IMG/VR virus record: IMGVR_UViG_3300020442_000011
Span: 1-64,000 of that record
Length of the DNA stretch: 64,000 bases
Direction: 5' to 3' (one strand)
DNA from: a virus
Numbering within the stretch: the first letter of the stretch is position 1; the number at the start of each line of letters is the position of its first letter. Both the position numbers and the translations under genes were made by a program. The notes below the pieces were generated by a model. That model made no database searches and was not told the origin of the DNA. It worked only from the letters and a program-made list of their open reading frames with translations. Below, piece by piece: positions 1-64,000 of the stretch.

Positions 1-1705
1 ATGCGTATGTTGCACAGAGCGGATTGACATCCTCGTTCTTTTCAAATAGTCGAATGCTATTGGGCATTTCGTTATTGGTTTTACCGTAAACCGTAATTGG
101 GTTAAGGCCGATACTTCGAATGTGGCTATCTGCCTTTTCTAATGCATCGACGAAAGACGTAAACACCACGGTCTTTTTAGGTGTAGTTTCGGTTATCCCC
201 TTAAAGTCTATATAAGGAACCATCTCGACATGACAGTCAATACGTTTGCGACCTAAGATACGTCCCAGTGCTTCACCTTGTATCTTAAGGTTAACGTATT
301 TAATTACGGACTTCACGTCTTTGAAACGTTCCACCATGTTCTTTGTCAGTGATGGAATGATTTGGGTTTTCTCGTAACGGTTCACCCATTTAATTTCTTC
401 ACCTGCCTGTCGTGCATCCCCATTGACACGTTGAATGAATTTGACGAAACGTTTATAGTCACTGAAATCGTTTCTCTGCGACGGTGTCTTTATTTTTTGT
501 TCAAAAAGACTAAGGCATTCGTCATAGAAGCGTTGGTCTTCAGGACGTCGTTTTTTGTAGTAATCAAAACGTTCATCAATAAACGCTTTCATTTCTTTAG
601 ATATTTCTTTGAGCGTGTAGCGTTCTCCATTAGGTATCTTAACAGGGAGTGATTTCATCACCGGTTTATCGAGACCTAACTGGCTCTTCTCAACCTTGTA
701 AGACACAATGCCAATACGATGTGATAAAATATCAATACCACGATTACCATCACGCCCGTAGATCTTCTTAAAACGCATCTTAGCGTCGTTGGAAAAGAGA
801 GGGTCAATGAGTGTTAGTAGCGGAATAGATTCGCCGCCTAGCGCCTTAATAGGCGTTCCTGACATCGGTAATACGTCACGTGCTTCTAGCCGCTGACAAA
901 GCTGAATGAAATTCTGCGTCCGAATAGATGTTTCTTCGTTTAGGTTGTGGCATTCATCCAAAATCACCAGGGTGTCTGGAGACGAAAGTTCTTTAACCAT
1001 ATCAAGAGCTTGCTTAAGCGCTTCATAGTGGAAAATGGCGATCCGTTGTCCTTTGTATTTTACACCCTGATCATAGATCCAATAGCTAGGTGGTTTCTTA
1101 TAAAGTGACTGTACACTACTTTCCCAAACACGATATAATGCATTCTTAGGACACACAACGACGATACGTTTAGCATTAAGTATTTCAGCCAGTGTGAGAG
1201 ACGAATAGGTCTTTCCCGAGCCAGCGGCAGCCGCTAAAAGATACCCACGAAGACGATATTGCTGCGTAAGTTTGTCATAGTCTTCGAAGAATTTTTGCTG
1301 GTAATCCTTCGGCCGGAAGACCATGTTGTTTATCTTTGATAAGTCGACACGTCTTTGGGGTTCTTGCTGTGTCGTTATTAACCAAGTGTTTTCAATTAAC
1401 TCTTGACGGATCTTGTTCAATGTCCTGGAGCTAACATTGCGATTACCAAACTGAATCATGTGGTCGATCATGTAACACATATCAACCGCAAAGAAACTTG
1501 GAAACGTAACTGAATTTTTCCCTATTTTAGAAAACATGTTAATATTAATACGGGATGTTTTCCAAATCTTCGAAATGTCCTTCATCATGACATCAGCAGG
1601 GATGCCGTCAATAGTGATTTCGCTGTTTATTTGATATGTCGAAGTCGAACGGACCGTTTCAGTGACTTTTACATTTCCAAGAATGCGTCTAATACCTGCG
1701 AACAT
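1..1705 (-). CDS. SF2 (SNF2/DExH-like) helicase, runs off the left window edge
   Basis: Not in ORF track. ATG at 1705 with AGGAGG RBS upstream. Manual minus-strand translation shows Walker A GYLLAAAAGSGKT, LVILDECHN and motif III SGTP. Confidence 0.85.
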   Translation of the reverse strand, partial: MFAGIRRILGNVKVTETVRSTSTYQINSEITIDGIPADVMMKDISKIWKTSRININMFSKIGKNSVTFPSFFAVDMCYMIDHMIQFGNRNVSSRTLNKIRQELIENTWLITTQQEPQRRVDLSKINNMVFRPKDYQQKFFEDYDKLTQQYRLRGYLLAAAAGSGKTYSSLTLAEILNAKRIVVVCPKNALYRVWESSVQSLYKKPPSYWIYDQGVKYKGQRIAIFHYEALKQALDMVKELSSPDTLVILDECHNLNEETSIRTQNFIQLCQRLEARDVLPMSGTPIKALGGESIPLLTLIDPLFSNDAKMRFKKIYGRDGNRGIDILSHRIGIVSYKVEKSQLGLDKPVMKSLPVKIPNGERYTLKEISKEMKAFIDERFDYYKKRRPEDQRFYDECLSLFEQKIKTPSQRNDFSDYKRFVKFIQRVNGDARQAGEEIKWVNRYEKTQIIPSLTKNMVERFKDVKSVIKYVNLKIQGEALGRILGRKRIDCHVEMVPYIDFKGITETTPKKTVVFTSFVDALEKADSHIRSIGLNPITVYGKTNNEMPNSIRLFEKNEDVNPLCATYA

Positions 1706-1757
1706 TTTTACGTTCCTCCTGTCATTTTAATTAATTCTGCTTAAAAGGCTCATAAAA

Positions 1758-1943
1758 TCACCTATGATATAGTTCGTAGGTGATCGACATTAATGTCTTT
1801 CGCTCTAAGGAGGTGATCCAGCTGCGATGTTGGTAGGAGGATTAGTTCCGTTAACTACCAGCTGGGGCCAACCATTCACCGTGAGGTGACACGTATCCCA
1901 TCAGGCTACCTACGAGCAAAAGTCCCTCCCCAATGGGGAGGGC
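1758..1943 (+). ncRNA. Candidate structured RNA containing a 16S-3'-end-complementary tract
   Basis: Intergenic. Closing stem 1772-1781/1908-1917, internal stem GTTGGTAG/CTACCAGC, TCACC-GTGA-GGTGA GNRA hairpin, terminal GC hairpin. TAAGGAGGTGATCCAGCTGC at 1806-1825. Confidence 0.5.
1924..1942. terminator. GC hairpin (CCCA-TGGG family)
   Basis: CCCTCCCC-AAT-GGGGAGGG downstream of the 1958-3076 gene, followed by TTTATGCCG. Confidence 0.7.
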
Positions 1944-1957
1944 ATTTATGCCGCCTT

Positions 1958-3076
1958 CTATGTTCCGTTTTTTACCTGACGGATAGTACCTAAGACATCG
2001 CAATGGAAAAGTTTACGACTAACAGGATTGAAATAAAAACGGCCTCGTTTAATAACTGTGGAAATATCAATAGGAGTTGACTCCCACTGACTGTTAATAT
2101 AGCGGTGTTCAGTTCTATCACGTAGGTCGTAAATTACATCAGAATCTGTAGGTCGCTGTAAGGCTTTCCAATTTACAAGGTCCTGACTCTGCGACATGAA
2201 CCCGTATTGTACCGGTTGTTTAAAACGCGCCAGTTCAGGACGTGAATTTAAATCCAACGTAAGCTTAGACTCTTGGACAAGTGTTTGGCTGTTATACTTA
2301 CTACCAATTACTGTATAAATGTCCCCACGACGTTCAACGCGTATTCGAATACCTTCTGGAGCATTTACCCAAGGATTCACACTCCATGGATTCTTATCGG
2401 GAGGAACAGTCATGCTACCGGTTGCAGGTTCTCCGGTGGCGTAATCAAGTCCGTCGTTCGTTCCTGCAATTGTCGTTATTTCCCCAATGGTTCCGTAATC
2501 CATGGAAATAGAGAAAACAGGTTGTGTGGTTAATCGCCGAAAAACTTCAAGGGTATGGGATGTACCATCAGCGTCTTGAACATAACCGATGATTAGCCCA
2601 ACAGGGTCATTCTGCCATTCACTGATCGATGTGATTTGAACATCGAAATCGAAATCAGTGAAGTAATCGTTTGAAACGAACCCCACCATTGAAAATGTAT
2701 CTATCGTATTCCCAATCATGTCGAGATCAGCGTCGTAGTAGAAACCTGCTGCTTCACTGGGTATTGCTGCATCACTAAAACCGACCTCTTCTTTTGTCGG
2801 TGTCATACTACCATCAGGGAGCTGTCTTGGTGTTCCAGGTACTCCTCGACTAATCTTACGCCATGTGTCAAAAATAAAACGATTTGACTGTAGTGTTGCC
2901 TTTGCATAACCTAGGTCTTCTTCGTTATCGACGACGGTAAGATCGCTCACTATGTCATCATGTTCGAAAACGAAGCGACCATTACTATCATCTATGAAAA
3001 TTGCTTTGTGACGTCGGGAATTAACGCGACGCATAGCGGCTAACAAGGCATTGGTATAACGTTTTATAGAAGTCAT
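1958..3076 (-). CDS. Putative tail-fibre-associated protein with ConA/L-lectin-like (TSP-C-like) beta-sandwich domain
   Basis: 372-aa ORF. Paralogous to 3487-4536 (SMVGFVS..F.FDV.ITS..NDPVGLIIGY vs SLVGFIS..YTFEV.LSS..DDFIGVIIAY), shared C-terminal YFNP motif. Confidence 0.55.
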   Translation of the reverse strand: MTSIKRYTNALLAAMRRVNSRRHKAIFIDDSNGRFVFEHDDIVSDLTVVDNEEDLGYAKATLQSNRFIFDTWRKISRGVPGTPRQLPDGSMTPTKEEVGFSDAAIPSEAAGFYYDADLDMIGNTIDTFSMVGFVSNDYFTDFDFDVQITSISEWQNDPVGLIIGYVQDADGTSHTLEVFRRLTTQPVFSISMDYGTIGEITTIAGTNDGLDYATGEPATGSMTVPPDKNPWSVNPWVNAPEGIRIRVERRGDIYTVIGSKYNSQTLVQESKLTLDLNSRPELARFKQPVQYGFMSQSQDLVNWKALQRPTDSDVIYDLRDRTEHRYINSQWESTPIDISTVIKRGRFYFNPVSRKLFHCDVLGTIRQVKNGT

Positions 3077-3086
3077 GTTATCACCA

Positions 3087-3479
3087 TTAACGTGGGACTG
3101 ACTCAGTACTCAGATTGACTTTATTCATGACCATATTAGCGGATAGGTAATATAATCGGTTATTAACGGTGGACATTACTAACGTACCTGGTCGACAGAA
3201 ACTGGAATTTCCAACATAAAGTTCCCGGCGCCATGTACCATTCGTTCTAAGGTGTATATAGGGACCGCGTGAGTCAAAGAAGCGATTACGTCCTCCATCC
3301 CTTAGTGCCGCCACTTCATCATCAGTTTCACATACCCACTCATTGGCAACTGGAATGGACGTCAACAGTTCCAGTTCTTTAGCGTTTTCTCCCGATGCAA
3401 CGAGTGCTGTTGCGTTAGTAGGGACACGATTAAAGATTGTTAAGATGCCGTCAAGCATCGATTTGAGTTGCGTACTCAT
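3087..3479 (-). CDS. Short paralogue of the flanking fibre-associated proteins, lacking the lectin insert
   Basis: 130-aa ORF. C-terminal PGTLVMSTVNNRLYYLS aligns with RGRFYFNPVSRKLFHCD and RNTMYFNPTTGRYYYTT. Confidence 0.5.
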   Translation of the reverse strand: MSTQLKSMLDGILTIFNRVPTNATALVASGENAKELELLTSIPVANEWVCETDDEVAALRDGGRNRFFDSRGPYIHLRTNGTWRRELYVGNSSFCRPGTLVMSTVNNRLYYLSANMVMNKVNLSTESVPR

Positions 3480-3486
3480 AAACCAC

Positions 3487-4536
3487 CTATAAGGTTAACA
3501 GAGTAGAATCTGTCGTATAGTAGTAGCGACCTGTTGTGGGGTTGAAGTACATCGTGTTTCTTTTCAAAACACCCGTACTCAAAAGCTGGCTGTAACTACT
3601 CGACGATGATGTCCATGCTTGGTTTTGCCATTGATAGATACGATAGTTGCGCAAATCGATGACTGGTTGTCGAAGACTTGGTTTCGTGATTGTCTTCCAT
3701 GTAGAATGTCGTTGAGAAGCACAACAATATCCGATACGTTGTTGTCCTTTAAAGACGGCTAATTCAGGGTGGTCGTTAAGGGTGAAGGTTGTTTTAGCAC
3801 TTTCTAAGTATTGGTCTTCACCGATATCACTTGTTTCAACAGTAAAGTTATCACCACTTCTGGTGATCCTCAATTTGATAGGTTTTGTTAGACCTGCCCA
3901 ACCACCCCCACCATTGCTAGGACCTGGATAAGAGCCCGTCGCAGGCTCATCGTAGGTTGGCCAGCGTAACCCGCCATAGACGTTGGCGATGGTTAGTTCC
4001 CTGGAACTAAAACTATAACGGTTGTAATCGATGCACATCGGTGCAACGCCGTTTAGACCTCGCATTACAGTGATAATGTGGCTTTGACCTGTTGATGGAT
4101 CAATCGCATAAGCAATAATAACACCAATGAAATCGTCATCACCATCGATAGATGATAGCTCAACCTCGAAGGTGTAATTTTCAAAGAGTTCGGGTGATAT
4201 AAAACCAACAAGGCTTGACGTGTTTTGCGTACATGTAATGACCTGTTGCTCTTCGTCAAACACCCACGCATTTAGTTCACTTGGATTATCGGCGTCAGTA
4301 CTGTTGGGTTGCGCCCGTGAGATTCGACTCCATGTATTAAATACTACAGAGAAATCTTCGTCGGTTCCCAACTGAGCATCTCGCTCAAAATCGCTTGTTA
4401 CAAAACCAATGGGTGCTGCAGCCAGTGTTGACGTAAACTTACCGTCTTCAGATGCTAATAAATGGTAACGACTATTGAGGGGGAGTGTTAGACGTTGTTT
4501 TACAGATGACAAAAAACGAATGGCTTCATTGATCAT
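3487..4536 (-). CDS. Putative tail-fibre-associated protein with lectin-like domain
   Basis: 349-aa ORF. DGDDDFIGVIIAY resembles the thrombospondin C-terminal DDDYAGF motif. Paralogue of 1958-3076. Confidence 0.55.
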   Translation of the reverse strand: MINEAIRFLSSVKQRLTLPLNSRYHLLASEDGKFTSTLAAAPIGFVTSDFERDAQLGTDEDFSVVFNTWSRISRAQPNSTDADNPSELNAWVFDEEQQVITCTQNTSSLVGFISPELFENYTFEVELSSIDGDDDFIGVIIAYAIDPSTGQSHIITVMRGLNGVAPMCIDYNRYSFSSRELTIANVYGGLRWPTYDEPATGSYPGPSNGGGGWAGLTKPIKLRITRSGDNFTVETSDIGEDQYLESAKTTFTLNDHPELAVFKGQQRIGYCCASQRHSTWKTITKPSLRQPVIDLRNYRIYQWQNQAWTSSSSSYSQLLSTGVLKRNTMYFNPTTGRYYYTTDSTLLTL

Positions 4537-4593
4537 AGGGTGTCTCTCTATTCAAAATTGGTGGTATGCTCATCCATGTTTGACCTCAAGGCG

Positions 4594-4623
4594 ACATAGA
4601 GCAACAGTGGGGTTGCTCTATGT
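4594..4623. terminator. Intergenic hairpin with CATA/TATG ends
   Basis: ACATAGAGCAAC-AGTGGG-GTTGCTCTATGT, 12-bp stem directly after the 46-aa ORF. Confidence 0.7.
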
Positions 4624-4624
4624 G

Positions 4625-4765
4625 TTAAAATTCCCAGTCGCTATCTTCGGTCGTAAAGAGAAGATAACCCTTAGGTCCTCTTAAAGAATCAGTAAGTTGC
4701 GTGAGTCGATTGTTTTTCGCTTTTGTGTTACTGACAAACCGCCCAAACGTAGTGACTAAAGACAT
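4625..4765 (-). CDS. 46-aa protein resembling the N-terminal module of the neighbouring fibre-associated proteins
   Basis: Not in ORF track. TAATG stop/start overlap with 4765-6228. Sequence MSLVTTFGRFVSNTKAKNNRLTQLTDSLRGPKGYLLFTTEDSDWEF, ending right before a hairpin. Confidence 0.6.
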   Translation of the reverse strand: MSLVTTFGRFVSNTKAKNNRLTQLTDSLRGPKGYLLFTTEDSDWEF

Positions 4766-6228
4766 TATAGGATTCTCATATCAGTTAAAAGTTCAGCCAA
4801 CGTACTAGGAATATTTTTTCCAGTCTTTCTTGGAAAATGTTCCAAGAACCCCCATAAGGAGTTGGATTCGCTCACTTCATTTTTAATAAAAGAAAACAGT
4901 TCTGAGGGCGTAGTAATATTGTCAGGTAGTTGGATCTTTCGTATTGTCTGTTGGCTATTGTATTTAAACGGCGTTGTTATTGCGATTTCTAGCGCATATT
5001 CGCCGGGTTGATTCATTGTTGGTGTTCCGGGCCAATTCATGACACCTTTATCCGAAATAGAAATGGACCCGACAGTGGTTCCTTCAAATATGACTTGACC
5101 TGTCAATGTTCCTAATTGTCCCTGGTTATTCACGACGGTCAAATCAAGACCACTGAATATTGTTTGGAATAATCTATCATCTTTGTTGACGCCCACATCA
5201 CTTATCTGTAGAAAATCACTATCTCCGATATAAAAACAGTATCGCTCTGTATCGACACTACCGTCGGTTTTAATGATCAGGAAGTTAACGATATTGACGC
5301 CCGTTTCCGAGACGACTGTGGTCGGTTGATTCGAAGGGTCATAGGTTTGTACTTCAGTTACTACGACTTTAGATTCTGACCCACCTGCCAGGATGTCTTC
5401 ATTATCTGATAACCCACTGTACAACGGGTGATCGCCGTAGTTCTGTCTCAAGAAACCGACATTCACAGGAGAGCGGTTGAAATCCCCTGTGAAATATGCG
5501 CCAAAGTTAACCGCTATCCGATTAGTGAACGTGAAGAAACCCAAATGTGGTTGGCTGGCCTCTTCAATACTCGTCAAATCATCGCCGTGATCAGTAATCA
5601 GTACAATACCACCACCATTACTTCTAAAGGTTACAATGTCTTGTACTGACGCATCGCTGATAATGTTAAAGTTATTAGAGGAATTAGTTCCCATGACGAC
5701 AAGACCAGCGTATTCTTCAAGTTCTGCCAGACGAACATTTATTATACCACCATAGTCATTCGGGTCTTTAATTACAATAGAGAACCCAGCAACATCAGCC
5801 ACATATTCTAACGAATCTTTGAACCCTGATCCAAAACTACTTTTTGCATGGTAGCTACCACCTTGAACCTGGTCATTAATGACCAGGAGCTTTCTCTGCT
5901 TTATTGGGTTAGCAATAAAATTAAAAGCGTTATGTAAAAACTTAAAACTCGGATATAATCCATCAAATCCAGGGCCTGTGTTGTTGGATAAACGGCTATT
6001 ATAAAACTTAGGAAAACCACCGTCATAAACAACATTCCCCTTACCATCTTGAGTAACTGCTATAAAAGGGTTAGCTGGCGTTAAATTGTCATAGGCGATG
6101 TATTTAGAAATCGCGGGCGGGATTCCATTAACAACAGATACCAAAGAATCGACGTCATTATTTACAGACCAGTTAACGTTAACACTATCAGTATATTGGC
6201 CGGGAGAGATATCAGGTAAAACGGACAT
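4765..6228 (-). CDS. Putative virion/tail-fibre-associated protein
   Basis: 487-aa beta-rich ORF with IAVTQDGKGNVVYDGGFPKFYN segment, in the fibre-like cluster. Confidence 0.45.
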   Translation of the reverse strand: MSVLPDISPGQYTDSVNVNWSVNNDVDSLVSVVNGIPPAISKYIAYDNLTPANPFIAVTQDGKGNVVYDGGFPKFYNSRLSNNTGPGFDGLYPSFKFLHNAFNFIANPIKQRKLLVINDQVQGGSYHAKSSFGSGFKDSLEYVADVAGFSIVIKDPNDYGGIINVRLAELEEYAGLVVMGTNSSNNFNIISDASVQDIVTFRSNGGGIVLITDHGDDLTSIEEASQPHLGFFTFTNRIAVNFGAYFTGDFNRSPVNVGFLRQNYGDHPLYSGLSDNEDILAGGSESKVVVTEVQTYDPSNQPTTVVSETGVNIVNFLIIKTDGSVDTERYCFYIGDSDFLQISDVGVNKDDRLFQTIFSGLDLTVVNNQGQLGTLTGQVIFEGTTVGSISISDKGVMNWPGTPTMNQPGEYALEIAITTPFKYNSQQTIRKIQLPDNITTPSELFSFIKNEVSESNSLWGFLEHFPRKTGKNIPSTLAELLTDMRIL

Positions 6229-6231
6229 GAC

Positions 6232-6561
6232 TTATCTCCGATACATAGTCACACGAACATAACAATCCGAAACAGAATCGCTATGGTTACGGATCACTAG
6301 TGAATTCGTTGATTCGTTGATTCCTACCGATATAAAAATTTCGGAATTGACATAGAGACCGTTAGTAGGTGAACCGCTTTGCGTATCTAAAATCTTTACG
6401 TCAGTTGTGGTGGCCAATATATCGAAGTCCGCTATTGTCGTAACTAGCGTCGATAAATCTAAGACTAACGTACTGTTAGCAGCGATTGAATGTTTTTGAC
6501 TATAGACACGTTTACCTAAGAATGTTTTTACAACCTGTAGAAATTCATCAATACCAGACAT
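6232..6561 (-). CDS. Small hypothetical virion-associated protein
   Basis: 109-aa ORF, GAGG RBS, first gene of the fibre-like cluster. Confidence 0.55.
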   Translation of the reverse strand: MSGIDEFLQVVKTFLGKRVYSQKHSIAANSTLVLDLSTLVTTIADFDILATTTDVKILDTQSGSPTNGLYVNSEIFISVGINESTNSLVIRNHSDSVSDCYVRVTMYRR

Positions 6562-6612
6562 GGTAGTTACCTCGTAGTTGGTGGCATACCATGGTTATAG
6601 ATAAAAGCAGCA

Positions 6613-6638
6613 TAGAGCAGCCCTTTTGGGCTGCTCTA
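6613..6638 (-). terminator. Hairpin after nrdF
   Basis: TAGAGCAGCCC-TTTT-GGGCTGCTCTA. Confidence 0.7.
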
Positions 6639-6644
6639 ATTATT

Positions 6645-7619
<975 letters not shown>

Positions 7620-7665
7620 TTAGGGTAGAAGATACCGCCGGTAAACCTAACCGGCGGCTTAGTAG

Positions 7666-9783
7666 TTACAGTGTGCAGGACACACAACCTTCGACTTCAG
7701 TGCCAGCTAACGCATCCTGGCGAATACGGATATAGTAAAGGGTTTTGATTCCTTTACGCCAGGCATGTATCTGTGCCTTGTTGATGTCGCGTGTCGTCGC
7801 TGTATCGTTGAAGAAGAGTGTCAGTGACAATCCCTGATCTACGTGCTGTGTGGCCTCAGCATATGTGTTGATAATTGCTTCTGCGCCGATCTGGTAAGCA
7901 TCCTTATAAAACTTAAAGTTCTCATCAGTGAGATAAGGTGCTGGATAGTAGACACGACCCAATTGACCTTCTTTACGGATTTCGATCGGGGCGGCAACTG
8001 GATGAATCGATGCTGTAGAATGGTTAATGTAACTGATGGAACCGGTTGGGGGAATCGCTTGAAGATTACGGTTATAGAGTCCATGCTCCATGACACGTAA
8101 GCGAAGTTCGTCCCAATGCTCCGACGTCGGAATCTCGAAATCGTATTCTTTCAACAATTCACGAATTCGCTCAGTACGAACCGTTGGTGCGTTATTTACA
8201 TACCGGTCGAAATATTCACCGGTGGCGTACTTCGATTCAGAAAACCCGACAAACGTCTGTCCTTTCTCATAAGCAATGCGGTTTGATGACGAGTAAGCAT
8301 GAAACGCAATTGTTGCGAAATATACGTTGACAAAATCAAGCGCTTCTTCTGAACCGTATTCGATATGATGTCGAGCAAGGAAACCATGTAGGTTCATTTG
8401 ACCCAACCCGATCGCGTGTGATTCGTTATTACCACGGGCGACAGATGGGGTACAGTCTATATTGCTCATCTCAGAGACGGCTGTTAGAGCGCGTATGGCC
8501 ACGTCGACTTCTTGACCGATGCGACGTGATTCCATTGCCTTGGCAATATTCATCGAACCAAGGTTACAGGAGATATCTGTGCCTACTTCACTGAATCCTA
8601 AATCATCATTGAATTCAGAGGGCGTGTTTACCTGAAGGATCTCACTACAGAGGTTGCTCATGTTAATGCGACCCTTAATGGGGTTTGCATTGTTCGCATT
8701 GTCTTCAAACATGACATACGGGTAACCCGACTCGAACTGAAGTTCTGCCAGTGCTGTGAAGAAGTCCCGAGCGTTCATCTTTGTCTTAGTGATTTCGGGA
8801 TTGTCTAGTAATTCATGGTACATCTCAGTAATCGAGATGTCCGACATGGCTTTCCCATAGACGCGTTGAATGTCATAAGGGCAGAACAAGTACATGTCTT
8901 CATTACGCTTTGCGAGTTCGAACGTAATGTCTGGAATTGTTACGCCAGTGGATAGGGTTTTAATACGGATCTTCTCATCGGCGTTTTCACGCTTTGTATC
9001 CAAGAAATCCATGATGTCCGGATGGTGTGCGTTTAGATATACAGCACCGGCACCTGGGCGGGCACCTAACTGGTTGGCGTAAGAAAACGCATCTTCCAGC
9101 ATCTTCATGATGGGGATGATACCCGATGCCTGATTTTCAATTTCCTTGATTGGTGCGCCACGACCGCGCAGGTTCGTCAAGAGAAAAGCAACACCACCAC
9201 CGCGCTTTGATAACTGAAGTGCTGAGTTAATCGCGCGAGCAATTGAGTTCATGTTATCTTCAATACGAAGAAGAAAACAACTAACCAGTTCACCGCGTTG
9301 TTTCTTACTGGCGTTAAGAAACGTTGGTGTGGCTGGTTGGAAAACACCGGCAATCATGCTCTCAGCAAGCGACGCAGCAAGGATACGATCACCGCGCGCT
9401 AGAGCTAGCGCCGTCATGGCAATGCGATCTTCGTAACGCTCAAGGAACCGTTTACCATCACGTGTTTTCAATGTGTAACTGGTGTAGTACTTGTAAGCAC
9501 CCACAAACGAAGGGAAACGGAACTTCTTACTGTAGATAAGTTGGAAAAGCCCTTTGATGAAATCAAAGTCGTATTGATCAAGGACTTCTTTTTCGTAATA
9601 ACGTTCTTCAACCAGGTAGTCGAGTTTCTCTTTGAGTGAGTGGAAGAACACAGTGTTCTTATTCACAACATCCAGGAAATACCGACGAGTAGCTTCACGG
9701 TCTTTATCAAGCTGGAGTTTCCCATCAGCCGTGAATAAATTAAGCATTGCGTTGAGTTCGTAGTGGTTGAGTGCTTGAGACAT
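7666..9783 (-). CDS. nrdE: Class Ib ribonucleotide reductase alpha subunit
   Basis: [35 protein letters not shown] and C-terminal CVSC. No ATP cone. Confidence 0.97.
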
Positions 9784-9793
9784 TCTAATTATC

Positions 9794-10198
9794 CTAGAGG
9801 GTATCGAAGAGTTTATTAATACAAGCTGTGACGTTTAATACGTCATCGTCAGTCCCTAGTAGTTCGACGCGGGCCAATACAGGGACATGGCATTTCTTAG
9901 CAATAATATCAGCAGCGATAGCAAACGCACTGCCAAAATTAGTGTTTCCTGTTCCAATCACCCCTTTAAGATGATTGCGATTTCGCTCATTGTTTAGGAA
10001 ACGGATAACGGACGGACGCACTGCCTTGTCAACATAACCCCCACCATAAGTGGGGGTCACGAGAATGAAGGGGTCATCAACATTCGTTGGCTCTTTTTCA
10101 TCGAGCTGTATCGATTCAAAACCAAGCTTATCAACAAACCGCTTGGTATTGCCTGATTTGGCTGAATAGAAGACAATGAGCGGTGGTGTTATTGACAT
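9794..10198 (-). CDS. nrdI: Flavodoxin-like NrdI
   Basis: [30 protein letters not shown]. Confidence 0.95.
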
Positions 10199-10416
10199 GC
10201 CGCATCAATATTGGATGGGATGAAACCACCCCAAGGTTCGTTGGAGGGCGTCACAACGACTGGCATACTCTTAATTCCGGTACTCTGAACAAACCCTAAG
10301 GCGTCAGAGTCTTCCATGATGTCGATGACCTTAGGTGTAACGCCATGACGCTCAAAGCGCTTAACTGTTTGGGTACACTGGTAACAACCGGGCTTAGAGT
10401 AAACGATGACAGACAT
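10189..10416 (-). CDS. nrdH: Glutaredoxin-like NrdH
   Basis: VYSKPGCYQC, PVV..WGGF.P, first gene of nrdHIEF. Confidence 0.93.
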   Translation of the reverse strand: MSVIVYSKPGCYQCTQTVKRFERHGVTPKVIDIMEDSDALGFVQSTGIKSMPVVVTPSNEPWGGFIPSNIDAACQ

Positions 10417-10576
10417 GGTAACTTCCTTAAATTCTGGTTAGTTTTTTCGAGAAAAATGTAAAATTACTTTTTCTTAAGCATAGGATAGACATGCCAGGGT
10501 AAACTAAAACAAACTGAAGTTTACTGGTCCAATAAACGCTATGTATAAGCCTACTCTACATGTGAGATGATATCTT

Positions 10577-10963
10577 ATGTTTGCACTAAATATTGGTAAC
10601 GGAACAGTATTCATTAAAGAAATGAATGGTAACACACTGGTTAATTTTGACGATGTGACAACGCCAAGCACTGTGATGGAAGGTGCTTTCAAAGGTGTTG
10701 ATGTACAAAACAAACCCGACATCAACAGTACCTTCTTTACGATTTTCACTCTGACGCCAAAACACCAATTACGACTCACCACCTGGATGAAAAGTGAAGG
10801 TACTAGTCACCATCGATCATTTGAAACTGATGTCGTTGAAACATTAACTGAAGAGATGGGTTCTTTTACTCTTGATCTAGATAGTGAGAAACTTACTCTG
10901 GAAGTTATTTTCCGACCCAAAGGTAAAGACTCCCTATCACTCGCTACTCTTTCACTCCTATAG
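10577..10963 (+). CDS. Hypothetical protein
   Basis: 128-aa ORF divergent from nrdH. Confidence 0.55.
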   Translation: MFALNIGNGTVFIKEMNGNTLVNFDDVTTPSTVMEGAFKGVDVQNKPDINSTFFTIFTLTPKHQLRLTTWMKSEGTSHHRSFETDVVETLTEEMGSFTLDLDSEKLTLEVIFRPKGKDSLSLATLSLL

Positions 10964-10980
10964 AAATAGAGACCATAACA

Positions 10981-11913
10981 ATGACAGCAAACGGGAACCC
11001 GAGTCCGGCTATCTTTAACTTCGAATTTATTAACGCGAGCGATCGAAGTATTCGTCGAAGTAATCTGCAGTGTATTTTTAATGACCAAGAAGATGACATC
11101 GATAGTCGTTTAGGGGCTTGGATTATCGAACAGTATTTTGATAAACACAACACCAAGAGCTTTAACACGCATCGTTATTTCGATAACAATACCAGAACAT
11201 CAACGGGATATCTTTTTATCATTAACAGCATGGGCTCCATTGGACGCATGCGCTCTCTGATCGAACGGTCTATTTTTACGGTTCTAGTTAGTAATAACCC
11301 ATTTCACCGGTTATTGATTGAAAAGCTCGCAGATGAATTCCCTGATGATAAGTTCCGTTATATCTACGATGTGAAGTCATCAGTACCTGATCTTGTTAAC
11401 AGACTATTTAAACGCCAAAAGCATTTCCCTTTACTCGACATTCTGGAAACTCGACTAAAAGATCCCATGTTTAGAAAACACTTCGTTACAGGGATGTCCT
11501 CTAAGACAACAGGGTTTTTGACCTTTAAGAGCATGAATAAGAACCCCGATGAGGTTGAGAGGGTTTTTAAATTAGGTAAAGACCTTAACCGACGGGTTAA
11601 AGAAGCGTGGGCTGTTATTGAACCTAACCTAGAAACGAAAACAGGTAGTCTAGAAACGTGTGGGTTAACCATACCTGTGATTGAGACTCCTAAGCCTTAT
11701 CTCAAAAGAGGACTCGCCAAGCGCTTTCTTATAACTTCCAACAAGCCTGTTGTAGGCGTTGTATTTGGAAGCCAAGGAAACACACATGTTTATTTGTTAT
11801 CGTCCGATGGTGGACGCGATATGGAGTCTATAGGAGTATCCTTCGGAGGTACGGGTGATCACAACCATTGCCAGTTCAAAATAGAAGACGTAGACGTCAA
11901 GGAATTCTTTTGA
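10981..11913 (+). CDS. Degenerate DHH/DHHA1-like phosphoesterase-family protein
   Basis: DDIDSRLGAWII resembles DHH motif I and C-terminal FGGTGD resembles DHHA1 FGGGGH. No intact DHH triad. Confidence 0.4.
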   Translation: MTANGNPSPAIFNFEFINASDRSIRRSNLQCIFNDQEDDIDSRLGAWIIEQYFDKHNTKSFNTHRYFDNNTRTSTGYLFIINSMGSIGRMRSLIERSIFTVLVSNNPFHRLLIEKLADEFPDDKFRYIYDVKSSVPDLVNRLFKRQKHFPLLDILETRLKDPMFRKHFVTGMSSKTTGFLTFKSMNKNPDEVERVFKLGKDLNRRVKEAWAVIEPNLETKTGSLETCGLTIPVIETPKPYLKRGLAKRFLITSNKPVVGVVFGSQGNTHVYLLSSDGGRDMESIGVSFGGTGDHNHCQFKIEDVDVKEFF

Positions 11914-11946
11914 AAGATTGTGGCGATACAATCGATTAAAACAAAC

Positions 11947-11977
11947 TATAGTCCGCCCTAAAATGGGGCGGACTATA
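11947..11977 (+). terminator. Hairpin terminator
   Basis: TATAGTCCGCCC...GGGCGGACTATA followed by a T-rich run. Confidence 0.7.
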
Positions 11978-11987
11978 TATTTTAACA

Positions 11988-11997
11988 TCTATATTAC
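11988..11997 (+). promoter_or_regulatory. Early (virion RNAP) promoter motif
   Basis: TCTATATTAC contains the phiKZ early consensus TATATTAC, 40 nt upstream of the 12038 gene. Confidence 0.65.
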
Positions 11998-12037
11998 CAA
12001 CACGTAATACCAAAACCTAATTACTAAGGAGCGTCTC

Positions 12038-12670
12038 ATGTTAAGTGATCTTTTCTACAGTCTGAAAACACTGATCCAACTTTTCTACCTGTGTTGGAAA
12101 AACAAAGTGTCGGGGTTGAAATATCCTCTTGTCAACCACATCGAAGGGGGTTTCTATTTTTACGACACTAAAAAGGAAGTCAACAACCTCCTTTTTAATT
12201 TACTAAAAGAAAATCCCATCTACCAAAAAGTTATAAAACCGCATTTCGGTAATACACCACTCATTGTAGTGGCAAGCATCAAACGAAACAAGGTCTGTAT
12301 CAGTCTATTTCGCCCTGTAAGAAGAGAAATGCAAAATGGGCTAACAACCATAGGGTCTGATTACAACAAGCCTAAAAACGCGTTTGAATTCGTTCTCAGG
12401 GATGGGTTACTGTTAAAGCCTGTTAGTAATACCCCTGAAAGTTGGACACGTAAGATCGGTTATTTCCAAGAAGACCCTGTTGCATCGTTTGAATTTGAAA
12501 TGACGGAACGTAGTCTAAGAGAGGTCGAGCATTTTATCTATATTGACTGGTACGTCCAGGAAGACACCCGTATAGAGGTTGTTCATGAAAACTTCTATGC
12601 GGTAGAGCGCCTATTTATGAATGGCGAGCTGTTCAGCTCAAGAGTAAGACCGTCTATTACTAACTTATAG
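12038..12670 (+). CDS. Hypothetical (probably early) protein
   Basis: 210-aa ORF, TAAGGAG RBS. Confidence 0.7.
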   Translation: MLSDLFYSLKTLIQLFYLCWKNKVSGLKYPLVNHIEGGFYFYDTKKEVNNLLFNLLKENPIYQKVIKPHFGNTPLIVVASIKRNKVCISLFRPVRREMQNGLTTIGSDYNKPKNAFEFVLRDGLLLKPVSNTPESWTRKIGYFQEDPVASFEFEMTERSLREVEHFIYIDWYVQEDTRIEVVHENFYAVERLFMNGELFSSRVRPSITNL

Positions 12671-12680
12671 ACGACAACAT

Positions 12681-12706
12681 AGGTCCTCCCCATTTGGGGA
12701 GGACCT
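12681..12706. terminator. Bidirectional hairpin (CCCA-TGGG family)
   Basis: AGGTCCTCCCCA-TT-TGGGGAGGACCT between convergent genes. Confidence 0.8.
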
Positions 12707-12731
12707 TATGCCGTTGCGACTTCTTTTTTTT

Positions 12732-13613
12732 TTACCGTACGATACGGGTAGCGGCGCTACGCTGAACCTGATCCACCAGGCCGTTAGCTTGTTTAGCCAC
12801 GTCCTGACTAACGTTCTCCCACCAGATGGGATTATCGTTCGGATTCATACCGGCCATGTTGATGCGCTGAAGCATCTGACGGGCAAACTGCTCAGTACCT
12901 TCAGATACGTCGGTCATTGCCGTGAACTCGACACTTAGGTCAAGTGTCTGGCCCAACTGGCTTGCATCTTTACTACCTTCATAAGGAGGTGTACCGGTGG
13001 GATACATGTTAGTACACAGCCATGCAGAAACAACCTCACGCATCGTCGGGTCGGGCTCAATGTAAAGAACCGTCGCACCGTAGAACGTTTGGTTGTAGTC
13101 ACGCACCGCATCTTGGGTAAATGAAGGCAGTGTAGTAATTAGCGGTACCTTCGTATTAGCGTCCGCAATACCCCACTCGATCCACCACTTCATCATCTTA
13201 GTAATGGACCGACCCTGAAGTTCCCAGCAACCATGTGTCGGGCTAGATGTAGCACGTGTCACGTTGGTAGCTGTCTGGATACGCTCACCGGAACCACCGA
13301 AAGGTGCTTCACCAGAATCTACCGTCAATGCCTGGTTAAGACCATCGATAGTCCGGGTATGGGTTTCGATAAATGCCTTCAAGCCCGCAACCAAACGATC
13401 GGCTTGCGGGTGATAATTGAAGAACCGTGGCGCTTCAATTAAGAAGGGAATAATGTTACGACGAACATATGGTGAGTTCGACGCAACGTTGGCAAGGTCG
13501 GGTGCGAACACCCGACTTCCTGCTTTGGCCGGATCAACGGCGTTGATAGCGCCGGACCGGTTATACATCGTCTGACCGACGAGGTGATCCTGGTGACGAC
13601 CGCGACTATCCAT
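12732..13613 (-). CDS. Tail tube protein (phiKZ gp30-like)
   Basis: 293 aa, overlaps the sheath stop codon. LYIEPDPT..VSAWLCTNMYP tube-like motif. Confidence 0.8.
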   Translation of the reverse strand: MDSRGRHQDHLVGQTMYNRSGAINAVDPAKAGSRVFAPDLANVASNSPYVRRNIIPFLIEAPRFFNYHPQADRLVAGLKAFIETHTRTIDGLNQALTVDSGEAPFGGSGERIQTATNVTRATSSPTHGCWELQGRSITKMMKWWIEWGIADANTKVPLITTLPSFTQDAVRDYNQTFYGATVLYIEPDPTMREVVSAWLCTNMYPTGTPPYEGSKDASQLGQTLDLSVEFTAMTDVSEGTEQFARQMLQRINMAGMNPNDNPIWWENVSQDVAKQANGLVDQVQRSAATRIVR

Positions 13614-15675
13614 TATTCAAATCCTCCATGCGACGCGTTTCAAGTTCAAACGTCATCACGTTGCTTGGGTTGTTACCACCGACAGTCACTTTCGTGTGCC
13701 AGCTATAACCGCGATTTTCATCCGCTGGCGTATGGTACGTTTCCGGACGAATTTCTACACGGCCGCCGTAAAGACCATTCGTTTCACGGGTGATGTGCTC
13801 ATCACACTTCTCGCGCAGCTGTCCAGGAGTAAGACGGGCGTTACCGGAGAAGTGCGCATGTGCTTTAAACACGATACGCATAATGTGACAGCAAATATCA
13901 CGAGTGATCGGAGACAGTAGAACAGACGTGTCTTCGGCGTACACAGAACGAATCGCTGGGTAATAGTTACTGCGACGATCAAACGTCGTGGAGTAAGTAC
14001 CACCATTGTCCCAAATTTCGCTGCGAGTGCGCTCGTTAATGTACGGAGTACTGAGACGGTTAACTACTTCTGTAACGTTGTTCGGGTACTCGTCGATATG
14101 TGCGTCTTCACGCAGAATACCATCGGCAGCACCAGCAAACTTCGCCCACTTGTCCAGATAGTCCAGCAGCTGGGGTACAGGTTTAGAGTAACCACCCTCT
14201 GCGAGACGACCGGTTTGAAGTACGATGTCTGCACGACAAACGGCGGTACCAAACAGGATGGATTCCGGGAACGCGCGTAGACGAACCATGAGAGAGCGAG
14301 TACGAGACACTTCCTCACTCAGGGTCGGTGCACGGTTCTCAGCAGCAATAAACGGCGTAAAGCGAACCACCATATCCGGACGTTTTGCCAGGACTTGCAT
14401 CATGGCATACTTACCATCCATCGTGAGACCTGGATCATAAAGATGACCGAATTGGTAACGATTGATGTCTTCGTACTGGTCGCCCAACTCACCGAAGTTC
14501 AGAACTTGACGTACGAACAGTTGTTCGTAAGTAGCCAGGTCTACCGTGCCGTCTTTACCACCACCTGCGTAGATGACAGTATCGGAACCGAGTTTGACAC
14601 CTCCCATCATCGGACCTTCAAGTTCCAATGCATGGTGTCCGTCACCGTTAATATCCACCGCAGTGAATAGATCGATATGGCCAGGACCTTTTACCGTTTC
14701 GGAAGCCAGTGGGTTAACCGCTACTTCCGCGTCATAGATCAGCTCTTGTAGCGCATCGATGTTTTCTTGGTACACGAAGATCTGACTGAACGGAGAGAAA
14801 CGCGGCTCAAAGCCACTGTCGATACCATCGTCTTCGTAATGGTCAATCAACACGTCAGGTGCGTAATATTCAAGGTCAGACGACTGACTGAAAACACCAG
14901 GTGTGAAACAGATATCGACGTAATCTTCATCACGGATAGTTTTCACAGTCACTGGGGTTGTATCGGTCGTCGTTTTACGCTTAAACATAATACGATATAA
15001 ACGCGTTACGAAGGCGTCAACGGTTTCTTCATCAAACGGAATGTTGTCCGCTGTGGTGACAGGCCACATGGAAAGGCCATTTAGGTTACCACCTTCACCG
15101 AAGAAAGACGCGGGCATTTCGAAAAGCGGGTAAAGCTTCGACTGCGTACCGTCGCGATTAGATGCGAAAGAACCATCCAATACCTTCATGCTGCCGACGG
15201 CGTTCATGTTGTCGTTAACAACCACGATACGTCCACGGTAACCTGCGACTGTTTCGGTTTGTGGAGGAAGCTCGTTACCTTCTTCATCCACGTATTCAAA
15301 ACCGGGGATCTGTTCGATGGTGCGTTCTAGGTCGTCTTCGACAATGTCGATACAGACGGTTACACGAGCTTCGTTACCTGCGTCATCCGGACGAAGACGC
15401 TTGACATAGAAGCCGTTACCGCGAGAAAGAAGACGTTCTGCATACATGGATTGCAGGTTGAAGTATTTACCACGGCGGTTAAGAGACTCAGCACCATAAA
15501 TGGCGGTGAAGTCACTTCCCACGAATGTGGTTTCCTCAGGACCGGTTTCCGTCAGCAAGTAAAGCAGAGGCGTATGCTGAGCGAACGTTTCCGGTAGAGG
15601 AGTATTCTGGCGAGTCGAGAGATCATTGATACCGTTGAAAATGACTCTCGGTGCCGCATTTTTCATATTACTCAT
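13606..15675 (-). CDS. Contractile tail sheath protein (phiKZ gp29-like)
   Basis: 689 aa, size and position divergent from the baseplate/terminase block, sheath-like C-terminus (YYPAIRSVY..DTSVL). Confidence 0.85.
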   Translation of the reverse strand: MSNMKNAAPRVIFNGINDLSTRQNTPLPETFAQHTPLLYLLTETGPEETTFVGSDFTAIYGAESLNRRGKYFNLQSMYAERLLSRGNGFYVKRLRPDDAGNEARVTVCIDIVEDDLERTIEQIPGFEYVDEEGNELPPQTETVAGYRGRIVVVNDNMNAVGSMKVLDGSFASNRDGTQSKLYPLFEMPASFFGEGGNLNGLSMWPVTTADNIPFDEETVDAFVTRLYRIMFKRKTTTDTTPVTVKTIRDEDYVDICFTPGVFSQSSDLEYYAPDVLIDHYEDDGIDSGFEPRFSPFSQIFVYQENIDALQELIYDAEVAVNPLASETVKGPGHIDLFTAVDINGDGHHALELEGPMMGGVKLGSDTVIYAGGGKDGTVDLATYEQLFVRQVLNFGELGDQYEDINRYQFGHLYDPGLTMDGKYAMMQVLAKRPDMVVRFTPFIAAENRAPTLSEEVSRTRSLMVRLRAFPESILFGTAVCRADIVLQTGRLAEGGYSKPVPQLLDYLDKWAKFAGAADGILREDAHIDEYPNNVTEVVNRLSTPYINERTRSEIWDNGGTYSTTFDRRSNYYPAIRSVYAEDTSVLLSPITRDICCHIMRIVFKAHAHFSGNARLTPGQLREKCDEHITRETNGLYGGRVEIRPETYHTPADENRGYSWHTKVTVGGNNPSNVMTFELETRRMEDLNNG

Positions 15676-15795
15676 GCGGTGTTACTCCTGTGACTTTCTT
15701 AGGAAAAGACGATGATATGATTTGAACAAGCGGTTGATACCATAACATTGTTCGGTTGTTATCCCTATGATACATAAAACACTGAGGTACCATAT

Positions 15796-16713
15796 ATGAT
15801 TAATTCAATTTACGACGCTAAAATTTTGCAGGTTTACAACCACAAGCGGATCATGAGTCAGATCCTAAAGCATGCGGTTTATCAACCTTACGAACAAATG
15901 ACCACACCATCTGGACGACGGCTTACAAAGGCGGTGATGGTGGTTCCTTCGGATGAGTATGATACGTTACCTTCTTTTACACAGCCTATCAACATGAATG
16001 AAGGCACCAACAAGGAACCGTTGTGGGTAGTGGATGGACGTCCTTTCCTACGTAACGGTACACCTCCTGTTTACGTAGCTAAGAACGACTGGACGTTCCA
16101 ATGTGTGCGTTTAACCCTCATCCAAGCAATGGAGGATGGCGCAATTCAACCTGTACGTTTAGGTATGTTACCTGCGAAAGTGTTTAGTCGCTGGATTGTC
16201 CAGTCGCTATCACAACGCTTTAATCTCGACATGTCAACCCAGATGACGGTGAGTGTCATTTGCGCACTTTATTATTTCCAGATGATGAGTAAAGAACCAT
16301 TAGCGTTAGAGAACTTCGAATCTTACGCCAGCCATGTGAGTAATATTACCGGGGTTCCTCGTGACAGTGTAGTGACAACGCTGGAAGGTTTAAATAAGCT
16401 TCCTCATAACATCGACACAATGATCGATGCTATTAAGACATCTACGCAAAACGTACGCCTGAAAGATCTCAACTTCACCACATTGTTCATGGTGCTGTCG
16501 ATGTCTTGGATCGGTGTTCATAGTCGAGAGAATATCGGGCTGGCATTAGAGCACGGTCCTACTTTCTTAGCAATGGTTTATTCTGCCGGGGATGATCGTT
16601 CTTATCGTAAAACCGTCATCACGCGCCATGTTGAAAACGCAGGTCGACCTGCTGACGTTGATGCGTTCTTAAAATATGTTTCTCGTCTGGTTATGTCTTA
16701 CTACGCCGATTAA
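15796..16713 (+). CDS. Virion structural protein (phiKZ gp28-like)
   Basis: 305 aa, GAGG RBS, synteny. Confidence 0.6.
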   Translation: MINSIYDAKILQVYNHKRIMSQILKHAVYQPYEQMTTPSGRRLTKAVMVVPSDEYDTLPSFTQPINMNEGTNKEPLWVVDGRPFLRNGTPPVYVAKNDWTFQCVRLTLIQAMEDGAIQPVRLGMLPAKVFSRWIVQSLSQRFNLDMSTQMTVSVICALYYFQMMSKEPLALENFESYASHVSNITGVPRDSVVTTLEGLNKLPHNIDTMIDAIKTSTQNVRLKDLNFTTLFMVLSMSWIGVHSRENIGLALEHGPTFLAMVYSAGDDRSYRKTVITRHVENAGRPADVDAFLKYVSRLVMSYYAD

Positions 16714-16722
16714 GGGGACGTT

Positions 16723-19389
16723 ATGAATAACGCGCTTCTTCACCACGCCATCGATAACGTTTGGTGTAGTCCGGGTCAAGACCGTCAATACGTGTGGAAG
16801 TTAGTTAATCTATCACCCACACTCAGTATTCGGAATGTCTACCTGGACTTCTACGAAAGAATTCCGTTACCCACCAAAAACGATTATTACCACATCTACC
16901 AAATTGGGAAGATGCATCCAGGTACGCTGGGTATCCCTAAGCGGACACGCACATGGATGTCTTTATCCTACTTAATGAAAACACATCTTTTGTTTAGTGA
17001 TGTGTACACGTCAAGTGGAATACAATTTCCAAGAGGCGATGCTTGGGTATGGTTCACGCCCACAGGCAATATGCTCGTAGCCGTAAAAGAGAACCGTCGC
17101 ATCCAATCACTGTACGGGCAAGACCTTTTCTTGCGGGTTTACTCCAACGCGTTCTTCGATAGTCCTAGGGCTAATGGACGCCGTGAGATTATCCACAAAC
17201 AAATAACAGTGACGGATCGCGACCAGCTTCTTTTCTTCCAGCGTGAGCTTGCCGACATTGTTGACGAGAAAGGAGGATTTCCTTTTTACTTTGTTAACGG
17301 TCGTTTTGTTAAGAATATTTCTCTGGTCACAGCAGGGGAGAATGACGTTTGTGAATTCATCCTTGATCGTTCTATTAAGAAAATGGTTGAGTTTAATGTT
17401 AACGAACTCCCTGTTTTCCTTAGTAAGAAAGACCGGATGAACAAATACCTTCTCCATTACAACGCTAATGGAGAAGAGGCGGTCATTGACTATGCCGACG
17501 ATATTGACGGGTATTTAATTGACCCTAAAATAGGTGAACGGTTTATGGGAGTACATTACCATAAAAACCGTAAAGAATGGTTGAGGATGTTGACCCATAA
17601 AGACTACAGCATTCCCGTGTCAAGATTGGTCGAATTCGTTAATGTTCACCCAACCGATCCCCGCCACCAGGTAGAACCTGGGCGTTGGCCTGAAGATAAA
17701 TGGTCCGATCCCACCACAAAACGTTTACGCCTATATATCCGTGATAGCGGGTATCACCGCCCTTTAACAACGGTCGCACCACGTATCCAGGAACTTTACC
17801 GTTTGGATGACCAACAGATTGTCAGAGCTATGCTTGAAATTGATGGCACTGTCGATGTGTGGAAGGCAGAAAACCTAGAAATGTCCGATTACGTGACATT
17901 GATGGGGATGAAGCAAGACTTGCTAATCACTGCGGCTTATAACGACCCGGATGTACCAACCACTAAGAAGCAAGAACTTGAAGATCTAGTAGGTAACGCT
18001 TACGGCTATCATGCAGCGGCAAGCATCCTCGCTGACACCCCTACAAAAGTCTATGTTGATTCAGGTGTAAAATACGCAGACCTTGCTTATGAACACCAAA
18101 ACACATCGACGGTTTTCGAGTATGATGTTAATGGCCTACTGATCGATTGGTATTATCACTCATCAGGCACCCGCTGGGAAGTTAAGAACTCATCTTGTGT
18201 TCTGGTGGAGGCTATTGCGGGACACGGTCATTTCAGAGCGAAAACCTACGAAGGAACAGATGATGTCTACATCCCAGAAGGTTTTAATTTCCGTGTCTAT
18301 GTAAAAGACAAAGAATTTAATACGCCGTTGGGAGAATGGAAAGATGTCACATTCACCACTGACGCTACAGATTGGGGATTTCACGATAAAGAGAACAACC
18401 TCTGGCGTTGGAGGAAACCGCCAAGTCAGTTCCTGGGTGCTGTTCGTATTGATAATGAATTCCTTTGCTACGAATTCCCATTAATCAAAAGTGACGGTCA
18501 TCTTAGGTTTACAGTGGAACGTGAGATCCTCAATAATGATGGGTACTGGGGATCTATCACGGTAGACATACCCTACGGTCAGCTTGATCTTTTCCTTAAT
18601 GGTCGTCAGTTAGCTGAGACTATAGATTATCAAGTGCATTGGCCCGAAATCGTCATTAACAATCTGGAATATTTGAAGGAAGAAGATACCCAGACCGTTC
18701 TTGTTCGCCTATCTGGATTTGCGGAATCACCTACAGAAAGACAGTCACTCACCGAAGTTGGATTTATTCGTAGGGGCGTTCTTTCCCGTAACGACTCTTA
18801 CGATATCCATACTAGTAAAGTGAAACGCATTGTAGCCGACGGACGTATGTTCCACCGCGACGATGTTGTGTTTGACGAACAAGTGAGTAACTTCACAATC
18901 GATTCGGTTAAGAATGGAAAACCGTATTTCATCCAAACTCCTTCTGTCGTTTTTAGAGAAGTCTTTGAAAACGATAAGGCTGCTCGTCTGAAGGATGATG
19001 AGATCCACCGGCAGGTGAGTAACTACATGACCGAACATTTTGGTCTTAAGCAGTACGATGATCCCAATATGATCGAAAGAAAATACCAGGTCATCTCTGT
19101 TTTTACCAATAAGTTACTTCATGATCTCAAGATGGGGTGGTTTTACCCTGATGGGATAGAAGGTAACTACGGTCAGCACGATATTCGTCAGTGGTGTAAA
19201 AACTACGAATGGCTTGTAAAATACGATATTGCTAATACGGACTACGACACGTTCCATTTAAACGTTCGTCCTCATTGGCATGAGCGACCTGTCGATATTG
19301 ATTTGTTCAAATATCGTTTCCTACATCGTGCGTTAGAAACCTACCTACGACATCCACCCGACTTATCTATCTACGTCACCATTAGTTAG
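16723..19389 (+). CDS. Large virion/baseplate structural protein (phiKZ gp27-like)
   Basis: 888 aa, N-terminal NVWCSP.QDRQ, synteny. Confidence 0.7.
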   Translation: MNNALLHHAIDNVWCSPGQDRQYVWKLVNLSPTLSIRNVYLDFYERIPLPTKNDYYHIYQIGKMHPGTLGIPKRTRTWMSLSYLMKTHLLFSDVYTSSGIQFPRGDAWVWFTPTGNMLVAVKENRRIQSLYGQDLFLRVYSNAFFDSPRANGRREIIHKQITVTDRDQLLFFQRELADIVDEKGGFPFYFVNGRFVKNISLVTAGENDVCEFILDRSIKKMVEFNVNELPVFLSKKDRMNKYLLHYNANGEEAVIDYADDIDGYLIDPKIGERFMGVHYHKNRKEWLRMLTHKDYSIPVSRLVEFVNVHPTDPRHQVEPGRWPEDKWSDPTTKRLRLYIRDSGYHRPLTTVAPRIQELYRLDDQQIVRAMLEIDGTVDVWKAENLEMSDYVTLMGMKQDLLITAAYNDPDVPTTKKQELEDLVGNAYGYHAAASILADTPTKVYVDSGVKYADLAYEHQNTSTVFEYDVNGLLIDWYYHSSGTRWEVKNSSCVLVEAIAGHGHFRAKTYEGTDDVYIPEGFNFRVYVKDKEFNTPLGEWKDVTFTTDATDWGFHDKENNLWRWRKPPSQFLGAVRIDNEFLCYEFPLIKSDGHLRFTVEREILNNDGYWGSITVDIPYGQLDLFLNGRQLAETIDYQVHWPEIVINNLEYLKEEDTQTVLVRLSGFAESPTERQSLTEVGFIRRGVLSRNDSYDIHTSKVKRIVADGRMFHRDDVVFDEQVSNFTIDSVKNGKPYFIQTPSVVFREVFENDKAARLKDDEIHRQVSNYMTEHFGLKQYDDPNMIERKYQVISVFTNKLLHDLKMGWFYPDGIEGNYGQHDIRQWCKNYEWLVKYDIANTDYDTFHLNVRPHWHERPVDIDLFKYRFLHRALETYLRHPPDLSIYVTIS

Positions 19390-19401
19390 AGGTAAAGTTA
19401 C

Positions 19402-21126
19402 ATGAGTGATATTAATAACGATACAATCAACGATTTGTATCGCGATCCAGATCGGGGATTTAAAGTCTGGCACCGTGATGAACTCCCCGAATCCACTGTA
19501 GTGAGTGATAACGGCACTCGAGTACCTATTGAAGAAGAACCTCGAACTACTACAGGTAAGCACGTCCCTAATGTCAAAGACCTTGTTATTGACTTCTATC
19601 TCGGATGGCTTATTGTAATCGAAGTGGATTACAGCACTGGTTACAGCGTGCTTATGCCATGGAACCCCGCTAAAGAGATCGAGGTGCCGGACGACGAAGA
19701 TCCATTGATTGCTCTACACCCAGGACCGCCACGGGAATCCTTCCGTATCTTCCTGGATACATCGGTTACGCCGTTTACACTATCAGTGGACTCATCGTTT
19801 ACTTTACCCGGTTCGATGGTAGATTCGTACCGTATCTTTTTAGGTACTGACATCAACCCTGACACAGGTACATGTATCAGTCAGTTTATCGATGGTGGTG
19901 GTAATTTCTTGGGTACGGCCGTACCTTTAGAAAGTGTTAGTGTCCCTGGAGCGACTACGTCTACCATTAAAGTTCCGTTAACCGGTTACACCACCGAACG
20001 AATGGATGATGGAGAAACCGTATCGCTGGCTGCTTACAGCGATGATGGTTCTTTGGTATACCGAACTACGCTTGTAGTGATCAACACAGCTCTCTCACGT
20101 TCGAACGATGTTGCTCGCCGTTATATCAAAGGCATTCAGCTCGAGTCTCCGTTCTTAAGTAGTGCCGATCCACAAACTATTGAGTTCCCGCTCAATGTGG
20201 CTGTGGAGTCGTTACCGATGTATGCAACGGTGCATTATCATAATGGCGACCGTATTCGTTATCCCATCGACGATACGAAATTCTTCTTGTTTGGTCGAAA
20301 AGAATACATTGCCACAACAGTGGGGCAGAAGTTCCCCATGACGCTGGCGTATGTATTAAGTGATGACGAAGTCAGCTACATGGAAGTCCCCACTGCTAAT
20401 CGCCGTATCACTAAGAGCTACCAGGCATTAACAACCACCGTTGATGGTTCTTATGAAGTCAAGCTGTACGTTTATCCCCAATGGGTCAATCCCACCGTGG
20501 GCTATCGTCTTGTCTATTGGCTTTATAATCTCGATCGTCAAACGTACTACGATGTCACTTCGTTGATTGAAATCGGTACTAATTCACCACCGTTTGAACC
20601 ACTACTGTACGGTACAACACAACGTATCACAGTGGCCATCGATCTCAACCGCGTCGATAACATCTTTGCTCCTTATCGTCATGTGCAAACGTTCCAACTT
20701 GCATTGCTTGGACGTGGGGATATGGCTGGGGATATCTGGCAGGTATTCTTCACAAGTGAACAGAGCCAAGGATTCGGTCGAGGTTTATCAGCCACTGTAG
20801 AATATTTGAATACCAATGATTGGAAGTTGTACCTAAGTAATGGTTATCCTGGTATTGGTCCTTGGACGCGCGCGATGTTTGAAGCTATCGAACCGTTGTA
20901 CGACCAACGGAGAGAGGTGGAAGCACCGAAACCAACACACTTCCTTCTGCGATTCAAGAACAACACCTACGAGTTCCCAATCGAATCATGGGGTGATGAT
21001 TTGATTGTTAATAACGATCTCAATGAAGGTGAACTTCTTTATATCCATTGGATTAACAAAGGATATTCTGAAGATCTTCAGTTAGGTGTGACGGCACTAC
21101 CTATTCGTCAAATCACCGCCGTATAG
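19402..21126 (+). CDS. Virion/baseplate structural protein (phiKZ gp26-like)
   Basis: 574 aa beta-rich, directly upstream of terminase. Confidence 0.65.
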   Translation: MSDINNDTINDLYRDPDRGFKVWHRDELPESTVVSDNGTRVPIEEEPRTTTGKHVPNVKDLVIDFYLGWLIVIEVDYSTGYSVLMPWNPAKEIEVPDDEDPLIALHPGPPRESFRIFLDTSVTPFTLSVDSSFTLPGSMVDSYRIFLGTDINPDTGTCISQFIDGGGNFLGTAVPLESVSVPGATTSTIKVPLTGYTTERMDDGETVSLAAYSDDGSLVYRTTLVVINTALSRSNDVARRYIKGIQLESPFLSSADPQTIEFPLNVAVESLPMYATVHYHNGDRIRYPIDDTKFFLFGRKEYIATTVGQKFPMTLAYVLSDDEVSYMEVPTANRRITKSYQALTTTVDGSYEVKLYVYPQWVNPTVGYRLVYWLYNLDRQTYYDVTSLIEIGTNSPPFEPLLYGTTQRITVAIDLNRVDNIFAPYRHVQTFQLALLGRGDMAGDIWQVFFTSEQSQGFGRGLSATVEYLNTNDWKLYLSNGYPGIGPWTRAMFEAIEPLYDQRREVEAPKPTHFLLRFKNNTYEFPIESWGDDLIVNNDLNEGELLYIHWINKGYSEDLQLGVTALPIRQITAV

Positions 21127-21132
21127 CGGTTC

Positions 21133-21162
21133 TAAGCACCGTACCTTAAGGTACGGTGCTTA
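21133..21162. terminator. Perfect 30-bp palindrome
   Basis: TAAGCACCGTACCTTAAGGTACGGTGCTTA followed by TGTCG. Confidence 0.7.
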
Positions 21163-21214
21163 TGTCGTTTATTATGCTATGATAACGTATACGTCATTTT
21201 AAGGGCATTTTATC

Positions 21215-23458
21215 ATGGACATTATACTGTTTAAAGAAGACTGGAAGAAATTCCCTTCAGCCATTGTTGATTACAATACATCCAATCAATCGTTCTTAAA
21301 ACTTGTGGACCTATACCACAAGATGGGTGTTGAGAACTGTGAATTCCCACTGGCGCTTTTACAGCCCGAGCTTGTGGGTGTTGATCCTTATAGCCCTGAT
21401 TTAACATCCGATCAAATGAAAATGATTGCCATGGAATGTAAATATAACCCATGGTATTTTTTCAGGGAAGTGTCAAGGATACCTCCTAACTCAGGTAACA
21501 AGCCTGTTCAGTTTATTGCCAACCGTGGTAACATCGCTTTATACTGGTCTTTCTTCAACCACATTGACTTTGGTCTACTACAACCACGTCAGACAGGTAA
21601 GTCGGTGAGTACCGACGTATTGACGGATGGCATCACAGACATTTGGGGTGAGCGAACTACTGTATACCTGATTACAAAAGACCACGCACTTCGTGCTGCT
21701 AACATTCAGCGTCTTAAGAAGATGCGCGCTTTGCTTCCCGAGTATTTGTTTTATAACCGTCGTGAGAATGGCGATAACAGCGAGATGCTGATCAACGCCA
21801 TGTTGGGTAACTACTACAAGACGGCGGTAGGTCGTAGCGATGTTGTTGGTGCTGATAAACTCGGCCGTGGTCTCACCGTACCTATCATCCACTTCGATGA
21901 GCTTGCATATATCTCTCTTGTTGGTATTTCGATTCCTGTTGCACTTGGTGCAGGTTCACGCGCACGTGCGGAAGCAAAAGAGAATGGTCAACCTTACGGT
22001 AATATCTACACCACTACCGCAGGTAGCTTGAATAATCGTGATGGTTTATTCGCGTATAACTTCTTAACCAGTGGTGCGACGTGGACCGAGCATTTCTTTG
22101 ATTGTCGAGACCAGAAACACTTTGCCCGTCTTGTTGAGAAACAATCTACAGCCAATAAGAAAGAAGATAAACGAGCCGTTAGTAAACCACTCATCTACGG
22201 CGCCTTTAATCATCGCCAATTAGGCAAGGACGATTTGTGGTTGTTCTCTATGTTGCGTGAAGTAGCAGCAACCGGCGACATTGCAGACCGTGACTGGATG
22301 AACGTATGGACAACTGGCTCTGAGGGATCACCCCTCACCTTAGATGAGAAGCAGGCAGTTAACCGTTCAGTCCGTGAAGCCGACTATACGGAGATTACTG
22401 AAGAAGAAAGTTACATTCTTAACTGGTACGTCCCGTATAATCAGATCGAACATTACATGGACACCAATACGTGTGTTCTAGCAGTTGACCCAAGTGAGGC
22501 ATTGGGAAGTGATGCGGACGCCACCGGCTTTGTGGTGATCAATACAGTCACTCACGATGTGGTGTGTACTGGACGTTACAATGAAACTAACATCATCATG
22601 TTAGCCAAATTCATTGGTAAGTTTTTGATCAAATACAAGAACGTCACTTTTATTCCAGAGCGTAAGTCAACAGGAACCACCATCATCAACACCCTGTTTC
22701 TTCAATTACCCCAAGCAGGTGAAGATCCGTTCCGCCGTATTTTCAACCGTATTGTGGATGAGCGAGATAACTTCCGTTCCGAGTTTGAGGAAGTACGTAG
22801 TAAACCACTAAGCAGTCGTTCACCCACTTGGTATGAGCGTTTTACTCGCCACTTTGGTTATAATACGGGGAGTAGTGGTCGTCATGCTCGTGATAACCTG
22901 TATGGTGCTGCCTTGAAGTCCATGTTGCGTTTAGGTGCTCACCGTATTTACGATAGTGCATTAGCAAATGAGATTGTCGGTCTCACAACCCGTAACGGTC
23001 GTGTGGACCATAAACAAGGTCAGCACGATGACTTGGTTATCAGTTTGCTACTTGCTCACTGGTTCTGTACCAAAGCTCATAACCTCGATTGGTATGGTAT
23101 TGATGCTCGCCGTGTATTCACCGATGCGGTTGTTAAGGAAAACAAAACACCGCAAGATGAATATAATGCTGAGATTGACCGCCAGTACCGTGAGGAGTTC
23201 CAGGCGATTATGGACGAATTATCCGATATGGATGACCCGGCCATGATTCGTCGCATGGAACTAAAAGTGCGCCGTCTATCTCAACGTATCGATATCAGCG
23301 AACATGACGGTGTCGGTATTGATGCTATGATCAAACAAGCGCAGGATGAGCGGGAACGTAAGATGAAGATCAGTCGTTACCAGGGTCGACAAGCACGTAT
23401 CCAAAATACTCGTCCAGCATATCCCATCAACCGTGGTGGTAACTACCGCCATTTTTAA
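21215..23458 (+). CDS. terL: Terminase large subunit
   Basis: Walker A QPRQTGKS, Walker B IIHFDELAY, coupling motif TTT, nuclease LAVDPSE and HDDLVIS. Confidence 0.93.
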   Translation: MDIILFKEDWKKFPSAIVDYNTSNQSFLKLVDLYHKMGVENCEFPLALLQPELVGVDPYSPDLTSDQMKMIAMECKYNPWYFFREVSRIPPNSGNKPVQFIANRGNIALYWSFFNHIDFGLLQPRQTGKSVSTDVLTDGITDIWGERTTVYLITKDHALRAANIQRLKKMRALLPEYLFYNRRENGDNSEMLINAMLGNYYKTAVGRSDVVGADKLGRGLTVPIIHFDELAYISLVGISIPVALGAGSRARAEAKENGQPYGNIYTTTAGSLNNRDGLFAYNFLTSGATWTEHFFDCRDQKHFARLVEKQSTANKKEDKRAVSKPLIYGAFNHRQLGKDDLWLFSMLREVAATGDIADRDWMNVWTTGSEGSPLTLDEKQAVNRSVREADYTEITEEESYILNWYVPYNQIEHYMDTNTCVLAVDPSEALGSDADATGFVVINTVTHDVVCTGRYNETNIIMLAKFIGKFLIKYKNVTFIPERKSTGTTIINTLFLQLPQAGEDPFRRIFNRIVDERDNFRSEFEEVRSKPLSSRSPTWYERFTRHFGYNTGSSGRHARDNLYGAALKSMLRLGAHRIYDSALANEIVGLTTRNGRVDHKQGQHDDLVISLLLAHWFCTKAHNLDWYGIDARRVFTDAVVKENKTPQDEYNAEIDRQYREEFQAIMDELSDMDDPAMIRRMELKVRRLSQRIDISEHDGVGIDAMIKQAQDERERKMKISRYQGRQARIQNTRPAYPINRGGNYRHF

Positions 23459-23478
23459 GAAGGTGTTAACGACATAAG

Positions 23479-23504
23479 AGACCTCTCCCATTTGGGAGAG
23501 GTCT
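23479..23504. terminator. Bidirectional hairpin (CCCA-TGGG family)
   Basis: AGACCTCTCCCA-TT-TGGGAGAGGTCT between convergent terL and dcd. Confidence 0.8.
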
Positions 23505-23513
23505 ATGTTTGCT

Positions 23514-24092
23514 TTACACACGCGGTAAGGTAATCTCAGGGTTCTGATTCTGATATTTACCTAGACGGTCGGCATAACTTTTCAAGCATTCCTTATCACC
23601 TGTTAAGAAAACCAATTGAAGAACACCTTCGTTTGCATAGAAACGGTTAGGTAAACTCGTACCGTTGGCAAACTCAAGAGTGATGTACCCTTCCCACTCA
23701 GGTTCCAGAGGTGTGCACAGGCAGTTAATACCTGCTCGAGCAATCGTGCTCTTACCGATACACAATGCCAATACATCACGAGGAATACGAACATACTCAA
23801 CACTACGTGCCAGGATAAATCCATTGGGTGGGATGATAACCTGATCCGCATTAACAGTCTCGAAAAGACTATCGTCGAAGTTCTTGTAATCGAGAACACC
23901 GTTCTGATTTGTGTTCTTAAAAACTTTGAACTCCGGGGCGGCACGAATATCATAACCGTAAGAACTCAAACCAAACGAAGCGATCCGCTCACCGTTGATC
24001 TCTTTAATGGAGTCAGCGACAAATGGTTCGATCATCGGGTGTTGAACGTGTGTACAAAGTTCGGTGATTTTCCTATCAGAAAGTACAGACAT
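23514..24092 (-). CDS. dcd: dCTP deaminase
   Basis: SFGLSSYGYDIR, GKSTIARAG, TPLEPEWEGYITLE, YANEG, KYQ.Q. Confidence 0.95.
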   Translation of the reverse strand: MSVLSDRKITELCTHVQHPMIEPFVADSIKEINGERIASFGLSSYGYDIRAAPEFKVFKNTNQNGVLDYKNFDDSLFETVNADQVIIPPNGFILARSVEYVRIPRDVLALCIGKSTIARAGINCLCTPLEPEWEGYITLEFANGTSLPNRFYANEGVLQLVFLTGDKECLKSYADRLGKYQNQNPEITLPRV

Positions 24093-24129
24093 AACAATAA
24101 CTCGCTTTAGTTAAGACTGTACTATTTCT

Positions 24130-24158
24130 GTTGTCGGTATTTTATTAATACCGACAAC
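24130..24158 (-). terminator. Hairpin after head-protein paralogue
   Basis: GTTGTCGGTATT-TTATT-AATACCGACAAC. Confidence 0.6.
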
Positions 24159-24200
24159 GATTTTAGCTCTCTTTCCGTATGACCAACAGTTATCAAACGC

Positions 24201-25133
24201 TCATTGGTCATTTTTGATTGATTTATAGACATACTCGCCTAATGCGACGCCGATTTGGAAAACTATTTCTTGTAAGGTGTCGATGATACCATAGAAACTG
24301 TCTTCGTCATGAGGTTCGAATAAAACTGATGTATTGATCTTATCTGCGTACCGATCATCTTTCAGAAATTTATTCGCGTATCGACCCCACGGTTGATCGG
24401 TGATATCCATTGCCCCATAACGAAAATCATCAAGATCGAGAAGAGCCATTAGAATATCGGTATTTTTATTGATGATTTTTTGTAACTCACTTAGTTCTTG
24501 CTTTGTGGGTGCCTTTACTGTTAATGGACCTACGTCATCAATAATGAATGTGGTGTCCCACTCATCATCGGGTATAAGGAAAAATGTCGATTCTCCCAGA
24601 AGTGGTTTGCTGAGTTTCGGTGCTTTTTTACTCAAGCGTTCAGGAGCCTCTTTATTTAACTTATCAATCAAGGCCACCAGTTCGTCAAAATGGTCCATTC
24701 CTGGATATTGTCTATCGAACGCTTCTACCTCCTTCTCAGCCTTTTTGATGAATTTACAATAGTTCTTAACACCTGGCTTGACTATCCCAAGGATACGGAT
24801 TAACTGTTGATGGTCTGATTTTATTTCGGCGATAATGTCATTAACCTGTTTTTTATTTCGGGTAAATGTCGCGGAGGATCGCTTAGATAGTTTTATTTCA
24901 TCAGATGGTAATAAGACTATCGAGTCAATTTTCATACGTGCAAACTTAGCTGCAAAACTATCATAGTCAAAAGGGCTCATCCGGTCACCTTCTTCCCTGG
25001 GTGTTTGACCTTTAGACTTTTTATTTTTAAAGGCTTCTTTGATTTTGTCAAAGAAGCCTTCTGTAGACACAGTGATGCGCTTCTCTGTTGTTCCTAATGG
25101 AAAATTTGTTTCAAGTAAGTTACGTAATGACAT
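24201..25133 (-). CDS. Putative head/inner-body protein, paralogue 3
   Basis: N-terminus MSLRNLLETNFPLGTTE..VSTEGF, with an S-x-E prohead-protease-type site. Confidence 0.6.
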   Translation of the reverse strand: MSLRNLLETNFPLGTTEKRITVSTEGFFDKIKEAFKNKKSKGQTPREEGDRMSPFDYDSFAAKFARMKIDSIVLLPSDEIKLSKRSSATFTRNKKQVNDIIAEIKSDHQQLIRILGIVKPGVKNYCKFIKKAEKEVEAFDRQYPGMDHFDELVALIDKLNKEAPERLSKKAPKLSKPLLGESTFFLIPDDEWDTTFIIDDVGPLTVKAPTKQELSELQKIINKNTDILMALLDLDDFRYGAMDITDQPWGRYANKFLKDDRYADKINTSVLFEPHDEDSFYGIIDTLQEIVFQIGVALGEYVYKSIKNDQ

Positions 25134-25237
25134 TTTGGGTCGTCCTTTTGGTTAGGGTTAACGACGATAAGGTATAAAATACCCTTCTATCAATACTATT
25201 TTGGAACTTTCTATCTACGGCGAGTAAAATTCATAAA

Positions 25238-25265
25238 TAGAGACCGACATTTACGTCGGTCTCTA
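25238..25265 (-). terminator. Hairpin
   Basis: TAGAGACCGAC-ATTTAC-GTCGGTCTCTA with CATA/TATG flanks. Confidence 0.65.
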
Positions 25266-25272
25266 TGCTAAC

Positions 25273-26217
25273 TTATTTAATCGAACGTTCGATCCACAAG
25301 ACTAATGCGCCAAGAAGTTCTTTGCGATTCCATACACCGAAGTGTATTCCAAAAACAGAACTTAATCGACTAAATCCTAGCATGTCGTAATAACGCCCAG
25401 CATCACCGAACTCTTGATCAACCAATTCGGCAAATTGTGGTTCTCTTTCTTCGTCAATTACGATTTTAACTGCTTTGTCGATAAAATTCTTATCACCAGC
25501 AAACTCACCATCGAGAATAGCAACAGCCATTTTGGCAACCTCTACGATTTCTGAAGCGGTTAGCGGCGGTATGGTATCACCATCGGAAACGGGAATATCT
25601 TTTGTATCGATATCAGGTAAACCGTATTTATCGATGGTCAACTTCGGTTCAATAGATCCTAAAAAAGTTTTAGGTAGGGGCGGAACGTTCCTGAGTGGCT
25701 CCAGGTTCTTCCTTTGATCGGCGATGGCTTTCTCAATAACGTCATGTGGTTTGCCGTCGTACTTGTCTGCTGCTTCTTTAAGATCAACTTTAAACTTACT
25801 GTGCGTCGCCTGCACGTTTTGTTTTACTTTGTTACACGTGCGTAAGTAAGCTTCTAAGAAGGTCTTTAGTCGCTTTTGGCCTTCTTTGACATTATCTAAC
25901 GGGTTGTTTCCAACCCGCCCATCAAGACTGATTGCAGATGCAATACCTGCACCGTTGACTGGATCGGTATGGAGCTTTTGTTTAGCGACCCATGTTGGGT
26001 TACCGTAAAACGTCTTTACTATTTTACGGAACTCTTCGATCGATTTCCTGTTATCTTTGATTCCACCGGTAACGTCTTCGACATCAAATGTCTTAGGGAA
26101 TTTACCCAGTAGTTTCTTAACGCTTTTCACAACATCACTAAAGCCTTCAGTAGATACGGCCATATGTTCAGTTGTTCCGAGCGGGAAGTTAGTTTTTAGC
26201 GTATCGCGTAGTGACAT
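25273..26217 (-). CDS. Putative head/inner-body protein, paralogue 2
   Basis: MSLRDTLKTNFPLGTTE..VSTEGF, C-terminal ERSIK. Confidence 0.6.
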   Translation of the reverse strand: MSLRDTLKTNFPLGTTEHMAVSTEGFSDVVKSVKKLLGKFPKTFDVEDVTGGIKDNRKSIEEFRKIVKTFYGNPTWVAKQKLHTDPVNGAGIASAISLDGRVGNNPLDNVKEGQKRLKTFLEAYLRTCNKVKQNVQATHSKFKVDLKEAADKYDGKPHDVIEKAIADQRKNLEPLRNVPPLPKTFLGSIEPKLTIDKYGLPDIDTKDIPVSDGDTIPPLTASEIVEVAKMAVAILDGEFAGDKNFIDKAVKIVIDEEREPQFAELVDQEFGDAGRYYDMLGFSRLSSVFGIHFGVWNRKELLGALVLWIERSIK

Positions 26218-26229
26218 TTTCGGTATTCC

Positions 26230-27189
26230 TTAAGACTGAATAGACTTTCTGATATAAGAAATGAGCACGTCTTGAAGCTGGCCCAATCTTTCGGATAGCT
26301 GATAAAACAACCCCGTGCTTAGCAATTCGAAGTTAGGCATGGTATACAACATTAAAAGACTCTGGTCTTTATTGCCTACTTCTTTGTAGTAACCACGGAA
26401 AGGCGAGTCGCTAGCATCAACACCAGTACAGCCTTCGTTCTCTGTTATTTGATCGACGACATTACCCAGTGCTATCACCTTCTTAACTAACTCCGCAGCT
26501 TTATCGGCTTCTTCGGGTGTTAAGGTATTGACCTTGGTATCGTTTACCTTGATGGGTTTTGGCTGGGTATCGTCAATATGGAAAAGACCATTTTCAGTAA
26601 ATGACTGTTTACCATAACCAAGGAATTCCACATTAGGTTCTGAAAAACCAGGGCTGATCGGTGAAACGTAACTCTCCCATTTTTTCATGAGCTTGGCGAA
26701 TTCGTCTAACCCTTCAGGGTGTTTATCGCGAGCTTCAAAGGCTTCCGCTTCCTTTTTGATTTTGATAACCTGTTTATTGTTATTAATAGCTTGGGTCTTA
26801 TAACGATTGACGAGGTTCTGATAAACCGCGAGGTCGGATACAACTTCTTTAAGAAGGTCATCGACTTTCTTATTGCCGCGATAGAAGAAGGCTGCGTGTT
26901 TAACCCCTAAGTCAACAGTACCTTCCTTAAAAACATGTTTGGAAGGTTTACCTTTAATAATGTTTTCCTCAGCCCATTTAAAATTACCTTGTACCTCTTC
27001 AGAAGACTGTGTGGTTTTATTAGCGTCAGCGGTACCTTGATCTTTCTTTGATTTGAAAGCACTGAGTCGACGCTTAACAAAATCTTTAAAGCCTTCCTCT
27101 GAGACAACAAGTGTTTTAATCGAATGTTCAGGACCATACTCAGTGGTACCGGTAGGGAAGTTTTTGGTAAGTGTATCGCGAAGTGACAT
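26230..27189 (-). CDS. Putative head/inner-body protein, paralogue 1
   Basis: MSLRDTLTKNFPTGTTE..VSEEGF, C-terminal RKSI. Confidence 0.6.
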   Translation of the reverse strand: MSLRDTLTKNFPTGTTEYGPEHSIKTLVVSEEGFKDFVKRRLSAFKSKKDQGTADANKTTQSSEEVQGNFKWAEENIIKGKPSKHVFKEGTVDLGVKHAAFFYRGNKKVDDLLKEVVSDLAVYQNLVNRYKTQAINNNKQVIKIKKEAEAFEARDKHPEGLDEFAKLMKKWESYVSPISPGFSEPNVEFLGYGKQSFTENGLFHIDDTQPKPIKVNDTKVNTLTPEEADKAAELVKKVIALGNVVDQITENEGCTGVDASDSPFRGYYKEVGNKDQSLLMLYTMPNFELLSTGLFYQLSERLGQLQDVLISYIRKSIQS

Positions 27190-27379
27190 TTTGGATTTTC
27201 CTTTTGGTTGGGGTGTTTAATGATCAGTAAGCAATTGTTTAATTCCGTAATAGAACATACGGGGGATAAACATCAAGATATCGAAAAAACAACAGCAGGG
27301 ATAGGATACCCAATTCTCAAAAAAGGATGACCAGAATCCTTGCTTCTTTGGTTGTTTCTTTTTACGTCGCATACGTTTC

Positions 27380-28618
27380 TCACTGACTATAGTAATTTTT
27401 AGTAAGTGTTCTCAAGGCAATATAGAGAAGAACACCCGTCCTTACCGAGGCAGCAATTGATGCGTTGCGAGAACGCACAGACGCGGCTACTAATCTATCC
27501 GCATCCTTACGTAATTTCATCACCGTTGTATCAGTAGAACGAGAAGCCATTAATAAGTTTCTTAGTTTGGCAAGTATGTTAGCAACATCACCACCACGAG
27601 AAAGAAGGATGCGGTTTTCCTGGAGGTAGTTGAAAACATACACAAGCGTTTCTTGGAGTAACTCATCTAGGTATTTCTTTCTAGGGTCGTTATGATGCGT
27701 ACTCATATATTTGAGCGCATCGACCAGTAATTCAGGTGGCATGGTTTTCATTGCCGATGAAATAACACCTACTAATTCATCGCGAATAAAACTGCGTTCA
27801 TTACCTACTACTTCCCGTATATAACGTACGTAAGAAGCATAGTCGCTATGACGATCTCTCAAAATCATTTCGCCATCTGTAGTCATTACCGTGGATGATA
27901 CAGAACGGACGCGTTGTCCTGACTCCTTGGTGTTGATATACTCCTGGTAGATCTTTTTAACTAGCTCGCGTATACGACCTTGGGTATCTGTGACGATACG
28001 TATTACCATGCCGTCAGGTGCAAAGTCACGGATCGCATTACGGTAAATGGAATTCACGCTCACAAGGTCCTCAGAGCGCGCTAGAAGGAGTTTACGCCAT
28101 GAACCATACCTACGGATATCAAAACGTCCAGAAAGCCTCATATACGTCGCCTGGGCGATCTCAGGGTCTGCCGGATAACGGAAGCGTGGAATGAGAAGTG
28201 ATGTCAGGTAACGATAGTGGAGTACCATGAATGCATGCACGCAGGCTTCTTTCTTTAATGACTGGGGAATAGAACTTGCTGACTGAATTCGGTAAGAGAT
28301 GTAATGAGCCGCATAGATAGGCGTGTAGTTAAATACGTCCCCCATGACATTGAACGAATGGTTAACCGAAGTTACTTTCTTAAACGCTGTGGCAAGAAGC
28401 GTTTCATCGATATCTAGAACTTCATCGTACCAGCGTTCACGATCGCTCTCTAGGAAACGAATAGGGTGAACACCCATTGTCACACCACCGAAGAAATTGG
28501 CGTGGTCATCGTTACGTGTCATGAAGTTATTTGAGAACTTGATGATGCGTTGACAAAGTTGTCTATCGAAGCTGACATCTTTAAACTGTTCATCGAAGAC
28601 TTCTTTTAAACTGCTCAT
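27380..28618 (-). CDS. Conserved Chimalliviridae core protein (phiKZ gp32-like)
   Basis: 412-aa helical ORF, HANFFGG..GVHPIRF. Assignment from recalled similarity and synteny. Confidence 0.55.
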   Translation of the reverse strand: MSSLKEVFDEQFKDVSFDRQLCQRIIKFSNNFMTRNDDHANFFGGVTMGVHPIRFLESDRERWYDEVLDIDETLLATAFKKVTSVNHSFNVMGDVFNYTPIYAAHYISYRIQSASSIPQSLKKEACVHAFMVLHYRYLTSLLIPRFRYPADPEIAQATYMRLSGRFDIRRYGSWRKLLLARSEDLVSVNSIYRNAIRDFAPDGMVIRIVTDTQGRIRELVKKIYQEYINTKESGQRVRSVSSTVMTTDGEMILRDRHSDYASYVRYIREVVGNERSFIRDELVGVISSAMKTMPPELLVDALKYMSTHHNDPRKKYLDELLQETLVYVFNYLQENRILLSRGGDVANILAKLRNLLMASRSTDTTVMKLRKDADRLVAASVRSRNASIAASVRTGVLLYIALRTLTKNYYSQ

Positions 28619-28651
28619 AATGGTATCCTGGAGAATCTAAATGATTTTAAA

Positions 28652-28661
28652 TCTACATCAT
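28652..28661 (+). promoter_or_regulatory. Early promoter motif
   Basis: TCTACATCAT upstream of the 28719 gene. Confidence 0.55.
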
Positions 28662-28718
28662 TTCAGTGCAAATGACGTCTCTCATAATTCCCATACCTAT
28701 TAATAAAGGAATTTTATC

Positions 28719-29117
28719 ATGCTAAGCATCCTTGAAACACGCGGTGAAGTACTTCTTGATCACAACACTTCCATGTCCAGCAGTGTACTTGCTCGTGTCG
28801 GCAATACCTCAATTGGTAAGCCCACTGAACAACAAACACGCTTAATTAACTATGTGACAGCTGAATTATCTTTCCTTCTTCGTTGTGTTGAAAACGAAGT
28901 GCTTATCCATAACCTGAGTGATGGTGATATTACTGAGTTTGTTATGGGTACTATCGAAACCCTTCCAAGTAAAACACGGGAAGTCCTCGATATCGATACA
29001 AAAGTATTCAATGTCGATGATCACCTGTTTCAGAAGGGCTTCGCGGTTACCCTTAACCGCGAAGGTGAACCCAAGTATCGCGTGTACATCACGCAACGGC
29101 ATTACTTTACCTGTTAA
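28719..29117 (+). CDS. Hypothetical protein
   Basis: 132-aa ORF, AAGGA RBS. Confidence 0.65.
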   Translation: MLSILETRGEVLLDHNTSMSSSVLARVGNTSIGKPTEQQTRLINYVTAELSFLLRCVENEVLIHNLSDGDITEFVMGTIETLPSKTREVLDIDTKVFNVDDHLFQKGFAVTLNREGEPKYRVYITQRHYFTC

Positions 29118-29128
29118 ACGGAGTTAAC

Positions 29129-29308
29129 ATGAACCACAGTGAAAAAATCAACGCGTATAAGCATATCGAAACACCTTGTCGCACTAAAGGATCGCGCGTT
29201 GATATTAGTGCTGGATCTATCGGATTTGTTGATGGGCGTGAAGTATTTCGAACGAAGTTCGCGAATGCATTGGCTAAAGCTCAAAAGCGTTATCAAACGG
29301 AACGATAG
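29129..29308 (+). CDS. 59-aa basic hypothetical protein
   Basis: Not in ORF track. GGAG RBS. Sequence MNHSEKINAYKHIETPCRTKGSRVDISAGSIGFVDGREVFRTKFANALAKAQKRYQTER. Confidence 0.6.
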   Translation: MNHSEKINAYKHIETPCRTKGSRVDISAGSIGFVDGREVFRTKFANALAKAQKRYQTER

Positions 29309-29780
29309 TTCCCATTAAGAATCCAATCGTCCAATAACCCATTTCGACATATTGACTGATCGATTCGTTTCATAGGCGTAGCCGTTATGAATCGATCAGC
29401 AGTATGGAGATAGGTTTTTATCTTTTATAAATAAACGGATGGGTGTTTGTTCACCCATCCTTCCTTATGTTTTATTGTGATAACAAAAACAATTAAAAAC
29501 AATAAAATACTTGGGTTTATGATAATTTGTAAAAGAGAGTTTCGAGCTGCGCGAGAAACGACAGATTTGGGGGTTTGGGGGTAGGAGGAGTTGGATTCTT
29601 AAGGAAGAGGAGGAAGGGGTAAAAATCCCCTTCCGATATACACGAAAAATACCAAGGAAAAATCACATGAAACATGAACAATCCTATTGCTAATGAGTTG
29701 AATTAAAACTACCTAACGTAATTGTAGTTCTTCTCGATTAAACGGTAAAATAGGGTGCTTTCGAGCACCCTTTAATTTTT
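29309..29780. other. Long structured non-coding region (candidate ncRNA or origin/packaging element)
   Basis: No ORF of 60 aa or more. 12-bp long-range inverted repeat 29315-29326/29591-29602 encloses several hairpins, an A/T-rich tract and G-runs. Ends in a UUCG terminator. Confidence 0.5.
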
Positions 29781-29781
29781 T
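29752..29781 (+). terminator. Rho-independent terminator
   Basis: AGGGTGCT-TTCG-AGCACCCT followed by a T-run. Confidence 0.75.
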
Positions 29782-29792
29782 GAAGGTGTCTC

Positions 29793-30455
29793 ATGTTTAA
29801 AGTTCAAAGGCGTGCGTGTCCTGTGCGAATTGATACTTACAGTTCAGCTGTAGCGTCGACATTAGCTTATTGTGCCAATCAAACAATACTTTCATTCTCC
29901 GAAGCCGCGTTTAACGGTCAACGGTCATGGGATGAAATACAAAGCGATATGCAAAACTCAAAAGTGATGCAGCTCGTTTTCAGTCGCCATATTCGACAAA
30001 CGTTCGTATCGTCTGTTCCTGATTTCCATAAAGAATATGGTGATTGGTTGGATAACATCGTTATGTTCCTTGGGAAATATTGGGATGAACTTTATCGTGA
30101 CCCAAGTCGAGAAGAACGTGTAAAGAACATTCTTTATGGGCAAACCAACCTCAATATGTTCCATTTCGAATTTGTCCGTAAGGACGGCAATCCAATTCCG
30201 ACCCATGTAAATGTAAGACTTCGAGATAACGACGGTACTCTTTTGGATGTCCAACCAGTTGAATTCGAAATTGGTACATCCGAAATAGTTGACTTTATGG
30301 ATATTCCCGACTATCCGGTGTTTGGCGAAATAAAGACAACCGATAATTTCCTCACCAAAAAGCCAAAAGTAATCAGCATTATCTATACTCGCATGGATGT
30401 GGACTTCCCAACCTTCCCCAGTGAACATTTTACTCAGCTGCGTTATGATACGTAA
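29793..30455 (+). CDS. Hypothetical protein
   Basis: 220-aa ORF, GAAGGTG RBS. Confidence 0.65.
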   Translation: MFKVQRRACPVRIDTYSSAVASTLAYCANQTILSFSEAAFNGQRSWDEIQSDMQNSKVMQLVFSRHIRQTFVSSVPDFHKEYGDWLDNIVMFLGKYWDELYRDPSREERVKNILYGQTNLNMFHFEFVRKDGNPIPTHVNVRLRDNDGTLLDVQPVEFEIGTSEIVDFMDIPDYPVFGEIKTTDNFLTKKPKVISIIYTRMDVDFPTFPSEHFTQLRYDT

Positions 30456-30573
30456 CTAAGCATGTTACTTGGCATAGTGAGTCCCTGTGATATCCTCGAA
30501 CACTATTTGATGAGAGTCGTGTTCACATCCCTTCCTCTGAGGAATCTCATCTCGGTTGTTAGCCCGACCATAT

Positions 30574-30599
30574 AGACCCCTCCCATTTGGGAGGGGTCT
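30574..30599. terminator. Hairpin (CCCA-TGGG family)
   Basis: AGACCCCTCCCA-TT-TGGGAGGGGTCT with CATA/TATG flanks. Confidence 0.75.
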
Positions 30600-30621
30600 T
30601 ATGCATCTAAAGAGGTATGTG

Positions 30622-31749
30622 ATGAAACTTGTTAAAGTTCGACCTATCGACAATTCTTTTAAACTTAACATGTTGCTGGGTATTACAGAGAACGATAATA
30701 TTAGAGTTCCAAACGATCAACGTTTCCTTCTTCGATTTGTTTTCCTTTCCAATCGAAATAAATTCCAACATCTTCTTTCGGAATGTTTTCCCGATATAGA
30801 TACGGCAGGTACTATATTCTTGGGTATGGGTAAGATCGACATAGAAGAGGAGATACAGACGCTTTATTCGTCTGAGGTAGGGATTGTAAAATATACGGTG
30901 GACACCACTGGTCACCGTAGTCTTCGAGAGGTTAACCAGTTACCATTTATTGTTCTTAAAGGTGCTGTGTACATTGTGATCATGGAATTGGGAGAGACCC
31001 CTGTTTCTAATCTACCCGTTAGACCTAAACTCTACGACGACGAACTTTTAACCATCGAGGGGCATACCGATCAATATTGGGGCTCTATCCTTAAGTTACA
31101 TGAAGTCGATAAATTCTTCAATGGTTATTGGCACGATGACTATAATCGTTTCTACAACGTCATCACGAATCATTGGTCCTTAGGTGCGTGGTGGATCACC
31201 AATTGTTATTTGTTTAATCCAATTGCTCGTAAACTATTCGACCACCCGACCTTTGTAAATGAACTTAGACCTTCCGCAAGAGTTATTAGTGATAACCTAG
31301 AACCTGTCAATATCCACACGTTTAATCTCTTTGTAAGGTTAATGGGACTTAACCATCTTCGATACGAAAACATATTGCCGACGGAGTTCCCTTGCTGTTT
31401 TCCAACATATTACTTTGCGATCAGTTTCTTCACCAGTAGTGTAATCCGCCAGCTAGCCGAGGATACTTTAACGCCCGAACAAATCCCGCTTGTTTTAGAA
31501 TACGTGTTCAGAGCAATAGGGGAAATGCTGTTGGGAAGGTACCATGACCTCTTAGGTAAAAGCGACATTCCTTTTGCCGAGATAAGTTTTCATTATCCAG
31601 TCGAATCCCAGATAACCCGCCTTGACCGTCCTTCTTTCCTAGAAACGTCTCCGCTTCTCTATGATCGTTTTGAAACATACAAGAAATTGATTAAAGAGAT
31701 ACCCGTTGAGGAGTATTTCCATGTCTTACCCTACCCTGAAAATGAATGA
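30622..31749 (+). CDS. Hypothetical protein
   Basis: Start moved to ATG 30622 (GAGG RBS) because the track start lies across a hairpin. Confidence 0.65.
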   Translation: MKLVKVRPIDNSFKLNMLLGITENDNIRVPNDQRFLLRFVFLSNRNKFQHLLSECFPDIDTAGTIFLGMGKIDIEEEIQTLYSSEVGIVKYTVDTTGHRSLREVNQLPFIVLKGAVYIVIMELGETPVSNLPVRPKLYDDELLTIEGHTDQYWGSILKLHEVDKFFNGYWHDDYNRFYNVITNHWSLGAWWITNCYLFNPIARKLFDHPTFVNELRPSARVISDNLEPVNIHTFNLFVRLMGLNHLRYENILPTEFPCCFPTYYFAISFFTSSVIRQLAEDTLTPEQIPLVLEYVFRAIGEMLLGRYHDLLGKSDIPFAEISFHYPVESQITRLDRPSFLETSPLLYDRFETYKKLIKEIPVEEYFHVLPYPENE

Positions 31750-32389
31750 CGACTTAGTCCTGTATTTCCCAGATGAAACACTTAAGTCGTTATCAGCGAA
31801 AGATATGAAAGCGTATGTTGAGTTTATCCTTAATCGAAATAAATTCAACTGCGTAGGACCTGGTGAAATGCCGTGTGGGGTCGCACTCGAACTTATGGAA
31901 AAAGAACTCGCCTATGTAGAATTTTACAAGGGTGATTTTCTTTCTGTTGATGTTGTTGACAAGCACAGGGTGGCTATTCGTCGTTTGAGTAACCACCCGT
32001 CTGATAAACGCAAAAAAATGTGCGTTGTAGTCGACTATTGCCATCTCAATGACGTGATGGATGAGTTGTTACGCCCAGTCATTGAAATCTTAAACGATGA
32101 CGTCTTTTCTGGTAACACCGGTCCCGCAGAGTTTTTGATAAGATACGTCATGGGTAGACTATATAGGAAAACCACAGGTTTATGGCCTAACCATGCGGCG
32201 GTTTTAAACGATTATCTTGAACGAACTTATTCTGCACGTAACGAACACAGTCGTCTCTATCGACTTGTTGTAGAACTGGAAGATCTCTTCTGGTTCGATA
32301 TTGACCCTAGTCGTTTAACGGTTTATATTCATGAACCTAAAACGAAGAGTGTCACTTTATACTTTAACGTTAATGGAGTTTTATCATGA
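31721..32389 (+). CDS. Hypothetical protein
   Basis: ATG 31721 with GAGGAG RBS, ATGA overlap with phuZ. Confidence 0.65.
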   Translation: MSYPTLKMNDDLVLYFPDETLKSLSAKDMKAYVEFILNRNKFNCVGPGEMPCGVALELMEKELAYVEFYKGDFLSVDVVDKHRVAIRRLSNHPSDKRKKMCVVVDYCHLNDVMDELLRPVIEILNDDVFSGNTGPAEFLIRYVMGRLYRKTTGLWPNHAAVLNDYLERTYSARNEHSRLYRLVVELEDLFWFDIDPSRLTVYIHEPKTKSVTLYFNVNGVLS

Positions 32390-33327
32390 AAAAAGTAAAA
32401 GTCTATGCATGTGGTGGCCTTGGCATGAATATCGGTTCGTCGCTGACATCTGATCTTTACGATGTTGCGTATATCGATTCGTCCAAATCTAACGTCAACC
32501 AGAGTGTTGACTCTGAGAAAGTAACCTACGTCAACGGTATTAAAGGTACCGGTGGATCGGGGGGCCATCGTGTTAACAATTACAAACCGATCTCTGAGAT
32601 GATCCCCTCGTTTATTTCAGCGAACCAACCTGCTGACTTGAACATCGTGGTGTTCTCACTCTCAGGCGGTACTGGTTCTGTTGCCGGTCCATTAACCGTA
32701 GGTGAGTTACTGCGTAATGGTCATCCGACTGCATGTGTGGTGTTGGGCGATCCGACTTCTCAGAAATTCCTAGATAACACGATCGCTACTCTGAAATCAC
32801 TGGAAGGGATCAGTGCTGCCCGTGGTCTCCCGGTTGTCATGAACTATCATGAGAATGGCCCTCAATCATGGGGAGATGTTGACGACATGATGCGCTATGC
32901 CATCAATGCTATCGCGGAGTTGGGTTCACAACAGAATTCACATATGGATCTGATGGACGTCTCCAACTTCTTCCAGTACACCAAAGTCACCGATGCCTTC
33001 GCGCAGCTGGCTTGCTTGGATATCTTCGACACACGCTCTGGTGCTAGCAAATCTATCGAACCGGTAGCGATTGCGTCTCTCTACACCAATCGTGATGAGT
33101 ATAAGAACTTCGGTGATGCCAAGTACAGTATCCATGGTTTCCCTGATAAACCGATCATGGGCGGTGATCAACTCCATTTCTTGATTAATCATTCTGGAGT
33201 TGCTCCAATTGTCACTGACCTTCAGAGTCATCGCGATGAGCTGGCTCGTAAGTACAGTGCTCAAAAGCAGCGTCAATCACTGGTGGATCGTGATGACAAT
33301 GTTGATGACAACGGCATGGTGATCTAA
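32386..33327 (+). CDS. phuZ: Phage tubulin PhuZ
   Basis: ACGGLGMNIG, GGSGG, tubulin signature SLSGGTGS, T7-like DLMDV, acidic C-tail DDNGMVI. Confidence 0.95.
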   Translation: MKKVKVYACGGLGMNIGSSLTSDLYDVAYIDSSKSNVNQSVDSEKVTYVNGIKGTGGSGGHRVNNYKPISEMIPSFISANQPADLNIVVFSLSGGTGSVAGPLTVGELLRNGHPTACVVLGDPTSQKFLDNTIATLKSLEGISAARGLPVVMNYHENGPQSWGDVDDMMRYAINAIAELGSQQNSHMDLMDVSNFFQYTKVTDAFAQLACLDIFDTRSGASKSIEPVAIASLYTNRDEYKNFGDAKYSIHGFPDKPIMGGDQLHFLINHSGVAPIVTDLQSHRDELARKYSAQKQRQSLVDRDDNVDDNGMVI

Positions 33328-33337
33328 ACCTTACGAT

Positions 33338-33368
33338 AGTAGGGGATCGTATGAAAAGGTCTCCTACT
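33338..33368 (+). terminator. Hairpin after phuZ
   Basis: AGTAGGGGA...TCTCCTACT then TT. Confidence 0.55.
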
Positions 33369-33386
33369 TTATCTCGAGGTTCACAT

Positions 33387-33896
33387 ATGTTACATCGTCT
33401 TCTAGCTGATCATTCTGATGAGTTCGTAACCGTTGCTTATGAGCAAGGTTCTTGGGTTCACCCACAGCTAAAATACATGGTTGTTACACCCAAGCGCATC
33501 GATTTTCATTTACAGGATGATCGCACAGTCACGTTAACTGTAACAGGTGATGGGGAGCTAACATTGGTGGTTCCACCCCCTGTCCAACAGCAATATCGAC
33601 AGCTTTATAATGTCAATGTGGTCGATGCAGACGTGTTTATCACGTTAAATAAAATCGTCCATGTTCAATTTCAAAAAGACGGTGTTCCGGTTACCGATGC
33701 CCAGTGGGTGTTATCGACAGACGATGACCCCCGTTTACGGAAAGCATTAACCAACCGCTTTTTGAAAGATGGTCGCCAATGGATGGACCCTATCGACATA
33801 AACACATTTTCTATCTGGAGGCAGTATGATACAACTACCACCTTCATTACAGAAGAAACTAGCGAAGAACCCACACCACCGGAAACGGCAAGCTGA
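33387..33896 (+). CDS. Hypothetical protein
   Basis: Start moved to ATG 33387 (GAGG RBS, downstream of hairpin). Confidence 0.6.
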   Translation: MLHRLLADHSDEFVTVAYEQGSWVHPQLKYMVVTPKRIDFHLQDDRTVTLTVTGDGELTLVVPPPVQQQYRQLYNVNVVDADVFITLNKIVHVQFQKDGVPVTDAQWVLSTDDDPRLRKALTNRFLKDGRQWMDPIDINTFSIWRQYDTTTTFITEETSEEPTPPETAS

Positions 33897-33975
33897 ACGA
33901 CATGCCGCACGTAAAAAAGGGAAAACCATTTCCCCTAAAATCGATCCGACTACCGGTAAGGAGTTTGGAAAATGA
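33826..33975 (+). CDS. 49-aa highly basic protein
   Basis: Not in ORF track. GGAGG RBS at 33817-33821, ATGA coupling to the 33972 gene. Sequence MIQLPPSLQKKLAKNPHHRKRQAERHAARKKGKTISPKIDPTTGKEFGK. Confidence 0.6.
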   Translation: MIQLPPSLQKKLAKNPHHRKRQAERHAARKKGKTISPKIDPTTGKEFGK

Positions 33976-34223
33976 AAGAAGATATTCGATATCCAGATGA
34001 AGAGAATAAAACACCACCAGCAAGTGATCTTCGTCGCGAACATGTTGTACAAAGTGTCGCCCAAGCATTTGGTAGTCACGATATTTTCGACGAACGTCCA
34101 CGGTCGAAGAGACGAGTGTCGGACTATGTTCAGCAACGTTTGATTAATCAGGCCGAAGAACGCCGTGAGAAGCGTCGCTTAAAGCGACTAAAGCAAGAAT
34201 TCCGCAACAGTAGAATGGGGTAA
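33972..34223 (+). CDS. Small protein with Arg/Lys-rich C-terminal helix
   Basis: 83 aa, TAAGGAG RBS. Confidence 0.65.
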   Translation: MKEDIRYPDEENKTPPASDLRREHVVQSVAQAFGSHDIFDERPRSKRRVSDYVQQRLINQAEERREKRRLKRLKQEFRNSRMG

Positions 34224-34264
34224 CTATTATCGCTAAGTCATCTAACTATGCGATCGACTTAGCG

Positions 34265-34726
34265 TTGGTTTCTGAAACACAGCGTGAATTATCACCGTTT
34301 ACTTTAAAATTGGATCATCTCGTTGAGATCAATCCGCAGTCAGGAGGATTCTATTTTGCGTTCATTGATAACGGACAAGTTGTTTATGATTATTTGTCTA
34401 TTACTAACAATATCAATGGTCGTCGTCTTAAGCCGGGCAGGTTCTTCTTATCCGCCACTATGGCCCAACGACTTCGAGATAAACATTATAAACGGTGGTA
34501 CTATGCTGACAGGGATTATGTCTACCCCCTGAAAAAGGAAACATACCAACGCTTTATTGATCGCTTCATGTGTATCGAAACGAACGATGATCTCTCTCAC
34601 CAACAAAAGGTCGCTATCGAAATACCTACCATGAATCTGCGTAAGAAACCTCTGCTAGAAAATCGACCTGATAAAATTGCTTGGTGTGATCGTCCTGCTA
34701 AAAAAGAATGTCCGGAAACGGCATAG
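34265..34726 (+). CDS. Hypothetical protein (start uncertain)
   Basis: 153-aa ORF with a TTG start and no clear RBS. Frame is open back to 34214. Confidence 0.5.
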   Translation: MVSETQRELSPFTLKLDHLVEINPQSGGFYFAFIDNGQVVYDYLSITNNINGRRLKPGRFFLSATMAQRLRDKHYKRWYYADRDYVYPLKKETYQRFIDRFMCIETNDDLSHQQKVAIEIPTMNLRKKPLLENRPDKIAWCDRPAKKECPETA

Positions 34727-34751
34727 AGCATCGCCTATTAGGCGATGCTCT
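34725..34751. terminator. Bidirectional hairpin
   Basis: AGAGCATCGCCTA-T-TAGGCGATGCTCT between convergent genes. Confidence 0.75.
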
Positions 34752-34762
34752 TATTTTTTGTC

Positions 34763-35569
34763 TTACGGGGCACCCACAATCGTTCTTGCCCAGCTACGGC
34801 GGCGTTCAGGATCATTCAGAATAGAGATCTTCTTGAAGCGGTTCAATTCATCGCGATACATCTCGTCAGCGTCTGCATAGCCCATGACGATGTCCAAGAA
34901 TGAACCTAGTGTTTGGCCGCCAGAAAGAAACCCTTCATCGATTTGGATACGAAGCTTATTATAAACATAAGCTTTTGTAGCCAGTACGCAAAGATTAGCA
35001 AAAGCGTGGTATGCTTGGTGTCGGATGTGACTCAATGCATCATCGTTACCCAGTCGAACATGAATATAAGAACTGACATTGGGCGCGTGTACATAACGGG
35101 CCATAATGGTGTTATGTGCAATGATGTTCAAATAAGAAGTCCGTACAGGTGTCGATTGCTGAGCTGAATCTAACACACGCTGCAAATTGCCCGACATGGC
35201 TGATTGAGCGTGGTGTGTGAACAATCCTGCGTTTTGATAGCCTAGAACACCAAAGTGGATACCGTATACCTGGACAATAGGTCGACCTTGAGTAAGTTCA
35301 TCAGGTATGGTGTAGATAACAGTGAATGGGTCTTTAGGGTCTACATTGACCCCGTTTTGAAGGGGGAAGTACGCATCGGTACCACCGGTAATATCAATAT
35401 CAGTAAACACCCGTGGTTCAAGGATAGCTTCTCGAATGCGGGTATCAAGCGACACTAGGTTTTGTGGTAGATTGGGTTCTCTACGGATGAAGGCTTCTTC
35501 AAGAATTTCTCTAGGGATTCTGAATCGAATCTCATCTGTGGCCTTTTGGATAGGACTCATACTCATCAT
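34763..35569 (-). CDS. Conserved phiKZ-like core protein (gp42-like, probably virion-associated)
   Basis: 268 aa, TAAGGAG RBS, synteny between phuZ and DNA polymerase. Confidence 0.5.
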   Translation of the reverse strand: MMSMSPIQKATDEIRFRIPREILEEAFIRREPNLPQNLVSLDTRIREAILEPRVFTDIDITGGTDAYFPLQNGVNVDPKDPFTVIYTIPDELTQGRPIVQVYGIHFGVLGYQNAGLFTHHAQSAMSGNLQRVLDSAQQSTPVRTSYLNIIAHNTIMARYVHAPNVSSYIHVRLGNDDALSHIRHQAYHAFANLCVLATKAYVYNKLRIQIDEGFLSGGQTLGSFLDIVMGYADADEMYRDELNRFKKISILNDPERRRSWARTIVGAP

Positions 35570-35672
35570 AAACTCCTTATTAGCTTCTGTGAGCGTTTTT
35601 AAAGGTAGATACTATACTACCCACCCCTATCATATAGGGAGGGCCTTAGAAAGCTTCCTACGGCTTTTTAAG

Positions 35673-35682
35673 TCTACATCAT
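35673..35682 (+). promoter_or_regulatory. Early promoter motif
   Basis: TCTACATCAT 40 nt upstream of the 35722 operon. Confidence 0.55.
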
Positions 35683-35721
35683 AAAGGTAGTAATACACGT
35701 AATCATAGGGCGTCAATTAAA

Positions 35722-36729
35722 ATGTCAAATAATCATGTTCTTTATGCATTAGATGTCAATGCAGTTATCCATTCCGTTAAGAAAGGGCTAAGTCGACTCA
35801 ACGAGCCTTTTCGAACGAAACAGATTGTCACATATAAAGAAGTCACATGTCCAACGGAAATTGATTGTGGTGTAAATGAATTCGGACGTCGTGTTGTTGG
35901 CGTTTCTTACAAGAAGGTATATGAGCCCGTTGAAGAGATCGTTGATCTCCAGCTAAATATCAACGTAACAGACGCACTTGCGTCACGTGTTTTTAGCCAT
36001 CTTCTTTATGAACAATATACACAGCTTTGTGCCTACCTAACAGTTGAAAACCAGGAAGTCACCATTGCTGAAGATATCTTCGATGGGGATGCAAACGCCA
36101 ATCACCTTCTCATTCTCGAATATCTTTTCCAAACAAAAGAAATGCAAAACGTTGAGGTGGAAATCAATCATCTACTAAGAATGATTGTGTCTGAGCCATG
36201 GCGTGAATGGAAACTCATTTATAATAGAGGTACGTTCCTAATTTATGGTACAAGAGATCATCGTATCTTAGAATGGGAACAGATGACGGGTAATACACCC
36301 GATGAAGAAAATGAATTCACAGTTAATGTAGGTCATATTCTTTCTTACCTAACCTCTCAGCTGGATAAGAAAAGTACTTTCCTACGACCAGTGGTCGATA
36401 CATTGTTTATGCGAGCATTGCGCTGTGAGATGCGGGATGTCATCGTAACAGTACCTAAATACCCAGTTGATCGCCCACCTTACGAAGAGTTCGCTTTATT
36501 CATGGGTCGTGTGTTACCTATCGCAACCGCGTTCATTGAAGGTACGGTAGAAAAAACATTACCGAAGCGTCCTGGATGCAATACCCTTTGCCGACTAGAA
36601 GGTGATCGTCTAGTTTTTAGCTATCAGACGGATAGTCAGAAATTCAACGAAGAACGTGAAGAACTTTTACGTTCTATGGAATACCAAGATTATGTACCAG
36701 CTAGACTACGAAAACAGTACGCCTTGTAG
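35722..36729 (+). CDS. Hypothetical protein
   Basis: 335-aa ORF heading an overlapping gene run. Confidence 0.7.
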   Translation: MSNNHVLYALDVNAVIHSVKKGLSRLNEPFRTKQIVTYKEVTCPTEIDCGVNEFGRRVVGVSYKKVYEPVEEIVDLQLNINVTDALASRVFSHLLYEQYTQLCAYLTVENQEVTIAEDIFDGDANANHLLILEYLFQTKEMQNVEVEINHLLRMIVSEPWREWKLIYNRGTFLIYGTRDHRILEWEQMTGNTPDEENEFTVNVGHILSYLTSQLDKKSTFLRPVVDTLFMRALRCEMRDVIVTVPKYPVDRPPYEEFALFMGRVLPIATAFIEGTVEKTLPKRPGCNTLCRLEGDRLVFSYQTDSQKFNEEREELLRSMEYQDYVPARLRKQYAL

Positions 36730-37129
36730 GGTAGCCGTTATCATTGATCTGGTTGAGTTTTTACGAGACGCTCCAGGCTTTTTTGCCTGGAGCGATATAT
36801 TGTCATTACCTCGATCAGAAATAATGAAGGTGGTATGTCATATTGCTGATGTCATACCAATTGGCTTCCAGCCGAATAGCGTCGATTATTATCCCATTAT
36901 GGATAGCTTTCGACAATCGATTTATTACATCTTTGATGACAACCCTACAGTAATACCAAGACCTATATTCGTGGATGAAGAATACCAGAATAAGGTGAGT
37001 CGGTTTGAAGATGAAGTTATCGATTTGGCTTTTCAGTTGCGCAATCGTCTTCCTGCGTCTGTGGTCTTCATCCGTTTCGTTGCGTTCATTCCCGGTAACG
37101 CATTCATGATTGAGGTGGAATACCAATGA
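36692..37129 (+). CDS. Hypothetical protein
   Basis: First in-frame ATG 36692, ATGA overlap with next gene. Confidence 0.55.
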   Translation: MYQLDYENSTPCRVAVIIDLVEFLRDAPGFFAWSDILSLPRSEIMKVVCHIADVIPIGFQPNSVDYYPIMDSFRQSIYYIFDDNPTVIPRPIFVDEEYQNKVSRFEDEVIDLAFQLRNRLPASVVFIRFVAFIPGNAFMIEVEYQ

Positions 37130-37680
37130 CTTTCGTCACACACCCAGAAAAAATAAAACGATCTCAAGACACTAAAACCATAATGGTGGTAATCGAACCT
37201 GAAACATCCGCACTAACAAACCTTTTCTCAATATCTCAGAACCTCTATCAGAAAGGTAAGTACACACATGAAACTATTCGTTTAGCGTGGCATGTGTCGT
37301 TAGAAATCATATTGGATGAAGTGGTCCAACGTCTAATAGGTCATCCCATTTCGACTGATTCACCCGAAGAAATAATTAGACGCATTAGGTCGCTCGAGCA
37401 ATATTACATTGATCGAGGACACACCGCAGGTCAAACATGGACTATCGACCGACGTGGTGTCTTGATTGATGGCCCTAACGAAGATTTCATTGAACTGTGC
37501 TTAGCATTGATTTTCCATTTTTCAGGAAATAGCCAGGTACATCAAATTTTTACTGATATTGCTAAACATTATAGTGACGCACTACCATCCCTCTCAACCA
37601 CGTCTATCAACTTTCTAGAAAATGGTAGATACCTTGTTTATATAACGGTGAATATAAATGCAATTGGTGCCAATCCCTAA
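37126..37680 (+). CDS. Hypothetical protein
   Basis: 184 aa, GAGGTG RBS. Confidence 0.65.
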   Translation: MTFVTHPEKIKRSQDTKTIMVVIEPETSALTNLFSISQNLYQKGKYTHETIRLAWHVSLEIILDEVVQRLIGHPISTDSPEEIIRRIRSLEQYYIDRGHTAGQTWTIDRRGVLIDGPNEDFIELCLALIFHFSGNSQVHQIFTDIAKHYSDALPSLSTTSINFLENGRYLVYITVNINAIGANP

Positions 37681-38143
37681 CCGTCACATGACGGTTTTCT
37701 TTGACCGCCTTTATATCGAGAACACATTTCTTCGCCCTATCGTCATGTGGTTGGACGTTCGAGTTATAGACCCACTTACGCATGATTCGATGGACCGTAC
37801 ATCTTACATTACAAATAATGTCTATGAGGCATTAGCGTTGTTCTTATATGGTGCCAGCACTAATGTGCTTGATCGTTACTTTGAGGAGATTATTTCTAAT
37901 CACTTCCAGTTTAACTATACTGTTGATCGACACAACGTGAATCAGTTTTTAGCAGAAAAAGTCTACCCTAACTTTGAAAGTATTTTCCGCTTATTGTCAG
38001 GGGGTTGTCTGCAAGCAATCAGAGATGCGGCTAATATGGGATTAGAACCCGATAATTTCTTTTTCCATTTCCCTAGCCGTGCTGAAGGAGTACTCGTAAT
38101 AAACCTACAATCTTTTAGTGAGTCTGAATGTAATGAGACATAG
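37658..38143 (+). CDS. Hypothetical protein
   Basis: 161 aa, overlaps neighbours. Confidence 0.6.
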   Translation: MQLVPIPNRHMTVFFDRLYIENTFLRPIVMWLDVRVIDPLTHDSMDRTSYITNNVYEALALFLYGASTNVLDRYFEEIISNHFQFNYTVDRHNVNQFLAEKVYPNFESIFRLLSGGCLQAIRDAANMGLEPDNFFFHFPSRAEGVLVINLQSFSESECNET

Positions 38144-38621
38144 CGATGAAGTGACTGTAGATGCTCATATGGACGTTAGGCATTACTCTGTTATTATGCC
38201 AACTGACAATATAGTGATGGCTATGGTAGATGTATTTAACAGTACACTAATTAATTATGACGACGACAGCCAGATATGGGACGCCTTGGTCAATTACGTG
38301 TTTGTTAAATATTTCAAAGAGCCATGTGGTATCAATATGTCGGACATTAACGAAGTAGCAACCCAGTTAATGTCCCACTTCATTGGTGATATCTTCTACA
38401 TTGAACAATTTAAATTCGGCTTAATCGAGTTTGAACAGGAATTCTTTACATGTATCTCCCCACTCAAACGGGAATTGGCATCCAAAGACCTAGAGGTACT
38501 GAGAATGTACCCCATCAACGACATCGAGAATTACCAGACCATCACCATCATCGTGGACGCAATCAAACGGGATATGATGATCGCCCCATCCTTAACCGTC
38601 CAGGACGATCTTTTCGGTTAA
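38118..38621 (+). CDS. Hypothetical acidic protein
   Basis: 167 aa, overlaps neighbours. Confidence 0.6.
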   Translation: MSLNVMRHSDEVTVDAHMDVRHYSVIMPTDNIVMAMVDVFNSTLINYDDDSQIWDALVNYVFVKYFKEPCGINMSDINEVATQLMSHFIGDIFYIEQFKFGLIEFEQEFFTCISPLKRELASKDLEVLRMYPINDIENYQTITIIVDAIKRDMMIAPSLTVQDDLFG

Positions 38622-38641
38622 CAGTTCTGGATGAGGAGTTC

Positions 38642-38926
38642 TTGACGACGAATGTTTCAGACCTCGTCGATTTTAACTTCCTATCCATACTTTCAGGTCT
38701 TTTACCCGATGCGTATCGTTTCCTACAGAGTGGTAATCGCGAGTGTGATTTGTTCGCTGCTGTAGAATGGTACGTAACGTTTGTTTTTCCAGACGATGAT
38801 AAAGACCATATTTTGATTCGTTCGATTGTCAATGCGATCGAATACCTCGAAAAACATTTCCCTAATATTGTACATGTGATGATTCCACCCACCGAATTAC
38901 TGCTGTACATCTATGAACTAGAGTGA
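38642..38926 (+). CDS. Hypothetical protein (start uncertain)
   Basis: Fills the gap between 38621 and 38946. Nearest start is TTG 38642 with GAGGAG only 3 nt upstream. Confidence 0.4.
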   Translation: MTTNVSDLVDFNFLSILSGLLPDAYRFLQSGNRECDLFAAVEWYVTFVFPDDDKDHILIRSIVNAIEYLEKHFPNIVHVMIPPTELLLYIYELE

Positions 38927-38945
38927 CCCTTATTGGAGTGTCTTT

Positions 38946-39302
38946 GTGTACACAGCCGTTATTATACCAATAAAGGGGGTTAAGTCCCTCATTGATCTTC
39001 TGGTCGTGAATTACTATTTGGACGGTGACACTGATGGATGTGTAGATGAAGACACCGTGGATTTCCGTTCCATTCACATGTTTTCATCCTTGTTGCTTAC
39101 GGATTTCTTTGAGGGTGAATATGATGATAATGATGGTGAAATGCATCCAGGTATCGAAATGATACTGGGAGATATCGCCGATCAGATTGTCGAGTGGTTT
39201 GAAGGACATCCCGTTAAACTATCCTCACTTAAGCACATCGTCACCTTGCCTGATGATACCGACCATATTGGTTTATTCCTAAAAGGAGTTTCTAAGTCAT
39301 GA
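38946..39302 (+). CDS. Hypothetical acidic protein
   Basis: GTG start with GGAG RBS, ATGA overlap with next gene. Confidence 0.6.
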   Translation: MYTAVIIPIKGVKSLIDLLVVNYYLDGDTDGCVDEDTVDFRSIHMFSSLLLTDFFEGEYDDNDGEMHPGIEMILGDIADQIVEWFEGHPVKLSSLKHIVTLPDDTDHIGLFLKGVSKS

Positions 39303-39721
39303 GTTCTGAATTGACAATTTACGACATCCGCCCAAAACAAAAGTTTTCCTTTGAGGTCTATCCCACCGCGATCCTAGGTAACAATTTCCAGAATGTCCAA
39401 CTGTTGGCTATCAATGATGCCGAAACAGCTAGACGACTTGGATGGGATGTGGATTCTTTACACGCCACTATCTATCCAACACTCCCGTCAGGCGTTGTGG
39501 AGGATGATCCGGATAGTTACCCGTATGTTGAAATAAAAACAATTTCTGGTCAACGGCATATTGTCGGCGTTGAGTGGATAAAACCAGGCACTATCGAAAC
39601 CATCGTTTCGGGTCGAGTAACGATGATATTTGAAAACCGCAACCCTGCGGATATTGACCGAATTCTGGAGTCCTTATCGGCCATCGGACAATCCCCTTCA
39701 AATATTCGAAGAGAATCTTAA
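39299..39721 (+). CDS. Conserved phiKZ-like protein (gp49-like) upstream of DNA polymerase
   Basis: 140 aa, AAGGAG RBS, FEVYP..LG.NF.NV..H..IYP.LP..DDP..Y.Y pattern, synteny. Confidence 0.55.
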   Translation: MSSELTIYDIRPKQKFSFEVYPTAILGNNFQNVQLLAINDAETARRLGWDVDSLHATIYPTLPSGVVEDDPDSYPYVEIKTISGQRHIVGVEWIKPGTIETIVSGRVTMIFENRNPADIDRILESLSAIGQSPSNIRRES

Positions 39722-39813
39722 AATACTTAGGTATAACAATTATATGTTAGTGCTAAGCTGCTAGCCGCTCCTTACCCTTCAGTATCCGATGGTGTGAGTG
39801 AAATGAGACATTA

Positions 39814-39833
39814 CCCCTCCCAAATGGGAGGGG
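39814..39833. terminator. Hairpin (CCCA-TGGG family)
   Basis: CCCCTCCCA-AA-TGGGAGGGG, then TTTTATGTC. Confidence 0.7.
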
Positions 39834-39902
39834 CCTTTTATGTCATTACCTATTTTTTTTTTTACGTCTACCTGTTATCATGTAGAGGAAAAGGAGGGTA
39901 TC

Positions 39903-42035
39903 ATGGAAAATGTTTTTCTACGTGACGACACAAGTTACAAACGTGATTTTGGTTTCATTGACGCTATTTATAACGATACAGCAAAGTATATTCAGCTCCA
40001 AACAGGTGCTCCGTTTGAGAAGTGCTTGGAGTTTGCAAAACGTCGTCTTAATCCTAAAAACCCCAAGGGATTCAAAGACCCTAAAGCACTGGTGCTTAAA
40101 AAGGACAAAGTGGGCGATCGCTTTCCCGCTACAACGACTTTTATGTCGTTTATTAAAGACGTCGAAAGAGATAACTTTTTATTGTCGCCAAGTATGGCGG
40201 CTTATATGCGTGAAGAGCAAGAATATTCTCGTCATGCACGTTACATTGAAGAGGGTGTAAAGAACCGTAAGCGTGTTAAGAAAGAAATGATGGTCGCTAA
40301 ACAAAACAATAATTTTGAATTGGCGGCTGTTAAGAATGGTGAACAGCAAAACTTTAAACTTAACAACAACGCTTACTCCGGTGCCACAGTATCGACCGCC
40401 ACCATTCTTTATTATAAGTCGACGCATAGTTCTCTGACGTCCACATGTCGTACGGCAACGTCATACGCTAACGCAGCCAATGAAAAGTTTTTGATTGGTA
40501 ATCGTCATTACTATACGCCTGAGATTACTAAAGCTAATCTTGTTAGCCTTATCAATCTGAGTAATGTCGAAGAGATTGACAAGGTATGTAAACAGTTCAA
40601 CTTGCACTACCCGACACCAGAAGAAACATGCGAAGTAATTAACTACTCGACGAAACCTTATTGGGGTAGTGTTAACCATAACAATCTTATTTTTAATATG
40701 GTTAACAACATGACACCCGCTGAGCGTGCAACGGTGTGTTATGTAGCTGATATGTACCACCTCCATAAGTTCAACAAGGTGTTTGTTGAAACGTTCCTTC
40801 TTGAGTTGGGCTCTATCGGTGATGAAACACTTTACCCAACGACAGATAAAGAATTCGACGGTTATGACGATGACATTCAGCTTCTGGCGAACTTCCTCTG
40901 TTATGGTGAGGTAAAAGGCCGTAAGATCGACGATCTTAAAAAGGAAGGCGATGTTGCATGGGAAAAAATTAAAGCGACGGGTAAGAAGGCTCTCCACACC
41001 CTAAAGAAATATGGGACGCTAATTCATTATGTTTGGTTGGCGGATGTTGTGCCGTCTTCTATTCATGCTTTCCCTTCAGCTTACCGTCGTGTGGCTGTGG
41101 TGAGTGATACCGACTCGACCATGTTCACCATGCAGTATTGGGTTGAACAAATTTTTGGCTATACTAGTTTTTCCCTTAAAGCAAAGCAAATTGTCTTCGC
41201 CATCGTCTTTTTAGTTAGTGAGATGATGATGCATATCCTGGCGATCCAGAGTGCGAACATGGGTGTGTCAATTAGCAAACTTCGGCTATTGGCAATGAAA
41301 AACGAATATTACTTTTCGGTGCTTTCTATGACGATGCGTTCTAAACACTATTATGCGTCACGTGATGCTCAGGAAGGTGTTATGTTTGCCGAAGCCCAAC
41401 TTGAAGTTAAAGGGGTTGGGTTAAGGGATTCTAAGGTACCCAAGAAAATCAACGATCGTGCAAAACAAATGATGAAAGATATCATGAACACGATTAAAGA
41501 CGAACAACTTGTAGACATGCGTCAGATTCTCACTGATATTGCGGATATCGAACGCGAGATTATCCAGAGTATCAAAGAAGGTGACTACGAGTATCTGACT
41601 ACAGGCCAGATCAAATCGGCAACGTCCTACAAACAAAAAGAAGAGTCACCTGCTTTTAAACAATACCTTCTATGGAAAGAGGTATTTGCTGACTCCTTGG
41701 GTTCTGTAGGTGAACCACCGTATTCCGTTGTTAAGTGCTCTTTGCGTGCGGGTAACCGGACAGAACTAGAGGAATGGTGTGCGTCAATGAAAGACCAGAA
41801 GATGGCTGATCGACTACGTCTGTATTTAAAGCGTAACGATAAATCTGACATGTCGACGTTACAAATTCCTGCAGTTATTGTTGAATCTGGTGGTATACCC
41901 GACGATATTGTCAGTGGTATTGACATCCGTAAAATGGTCTTTAACACAATGGGTGTTTTCTACCTCATGTTAGAAGCTCTCGGTGTGTTCTTACAAGATA
42001 AACGCATCACGCGTCTAGTGTCCGATTTCCATTGA
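39903..42035 (+). CDS. Family B DNA polymerase catalytic subunit (phiKZ gp50-like)
   Basis: KLNNNAYSG (KxxxNSxYG-like), VVSDTDS, KHYY, EVKGV. ATG 39903 with AAGGAGG RBS. Confidence 0.88.
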   Translation: MENVFLRDDTSYKRDFGFIDAIYNDTAKYIQLQTGAPFEKCLEFAKRRLNPKNPKGFKDPKALVLKKDKVGDRFPATTTFMSFIKDVERDNFLLSPSMAAYMREEQEYSRHARYIEEGVKNRKRVKKEMMVAKQNNNFELAAVKNGEQQNFKLNNNAYSGATVSTATILYYKSTHSSLTSTCRTATSYANAANEKFLIGNRHYYTPEITKANLVSLINLSNVEEIDKVCKQFNLHYPTPEETCEVINYSTKPYWGSVNHNNLIFNMVNNMTPAERATVCYVADMYHLHKFNKVFVETFLLELGSIGDETLYPTTDKEFDGYDDDIQLLANFLCYGEVKGRKIDDLKKEGDVAWEKIKATGKKALHTLKKYGTLIHYVWLADVVPSSIHAFPSAYRRVAVVSDTDSTMFTMQYWVEQIFGYTSFSLKAKQIVFAIVFLVSEMMMHILAIQSANMGVSISKLRLLAMKNEYYFSVLSMTMRSKHYYASRDAQEGVMFAEAQLEVKGVGLRDSKVPKKINDRAKQMMKDIMNTIKDEQLVDMRQILTDIADIEREIIQSIKEGDYEYLTTGQIKSATSYKQKEESPAFKQYLLWKEVFADSLGSVGEPPYSVVKCSLRAGNRTELEEWCASMKDQKMADRLRLYLKRNDKSDMSTLQIPAVIVESGGIPDDIVSGIDIRKMVFNTMGVFYLMLEALGVFLQDKRITRLVSDFH

Positions 42036-42042
42036 GGTCAAT

Positions 42043-42366
42043 ATGTCCGAACATCCCCAGCAAAGTGAGCGCGTATCGGTTGTCATCAAAGTCGATAAAC
42101 ACGAAACGCCTAGTACTACCTACGTCCATAATCAACGACAGAGTGATGAAACCACCGCTGAGTTTCTTGAACGTATTACAAAGAAATACCCGGTACTAAG
42201 GGACTTCTTAAACATTGCTACCTATGAAATCGCATCAACATTCAAAAATGGTCGTGAGTGTGATTGGTCTCATTGTCTCACGTTTGACACCGTCCGAACT
42301 CATTGTCTTATCCAACCTGGTTCGGTCATCGACATTACTCAAAACCACATCACCTTGCATTTATAA
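42043..42366 (+). CDS. Hypothetical protein
   Basis: 107 aa, GAGG RBS. Confidence 0.6.
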   Translation: MSEHPQQSERVSVVIKVDKHETPSTTYVHNQRQSDETTAEFLERITKKYPVLRDFLNIATYEIASTFKNGRECDWSHCLTFDTVRTHCLIQPGSVIDITQNHITLHL

Positions 42367-42375
42367 GGATCCCCC

Positions 42376-43032
42376 ATGATTAACATTAAAGTCGGTAAGA
42401 AGCTCTCCATTAAAGAGACCACTGGGTATGTCGACGTTGAATATTTACGTACGGCCATTAACTTCTTACAGGATACACTGACAAAGATCGAGGAACATCA
42501 AGATTCTTTGATTTTTGAAGACGATGTCGCCACAAAAGAAGAAGCAACACGCGGTGTTGACACACACAGATTCACCACACCGAAACACATGTGTGAAATG
42601 TTGGATCAAATCTATCTAAAAACCAACGATCGCGTAAAACTTGGAGAACCAATACCGTCGTTTAACGATCCGAATGCCTCAGTGCGCGACATGTTTCTTA
42701 AAGATGAGGAAAACCCGCACGATTTAAAAGAAGACGTGGTTACCGATACTCCTAAACCGCGTCCGTTGGTATTCCACCATTACATTACCGATTTTAGCAA
42801 CATAGACGTAAATAACGCATTGAATGAAGTCGTTAACGGTAACGAAGTACCTGTGGATACGGGTTGTTTCAAATTACCCACCCAAGACTTTGTTGAAAAA
42901 TATAGGAGTGAACTAGCTCCTATCTGGTGGGTGTGTATTATTCTTCAACACAGCAAAGGTATCAAGATTATCGCACCTGGTGAAAAGTTTGAGTACACTG
43001 TGAATAACGCAGGTCAGATTGTTTTGACATAA
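42376..43032 (+). CDS. Hypothetical protein
   Basis: 218 aa, AAGGA RBS. Confidence 0.65.
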   Translation: MINIKVGKKLSIKETTGYVDVEYLRTAINFLQDTLTKIEEHQDSLIFEDDVATKEEATRGVDTHRFTTPKHMCEMLDQIYLKTNDRVKLGEPIPSFNDPNASVRDMFLKDEENPHDLKEDVVTDTPKPRPLVFHHYITDFSNIDVNNALNEVVNGNEVPVDTGCFKLPTQDFVEKYRSELAPIWWVCIILQHSKGIKIIAPGEKFEYTVNNAGQIVLT

Positions 43033-43042
43033 CGCCATACGG

Positions 43043-43063
43043 TCCCTCCCCATTGGGGAGGGA
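43043..43063. terminator. Bidirectional hairpin (CCCA-TGGG family)
   Basis: TCCCTCCCCA-T-TGGGGAGGGA between convergent genes. Confidence 0.75.
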
Positions 43064-43067
43064 ACTA

Positions 43068-44180
43068 TTACCATCCATGACCTTTACTTTCAATGACTTC
43101 TTTTAGTCGCTGTAAACGCGCCTTGAAACCCATGATGACTTTCGATGAACCGATCCCTGTAAAGACACGATCGGTCATAGATTCCATGGTAGTTTCGTAA
43201 AGATCGTTTATTTTCCCTCTATCTCCTTGACTAGCAACAATACCGTGGTCGACGATATATTCAAGATAAGGAAGACGGGCTGCAATAATTGCCCATTCAT
43301 TATTGTGGGTGATAGGCTGTATCGGTAAACGCTGCATGAGTGTAAAGAGACTTGTCTCAGTGATGAGCGGTGTACTGTGGACAAAGGTCTCGATATCGTT
43401 AATGCGCTTATCGTTATTTTCAAGGATTTTATTGCAGTAGTTATCAACCCTAGAAGAATGGTCAATTAAATAGAATGGATGAGTGGATGGATAGCGCCGC
43501 AAAGGCTTGTTGTTCGCCATGCGAGTTATCCGGTTGAAGATAGCAATATCCAGATAAGACTTAACGGTATTTGGTAATAGATAACCACCAACGAAACGGA
43601 ATACCGCCTCTTTCTGGTCAGCTTGTCTTTCTTTCTGGAAAGTTAGCCAACGTCGATATTGCAGTGCCATTAACGGGATATCAATGGCGGCGACAACTGT
43701 ACCTTGAATGTTATCTCGACTGTTAGGGACGGGTAACAAAAGATCATATCGGGTGTGATGCAAATACCGATAAGGTTCCCAAAAGCGCCAAGCTCCCTGG
43801 ACATTCAAGTCTTCCGGAATACCTTGATGGTGATCAATAACAATCTCATCTGTCATACGTCCCATCGTTACGCCGTCTTCATATACACGCCCACGGTAGG
43901 TAGGACTAACAAAATTGAAGTTACGACTAATAGGCTCACTGATATCGTCGATGTATTGAAGATAACGACGGTCGTCCAAATCCCAACGTCTGGGGAGTAG
44001 TGTCAATATCCGACATAAGACATGTTCGCTTTCCACCCGTTTAGGGTAATGGTGGTAATGCTGCATGACGTCGAGGAGCGCGTCATTAAACATACGGATT
44101 AGATATGGACGTTCAGGTGGAAATAGATTACCAATGTTCCTTGGAGATTGTGTGTTTCTAAAGAGCGAGTACATGTCCAC
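43068..44180 (-). CDS. Conserved phiKZ-like core protein (gp52-like)
   Basis: 370 aa on the opposite strand between DNA polymerase and chimallin. Confidence 0.55.
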   Translation of the reverse strand: MDMYSLFRNTQSPRNIGNLFPPERPYLIRMFNDALLDVMQHYHHYPKRVESEHVLCRILTLLPRRWDLDDRRYLQYIDDISEPISRNFNFVSPTYRGRVYEDGVTMGRMTDEIVIDHHQGIPEDLNVQGAWRFWEPYRYLHHTRYDLLLPVPNSRDNIQGTVVAAIDIPLMALQYRRWLTFQKERQADQKEAVFRFVGGYLLPNTVKSYLDIAIFNRITRMANNKPLRRYPSTHPFYLIDHSSRVDNYCNKILENNDKRINDIETFVHSTPLITETSLFTLMQRLPIQPITHNNEWAIIAARLPYLEYIVDHGIVASQGDRGKINDLYETTMESMTDRVFTGIGSSKVIMGFKARLQRLKEVIESKGHGW

Positions 44181-44205
44181 CTCAGGCGTGGTAAGATATT
44201 TAAAG

Positions 44206-44215
44206 TCTATATCAT
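44206..44215 (+). promoter_or_regulatory. Early promoter motif
   Basis: TCTATATCAT upstream of the 44269 gene. Confidence 0.55.
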
Positions 44216-44268
44216 CGTGTTGGTAACCACACAGGGTTACTTTTCCATTCGTCTATAAGGAACGTCTC

Positions 44269-44493
44269 ATGAGTAATGAAGCTACAACAAACCAGGTTGA
44301 ACATTACCGTACTAAACAACGTCAGGCGGTAATCACACTGAATGAAGAAATCAGTGCTGTAGAAGAGCACCTGAAAAAACTTACTGCTCTTCGTGATAAT
44401 TTGCAGGAAGAGTCCGCACAAGAAAACTATGAAGTTCCCGTCAATGAAAGTTACCATAAGGCGGGTTACCCCCATACTACAGACAAAGAATAA
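44269..44493 (+). CDS. Small coiled-coil protein upstream of chimallin
   Basis: 74 aa, TAAGGA RBS, heptad pattern LNEEISAVEEHLKKLTALRDNL. Confidence 0.6.
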   Translation: MSNEATTNQVEHYRTKQRQAVITLNEEISAVEEHLKKLTALRDNLQEESAQENYEVPVNESYHKAGYPHTTDKE

Positions 44494-44600
44494 TAAAACA
44501 TACTTGCATGTAGTATAGTATAGAGGAATTACTCCCTGACATCGAAAGGTGTCAGGTTACCTCTTATGCGTGGTATGTCGTGATGCTAGATAAATTCACA

Positions 44601-44610
44601 TCTATATCAC
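44601..44610 (+). promoter_or_regulatory. Early promoter motif for chimallin
   Basis: TCTATATCAC about 70 nt upstream of the chimallin ATG. Confidence 0.6.
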
Positions 44611-44677
44611 AGTAGTGTAGGAAACCCTACTAAAAAGAGCTTTGCGCAAAGCTTATTAAACTTAAGGAAGTATCGTA

Positions 44678-46678
44678 ATGATCGAACGTACTGGTAACAA
44701 CCAAGACAAACCTCAACAGCCGAACAATGGTGTTGGTCAAACACAAGCGGGTCAAGGTCCGAATGTCGATATGCATCCTGCCGGTGATGCGACCTTTCGT
44801 CCGGATTCACAGCAGGGACAGCATCGTCCTGGTTTCCGTCGCCTGAACGACAAACTCCGGCGTAGTGCTACCTCTGAGCGTTCTGAAGCTCGTGTTGCTG
44901 AAGCCCTCAAGCAGATGAACCGCGCTAAAGAAAGTGCTATCGAATCTCAAGTCATGAAGATCGAGCCGTTCTTCTTCCGCTTCGATCGTCAGACACAAAA
45001 CACGCTGATGTCAGCGATCATCGCTGCATTCACCTACAAGGTAGGTAACGTCACCACCATCGCCGTGCGTCCGCTTCTGCTGGAAACGCAAGACTCTCCG
45101 CTTCCGAAGCGTCAGCGCCAATACGGTCAGATGCGTGAAGAATTCCAGATGCGCGCTCAAGACGTTTACGATCGCGATTACTGGCAGAAAGTCGTGGCTT
45201 TCATCAAAGACCAGCTGAAGCTTCCTGAAGCCAATGTGGTTGACGCAGGTGTTCTACTGATCCCTGATGCGTACAAGATGAAAGATCAAGTCGTTGGTTT
45301 CGACTTCGAAAATGAGGCATCTGTTAAAGAACTGGTTGTTCAGACATCTAACCGTTTGGAAGATGCGTTGGCCCAGGTTTCTAACGAACCGCCTCTGAAC
45401 CTGACTGATCTGATGAGTGACAATGATCGTCTGCGTGTTAAGGTTGAAACAGACCTCGACATGGTGGAAGTCGACAGCGTAGGTAACCCCATTCGCTCCG
45501 ACATGCGTATCGTCATGAAGGTGGCTGGTGGTAACAACCAGCCGAACAACCTGCATGGCGATAGCCTGGTGACCGAAACTGAACTGAACAGCGTATGCGC
45601 ATACGTTGACTTCGAGTATCAGCGTCCTCCCCAGCATGTCAACCCACAGCACATGGGGCCGAACTACGTTCCGCCGAAGCCGTTCATTCCGGTGATTGTG
45701 GCAACAGCCGTCCGTAACGCATCATGGATTCAAGCCAACACCATCGAACTGTACCTGTTGGGTCTTTCCAACCTGTACCGTTGCATGAATGGCATGGCAT
45801 GGGCTCAAACACGCAACCCGAAGTTCACCGGCCAAGATCCGAAAGGTAAGTCCGTGAACATGCGTGATATTGCTGCTCTGGCCTACCTGACATCCAACCC
45901 GCCGTCTAAGCCGAACCTGTTGAGTTCTGACGCCAGCGATCAAGACTTCGTTGACTTCATGTACTTGACAGTAGAACAGAACCCCGCGTTCGCGTTCGAC
46001 TTCGATCCGGTTGGTGAGAACGTTGCAATCGAGTCAACATTTGCATTGTCTGCCAGCAACTCAGAGCATCGTCAGAAAGCGAAGGATGCTATCATCCGCG
46101 CTTGCGATAACCTGACCAACGGCAACTTCTCGCGGTTCTTCAATGCGAGCAGTGACATTGTAGTGGCGACTGGTACTGAAATCCACCTGGGTCGTTATCC
46201 GGATGCACATGGCGATATCCGTGATCCTCGTGATCTGGATACCGTTGCTGCGTTGAACCTGTCCAAAGGCAACATCAACGAATTTGTTGCCTGGTACAAA
46301 ACGCGCCTCGCTCCGGAACAGAACGGTGAAACGTTTGAAGGTGTCATGCGTAAGCGTGAGTCCATTGAGCGTAACTACCTGTCTCAGGGCATGACCATCA
46401 CTCGCCGCGCCCCACGCTACCTGTTCACCCAGCAATTCTTGGATGCGCTGGATGAAGCCATGGCAGCGGCAGGTGCTCGTGTTGAGATGAATGAAGTGCT
46501 TGGCATGTCTGGAGAGCAGTTCCTGGGTAACACCATGATCTCCCAGTACACTGTAAACACCGCACCCCGTACCGCTGGTATGGGTGGCCCTGGTGGTCAC
46601 GGTGGTGGTTACAGCTACGGCCATCCCGGTATGGGCGGTTGGGAAAGCCCGCATGGCGGTGGCGGCGGTCGTTACTAA
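44678..46678 (+). CDS. chmA: Chimallin, phage nuclear shell protein
   Basis: 666 aa directly upstream of nvRNAP beta', in a genome with PhuZ. DSVGNPIRSD segment, disordered N- and C-terminal extensions, C-ending codon bias, strong terminator. Confidence 0.85.
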   Translation: MIERTGNNQDKPQQPNNGVGQTQAGQGPNVDMHPAGDATFRPDSQQGQHRPGFRRLNDKLRRSATSERSEARVAEALKQMNRAKESAIESQVMKIEPFFFRFDRQTQNTLMSAIIAAFTYKVGNVTTIAVRPLLLETQDSPLPKRQRQYGQMREEFQMRAQDVYDRDYWQKVVAFIKDQLKLPEANVVDAGVLLIPDAYKMKDQVVGFDFENEASVKELVVQTSNRLEDALAQVSNEPPLNLTDLMSDNDRLRVKVETDLDMVEVDSVGNPIRSDMRIVMKVAGGNNQPNNLHGDSLVTETELNSVCAYVDFEYQRPPQHVNPQHMGPNYVPPKPFIPVIVATAVRNASWIQANTIELYLLGLSNLYRCMNGMAWAQTRNPKFTGQDPKGKSVNMRDIAALAYLTSNPPSKPNLLSSDASDQDFVDFMYLTVEQNPAFAFDFDPVGENVAIESTFALSASNSEHRQKAKDAIIRACDNLTNGNFSRFFNASSDIVVATGTEIHLGRYPDAHGDIRDPRDLDTVAALNLSKGNINEFVAWYKTRLAPEQNGETFEGVMRKRESIERNYLSQGMTITRRAPRYLFTQQFLDALDEAMAAAGARVEMNEVLGMSGEQFLGNTMISQYTVNTAPRTAGMGGPGGHGGGYSYGHPGMGGWESPHGGGGGRY

Positions 46679-46710
46679 GCAATAGTGTTTAGTTAACGAT
46701 TGATCGTGTG

Positions 46711-46742
46711 AAGAGGACCCCTTACGGGGGTCCTCTTTTTTT
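46711..46742 (+). terminator. Rho-independent terminator after chmA
   Basis: AAGAGGACCCC-TTACG-GGGGTCCTCTT plus T-run. Confidence 0.85.
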
Positions 46743-46766
46743 GTCGCTTATGGAGTATTAAGGTCT

Positions 46767-48632
46767 ATGGGTATCTATGCTACCATGGTGGATTTCGAAG
46801 ATGAGTTTAATCGTCTTGAACGCCCGCCTAAGTTTGCTAACGATTATGATGTCTCACGTCCAGAAGAGCGCCAGGCTCTGGACATGCATCTTTATACTCA
46901 TTACAAGAACACAGACGTCATCGAAACATCAGCGTCGTGCCATTGTGGGTATTACACGTCGGCTCACCGCATTGGTTACATATGCGATAAGTGTCATACT
47001 GAAATCGCCAGCACAGTCGACAGAGCGATTGAATCGTCGTTATGGTTGAGGGCACCAGAAGGAACATTGGGTTTTATCCATCCTGAGTTCTGGTCGATCA
47101 TCGAGCAGCGTCTAGGTACGAGATCGTTTGACTTCCTTCGGTACATGGTCAATACGAACTATAACTTCGACTACACTAAGATCACCTCTAAGGATGCTCA
47201 ACGTACCGTCGATAAATTCCTCGCGTTTGATCCACCTCGTGGGCTTAACAACTTCATCAAACATTTCGACCGTATCATGGAAGGGTTGTTTGAACGGAAT
47301 ATCGTCAGCGGTAGCAAGGCAGAAAAAGAAGAGCTTAAAATGATTATCCAGAATAATCGTTCTTTGCTATTCCCCAAATATCTACCTGTACCATCTCGAC
47401 TTTGTTTCGTTGTTGAGACCACGACGTCGAGTACGTATATCGACGCCCCATTGCGCGATGCAATGAACGCTATCAATGCCATCACCTCCATCCGTGCCGC
47501 TCAAGAACCGATGAGTGATAAGATGGTTCAAAACGTCACCTTTGTGGCGGGTGAATCATTGGCGAAGTTTTACGACAACTACATCACACACCGCATATCT
47601 AAGAAACCAGGATTGGCACGCCGTCACATCTTCGGTAATCGTTTGCATATGAGTGCTCGTGGTGTAATTGACTCAATCAACGACCCTCATTATTTCAGCG
47701 AAATTCACATCCCTTGGGGAATGGCCTTACAGCTATTCAAGTATCACATCTTGAATAAACTTAATCATCGGGGCTTTACTGCTCGCGAAGGGATGGATCT
47801 TATCTATCGGTCTGTTCTTTGTTATAACGAAACGATTGATGAAATCCTCAATGAGTTGATTGCTGAATCACCTCAGATTGATCCTGAGTTCACTGATAAG
47901 CGAGGCATTCCTGTTTCGCTCCAACGTAACCCGACCTTGCAACGTGGATCAACCCAACTTTTCTTCATCACAAAAGTCAAAACCAAGACACGTAATAACA
48001 CCATCAGTATGTCACCTATTTGTTTGCGCGCACCTAACGCGGATACAGTGTACATAACACAGTTAGTGTGTTATGTGTAAGTCCCCTTTGTCAGTAATGG
48101 CAATTGAAACACTTCTCTAATTGCTGGAATCCACTAAAGCTGTCTCACCACAATGTTACCTGAAAAGGTCAGTTAAAAAGCATGAAGGTTTAAAAACGAG
48201 ACAGATGAGATCTACGGATCGAAATGGGTAATCAGCAGCGAAGCTCCTAAGGCGACAGCTATGGAGTGTGTCCAACGACTATCCCCGGCGGGGGAGTAGG
48301 GTCCAAGTGGACTCGAAATGGGAAGGGTCCTTAGGAGTCATCTTAAGGATCGTAATATAGTCTCGACGTCTGGGGAAAGCCCAGAGCAGTGCTTAAGTGC
48401 ACGGGTAGGACTAACGACCCTACTGAAGATCTCGTTCGATGGTGATATGTTGAATATGATTCTTATTCCGGATAATTATCTACGTGATGCGTTTGAGCGT
48501 ATCTCACCCCATCTTTGGGTGTGGTCACTTGACAAACCACATGAAATATCCAACAACCTGACACTTCAAGGTCCTGTCATCGATACAGCGGTTAACTTCG
48601 CGTCAATGACACAACCTGATATTGTCCACTAA
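46767..48632 (+). CDS. Non-virion RNA polymerase beta' subunit, N-terminal/catalytic part (phiKZ gp55-56.1-like), spliced: exons 46767-48044 and 48435-48632
   Basis: Zn finger CHCG..CDKC, KKPGLARRHIFG.R, RNPTL. Joining the exons gives an in-frame NADFDGD, 491 aa total. Confidence 0.92.
48045..48434 (+). mobile_element. Group I self-splicing intron (IA2-like), no endonuclease ORF
   Basis: Exon ends in U (GAT) and intron ends in G. P AATTGCTGGAA 48119, Q AATCAGCAG 48230, R TCCAACGACTA 48271, S AATATAGTC 48354. P3 CTTCTC/GGGAAG, two extra stems after P7, IGS GTCC pairs with exon GGAT. Confidence 0.92.
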
Positions 48633-48641
48633 GAGGTTTCT

Positions 48642-49256
48642 ATGGCACGACAAGTAATGGGGGGTGCTGACCTCCTCGATGTAGCGGGTGGAGGATTTAT
48701 ATCGAGGGGTGTGGAGTCTTTCCTGGACAGTGCCTCGAACATGATACGTAGTGCAATGCCACAGCAGGGGTTGGAATTCATCGACAATTGGCGTAATTCG
48801 TATAAGACGCTGGATATCGATGGTGCCCTCTCCCTGATGGATAACCTGAAGCGTAAATCTGATACGTCTTGGGACACGCTGTCTATCCAGACATTGGATG
48901 ACATACAGGCTACCCAAACAGCCGGTCCTGTTATGCAGCGGTGGATCATGGCTCAAGAAGAAATACGTCGTCGGTATCTGGGTAACTCGTTATCGGGTTA
49001 TGAAGAGACGTATGTCAACTATCATGGGGATGATGTGGGGGTTGACCATAAAGACTGGCGTATAGTAATGGACGGTGTTGGTCAGCTTGAGGAAGGCAAG
49101 TATAACAAACATCGTTACGGTGAGCTTTACGTGGAAGGCGATGCAGAATTGAGAGCGTCACAAAAGATGTCTATCATGGCGACTTGGGACTTCCTGAGTA
49201 AATGTCTTGAAGACGGTGATGAAGATCCTACCTGTCCATACGGTAGTCCTCTCTAA
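48642..49256 (+). CDS. Conserved core protein (phiKZ gp59-like)
   Basis: 204 aa, GAGG RBS, MQRWIMA and C-terminal DPT, synteny. Confidence 0.5.
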   Translation: MARQVMGGADLLDVAGGGFISRGVESFLDSASNMIRSAMPQQGLEFIDNWRNSYKTLDIDGALSLMDNLKRKSDTSWDTLSIQTLDDIQATQTAGPVMQRWIMAQEEIRRRYLGNSLSGYEETYVNYHGDDVGVDHKDWRIVMDGVGQLEEGKYNKHRYGELYVEGDAELRASQKMSIMATWDFLSKCLEDGDEDPTCPYGSPL

Positions 49257-49262
49257 CCACAT

Positions 49263-49286
49263 ATGCGACCCCAAATGGGGTCGCAT
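49263..49286. terminator. Hairpin (CCCA-TGGG family)
   Basis: ATGCGACCCCA-AA-TGGGGTCGCAT. Confidence 0.7.
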
Positions 49287-49367
49287 TTATTCCTACCCGT
49301 ACTTTATTTTTTTGTTAATTTACGCACTTCCTGGATGTTATGCACCATAGCTTAATTGGATAATTCC

Positions 49368-49748
49368 ATGAAAATCCCAACGTTGAACGCTTGGGTGGAT
49401 ACACCTGACGAACAGGCGGATTATTTGTTAGGCTGTTTCTACACTAGTGAGAACCTACAGTCAACACTGAGTTATGGTAACATCCAATCGTTACCTTATC
49501 TCATCCAGCGTTATGGGAAAGAACCACTTACGTTACAGACGAATGCAACTGAGCAATTAGAACAGTTGTTGTCAACGGTATTTGAGGTTAATCTTCTCGA
49601 TCTCAAAGTTACCGCTGATGAAAGCGAGCCTAATTCGCTCGCTATTCGCCTTAACTGCGTTGTTTCCATTGACGGTAAAGAAGTATCCCTAGGACACCTT
49701 CTACGCTACGTAGACGGTCGTCTCTCCAACATCCAAAAGAAACTGTAA
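49368..49748 (+). CDS. Conserved small protein (phiKZ gp62-like, possibly T4 gp25-like fold)
   Basis: ATG 49368 after GGA, ~126 aa, synteny. Confidence 0.5.
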   Translation: MKIPTLNAWVDTPDEQADYLLGCFYTSENLQSTLSYGNIQSLPYLIQRYGKEPLTLQTNATEQLEQLLSTVFEVNLLDLKVTADESEPNSLAIRLNCVVSIDGKEVSLGHLLRYVDGRLSNIQKKL

Positions 49749-49761
49749 AAGAGACTTACGA

Positions 49762-50226
49762 ATGACCACTAAAGCAAAAGCAACCCCGTCAGCTAAACCC
49801 AAGACTACCAAGTCATTAACGGCTGATCAGAAACGTATCATCGCATTGGAAGCGCGCATCATCGCACTCGAAGATCGTCTCGATACTCAGAATAAAGAAA
49901 ATATCTCTTTGTTCGGTCAAATCCTCAGTGGTATCGGAATGACGCTGGGTCGTCAGGGTCAAGCGCTTCATGAAAAAGTCTTTCCGCCGACTTACAGTCT
50001 TTCTCTTGTAACAAAGGAGGAAGATGAGAACGAACAGACCGCAACATTGATCGTTGAGAACGACGGGTCGTTCTCGTTGCTTTCTCGAAATGCGGAAGGT
50101 AATCGTGTCCCCTTCCCTAAGCAAGAAGTTGATCTTTTCCCAGTTGCCGAGTTCATCAAGAAAAATAAACTCGTTGCTGGTAAAGTGTATTCTGTCAACA
50201 TTTTCCGAGAAGAAGGAACCAAGTAA
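49762..50226 (+). CDS. Hypothetical protein with N-terminal coiled coil
   Basis: 154 aa, repeated RIIALE, TAATG coupling to next gene. Confidence 0.6.
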   Translation: MTTKAKATPSAKPKTTKSLTADQKRIIALEARIIALEDRLDTQNKENISLFGQILSGIGMTLGRQGQALHEKVFPPTYSLSLVTKEEDENEQTATLIVENDGSFSLLSRNAEGNRVPFPKQEVDLFPVAEFIKKNKLVAGKVYSVNIFREEGTK

Positions 50227-50801
50227 TGCCTGAACTCGAACCGACGGTAGGGAGTTGGCTCGAGGAGATCAATGACGAGGCTATCCGTCAGGAGCCTCGT
50301 ATCTCCGAATACCAATTCCAACGCGAAGTACTTACCCTACTCGAAAACCCGTTTGATGCTAATCACATTGATCGGTATAGTCGTTATGTAGGTGAGTTGA
50401 CAAAACCACTCAATGTCATGAGTAACGATAACCAAGGTGTTATCCTGTTTACGGTACCACCGCTTGTTTTCCCACCACGTCCAACGATTGCTGCAACCGG
50501 CGGTGTGACTGCTGAGAACTTGTTCTACCATCTTGAACGTTCCAAAGAGATCGGTGCGCGCGATATCAACGATCGGGTGACAGAATTCATGTTATCCATC
50601 ACTGGGTTCGGTAATCTCGTTAACGACGTTATCATGCCCATTCGCGAAATTCTTGCAAAATACGGTCGTAAGATGGTATCGATCCCTGGAATTGATACAC
50701 CACTACCCAACGGCGAACAAGTAAGCCCTACAGTGAGTGGTTCTACCGAAACCCCGGTTGCCAATAACCAGAGTAGTTTTACTGATGACTACGATGATTA
50801 G
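50226..50801 (+). CDS. Conserved hypothetical protein
   Basis: 191 aa, ILFTVPPL motif, acidic C-tail. Confidence 0.6.
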   Translation: MPELEPTVGSWLEEINDEAIRQEPRISEYQFQREVLTLLENPFDANHIDRYSRYVGELTKPLNVMSNDNQGVILFTVPPLVFPPRPTIAATGGVTAENLFYHLERSKEIGARDINDRVTEFMLSITGFGNLVNDVIMPIREILAKYGRKMVSIPGIDTPLPNGEQVSPTVSGSTETPVANNQSSFTDDYDD

Positions 50802-51987
50802 TCCTGAAGTAAAAACAGACGGTCCACGGTCTAGCCTTTTTACAGAGGGTAAGATTGCGGGCCGTTTTCGTTTTGTGAGCGTGGGTGATATTCATCTTAA
50901 ACACCCACGCACTCCGACATCCCTCGTTCTTAACAATTTAACTAAGTATTGTGTTAACGATGCGGTGTTTAAAAACCTGGATATTTTTTTCATTACGGGC
51001 GATCTCTTCGACTCCTTGTTAATGAATAACGATCCACGTTTATATGAAATCCATCGATGGCTAACATATCTTCTTTACAAATGCGCTGAACACGATGTTC
51101 TTTTAAGGATCGTTGAGGGGACACCATCTCACGACCGAGAGCAATCAGTCTTCTTAACAGAACAAGCTGTTAACGCCAAGATCCCTGTTGATGTTCATTA
51201 CGCCACCACGTTGTCAATTGAATACGTGGAACGCTTTGGTATTCATATTCTTTATGTTCCAGACAAATGGCGAACAGAGACAACAGAAACATTAGGAGAA
51301 GTTAAACTCCTTTTAAAAGAAAAAGGTATCGATCAGGTTGACTTTGCTGTGATGCACGGCGCTTTCGAGTATCAACTTCCAGAAATCGTCCCTGAGCCAT
51401 CCCACGATAGTGAGGAATACCATCGCCTAGTAAAATGTTTTATTCTCATTGGACACGTTCATAAGGCATCTCAGAAGGGACGTATCTTAGCGGCGGGCAG
51501 TTTCGACCGTGACGGACATGGTAACGAAGAACCCAAAGGTTATTATGATGTCACTATATTCAGCAATGATGATTATCAGATAACATTTGTTGAGAATAAA
51601 GACGCTAAGAAATATGTAGGTGTTGATTGCGTCGGTCTTGATAGTCGTGAATCACTTATCAAGATTTCCAATCTAGTCTCTACACTGCCAAAAGGTAGTG
51701 CTGTAAAAATAAAGTGTTACGCAACAGATCCTATTTTTAAAGAATACAAGGATCTTCTTGAAGCATTCCCCTATATTGAATTTACCACCGACCGTCTTCG
51801 TGATACACGTGAAGAAGCCAAGGTCATGGAAGAACTCATGACGCTGGATTTCGATGTATTTAAAGACATCACACCTGAATCACTTCCAACGCTATTGATG
51901 GAAGAAGTCAACTCACTCACGTCGGACGAAAACCAACGTCGTCGATGTCTTGAGCTAATCGAGTCGGTGAACACATCAAACGCTTGA
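50785..51987 (+). CDS. SbcD/Mre11-like metallophosphoesterase nuclease (phiKZ gp65-like)
   Basis: GDIH, GDLFD, GTPSHD, MHG, GHVH, GS motifs. Start at 50785 or 50794. Confidence 0.85.
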   Translation: MTTMISPEVKTDGPRSSLFTEGKIAGRFRFVSVGDIHLKHPRTPTSLVLNNLTKYCVNDAVFKNLDIFFITGDLFDSLLMNNDPRLYEIHRWLTYLLYKCAEHDVLLRIVEGTPSHDREQSVFLTEQAVNAKIPVDVHYATTLSIEYVERFGIHILYVPDKWRTETTETLGEVKLLLKEKGIDQVDFAVMHGAFEYQLPEIVPEPSHDSEEYHRLVKCFILIGHVHKASQKGRILAAGSFDRDGHGNEEPKGYYDVTIFSNDDYQITFVENKDAKKYVGVDCVGLDSRESLIKISNLVSTLPKGSAVKIKCYATDPIFKEYKDLLEAFPYIEFTTDRLRDTREEAKVMEELMTLDFDVFKDITPESLPTLLMEEVNSLTSDENQRRRCLELIESVNTSNA

Positions 51988-51994
51988 GGTAGAC

Positions 51995-52831
51995 ATGACC
52001 GCTTACGTTCGTACATTGGGTGAGTATCCTATTTCAGTGGGTACGTCATTAGCTTTAGAAGGGTTCTTTAGAAAAGAACCTAATATTCGTCAGGAACGAA
52101 TCCGTACTGCTATCACCAAGTTGTGGGTAAACCTGGAAACAGTGGTTCGTAACGCAATTGAGGCGTATCCTTCTGATGACCTCAAGACACTGCCTTTAAA
52201 TGACGTTGTGGATTCAGTGTTTGAAGATGTGGAAGCCATTCAAACAACCATCCGCGACCAGTCGGAAGGTTCAGTAGCGTTGGTTCTGTTTTATGAAGAC
52301 CCTGAAGAACGTAAATGGTTATTCCCTCATGCCCAGTGGCGCGTCCCCACAACCGAACGTAAAAAACGTATTTCTCTTTTACATGACCTAGCAACACGTC
52401 AGGTATCGGGTATGATGCTTGAGAAGAAAATGCCGTTGAACATTATCAAACGGCGCCCACCTGTATCTCACGACCATGTAGCCATACTTACTCACCATAT
52501 CCATAATTTGTTCTGGGAACGATCCTTTGGTTATTTGGTCCTTCTAGAATCCTATACAGGTGCGTTAAAGGATGCCAACTTATGGTCAGGTAAAATGAAG
52601 GGCGTTGACGTTAGAGATCAGATGCCTTTTAATCCATTAACTCTTCAAATTTTAGGTGATGGTTCTTTATTCGCCGGTGAATCACGTGTCATTCAACGTG
52701 AGTTAAAAGTTCTTGCTAGAAACGCCAACTGGACGAAGGTTACTACAAGAGAACGCATATTGAATGACATTAGTCGTCAAGGTACGCCTGTTCTAAAAGA
52801 AGCGTACAACAAACTGATGAGTCGTCATTGA
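51995..52831 (+). CDS. Conserved core protein (phiKZ gp66-like)
   Basis: 278 aa, GAGG RBS, GEYPISVGTSLALE, synteny. Confidence 0.55.
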   Translation: MTAYVRTLGEYPISVGTSLALEGFFRKEPNIRQERIRTAITKLWVNLETVVRNAIEAYPSDDLKTLPLNDVVDSVFEDVEAIQTTIRDQSEGSVALVLFYEDPEERKWLFPHAQWRVPTTERKKRISLLHDLATRQVSGMMLEKKMPLNIIKRRPPVSHDHVAILTHHIHNLFWERSFGYLVLLESYTGALKDANLWSGKMKGVDVRDQMPFNPLTLQILGDGSLFAGESRVIQRELKVLARNANWTKVTTRERILNDISRQGTPVLKEAYNKLMSRH

Positions 52832-52902
52832 GATAAATTACGCTCAACAGTAATGCTGTAGAAAGCCAATGGTCTTCCAATCCGTTTTATAAGGGTCTTA
52901 TT

Positions 52903-53643
52903 ATGAGTAATTTCAACCGGCAAGGCAACAACGCTAACCGGAAACCAATTCCGCTAACCCAGTTTGATGTTTTTAGTAACTGGCTTTATGCTGATGCTCC
53001 TGTCGCCGGTGCACAGAAACCGGGCAACTTCCGTCTTAAAGTAATTGCTAACGTCCCACGCTTTATCGTTAAGACAAACGTCCCTGATGACAAGGACAAT
53101 GGACGTATCGAATTCCAGACGGATATTCCCACGTTCATGGCTGTGATTAAACTGGTTGAGGATCTAGCTGAAGGGCGCGAAGAAGGGTCGTTCACATTGG
53201 AATATAACGACCATGTCTTCGGCGCTGGTGGACAACGCAGTGAGAAGCCAGTTACTAAGGCATCCATCAAGATCGGTAAGGACAAAGAGAGCGGCCGTAT
53301 CTATATTGCCGTGCTCGGATACAATCGCCCGAAAATCCAGTTCTTCTTCGGACCGGCTAAGCGTCACGATCTTAAAGGTGGTGATGGTTCTGTTTTGGAT
53401 GCAGGCTTTGTAAGTCGTACCTATGCACGTGCCTGTGTTAAATCGTGGTCTGAGATGGCACTCAAGCTACTCAACGATAACTTCGATAAAGATGCGAAGA
53501 ACGTTGCTAAACCACCTGCACCCCCGCAAGGTCAAGGTGGTGGCAATGGCTATCAAGGCGGTGGTAACAACCAACGTCAACAAGCTGCATCCGCACCAGC
53601 GAACGTTGAGAGTTTCGACGATTTCGGTGATGACGCGTGGTAA
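52903..53643 (+). CDS. chmC: ChmC-like nucleic-acid-binding, nucleus-associated protein (phiKZ gp67-like)
   Basis: 246 aa directly upstream of the sigma-like subunit. Beta-rich core plus G/N/Q-rich tail ending FDDFGDDAW. Confidence 0.65.
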   Translation: MSNFNRQGNNANRKPIPLTQFDVFSNWLYADAPVAGAQKPGNFRLKVIANVPRFIVKTNVPDDKDNGRIEFQTDIPTFMAVIKLVEDLAEGREEGSFTLEYNDHVFGAGGQRSEKPVTKASIKIGKDKESGRIYIAVLGYNRPKIQFFFGPAKRHDLKGGDGSVLDAGFVSRTYARACVKSWSEMALKLLNDNFDKDAKNVAKPPAPPQGQGGGNGYQGGGNNQRQQAASAPANVESFDDFGDDAW

Positions 53644-53659
53644 AAGAATAAACAACATA

Positions 53660-53690
53660 CAGTCGCTGTCCTTTGTCGGGACAGCGACTG
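53660..53690 (+). terminator. Hairpin with CATA/TATG flanks
   Basis: CAGTCGCTGTCC...GGACAGCGACTG. Confidence 0.7.
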
Positions 53691-53716
53691 GTTTATGAGT
53701 GCTAACAAAAATAAAA

Positions 53717-53726
53717 CCTACATCAT
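53717..53726 (+). promoter_or_regulatory. Early promoter motif
   Basis: CCTACATCAT about 40 nt upstream of ATG 53764. Confidence 0.5.
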
Positions 53727-53763
53727 TGACGTGTGTCCCACACCAAATGGAGTTTCACCGCAG

Positions 53764-55335
53764 ATGCGTTTTCTCATTTCTTCTCAGTCGGGTACTGGTT
53801 TTACTGAGGTTACAACCGAACATAACGGGCGTTCTCTCACCTGGGTGGTTAAGTTTTACACTAAGGTTCAGTTGACCGATCCTTCTGAAGTGTTCATGGG
53901 GATCAACCAATACCTGGAGACATTACCTGACGAAGTTCTCGATGCAATTTTTGAAATATATGTCGAGATGAAAGAAATCCTCGAGGAAACATATGAGGGT
54001 TCTGAAATGGTTATCCCTCTCCAAACATGCATCAAGCAGCTTTATTCGATGGTGCCGATGGAGAGCATCCGGAAGTGGATTATCTTTAACTATCCGGTTT
54101 ACATCCCCGAAATTCCAGATACTTTAACAGACCGTTACATGAATCGTGATGAGACCTATATCAAAGCAGATTACTTTGATCTGGTGGTGTTCTCTTTAGC
54201 GACACGTTTCATGATCCCGGTGTGGGGTGAGTACATCACACGAGGTGGTGCTGGAAATGGTGGGGAACTTTATAAAGAATTGGATGCACTGTCGCTCGTA
54301 AGCGGCACTGAAATGATGAAGTGGCCATTGGATAATGGTACACCTGGATCTCTACCTGCTCGCGATAAACTCATGCGTTATATCGAGATCAAAGCAGAAC
54401 GTAACACAACGTCCCTGGCGGATCTCTTTGGTGGGATGAGTTGTTTTGATATTCCAGCACGGCTATTGGCGACTGTAATCTTGCGTCGTTTAACGATAGT
54501 TCCTTTAACGCCCCAAGGGTCTGATGGGGAAGGAAAGAACATCGTTGCTAACCTTCACCACTATGTCGACCAACGTTTACGTCCCAATGATAAACGTGCG
54601 GGTTCTGTTAACCCTAAGATGAAAGACAGTGAAGGTGCTGATCCTGATGATAAAACATCAGTGGCTGAACAATATAAAATTCGCCAGAAGGTCTCTGATG
54701 GTGATATCATGGCGTTTCAAGTAGAAGCGCAAAGACAGCTTCTACTAGCAACCAAAGTAGATCCCTCTTTCGATCCAGTAATCTTGGATAAAGTCAATGA
54801 ATATCGACACGAATTTGACAATATCCACCTAAGCAATCATCAGCTGACACTGGCCCAGTGGGCCTTGGCAAAAGCATATCCACCCCGTGCATTTGAAGAT
54901 GTGGATATGAAAGCTATCAATAACCTGGTGGCAACTGCTCAGGCGTTATACTGGCATTGGGGACTATATGACATTGCCATCCTGATGACGGTGGAGAAGG
55001 TTCGATTCTCAGATGAGGATAGTCCAGGCTTATCACCTCTTGCAAAACCAACTTCAAGATTTAAAAATGAAATCCTTGAAGACTTCATGCAAGCATTCCC
55101 CCACTTCTTCCCGCAGTCGGGTAAGGATGCTAAGGATGTAAAAGGTAACGTTGCTTTCATCGGCGTATCTACCGTCCTGCAGGAAATGTTCGAAGCTAGC
55201 TGGTATTATCGGGGTAACCCTGAACTTTATGCGTTATCTTCGCAGAACCCAGATAGCCGTACGATCATCGTACAAACAACAATAAGACAGACGCTACATG
55301 CAGCTGTCATGAAAATCGTCTCATTGAACCAGTAA
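53764..55335 (+). CDS. nvRNAP sigma-like fifth subunit (phiKZ gp68-like)
   Basis: ~523 aa helical, synteny. Start moved downstream of hairpin and promoter (GGAG upstream). Confidence 0.7.
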   Translation: MRFLISSQSGTGFTEVTTEHNGRSLTWVVKFYTKVQLTDPSEVFMGINQYLETLPDEVLDAIFEIYVEMKEILEETYEGSEMVIPLQTCIKQLYSMVPMESIRKWIIFNYPVYIPEIPDTLTDRYMNRDETYIKADYFDLVVFSLATRFMIPVWGEYITRGGAGNGGELYKELDALSLVSGTEMMKWPLDNGTPGSLPARDKLMRYIEIKAERNTTSLADLFGGMSCFDIPARLLATVILRRLTIVPLTPQGSDGEGKNIVANLHHYVDQRLRPNDKRAGSVNPKMKDSEGADPDDKTSVAEQYKIRQKVSDGDIMAFQVEAQRQLLLATKVDPSFDPVILDKVNEYRHEFDNIHLSNHQLTLAQWALAKAYPPRAFEDVDMKAINNLVATAQALYWHWGLYDIAILMTVEKVRFSDEDSPGLSPLAKPTSRFKNEILEDFMQAFPHFFPQSGKDAKDVKGNVAFIGVSTVLQEMFEASWYYRGNPELYALSSQNPDSRTIIVQTTIRQTLHAAVMKIVSLNQ

Positions 55336-55349
55336 TTCGGAGTATTGAC

Positions 55350-56990
55350 ATGGGTATGTTAGGACAACAGCAGCAGCCTGAAATTGAAATCGTTGAGTTT
55401 GTACTCATCGAAATGGGTACGTATCAGAATCAATATTATCGTCCATTTGAAATCAACGCTGACTACAACAACATCAACGCACTGGGTGAGGCTACCAATG
55501 GTGGTCAGGTGCTTGATATCACTAATGTCGAGCAGGTTGCTTCAAACATCATCTCACCTCAATCAAAGACTAACGGCATGAGCCAAATCCCCAATGGTTG
55601 GGCAACACGCCGGTTCTCATTTGTTATGCGGGTTATCGAGAAACCACGTTTCAGTCAGACCTCAACAGTTGAACGCATTTTCTATGGTTATACAGATGTG
55701 GCCGATCTGTCATTCGGTAAGAATGACCTTGACCCCAACATGCGTCTCTACTTCAACAGTGAGATGACAATTAACACCGACGTTCGTCCGGGGCCACAGG
55801 GTGTCATGATCCCCATGTCTCGGGTAATGAGCTCTACTCAGATCGTCTCCCCGATGGATATGGCGGGCGGTAATGCCGGTCTGTTTGGCGATTCTATTTA
55901 CCTCATTCGCCCGGAAGATGTCTTCCTCCATAACCACGATGTGTCCCAGTCGCAGATCCTACAACAAACAGGTGTGTTGGATGGCTCTGTAGAGCGGTTC
56001 TATGACACACGTGGAATGTCGACAAAAGGAGGACATTACAAACTAAACCGTCGCCAAGATAACTCCCCCTCACGTTACCTTCAGCGTTTCCTCTCTGGAT
56101 ATGACCACGGTATCCGTGAGTCTCGGGAATCTTACGATGGTGGTATTGTTGGTGACTCAATTCTGACGAGCGCGGCACAGAAAGTTAAGAACCCCGAGCT
56201 TCACCAGTTGGACTTCTTCGAAATCCTAAAAATGGACTGTGGGTATCTGGAACAAGGCTTTGTTCGTTATGGGGATCTCTGTAACGTTTTCCCAACGTTG
56301 AACAACGTCGCTGAGTTCACCATCAATGATGGGCGTTCTGTTCGTCGTCTATCTGAAGCAACTGATAGTGCTTATTGGAATGGTGGTAATTACACCTCCA
56401 TTGCGGTGTCCATGTTGGCACAGGTGGTCCCCAGTGTCATGATGGAGAACTTTATCCGTCAGATCAATTTCACGGTGACGTCTGGTAACGGGTATGGTGA
56501 ATACTTCATCGATGTGGATAAGAACTCTCTGCGGATGATGTCATCTAACTTACCTGATCAGGTTGTCCAAAGAAGCATCAGTGAATTCAAGCGTCGCATT
56601 TCCCTTGACGTTCTGAACTATGTCACCCGCTACAATCAGCTCTTCTGTCAGATCGGTATGGTGACTAACCTACAGTCTGAGAGTGTTATCGATATTGCAT
56701 TGGATAGCCACAATGTCGAGCGGTATGTTGCACCGACATTCAGTGATGGTCTCTTTACACCTGTGGCAACGAACGAAGTGGATCGTCGTAATCTCATGTG
56801 TGAATCACTTGGTTACTTGGTACGTGAAACATTCGATCATTCAGTCCAACAACCTACAATGGATTACGCGCCACAACAGAGCTTCTCGAATCCGACGCTT
56901 ACGCGAGACCATGTTGCTAACCCCTATGGGCAACAGCAACCGCAATCCAGTGGCTCCGCCTTCGCGGGTCTTCCAGACGACATCATTTAA
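55350..56990 (+). CDS. picA: Phage-nucleus protein import factor PicA/Imp1-like (phiKZ gp69-like)
   Basis: 546 aa after the sigma-like gene. GTYQ.QY.RPF, IPNGW..RRF.F, IRPEDVF, YVAPTFSD.L segments. Confidence 0.7.
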   Translation: MGMLGQQQQPEIEIVEFVLIEMGTYQNQYYRPFEINADYNNINALGEATNGGQVLDITNVEQVASNIISPQSKTNGMSQIPNGWATRRFSFVMRVIEKPRFSQTSTVERIFYGYTDVADLSFGKNDLDPNMRLYFNSEMTINTDVRPGPQGVMIPMSRVMSSTQIVSPMDMAGGNAGLFGDSIYLIRPEDVFLHNHDVSQSQILQQTGVLDGSVERFYDTRGMSTKGGHYKLNRRQDNSPSRYLQRFLSGYDHGIRESRESYDGGIVGDSILTSAAQKVKNPELHQLDFFEILKMDCGYLEQGFVRYGDLCNVFPTLNNVAEFTINDGRSVRRLSEATDSAYWNGGNYTSIAVSMLAQVVPSVMMENFIRQINFTVTSGNGYGEYFIDVDKNSLRMMSSNLPDQVVQRSISEFKRRISLDVLNYVTRYNQLFCQIGMVTNLQSESVIDIALDSHNVERYVAPTFSDGLFTPVATNEVDRRNLMCESLGYLVRETFDHSVQQPTMDYAPQQSFSNPTLTRDHVANPYGQQQPQSSGSAFAGLPDDII

Positions 56991-56997
56991 GTGATAG

Positions 56998-57023
56998 GAG
57001 GGACACCTTTTAGGGTGTCCCTC
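56998..57023 (+). terminator. Hairpin
   Basis: GAGGGACACC-TTTTAG-GGTGTCCCTC. Confidence 0.6.
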
Positions 57024-57037
57024 TACTTGGAGTTTAC

Positions 57038-58441
57038 ATGAAAAACCAGCAAAAAGAAGTTATCGAGTTTTACAAGGATGTATTAGGTACGCTCAGGGTC
57101 ACGACGGATAAAGATGGTCGTGCCCATGTAGTGAATCCAGATGGCAGTCAGAACCCAGCTGTGCTTGATGACAAACCGTTGTATCTTCCTTTGGAGCGCA
57201 CGCTCGAAGGCGACATGATGGAGACAGTCCAACATTTCCATCCACTGTGCGAAGCACTCCCACGTAAGACCCCATCTCCTGTTATCACTTATATGACACG
57301 CCTTGCTCGTATGAACATTGGTGTGTACCTTAAAGTGATCCTTGAGCGGTTGATGGAGGTGGCAGCTGACCCAACACTGCATGATGAGTTACCCCCAGAA
57401 ACTACGGACTACTTCAAGAAACTTCAACATGTTGATGAGAAAGTTTACAAGAAACTTGTAAAACTCATCAATGCGGCGATCAAGAAGAATTCGTTGGTGA
57501 CTGTTTACTGTAAGCCTGGCGGTAAGTATCAGGGGGAAACAGTCACACGACTTTGTACTATTCGTTTCCCGATTATCGGGATGATCGAAGCAAACGACAC
57601 GAAGATACTGAAGTTCAGTTTCTCTTCTGAGCGGGAACGTAAGACAATCCTCGCGTTGTTCAACTACGTTCTTCCAGGTGGTTATGATCACGAAACATAC
57701 AGTGCGCCTAGTGAGTCTAAGGTGGCACCTTTCTTTGATTCGTTCATGTTGGCGTACGAGAAGGTAGTCCTCCAACTCAACGCTATCATCGACCGTCATG
57801 GTAAGTCCATGGAGTTCGGATTAGATCCGTTCCCCACAAAAGTATTCAAGAAGCTCGATCGTCTTCCTGAGTATTACAATAATTCACGTATCCCGACCTT
57901 GCCTGGTAATGAAGGCGGTAAGCGTGAAATGGAAGAGATCAAGAAGACGAACCATGCCAAGACACAGGCGCCCAATCCAAACCAAGCGCAGAGTGCACCA
58001 CCTTGGAACGATTCAGCTCCAACATCGCCTCAACAACCCCAGCAAGCTGCACCACCCGCTAACACGAGTGGTAATATCTCGATGGACGAATATCGCCGTC
58101 GGATGAGCGGGCAACAGCCTCAGCCGAACAATTGGCAACAGCCTCAGCAGCCCCAACCACACTGGCAGGCCCCGGCATATCCTCAACAGATGCCTTACCA
58201 GCAACCTCAACAGCCTCAGCAACCTCATAACCCGTTTAGTGTATTGATGCCTGGACATCACCCACAACAAATGGGTTATCCGCAATACCAGCAGCCACAA
58301 ACGCCTTTTGAAGCAGCAATGAATAATCAAATGGGTGGTTATCCCCAACAAGGGGCTGGTTATCAACCTCAGCAACCGGGTGCAGGGTATCAACAACCCC
58401 ATCCACAGAATGGTTATAACGGTGGTGGCGACATCATCTAA
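57038..58441 (+). CDS. Conserved core protein (phiKZ gp70-like) with long Q/P-rich low-complexity tail
   Basis: 467 aa, FHPLCE motif, C-terminal ~160 aa rich in Q/P/G/Y. Confidence 0.65.
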   Translation: MKNQQKEVIEFYKDVLGTLRVTTDKDGRAHVVNPDGSQNPAVLDDKPLYLPLERTLEGDMMETVQHFHPLCEALPRKTPSPVITYMTRLARMNIGVYLKVILERLMEVAADPTLHDELPPETTDYFKKLQHVDEKVYKKLVKLINAAIKKNSLVTVYCKPGGKYQGETVTRLCTIRFPIIGMIEANDTKILKFSFSSERERKTILALFNYVLPGGYDHETYSAPSESKVAPFFDSFMLAYEKVVLQLNAIIDRHGKSMEFGLDPFPTKVFKKLDRLPEYYNNSRIPTLPGNEGGKREMEEIKKTNHAKTQAPNPNQAQSAPPWNDSAPTSPQQPQQAAPPANTSGNISMDEYRRRMSGQQPQPNNWQQPQQPQPHWQAPAYPQQMPYQQPQQPQQPHNPFSVLMPGHHPQQMGYPQYQQPQTPFEAAMNNQMGGYPQQGAGYQPQQPGAGYQQPHPQNGYNGGGDII

Positions 58442-58449
58442 AACGACAT

Positions 58450-58478
58450 AAGTAGATACCCAGCAAGGGTATCTACTT
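58450..58478. terminator. Bidirectional hairpin
   Basis: AAGTAGATACCC-AGCAA-GGGTATCTACTT between convergent genes, CATA/TATG flanks. Confidence 0.75.
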
Positions 58479-58487
58479 TATGTTCCT

Positions 58488-58853
58488 TTAACTTCTTTTT
58501 GTCAGGTATTGTTTCTTAATCTGTTCTACCAGTAATTCGGGAGGTATCATTAACGATACTTGGTGAATACCCGAATATTCGTCGTGGAGTTCTTTACCGA
58601 AGTGTGAAGGACTATCGTAGTGATTAAGACGCATGATCAACCAGTGTTGACTTACAGGGTGTCCCAGCTTATGTAATAATCCATAGAGATCCCCTTCAAA
58701 CCGATAAAGGTCATCTGCCGACACTGCGGTTACCTGGGTGTCTGGACTCTGTCTGAGTAAAGGGAGATGTTGTTCTAATGTGACCCGGAAAAGAGGATCA
58801 AAAAAGACATTACTGCCTGGTCGCCGTATCGTTGTTTGAACGGTGAGTGCCAT
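58488..58853 (-). CDS. Small protein with LysM-like/T4 gp53-like baseplate wedge motif
   Basis: ATG 58853 with GAGG RBS, YRFEGDLYGLL..HWLIMRLN..SP. Confidence 0.5.
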   Translation of the reverse strand: MALTVQTTIRRPGSNVFFDPLFRVTLEQHLPLLRQSPDTQVTAVSADDLYRFEGDLYGLLHKLGHPVSQHWLIMRLNHYDSPSHFGKELHDEYSGIHQVSLMIPPELLVEQIKKQYLTKRS

Positions 58854-58875
58854 GTTAAAACCTCGAGTTATTAAA

Positions 58876-58885
58876 TCTATATCAT
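58876..58885 (+). promoter_or_regulatory. Early promoter motif
   Basis: TCTATATCAT 40 nt upstream of nvRNAP beta. Confidence 0.6.
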
Positions 58886-58925
58886 CAACAGGTAAGAACC
58901 AAAACACATTAAGGAGTAGGGAAAG

Positions 58926-61034
58926 ATGGGTATCAACAAATCGCGCGAGTTACGCCCTGAACTCCTAGGGATCAACGTACTCGATCCATATTTCTCAACA
59001 TCCACTGCTGCCCGTAAAGCCATGATGGCTACCCATTTAGGTCAGGCACCAGTAGTAGAGGGATCAGAACCTAGAAAAATCTTCTCAGGGGCTGAGTTCC
59101 ACGCAGCTGAAGACGTGTTTGATATTCGGTTCCCGTGTCATGCGTCCATTATCGCAGTTGTTCGTAAATACCAGTCGGGTGGTATGGGTTACGGCGCAAT
59201 TCCAGAGAACCCAGTTACAACGATCATCTACAAAGATTATTACAGTAAAAACATCCGTGTCGGTGTTATCCATGTACCGAAGTATTTGAGTTTCCACCAG
59301 GATTTCGGTTATCCTCTGAAACTCAACCGAGAGGTTTGGGATCGGCTTGCACCCAAACAATTATTCGAAAAAGATACGGTGATCGCCACATCGCCCGCAG
59401 TTAAAGAAGATGGCTCTTATGGTCTAGGTGTTAATGCACCGACGATCTTCTTAACTGATCCAGGTACCATCGAAGATGGCATCGTCATGTCTGAATCGAT
59501 GTGTAAGAAAATGAGTCCTCGTGGTTATGGAACACTTGTCGGTAGTTGGGGCAAGAAAACATTCCCTCTAAACCTACATGGTGATTCTACCCATTACAAG
59601 CCCTTCCCTGACATTGGTGATATCATCCCGGCAGACGGTTTAGTGATGGCGTTTCGTGACATCGATCAGCGTCTGGGTGTGGCTGACATGACACCGCGTG
59701 CGACACGCACGGTGGATCACTCATATGACAAGCCTCTATGGGGGCGTCCTGGCGCAAGGGTGGTTGATGTTAAGGTTTATCATGACGATCGGCTAAACCC
59801 ATCTTTTACCCCGGTAGGTATGGATACGCACGCACGTAAGTATTATGACGGTCTTGCAACCTACTACCGTACGATTATGAAAATCTACCTCGACTTACAA
59901 AGAAGTTGGGGTAAGCATAAGCTGGAACTCACACCTGAGTTCGGTAGTCTCCTAGTAGAGGCCCAGACTCACTTACCTGTATCTCCCAGCGAGCGTAAGC
60001 TCACACGCATGAACCGTCTAGAGACTTTAGATGAATGGCGTGTCGAGATAACCTACGAATGGGTAATGCCTTTCAACGAAGGCTACAAACTGACGGACCT
60101 CTTTGGGGGCAAAGGAGTTAATTGTAAAACTCGTCCCGACCACGAAATGCCAAAAGACAAAAATGGTAATCGTGCAGATATTGTCATTTACGGTATTTCT
60201 ACAATCAACCGTACTAACCTAGGTCGTTGGTTTGAACAGTTTACCAACGCAGCGTTCCGTGATCTTGTTCAACGCATGCGGCGTGAGTGTGGCCTCGATC
60301 ACTTACGTACACCTACGTCTATTGAAGCGCAACGTGCCGTCAGTAACAAAGAATGGGTATCCATGGCGTTTAATCGCTTGCTCAAATTCTATTACATGAC
60401 AGTGCCGCTAATGGCCAAATCGATGGAGGAACATCCAAGTCCAGCTTGTCACCTTAAACACATCTTGATTGAAGGTGGTTTTCTCCATCACATGGCAGAT
60501 AACCCAATCAGCGAGATGGACCAGGTGAGAAACATCATGAAGAGTGAGTTCAAACCTCATTATGATAAAATCACCTTTTACAACAATTTTGGTGAGGAAG
60601 TCGAATCGGAACTCCCTGCACTGATCGGTGATATCTATTTCATCGCCCTCGAAAAGAATGGCGAGGATTATTCAGCAGCTGCTTCAGTTAAAGTTCAGCA
60701 CTTTGGTGTTCCTGCCAAACTAAGTCAGAACGACCGCAACACAACACCCGCACGTCAAACGTCAGTGCGGGGTATCGGTGAATCAGAAAGCCGTTCTCTA
60801 TGTTCCACCATTGGTCCAGAACCTACTATCGAAATCATGGACCAATCCAATAACCCCGAAGCACACCGTTTCGGTATCATGAATATCTTAACCCACCCAA
60901 CGCCTACTAACATCGAAAGACTTGTTGATCGTAACAAAGTTCCTTTCGGTGGTTCTCGACCAGTAAACCTGTTTAAACATATCCTTGCCTCGCGCGGTCT
61001 AAGATTTTTCTATAAACCGAATCAGGAAGATTGA
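58926..61034 (+). CDS. nvRNAP beta subunit, C-terminal part (phiKZ gp71-73-like)
   Basis: ARKAMM..HLGQA, IEDGIVMSE, GYKLTDLFGGKGV, MP, R.N.G, R.IGESE motifs. Confidence 0.9.
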   Translation: MGINKSRELRPELLGINVLDPYFSTSTAARKAMMATHLGQAPVVEGSEPRKIFSGAEFHAAEDVFDIRFPCHASIIAVVRKYQSGGMGYGAIPENPVTTIIYKDYYSKNIRVGVIHVPKYLSFHQDFGYPLKLNREVWDRLAPKQLFEKDTVIATSPAVKEDGSYGLGVNAPTIFLTDPGTIEDGIVMSESMCKKMSPRGYGTLVGSWGKKTFPLNLHGDSTHYKPFPDIGDIIPADGLVMAFRDIDQRLGVADMTPRATRTVDHSYDKPLWGRPGARVVDVKVYHDDRLNPSFTPVGMDTHARKYYDGLATYYRTIMKIYLDLQRSWGKHKLELTPEFGSLLVEAQTHLPVSPSERKLTRMNRLETLDEWRVEITYEWVMPFNEGYKLTDLFGGKGVNCKTRPDHEMPKDKNGNRADIVIYGISTINRTNLGRWFEQFTNAAFRDLVQRMRRECGLDHLRTPTSIEAQRAVSNKEWVSMAFNRLLKFYYMTVPLMAKSMEEHPSPACHLKHILIEGGFLHHMADNPISEMDQVRNIMKSEFKPHYDKITFYNNFGEEVESELPALIGDIYFIALEKNGEDYSAAASVKVQHFGVPAKLSQNDRNTTPARQTSVRGIGESESRSLCSTIGPEPTIEIMDQSNNPEAHRFGIMNILTHPTPTNIERLVDRNKVPFGGSRPVNLFKHILASRGLRFFYKPNQED

Positions 61035-61037
61035 TCG

Positions 61038-63032
61038 ATGATGTCACGTTACACCATGCGAGACTTGATCCACTTGTCTCCACAACAACTCTACCGCGAG
61101 TTACCCAAGGAAAAAGAAATCACCGTTGAGTTTGACGACGGTGAATTAATCACTCACACCAACATAACCATACTCAGCACATACATGTGCTTCCCACTCA
61201 CAAAGTTCCCCGATGTTCCTATTCTAAAAGAATATCATCTTGGGAATAACGTCCCGACAGGCGGGCTCATCAATAAGCGCCTGAATAGTGTTTTATGGGG
61301 TATCCATAAACATTCGGGGGAACAAGTCGACCCTGAATATCTCAGTAAGTTGGCGATTGTTTCAGTCAATAAACTATTCAATGACATCACGACATATGGC
61401 GCACCCAGTTTCTCGTCGATGTCGATGTTCGACCTTTATGAAATAATGGAACTTCCTGAGTTACAGGAAGCGCTCAGTGGGGTGGAACCCACTGAATTTT
61501 CGATCAACAAGAAAGTTTATCCTGTTGTTCAGAAAATCCTTAAAGACCCGGCAATCCTGCCGCATAACGCTATCATGAAATCGTCCCTGGCGGGCACATC
61601 TAAGAATGGTCAACTTTTACAAGTGTTTGGCCCCTTAGGTTTCCGTACAGATATCAACAAAGAGCTCTTCCGCTATCCAATAGTTAACCCGCTTGCTGAG
61701 GGCGTCGGAGATTATGAAGGTGCTCTAAAGGAATCGCGTACCGGTACAATCGCACTCCTTAACAATAAGGATCTGTTGCGTAAGACTGAATATTTCAATC
61801 GACAAACGCAATTGATTGCACAATACGTGATGAATCTACATCACTTTACTGATTGTGGTACTGACATCCGTCTTCCTTATCTGGTAACGGAAGATAACCT
61901 CGAGACGCTCAAGGGTAAATATTACCGTGTTGAACAAAATGGTGAAGACACATGGTTGAAGGGCGATGAAAAACATCTTATCAATCAAGTGATCTTCATC
62001 CGTTCTGTGTTGGGGTGTAAACATTCCGACCCGCAAGGTGTTTGCGGTATGTGTTATGGACGAATGCAGTTCTCCATTCCTTATCGCACTAACATCGGTA
62101 ATGTCAGTGCCGTAGTGGTGGGTGACAAAATAACATCGAGCGTATTGTCAACAAAACACCATGTGGCATCCTCACAGGTAGAACACTTTCATCTTGGTCC
62201 GCGTGAACTCGAGTTTATGCGGTATGGGGAACAAGAAGAAACGTTGTACCTCAGCTACAAAGTAGCTAAAGCGGATCGGGTGTATATGACGGTGTATGCT
62301 GACCAGGTACCTAACTTGGCCAACATTCTGATGGTACCGTCGTTAGATGAATTCCCAACCACATCGGTATCACAGCTCACCCAAGCTGCGTTTCAATACG
62401 AAAACAAGGAGGGCTTCCTTGTGGGTGACGTTGTTCAGACATCCCTGTACAACCGTCATGCGAGTTTCTCTAAGGAACTCTTGGCTCATATTCGAGAATA
62501 CAAATGGGAGATTGATGATGATGGTAATGTTCGCGTTGACCTCACTAATTTCGCACGTGATCGACCGCTACTTACGCTACCGTTTAAGAACGTCGACATG
62601 TATGATGTGATGGTAAAGATAAAATCTTTCCTTCACTCCGGCTCTGACGGTCAGAACAAAAAGTTAGCAGGGTATTCTAAGAATAAACGGGGTGAACAGA
62701 ACTTCCTGAAAAATTATGATAATCCTGTTGATGCACTCACTGTGTTCGCCAACATGCTAAATGAGAAGCTTTATGTGAACTTAGTTCACGTGGAAATTCT
62801 ATTATATGCAATGATGGTGCGTAAACGCGGTGAAGACTATCGTTTACCTAAACCAGGTGTTACTGGGCAATTTGACAAATATAACATCATCATGGCAAAG
62901 CGGTCTCTATCAGCCGCTATGGCATTCGAGAAGCAAGATAAGATCCTTTCTTCCGCAGATGTTCTGAGTCTATCGCCTCGTATCGACCATCCCTATGATA
63001 TTGTCGTCATGGGAGGTGACTACGCTAATTAG
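61038..63032 (+). CDS. nvRNAP beta' subunit, C-terminal part (phiKZ gp74-like)
   Basis: Bridge-helix-like KTEYFNR, DCGT, RSVLGC..GVCGMCYG Zn site, trigger-loop-like LSTKHH. Confidence 0.9.
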   Translation: MMSRYTMRDLIHLSPQQLYRELPKEKEITVEFDDGELITHTNITILSTYMCFPLTKFPDVPILKEYHLGNNVPTGGLINKRLNSVLWGIHKHSGEQVDPEYLSKLAIVSVNKLFNDITTYGAPSFSSMSMFDLYEIMELPELQEALSGVEPTEFSINKKVYPVVQKILKDPAILPHNAIMKSSLAGTSKNGQLLQVFGPLGFRTDINKELFRYPIVNPLAEGVGDYEGALKESRTGTIALLNNKDLLRKTEYFNRQTQLIAQYVMNLHHFTDCGTDIRLPYLVTEDNLETLKGKYYRVEQNGEDTWLKGDEKHLINQVIFIRSVLGCKHSDPQGVCGMCYGRMQFSIPYRTNIGNVSAVVVGDKITSSVLSTKHHVASSQVEHFHLGPRELEFMRYGEQEETLYLSYKVAKADRVYMTVYADQVPNLANILMVPSLDEFPTTSVSQLTQAAFQYENKEGFLVGDVVQTSLYNRHASFSKELLAHIREYKWEIDDDGNVRVDLTNFARDRPLLTLPFKNVDMYDVMVKIKSFLHSGSDGQNKKLAGYSKNKRGEQNFLKNYDNPVDALTVFANMLNEKLYVNLVHVEILLYAMMVRKRGEDYRLPKPGVTGQFDKYNIIMAKRSLSAAMAFEKQDKILSSADVLSLSPRIDHPYDIVVMGGDYAN

Positions 63033-63042
63033 GGAAACGGAG

Positions 63043-63064
63043 TGCGGGGGATACGTCCCCCGCA
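63043..63064 (+). terminator. Hairpin
   Basis: TGCGGGGGA-TACG-TCCCCCGCA. Confidence 0.6.
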
Positions 63065-63073
63065 GTATTAACC

Positions 63074-64000
63074 ATGAACAATTTAAAGTTGGATGTTTAC
63101 TCACACGGGGTACGCCTACATGGCTACACCCGTAACCTCTTTGGTGAGATCGTTCATTTTTTGAGTCGTTTGGAACTAAAAGAGGATAAACGACTACCTC
63201 GTCACCAAGGTGGTGGTATGGTGACCGTGGTGAGAAAGAAGTTTTTTGGTATTTTGAATTCTAAGCGTGAGATATACATCCATCGACATCACCTAGAAGC
63301 ACTATTGACGTTTCTAAAGGGATGTGGTTTAACCGAACAAAATTTTATCATTGAATACATTGACCCACCTAAGGGTCAGCGTATAGAAGGTGTGGAAATA
63401 TTTGATCACTTTGTTGAGAGGGACTATCAAGGTATCCTGATACCCGAACTTGCTGAAGATGTACAACGATCACGTAAAGTGGATTTGGCCACGGGTTTGG
63501 GTAAAACGTTCTGTTCATTAAAAGCGTGTCTTCTTAGAGGTGAACGTTTCTCTGTAATGCTTGCCCCTAAATATTTCGGTCTATGGATCGGAGCATTAAA
63601 TGATACGTTCAAGACCTTTAAAGATGTACCAGGACAATACATCACTGTGTCTGGTGGTAATGAATTGCGTATGGTGATGCAGCAAGCACTGGACGGAACA
63701 CTCGAAGCAAAAGCCATTATCATTTCAAACACAACGTACCGTAACTATATCGAAGCCTATGAGCAATTCGGTGAGAATATCGTTGACCATGGTTATCTGG
63801 TTCCACCTCAGCGATTCCATGAGCTTCTGGGTATAGGTACGCAGATCAACGATGAATTTCATGAGGATTTAGGTTTAACCTTCAGGATAGACTGTTTTAC
63901 GAATATCAAGAAACAGCTCTATTTGTCCGCTACGCCGTTTAATGGTGATCGGTATGTCACAGATATGGTGGATGTCATGTTGCCTCCTGAGACGTACTGT
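63074..64000 (+). CDS. SF2 DExH helicase (phiKZ gp75-like), runs off the right window edge
   Basis: Not in ORF track. Manual translation gives Q-motif RDYQ, Walker A LATGLGKT, INDEFH and LSATP. Confidence 0.85.
   Translation, partial: MNNLKLDVYSHGVRLHGYTRNLFGEIVHFLSRLELKEDKRLPRHQGGGMVTVVRKKFFGILNSKREIYIHRHHLEALLTFLKGCGLTEQNFIIEYIDPPKGQRIEGVEIFDHFVERDYQGILIPELAEDVQRSRKVDLATGLGKTFCSLKACLLRGERFSVMLAPKYFGLWIGALNDTFKTFKDVPGQYITVSGGNELRMVMQQALDGTLEAKAIIISNTTYRNYIEAYEQFGENIVDHGYLVPPQRFHELLGIGTQINDEFHEDLGLTFRIDCFTNIKKQLYLSATPFNGDRYVTDMVDVMLPPETYC

Follow-up and report, generated by a model that had tools for sequence, protein, structure and literature searches.

Shine-Dalgarno-like (SD-like) elements that lack a start codon can stabilise RNAs, as the STAB-SD of the Bacillus thuringiensis cryIIIA leader does; a STAB-SD is presumed to engage the 3' end of 16S rRNA and yet not initiate translation, and from its place in the leader it protects a long mRNA in cis, in Gram-positives with RNase J. 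T4 RegB is an endoribonuclease protein that cuts GGAG in early mRNAs, and the mRNAs of nucleus-forming jumbo phages must exit the phage nucleus and compete for host ribosomes. To our knowledge, the ribosome-contacting factors of these phages have so far been phage proteins only, e.g., phiKZ gp014. The closest analogue of the locus described here is the group of alpha-proteobacterial rreB/rreR small mRNAs, of which rreB possesses a 17-nt SD, co-sediments with 30S subunits in a manner that depends on this extended complementarity (Hahn et al. 2016, PMC5711450) and is poorly translated (PMC5711450). A Val-tRNA fragment is reported to bind the Haloferax 30S subunit and block initiation (PMC11009984). 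Non-coding RNA candidates reported from phiKZ and 201phi2-1 comprise the p40 5'UTR, PHIKZ297/298 and sRNA005 upstream of gp182/gp277 (PMC8545117, PMC10914365, PMC11512511).

The DNA evaluated here is a 64,000-nt stretch (positions 1-64,000 of IMGVR_UViG_3300020442_000011; hereafter the window) from a marine nucleus-forming giant phage, and within it positions ~1772-1952 of the plus strand probably form a stand-alone gene for a folded non-coding RNA of ~180 nt, counted from a predicted start site. All features given below are on the plus strand unless stated otherwise. A promoter-like box TATGATATAG (1763-1772) holds a TATG (1763-1766) and a TATAG (1768-1772); the predicted +1, G1772, opens the closing stem P1, and G1766 is the alternative. 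The block (A)ATGATATAG stands immediately 5' of P1 in the window, Phabio, phiKZ and PhiPA3, while the other subgroup has TTGTATGTAC before P1, its G being the first P1 nucleotide; in phiKZ, late promoters read TATG and transcription begins at that G (PMC4666361). P1 pairs 1772-1782 with 1907-1917 in the minimum-free-energy fold (and in the family alignment) and encloses, in order, the P2 hairpin GACA-UUAA-UGUC (1786-1797), a 20-nt complement of the 16S 3' end, TAAGGAGGTGATCCAGCTGC (1806-1825), in the P2-P3 junction, and the P3 and P4 domains. Within the complement lie the SD core GGAGG (1809-1813) and an invariant core GGUGAUCC (1812-1819). P3 (1829-1862) consists of an outer stem (1829-1836/1855-1862) and an inner hairpin (1839-1841/1847-1849), with a second SD-like sequence, UAGGAGGAU (1834-1842), inside it, and P4 (1863-1900) has a basal stem (1863-1867/1896-1900) in the consensus fold with the relatives L004 and L010 and an apical hairpin UCACC-GUGA-GGUGA (1876-1889) with a GNRA loop at 1881-1884. 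The element closes with an intrinsic terminator (1920-1952) whose stem CCCUCCCC/GGGGAGGG (1924-1931/1935-1942) forms a terminal G+C hairpin spanning 1924-1942, followed by CAUUUAUGCC and ending in UUUAUGCC (1945-1952); the same hairpin also reads as a minus-strand terminator, then followed by ACUUUUGC. A first-pass annotation made from the letters of this DNA had listed the tract, the stems, the GUGA hairpin, the TATG, the terminal hairpin and a 20-codon open reading frame (ORF), and all were recovered where it had placed them. The RNA gene carries no annotation in this phage.

Evaluating the 16S complement revealed that TAAGGAGGTGATCCAGCTGC and GCGGCUGGAUCACCUCCUUA form 20 contiguous pairs with one G.U (predicted duplex -40.6 kcal/mol) and that TAAGGAGGTGATCCAGCTGC is unique both in the window and in the 112-kb record. 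The exact 17-mer is expected only ~7e-6 times by chance in 64 kb on both strands, and the 16S match and fold together are not chance. The first-pass annotation had proposed this 20-nt complement with one G-U and suggested comparing it with the host 16S 3' end, and a comparison with bacterial genomes tied it to a real terminus: marine and soil Gammaproteobacteria do end their 16S rRNA in GCGGCUGGAUCACCUCCUUA, GCGGCTGGATCACCTCCTTA is present in >120 bacterial genomes (including Pseudomonas, Halomonas, Marinobacter, Acinetobacter and Psychrobacter), and in Marinobacter the Rfam small-subunit rRNA match and the 16S 20-mer end on the same base. Because none of 185,579 species genomes held a 16S variant able to form all the pairs with no G.U (GCAGCTGG...), the "20 bp with one G-U" of that annotation was exact; the search for such a variant gave no hint of the host. 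Some hosts have another type of 16S terminus, ...CCUCCUUUCU. Resemblance to rRNA is limited to the 20 nt, with no other small-subunit rRNA similarity. A reading by eye of the minus strand as a degenerate captured 16S 3' domain was rejected, as there was no Rfam small-subunit rRNA signal and the polarity is opposite.

Single-copy homologues are present in 25 other chimalliviruses, including phiKZ, 201phi2-1, PhiPA3, Phabio, Noxifer and pPa_SNUABM_DT01, in a census that combined motif searches with a covariance model (R1) built from five relatives. The window copy (1768-1952, plus strand) aligns to R1 from end to end with 25.6 bits (E about 3e-5 to 5e-6), the only match in the 112-kb record, and the model recovered one complete copy in each of 17 more IMG/VR records (Noxifer again among them) as well as in pPa_SNUABM_DT01 and PhiPA3, the PhiPA3 copy lying at about 216,215-216,391. 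The copies in phiKZ (about 212,852-213,039, plus strand) and 201phi2-1 (229,018-229,201) were recovered by motif and anatomy, with R1 giving just 11.4 bits for the first and missing the second entirely. As R1 barely detects the one and misses the other, absences are soft, including those of a recognisable copy from 13 near-complete chimallivirus-like records searched with R1 and motifs; the 13 imply that members of the family do not strictly need the RNA. The two closest relatives by helicase (P0002 and P0003, 67-69% identical) stand outside the homologue set. Related loci were found with an alignment of helicase homologues as query, whereas the 372-aa protein encoded next to the element or a single helicase returned none. 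Matches to GGTGATCCRG in the 35 model-negative records were all in coding sequence, as were the 5 matches of a AGGNGGTGATCC pattern search; the exact 20-mer was not found in IMG/VR, and a 14-mer scan of IMG/VR was uninformative, its >115 unrelated matches being mostly ordinary strong SD sites.

The guess of Chimalliviridae and the covariance search proposed alongside it both held up, as the homologues with covariation are chimallivirus-specific, and the family is conserved in one large part of the Chimalliviridae (phiKZ-like nucleus-forming jumbo phages). Since the window copy is marine-metagenomic and GenBank phages show no DNA similarity to window positions 1500-2200, the family extends beyond cultured Pseudomonas phages. 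Rfam 15 gave no family at gathering score in 1600-2100, with chance-level matches only even at E up to 10, and the only window match at gathering score was a group I intron at 48046-48386; the RNA family is missing from Rfam. It is also unannotated in >50 GenBank phage records, in one of which a spurious CDS overlies the RNA.

The first-pass annotation had put the 16S complement at the centre of its proposal, and the homologues support it as the functional heart of the element, with GGUGAUCC as the sole invariant block (26/26) at a mean column identity of 47%. In the window, UAAGGAGGUGAUCCAG (1806-1821) fits the family pattern (A/G)AGG(A/G)GGUGAUCC(A/G)G, located between P2 and the central domain. 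Across the family this stretch, (U)AAGG(A/G)GGUGAUCCAG, is 14-20 nt long and complements the whole single-stranded 16S tail GGAUCACCUCCUUA, with its complementarity extending a few bases into helix 45. All 26 homologues have 14-20 contiguous pairs with the 16S end (predicted duplexes -27 to -41 kcal/mol), and in 18 of them the pairing runs through the terminal 16S A. The main internal variation, GGAGG vs GGGGG, falls opposite a 16S U, where it trades an A-U pair for a G.U, so that no homologue loses pairing, and the flanks add complementarity in three wobble-compatible forms (AGCUGC, AGUCGC and AGUCGU).

These observations make it unlikely that the invariant block serves something other than pairing with 16S, be it a protein site, a tertiary contact or a seed for another RNA with GGAUCACC. 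Short invariant junction blocks are typical of protein sites, and the complement is predicted to be little more exposed than the RNA as a whole (mean unpaired probability 0.46 vs 0.39; in the window it lies in a predicted weak local hairpin). However, an end-to-end 14-20-nt match to the universal 16S tail in 26 divergent genomes would then be a striking coincidence, and one in which the only common internal substitution happens to keep pairing and the flanks happen to extend it. Nor did the five complete phage genomes offer another partner, as the complementary 11-mer was found nowhere else in them and a search for a phage-encoded perfect target of the motif gave 0 reverse-strand matches.

Assessing the fold for covariation in 24 sequences, we found 90.2% of cells paired vs 64% in shuffles and 32-46% in slid controls, with compensatory changes in 35 of the 38 pairs, a count reached by 0/500 shuffles. 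MAFFT and RNAalifold, run independently, agree with this result. Such compensatory base changes indicate that selection acts on the RNA fold, and selection keeps the fold together with the 16S complement. By stem in the family alignment, P1 has 96.9% of cells paired and compensatory changes in 7/7 modelled pairs, and P2, a hairpin at the same place in all homologues, has 93% and 5/6 pairs; for P3, a consensus fold that joins the window to L004 and L010, the two relatives nearest to it, has compensatory changes at two pairs. In 18 of the 19 homologues aligned to the model, the corresponding site holds a hairpin capped by a GNRA loop (GAGA, GUGA, GCGA or GGGA), and all homologues end with a hairpin and then UUAUGCC. 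The body otherwise varies freely in sequence and domain make-up, with the P3 domain specific to the window subgroup and an extra hairpin in phiKZ.

A fold kept by covariation in P1, P2 and the GNRA hairpin suggests that the body matters, which would suit a STAB-SD-like arrangement in which the 16S complement recruits 30S subunits just to block RNA decay and the function lies in the folded body, serving for instance a phage or host protein as scaffold or decoy. We regard this as improbable, because the body varies in sequence and domains as described above and the invariant residues are found only in the 16S complement, whereas a protein scaffold would be expected to keep others. In addition, the terminator follows directly, leaving no downstream message to stabilise, and 30S binding would still be required.

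Another possibility was that the RNA encodes a micropeptide, i.e., that it is an rreB/rreR-like small mRNA in which the over-long SD drives or throttles translation of the 20-codon ORF MLVGGLVPLTTSWGQPFTVR (1827-1889). The long SD spacing noted for this ORF was correct (a 13-nt spacer between GGAGG and the start codon), its ATG lies one base past the complementarity in a way that resembles the rreB GUG overlap, and the rre genes prove that such 30S-binding RNAs exist. However, an ATG, GTG or TTG is absent from the 30 nt that follow the SD core in 13 of the 26 homologues, the remainder differ in start, frame and length of the ORF, and conservation fails even in the closest relatives, the nearest (L004) having no equivalent ORF and L010 having another start in another frame. 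As no small ORF is conserved among the homologues, we judge the one in the window incidental. It also crosses P3 and P4, where base pairing accounts for the conservation, and the model for Caulobacter CC2171 (RF01867) gives the window just 13.3 bits against a gathering score of 75, with only the SD letters and the terminator aligning. Taken with the missing start codons, this leaves a small mRNA very unlikely.

The polarity of the element was evident from pairs and loops. On the strand carrying the 16S complement, paired cells hold 75 G.U vs 20 A.C and pairing reaches 90.2%, vs 82.9% on the other strand, where the GNRA loops would read UCNC; a U-tailed terminator lies on the 16S-complement strand in all members. 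Between them, the G.U pairs and the GNRA loops assign the RNA to the strand with the SD-like 16S complement. On either side, and outside the RNA, the window has two minus-strand genes. The first (2-1705, truncated by the contig start) encodes a SNF2/DEAD-like helicase that is a homologue of phiKZ gp203, matches phrog_62 at 8e-80 as well as Pfam ResIII and SNF2, and is 49.5% identical to the Noxifer helicase. The second (1958-3076), convergent with the RNA gene, encodes the 372-aa tail-fibre-like or virion structural protein, with matches to phrog_36886, phrog_21285 and phrog_33406. In the window, phiKZ and Noxifer-like phages the element lies opposite the helicase strand, 67-100 nt before the helicase start; it stands on the helicase's own strand in L004 and PhiPA3, 0.75-2.8 kb from the helicase in Phabio and L016, and ~30 kb from it in the DT01-like group. 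Because place and orientation vary among phages, and because the window copy points into a convergent gene, the RNA gene is the leader of no gene. Together with covariation, the G.U excess and the GNRA loops, this varying gene place upholds the first-pass description of a structured plus-strand RNA in a stand-alone unit.

The same evidence bears on the opposite proposal, that the minus strand is functional, with a 16S-tail mimic CUGGAUCACCUCCUUA in the helicase leader masking the AGGAGG site that precedes the helicase (an example of SD use by the phage's own genes), or that the plus-strand RNA is merely a helicase antisense. Such a role could draw on the position 67-100 nt upstream of the helicase in the window, phiKZ and Noxifer-like phages, on an RNA-library contig (1683-1880) that spans the helicase start and the element, and on a minus strand that folds well against shuffles (z = -4.7, with z = -4.1 for the plus strand). 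Yet the G.U pairs and GNRA loops favour the plus strand, orientation and distance to the helicase change from phage to phage, and an antisense role in some genomes cannot explain a 16S complement that is invariant family-wide, and we therefore consider the sequestering of the helicase ribosome-binding site, or antisense action on that gene, to be highly improbable.

A DNA-level or assembly feature (a promoter-terminator cassette, a helicase-adjacent replication element, or captured rRNA or primer), which might be suspected from the classical 1492R/1525R-type primer region corresponding to the reverse complement of the 16S end and from a locus 1.8 kb from the contig end, is effectively refuted by conservation and covariation, given the same sequence at 100% identity in independent DNA and RNA runs from several studies, homologues in 25 other genomes that include cultured, finished phages, compensatory base changes and an rRNA likeness of just 20 nt.

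Concerning transcripts, the 3' end of the 201phi2-1 copy is at 229,201, which coincides with a transcript 3' end in published ONT-cappable-seq data that was validated in vivo and ranks among the strongest terminators (PMC11512511), so that the 3' end of this copy is marked by published data. The RNA is not reported in phiKZ Grad-seq and dRNA-seq data (10 min after infection; PMC8545117, PMC8244752). For the window, four short contigs from four marine RNA runs of one sample (1572-1744, 1577-1744, 1683-1880 and 2039-2272) match at 100% identity with a depth of 2-6; they do not distinguish the strands, carry no start or end information (the predicted +1 is not their start) and could derive from DNA or helicase mRNA. 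These contigs leave 1881-1957 uncovered, which proves nothing.

The best reading of these results, and in our view a probable one given the sequence and its analogues, is that the element encodes a trans-acting non-coding RNA which the phage makes late and which would bind 30S subunits at their anti-Shine-Dalgarno (anti-SD) tail. As the only unchanging stretch mirrors the free 16S 3' end, the RNA most likely grips the small subunit, and capture of the 30S would be the best-supported mechanism on the basis of complementarity and the rreB precedent. The RNA would be made from its own phage promoter (the late TATG type in many members, a TATAG variant in the window), with transcription most likely starting at the first P1 base and ending at the strong intrinsic terminator, and the P1-closed junction would display the 14-20-nt stretch complementary to the 16S tail. 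Exported from the phage nucleus, it would pair with the anti-SD tail of host 30S subunits, and possibly 70S ribosomes, to form an RNA-16S helix far longer than any mRNA SD helix. Because a start codon at a usable distance is lacking, the complex would be non-productive, either with the mRNA-docking site occupied or with the folded body and its GNRA hairpin tethered to the 30S platform. Pairing past the 14-nt tail would, however, require helix 45 to open. A true sponge would also hit phage translation, since phage genes use SD sites, and ribosomes are very numerous. Overexpression of rreB did not slow growth (PMC5711450).

More tentatively, the RNA could be the first known viral RNA to target the ribosome by base pairing, a late, abundant and untranslatable RNA that would lock onto the host 30S anti-SD and re-programme, ration or shut down SD-dependent initiation as infection ends, or else tether its folded body to the ribosomal platform. 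As its complementarity runs into helix 45, it might also invade immature 30S particles. The first-pass annotation knew of no described function for such an element, and the literature that we searched likewise describes no phage RNA complementary to the anti-SD. A conserved phage RNA with the mRNA-docking tail of the ribosome mirrored in its sole invariant feature would supply a further layer of control, based on RNA, and a natural "anti-anti-SD" tool, and would bear on how nucleus-forming jumbo phages seize translation. The proposal is directly testable, as phiKZ, 201phi2-1 and PhiPA3 have genetics, antisense knock-down, Grad-seq and cryo-EM.

Compared with the known systems, T4 RegB is, like the RNA as proposed here, aimed at SD-dependent initiation, but on the mRNA side rather than at the anti-SD of the ribosome. 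The candidates named in phiKZ and 201phi2-1 are, like the present RNA, short, structured and terminator-bounded, and they illustrate that chimalliviruses make abundant small RNAs, but their loci are different and no complementarity to 16S rRNA is described for any of them. The Val-tRNA fragment is a small non-coding RNA that binds the small subunit and competes with mRNA, as is proposed for the phage RNA, whereas RNAs of that type are cellular processing products that act at the decoding site or mRNA channel with no Watson-Crick anti-SD pairing, and none is known to be phage-encoded. With STAB-SD the phage RNA shares an SD-like sequence that has no start codon at initiation distance; however, STAB-SD complementarity is ~9 nt and lies at a free 5' end, while the phage complement is 14-20 nt long and sits inside a closed junction, and, in place of the message that follows a STAB-SD leader, a terminator (1924-1952) and then a convergent gene lie downstream. 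The likeness to rreB/rreR would be greater, in that the phage RNA is predicted to be a stand-alone transcript of ~165-185 nt with its own promoter and terminator and its complementarity to the end of 16S rRNA (in the window 20 nt including one G.U; across the family 14-20 nt) compares with the perfect 16-17 nt or more of the rre RNAs, far beyond a normal SD. The rre RNAs, including Caulobacter CC2171 (RF01867), are chromosomal (plasmid-borne in Azospirillum) and possess a conserved 14-18-codon ORF whose GUG start overlaps the end of the complementarity, whereas the phage RNA is viral, has no conserved ORF and, unlike the rre RNAs, forms a covarying multi-helix fold with a GNRA hairpin.

The intergenic gap at 1706-1957 (252 nt), which lies between the start of an SNF2/DEAD-like helicase gene (2-1705, minus strand; phrog_62, Pfam ResIII and SNF2) and the stop codon of a tail-fibre-like gene (372 aa), also on the minus strand, holds the gene of a small folded RNA (about 1772-1952, plus strand). 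The 16S-complementary 20-mer (1806-1825, plus strand; single occurrence in the 112-kb record), closing stem, internal stems, GUGA hairpin, TATG, terminal hairpin and 20-codon ORF were all found as the first-pass annotation had stated, and the element folded much better than shuffled sequence on both strands.

Judged by its genes, the window, which is the first 64 kb of an IMG/VR record of 112 kb estimated to be 37% complete, comes from a phiKZ-like nucleus-forming jumbo phage (Chimalliviridae), with the helicase sharing 49.5% identity with that of Pseudomonas phage Noxifer and ~40% with phiKZ gp203 relatives. The public sequencing runs containing the stretch were metagenomes, marine or other aquatic. 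Four RNA-Seq runs from one marine metatranscriptome sample gave contigs 100% identical to 1572-1744, 1683-1880 and 2039-2272, at depth 2-6, unresolved for strand and possibly including DNA carry-over; the exact phage strain was therefore present in that sample, and perhaps active there. Elsewhere in the window, 1958-4536 (minus strand) carries two paralogous tail-fibre-like genes of ~350-370 aa (phrog_36886, phrog_21285, phrog_33406) separated by a 130-aa ORF without a family match, and a group I intron (RF00028, full model, 50.7 bits) at 48046-48386 (plus strand) was the only Rfam match at gathering score. The helicase match was split in two over ~2.7 kb, versus 1.7 kb, in PhiPA3 (HQ630627 216447-219179), phiHQ, BRkr, PA1C and PS119XW, so that their gp203-type helicase genes carry an insertion of ~1 kb, probably an intron or intein; the window's copy is without it.

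Noxifer, Phabio and several IMG/VR relatives carry the exact 10-mer GATCACCTCC upstream of their helicase gene, each time within the same anatomy, and a covariance model (R1) built on five of these loci matched the window copy at 1768-1952 (plus strand, 25.6 bits). R1 further matched the window's two nearest relatives (L004 and L010), the related locus L005, Phabio, pPa_SNUABM_DT01 and PhiPA3, along with single full-length copies in 13 further IMG/VR chimalliviruses, while copies in phiKZ (between gp203 and gp204) and 201phi2-1 were added by motif search and then inspection. Homologues with this anatomy thus exist in Chimalliviridae, where the first-pass annotation had proposed looking for them. 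More than 40 GenBank phiKZ-like phages share the phiKZ copy, unannotated, at 100% identity, and in pPa_SNUABM_DT01 a "hypothetical protein" CDS inside the gene on the opposite strand (PA10_00263; MW735835 229921-230043, or 1531-1653 of our locus L212) is most likely a spurious call. Not all chimalliviruses carry the gene: no copy was recognisable by R1 and motif in 13 near-complete chimallivirus-like records, although these absences are soft because R1 is weak for distant members. No Rfam family matched the small RNA, and the literature searched, including the main texts of the papers on phiKZ by dRNA-seq, Grad-seq and ONT-cappable-seq and recent jumbo-phage reviews, gave no description of it.

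Evaluating the fold across the family, a 24-sequence alignment, itself fitted to the covariance model, had standard pairs in 90.2% of pair cells versus 64% in shuffles and 32-46% with slid partners, with compensatory double changes in 35 of 38 pairs, and none of 500 shuffles matched any of these measures. Independent alignment and folding (MAFFT, RNAalifold) recovered the same helices with compensatory changes, both for five Noxifer-type sequences and for the window aligned to L004 and L010. Pairing in the alignment dropped to 82.9% when the opposite strand was read, and G.U cells outnumbered A.C cells by 75 to 20. Of 19 aligned members, 18 have a GNRA tetraloop on the apical hairpin (GAGA, GUGA, GCGA or GGGA; GUGA in the window), and all members have a U-tailed terminator (hairpin then UUUAUGCC) on that same strand. 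This places the RNA on the plus strand, bearing AAGGAGGUGAUCC, and upholds the polarity first argued from the GNRA loop.

The transcript ends were predicted from family comparisons and, for the 3' end, from published data on 201phi2-1. Late promoters of phiKZ are TATG with G as +1 (PMC4666361), and the box TTGTATGTAC of the DT01 and Noxifer subgroups sets this G on the first base of the closing stem, P1. Since the last G of (A)ATGATATAG, common to the window, phiKZ, PhiPA3 and Phabio, likewise falls on the first base of P1, we infer a start at G1772. In 201phi2-1 the small-RNA terminator has its end at 229,201, a position for which ONT-cappable-seq lists a transcript end; tested in vivo, this terminator was among four outperforming the lambda T0 control (PMC11512511). 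In the window, the hairpin at 1924-1942 reads both ways (plus tail CAUUUAUGCC, minus tail ACUUUUGC) and probably serves the convergent 372-aa gene as its terminator too. A G+C hairpin followed by (U)UUAUGCC is a recurrent terminator type, seen at 12647-12712 (plus strand) and in phiKZ, 201phi2-1, PhiPA3 and Phabio, and it resembles the shared motif reported for phiKZ and 201phi2-1; such terminators give short false matches to the small-RNA model, many of them in these four phages.

Selection has kept the 16S complement. Mean column identity among 26 homologues was 47%, and the only invariant run was GGUGAUCC, within (A/G)AGG(A/G)GGUGAUCC(A/G)G. In each homologue the complementarity to the 16S end spans 14-20 contiguous pairs (predicted duplex energies -27 to -41 kcal/mol), and in 18 of the 26 it runs through the terminal A, covering the whole single-stranded tail GGAUCACCUCCUUA. 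GGGGG in place of GGAGG, the common internal change, sets a G opposite a 16S U, so pairing is retained, and the downstream variants AGCUGC, AGUCGC and AGUCGU each make six pairs with GCGGCU by different wobble combinations. As first claimed, the window motif pairs at 20 contiguous positions, one of them G.U, with GCGGCTGGATCACCTCCTTA, found among the matches listed in >120 bacterial genomes (Pseudomonas, Halomonas, Marinobacter, Acinetobacter, Psychrobacter, Idiomarina and OM182 among them); for Marinobacter maroccanus, the last base of this 20-mer is exactly where the match to the Rfam bacterial small-subunit rRNA model (positions 1-1533) stops. None of 185,579 species genomes held a 16S variant pairing perfectly with the window motif. 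Perfect complements of the motif were absent elsewhere in five complete phage genomes, which, with the kept complementarity, points to host 16S rRNA as the obvious conserved partner. A second SD-like run, UAGGAGGAU, at 1834-1842 (plus strand) in stem P3, is shared unchanged by the window, L004 and L010 and absent from the other subgroups.

The evidence best fits a non-coding RNA acting in trans, which would pair with the anti-SD tail of 30S subunits, and action through this pairing seems to us more likely than not. The duplex would take in the bases of the would-be SD-to-start spacer, with no start codon after it, and therefore the 30S complex should be non-productive. Possible gains to the phage are rationing or shutdown of SD-led initiation late in infection, a folded RNA body tethered to the platform, a protected or blocked 16S 3' end, or merely stabilisation of the small RNA. 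Against a simple ribosome sponge stand the use of SD sites by the phage's own genes, the large number of ribosomes, the only moderate accessibility of the motif in thermodynamic predictions, and growth unaffected by overexpression of rreB, an alpha-proteobacterial small mRNA with an over-long SD.

Other readings were rejected. An mRNA, including the micropeptide earlier proposed from the 20-codon ORF, did not survive an ORF census of the homologues, among which no small ORF is conserved; a leader is countered by the terminator that follows and, in the window, by the convergent next gene; and a tie to the helicase fails on an orientation and distance that vary among phages, from 67 nt divergent, through same strand, to ~30 kb away. 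The primer or assembly artefact first named as a possible refutation is ruled out by identical sequence in runs of several studies, homologues in finished genomes, and covariation showing selection on the fold.

For a trans-acting RNA proposed to pair with the 16S tail, rreB offers a precedent: this 165-nt RNA with a 17-nt SD is poorly translated and co-sediments with 30S subunits in dependence on its SD extension (PMC5711450); 30S association through an extended SD is shown there and predicted for the phage RNA.
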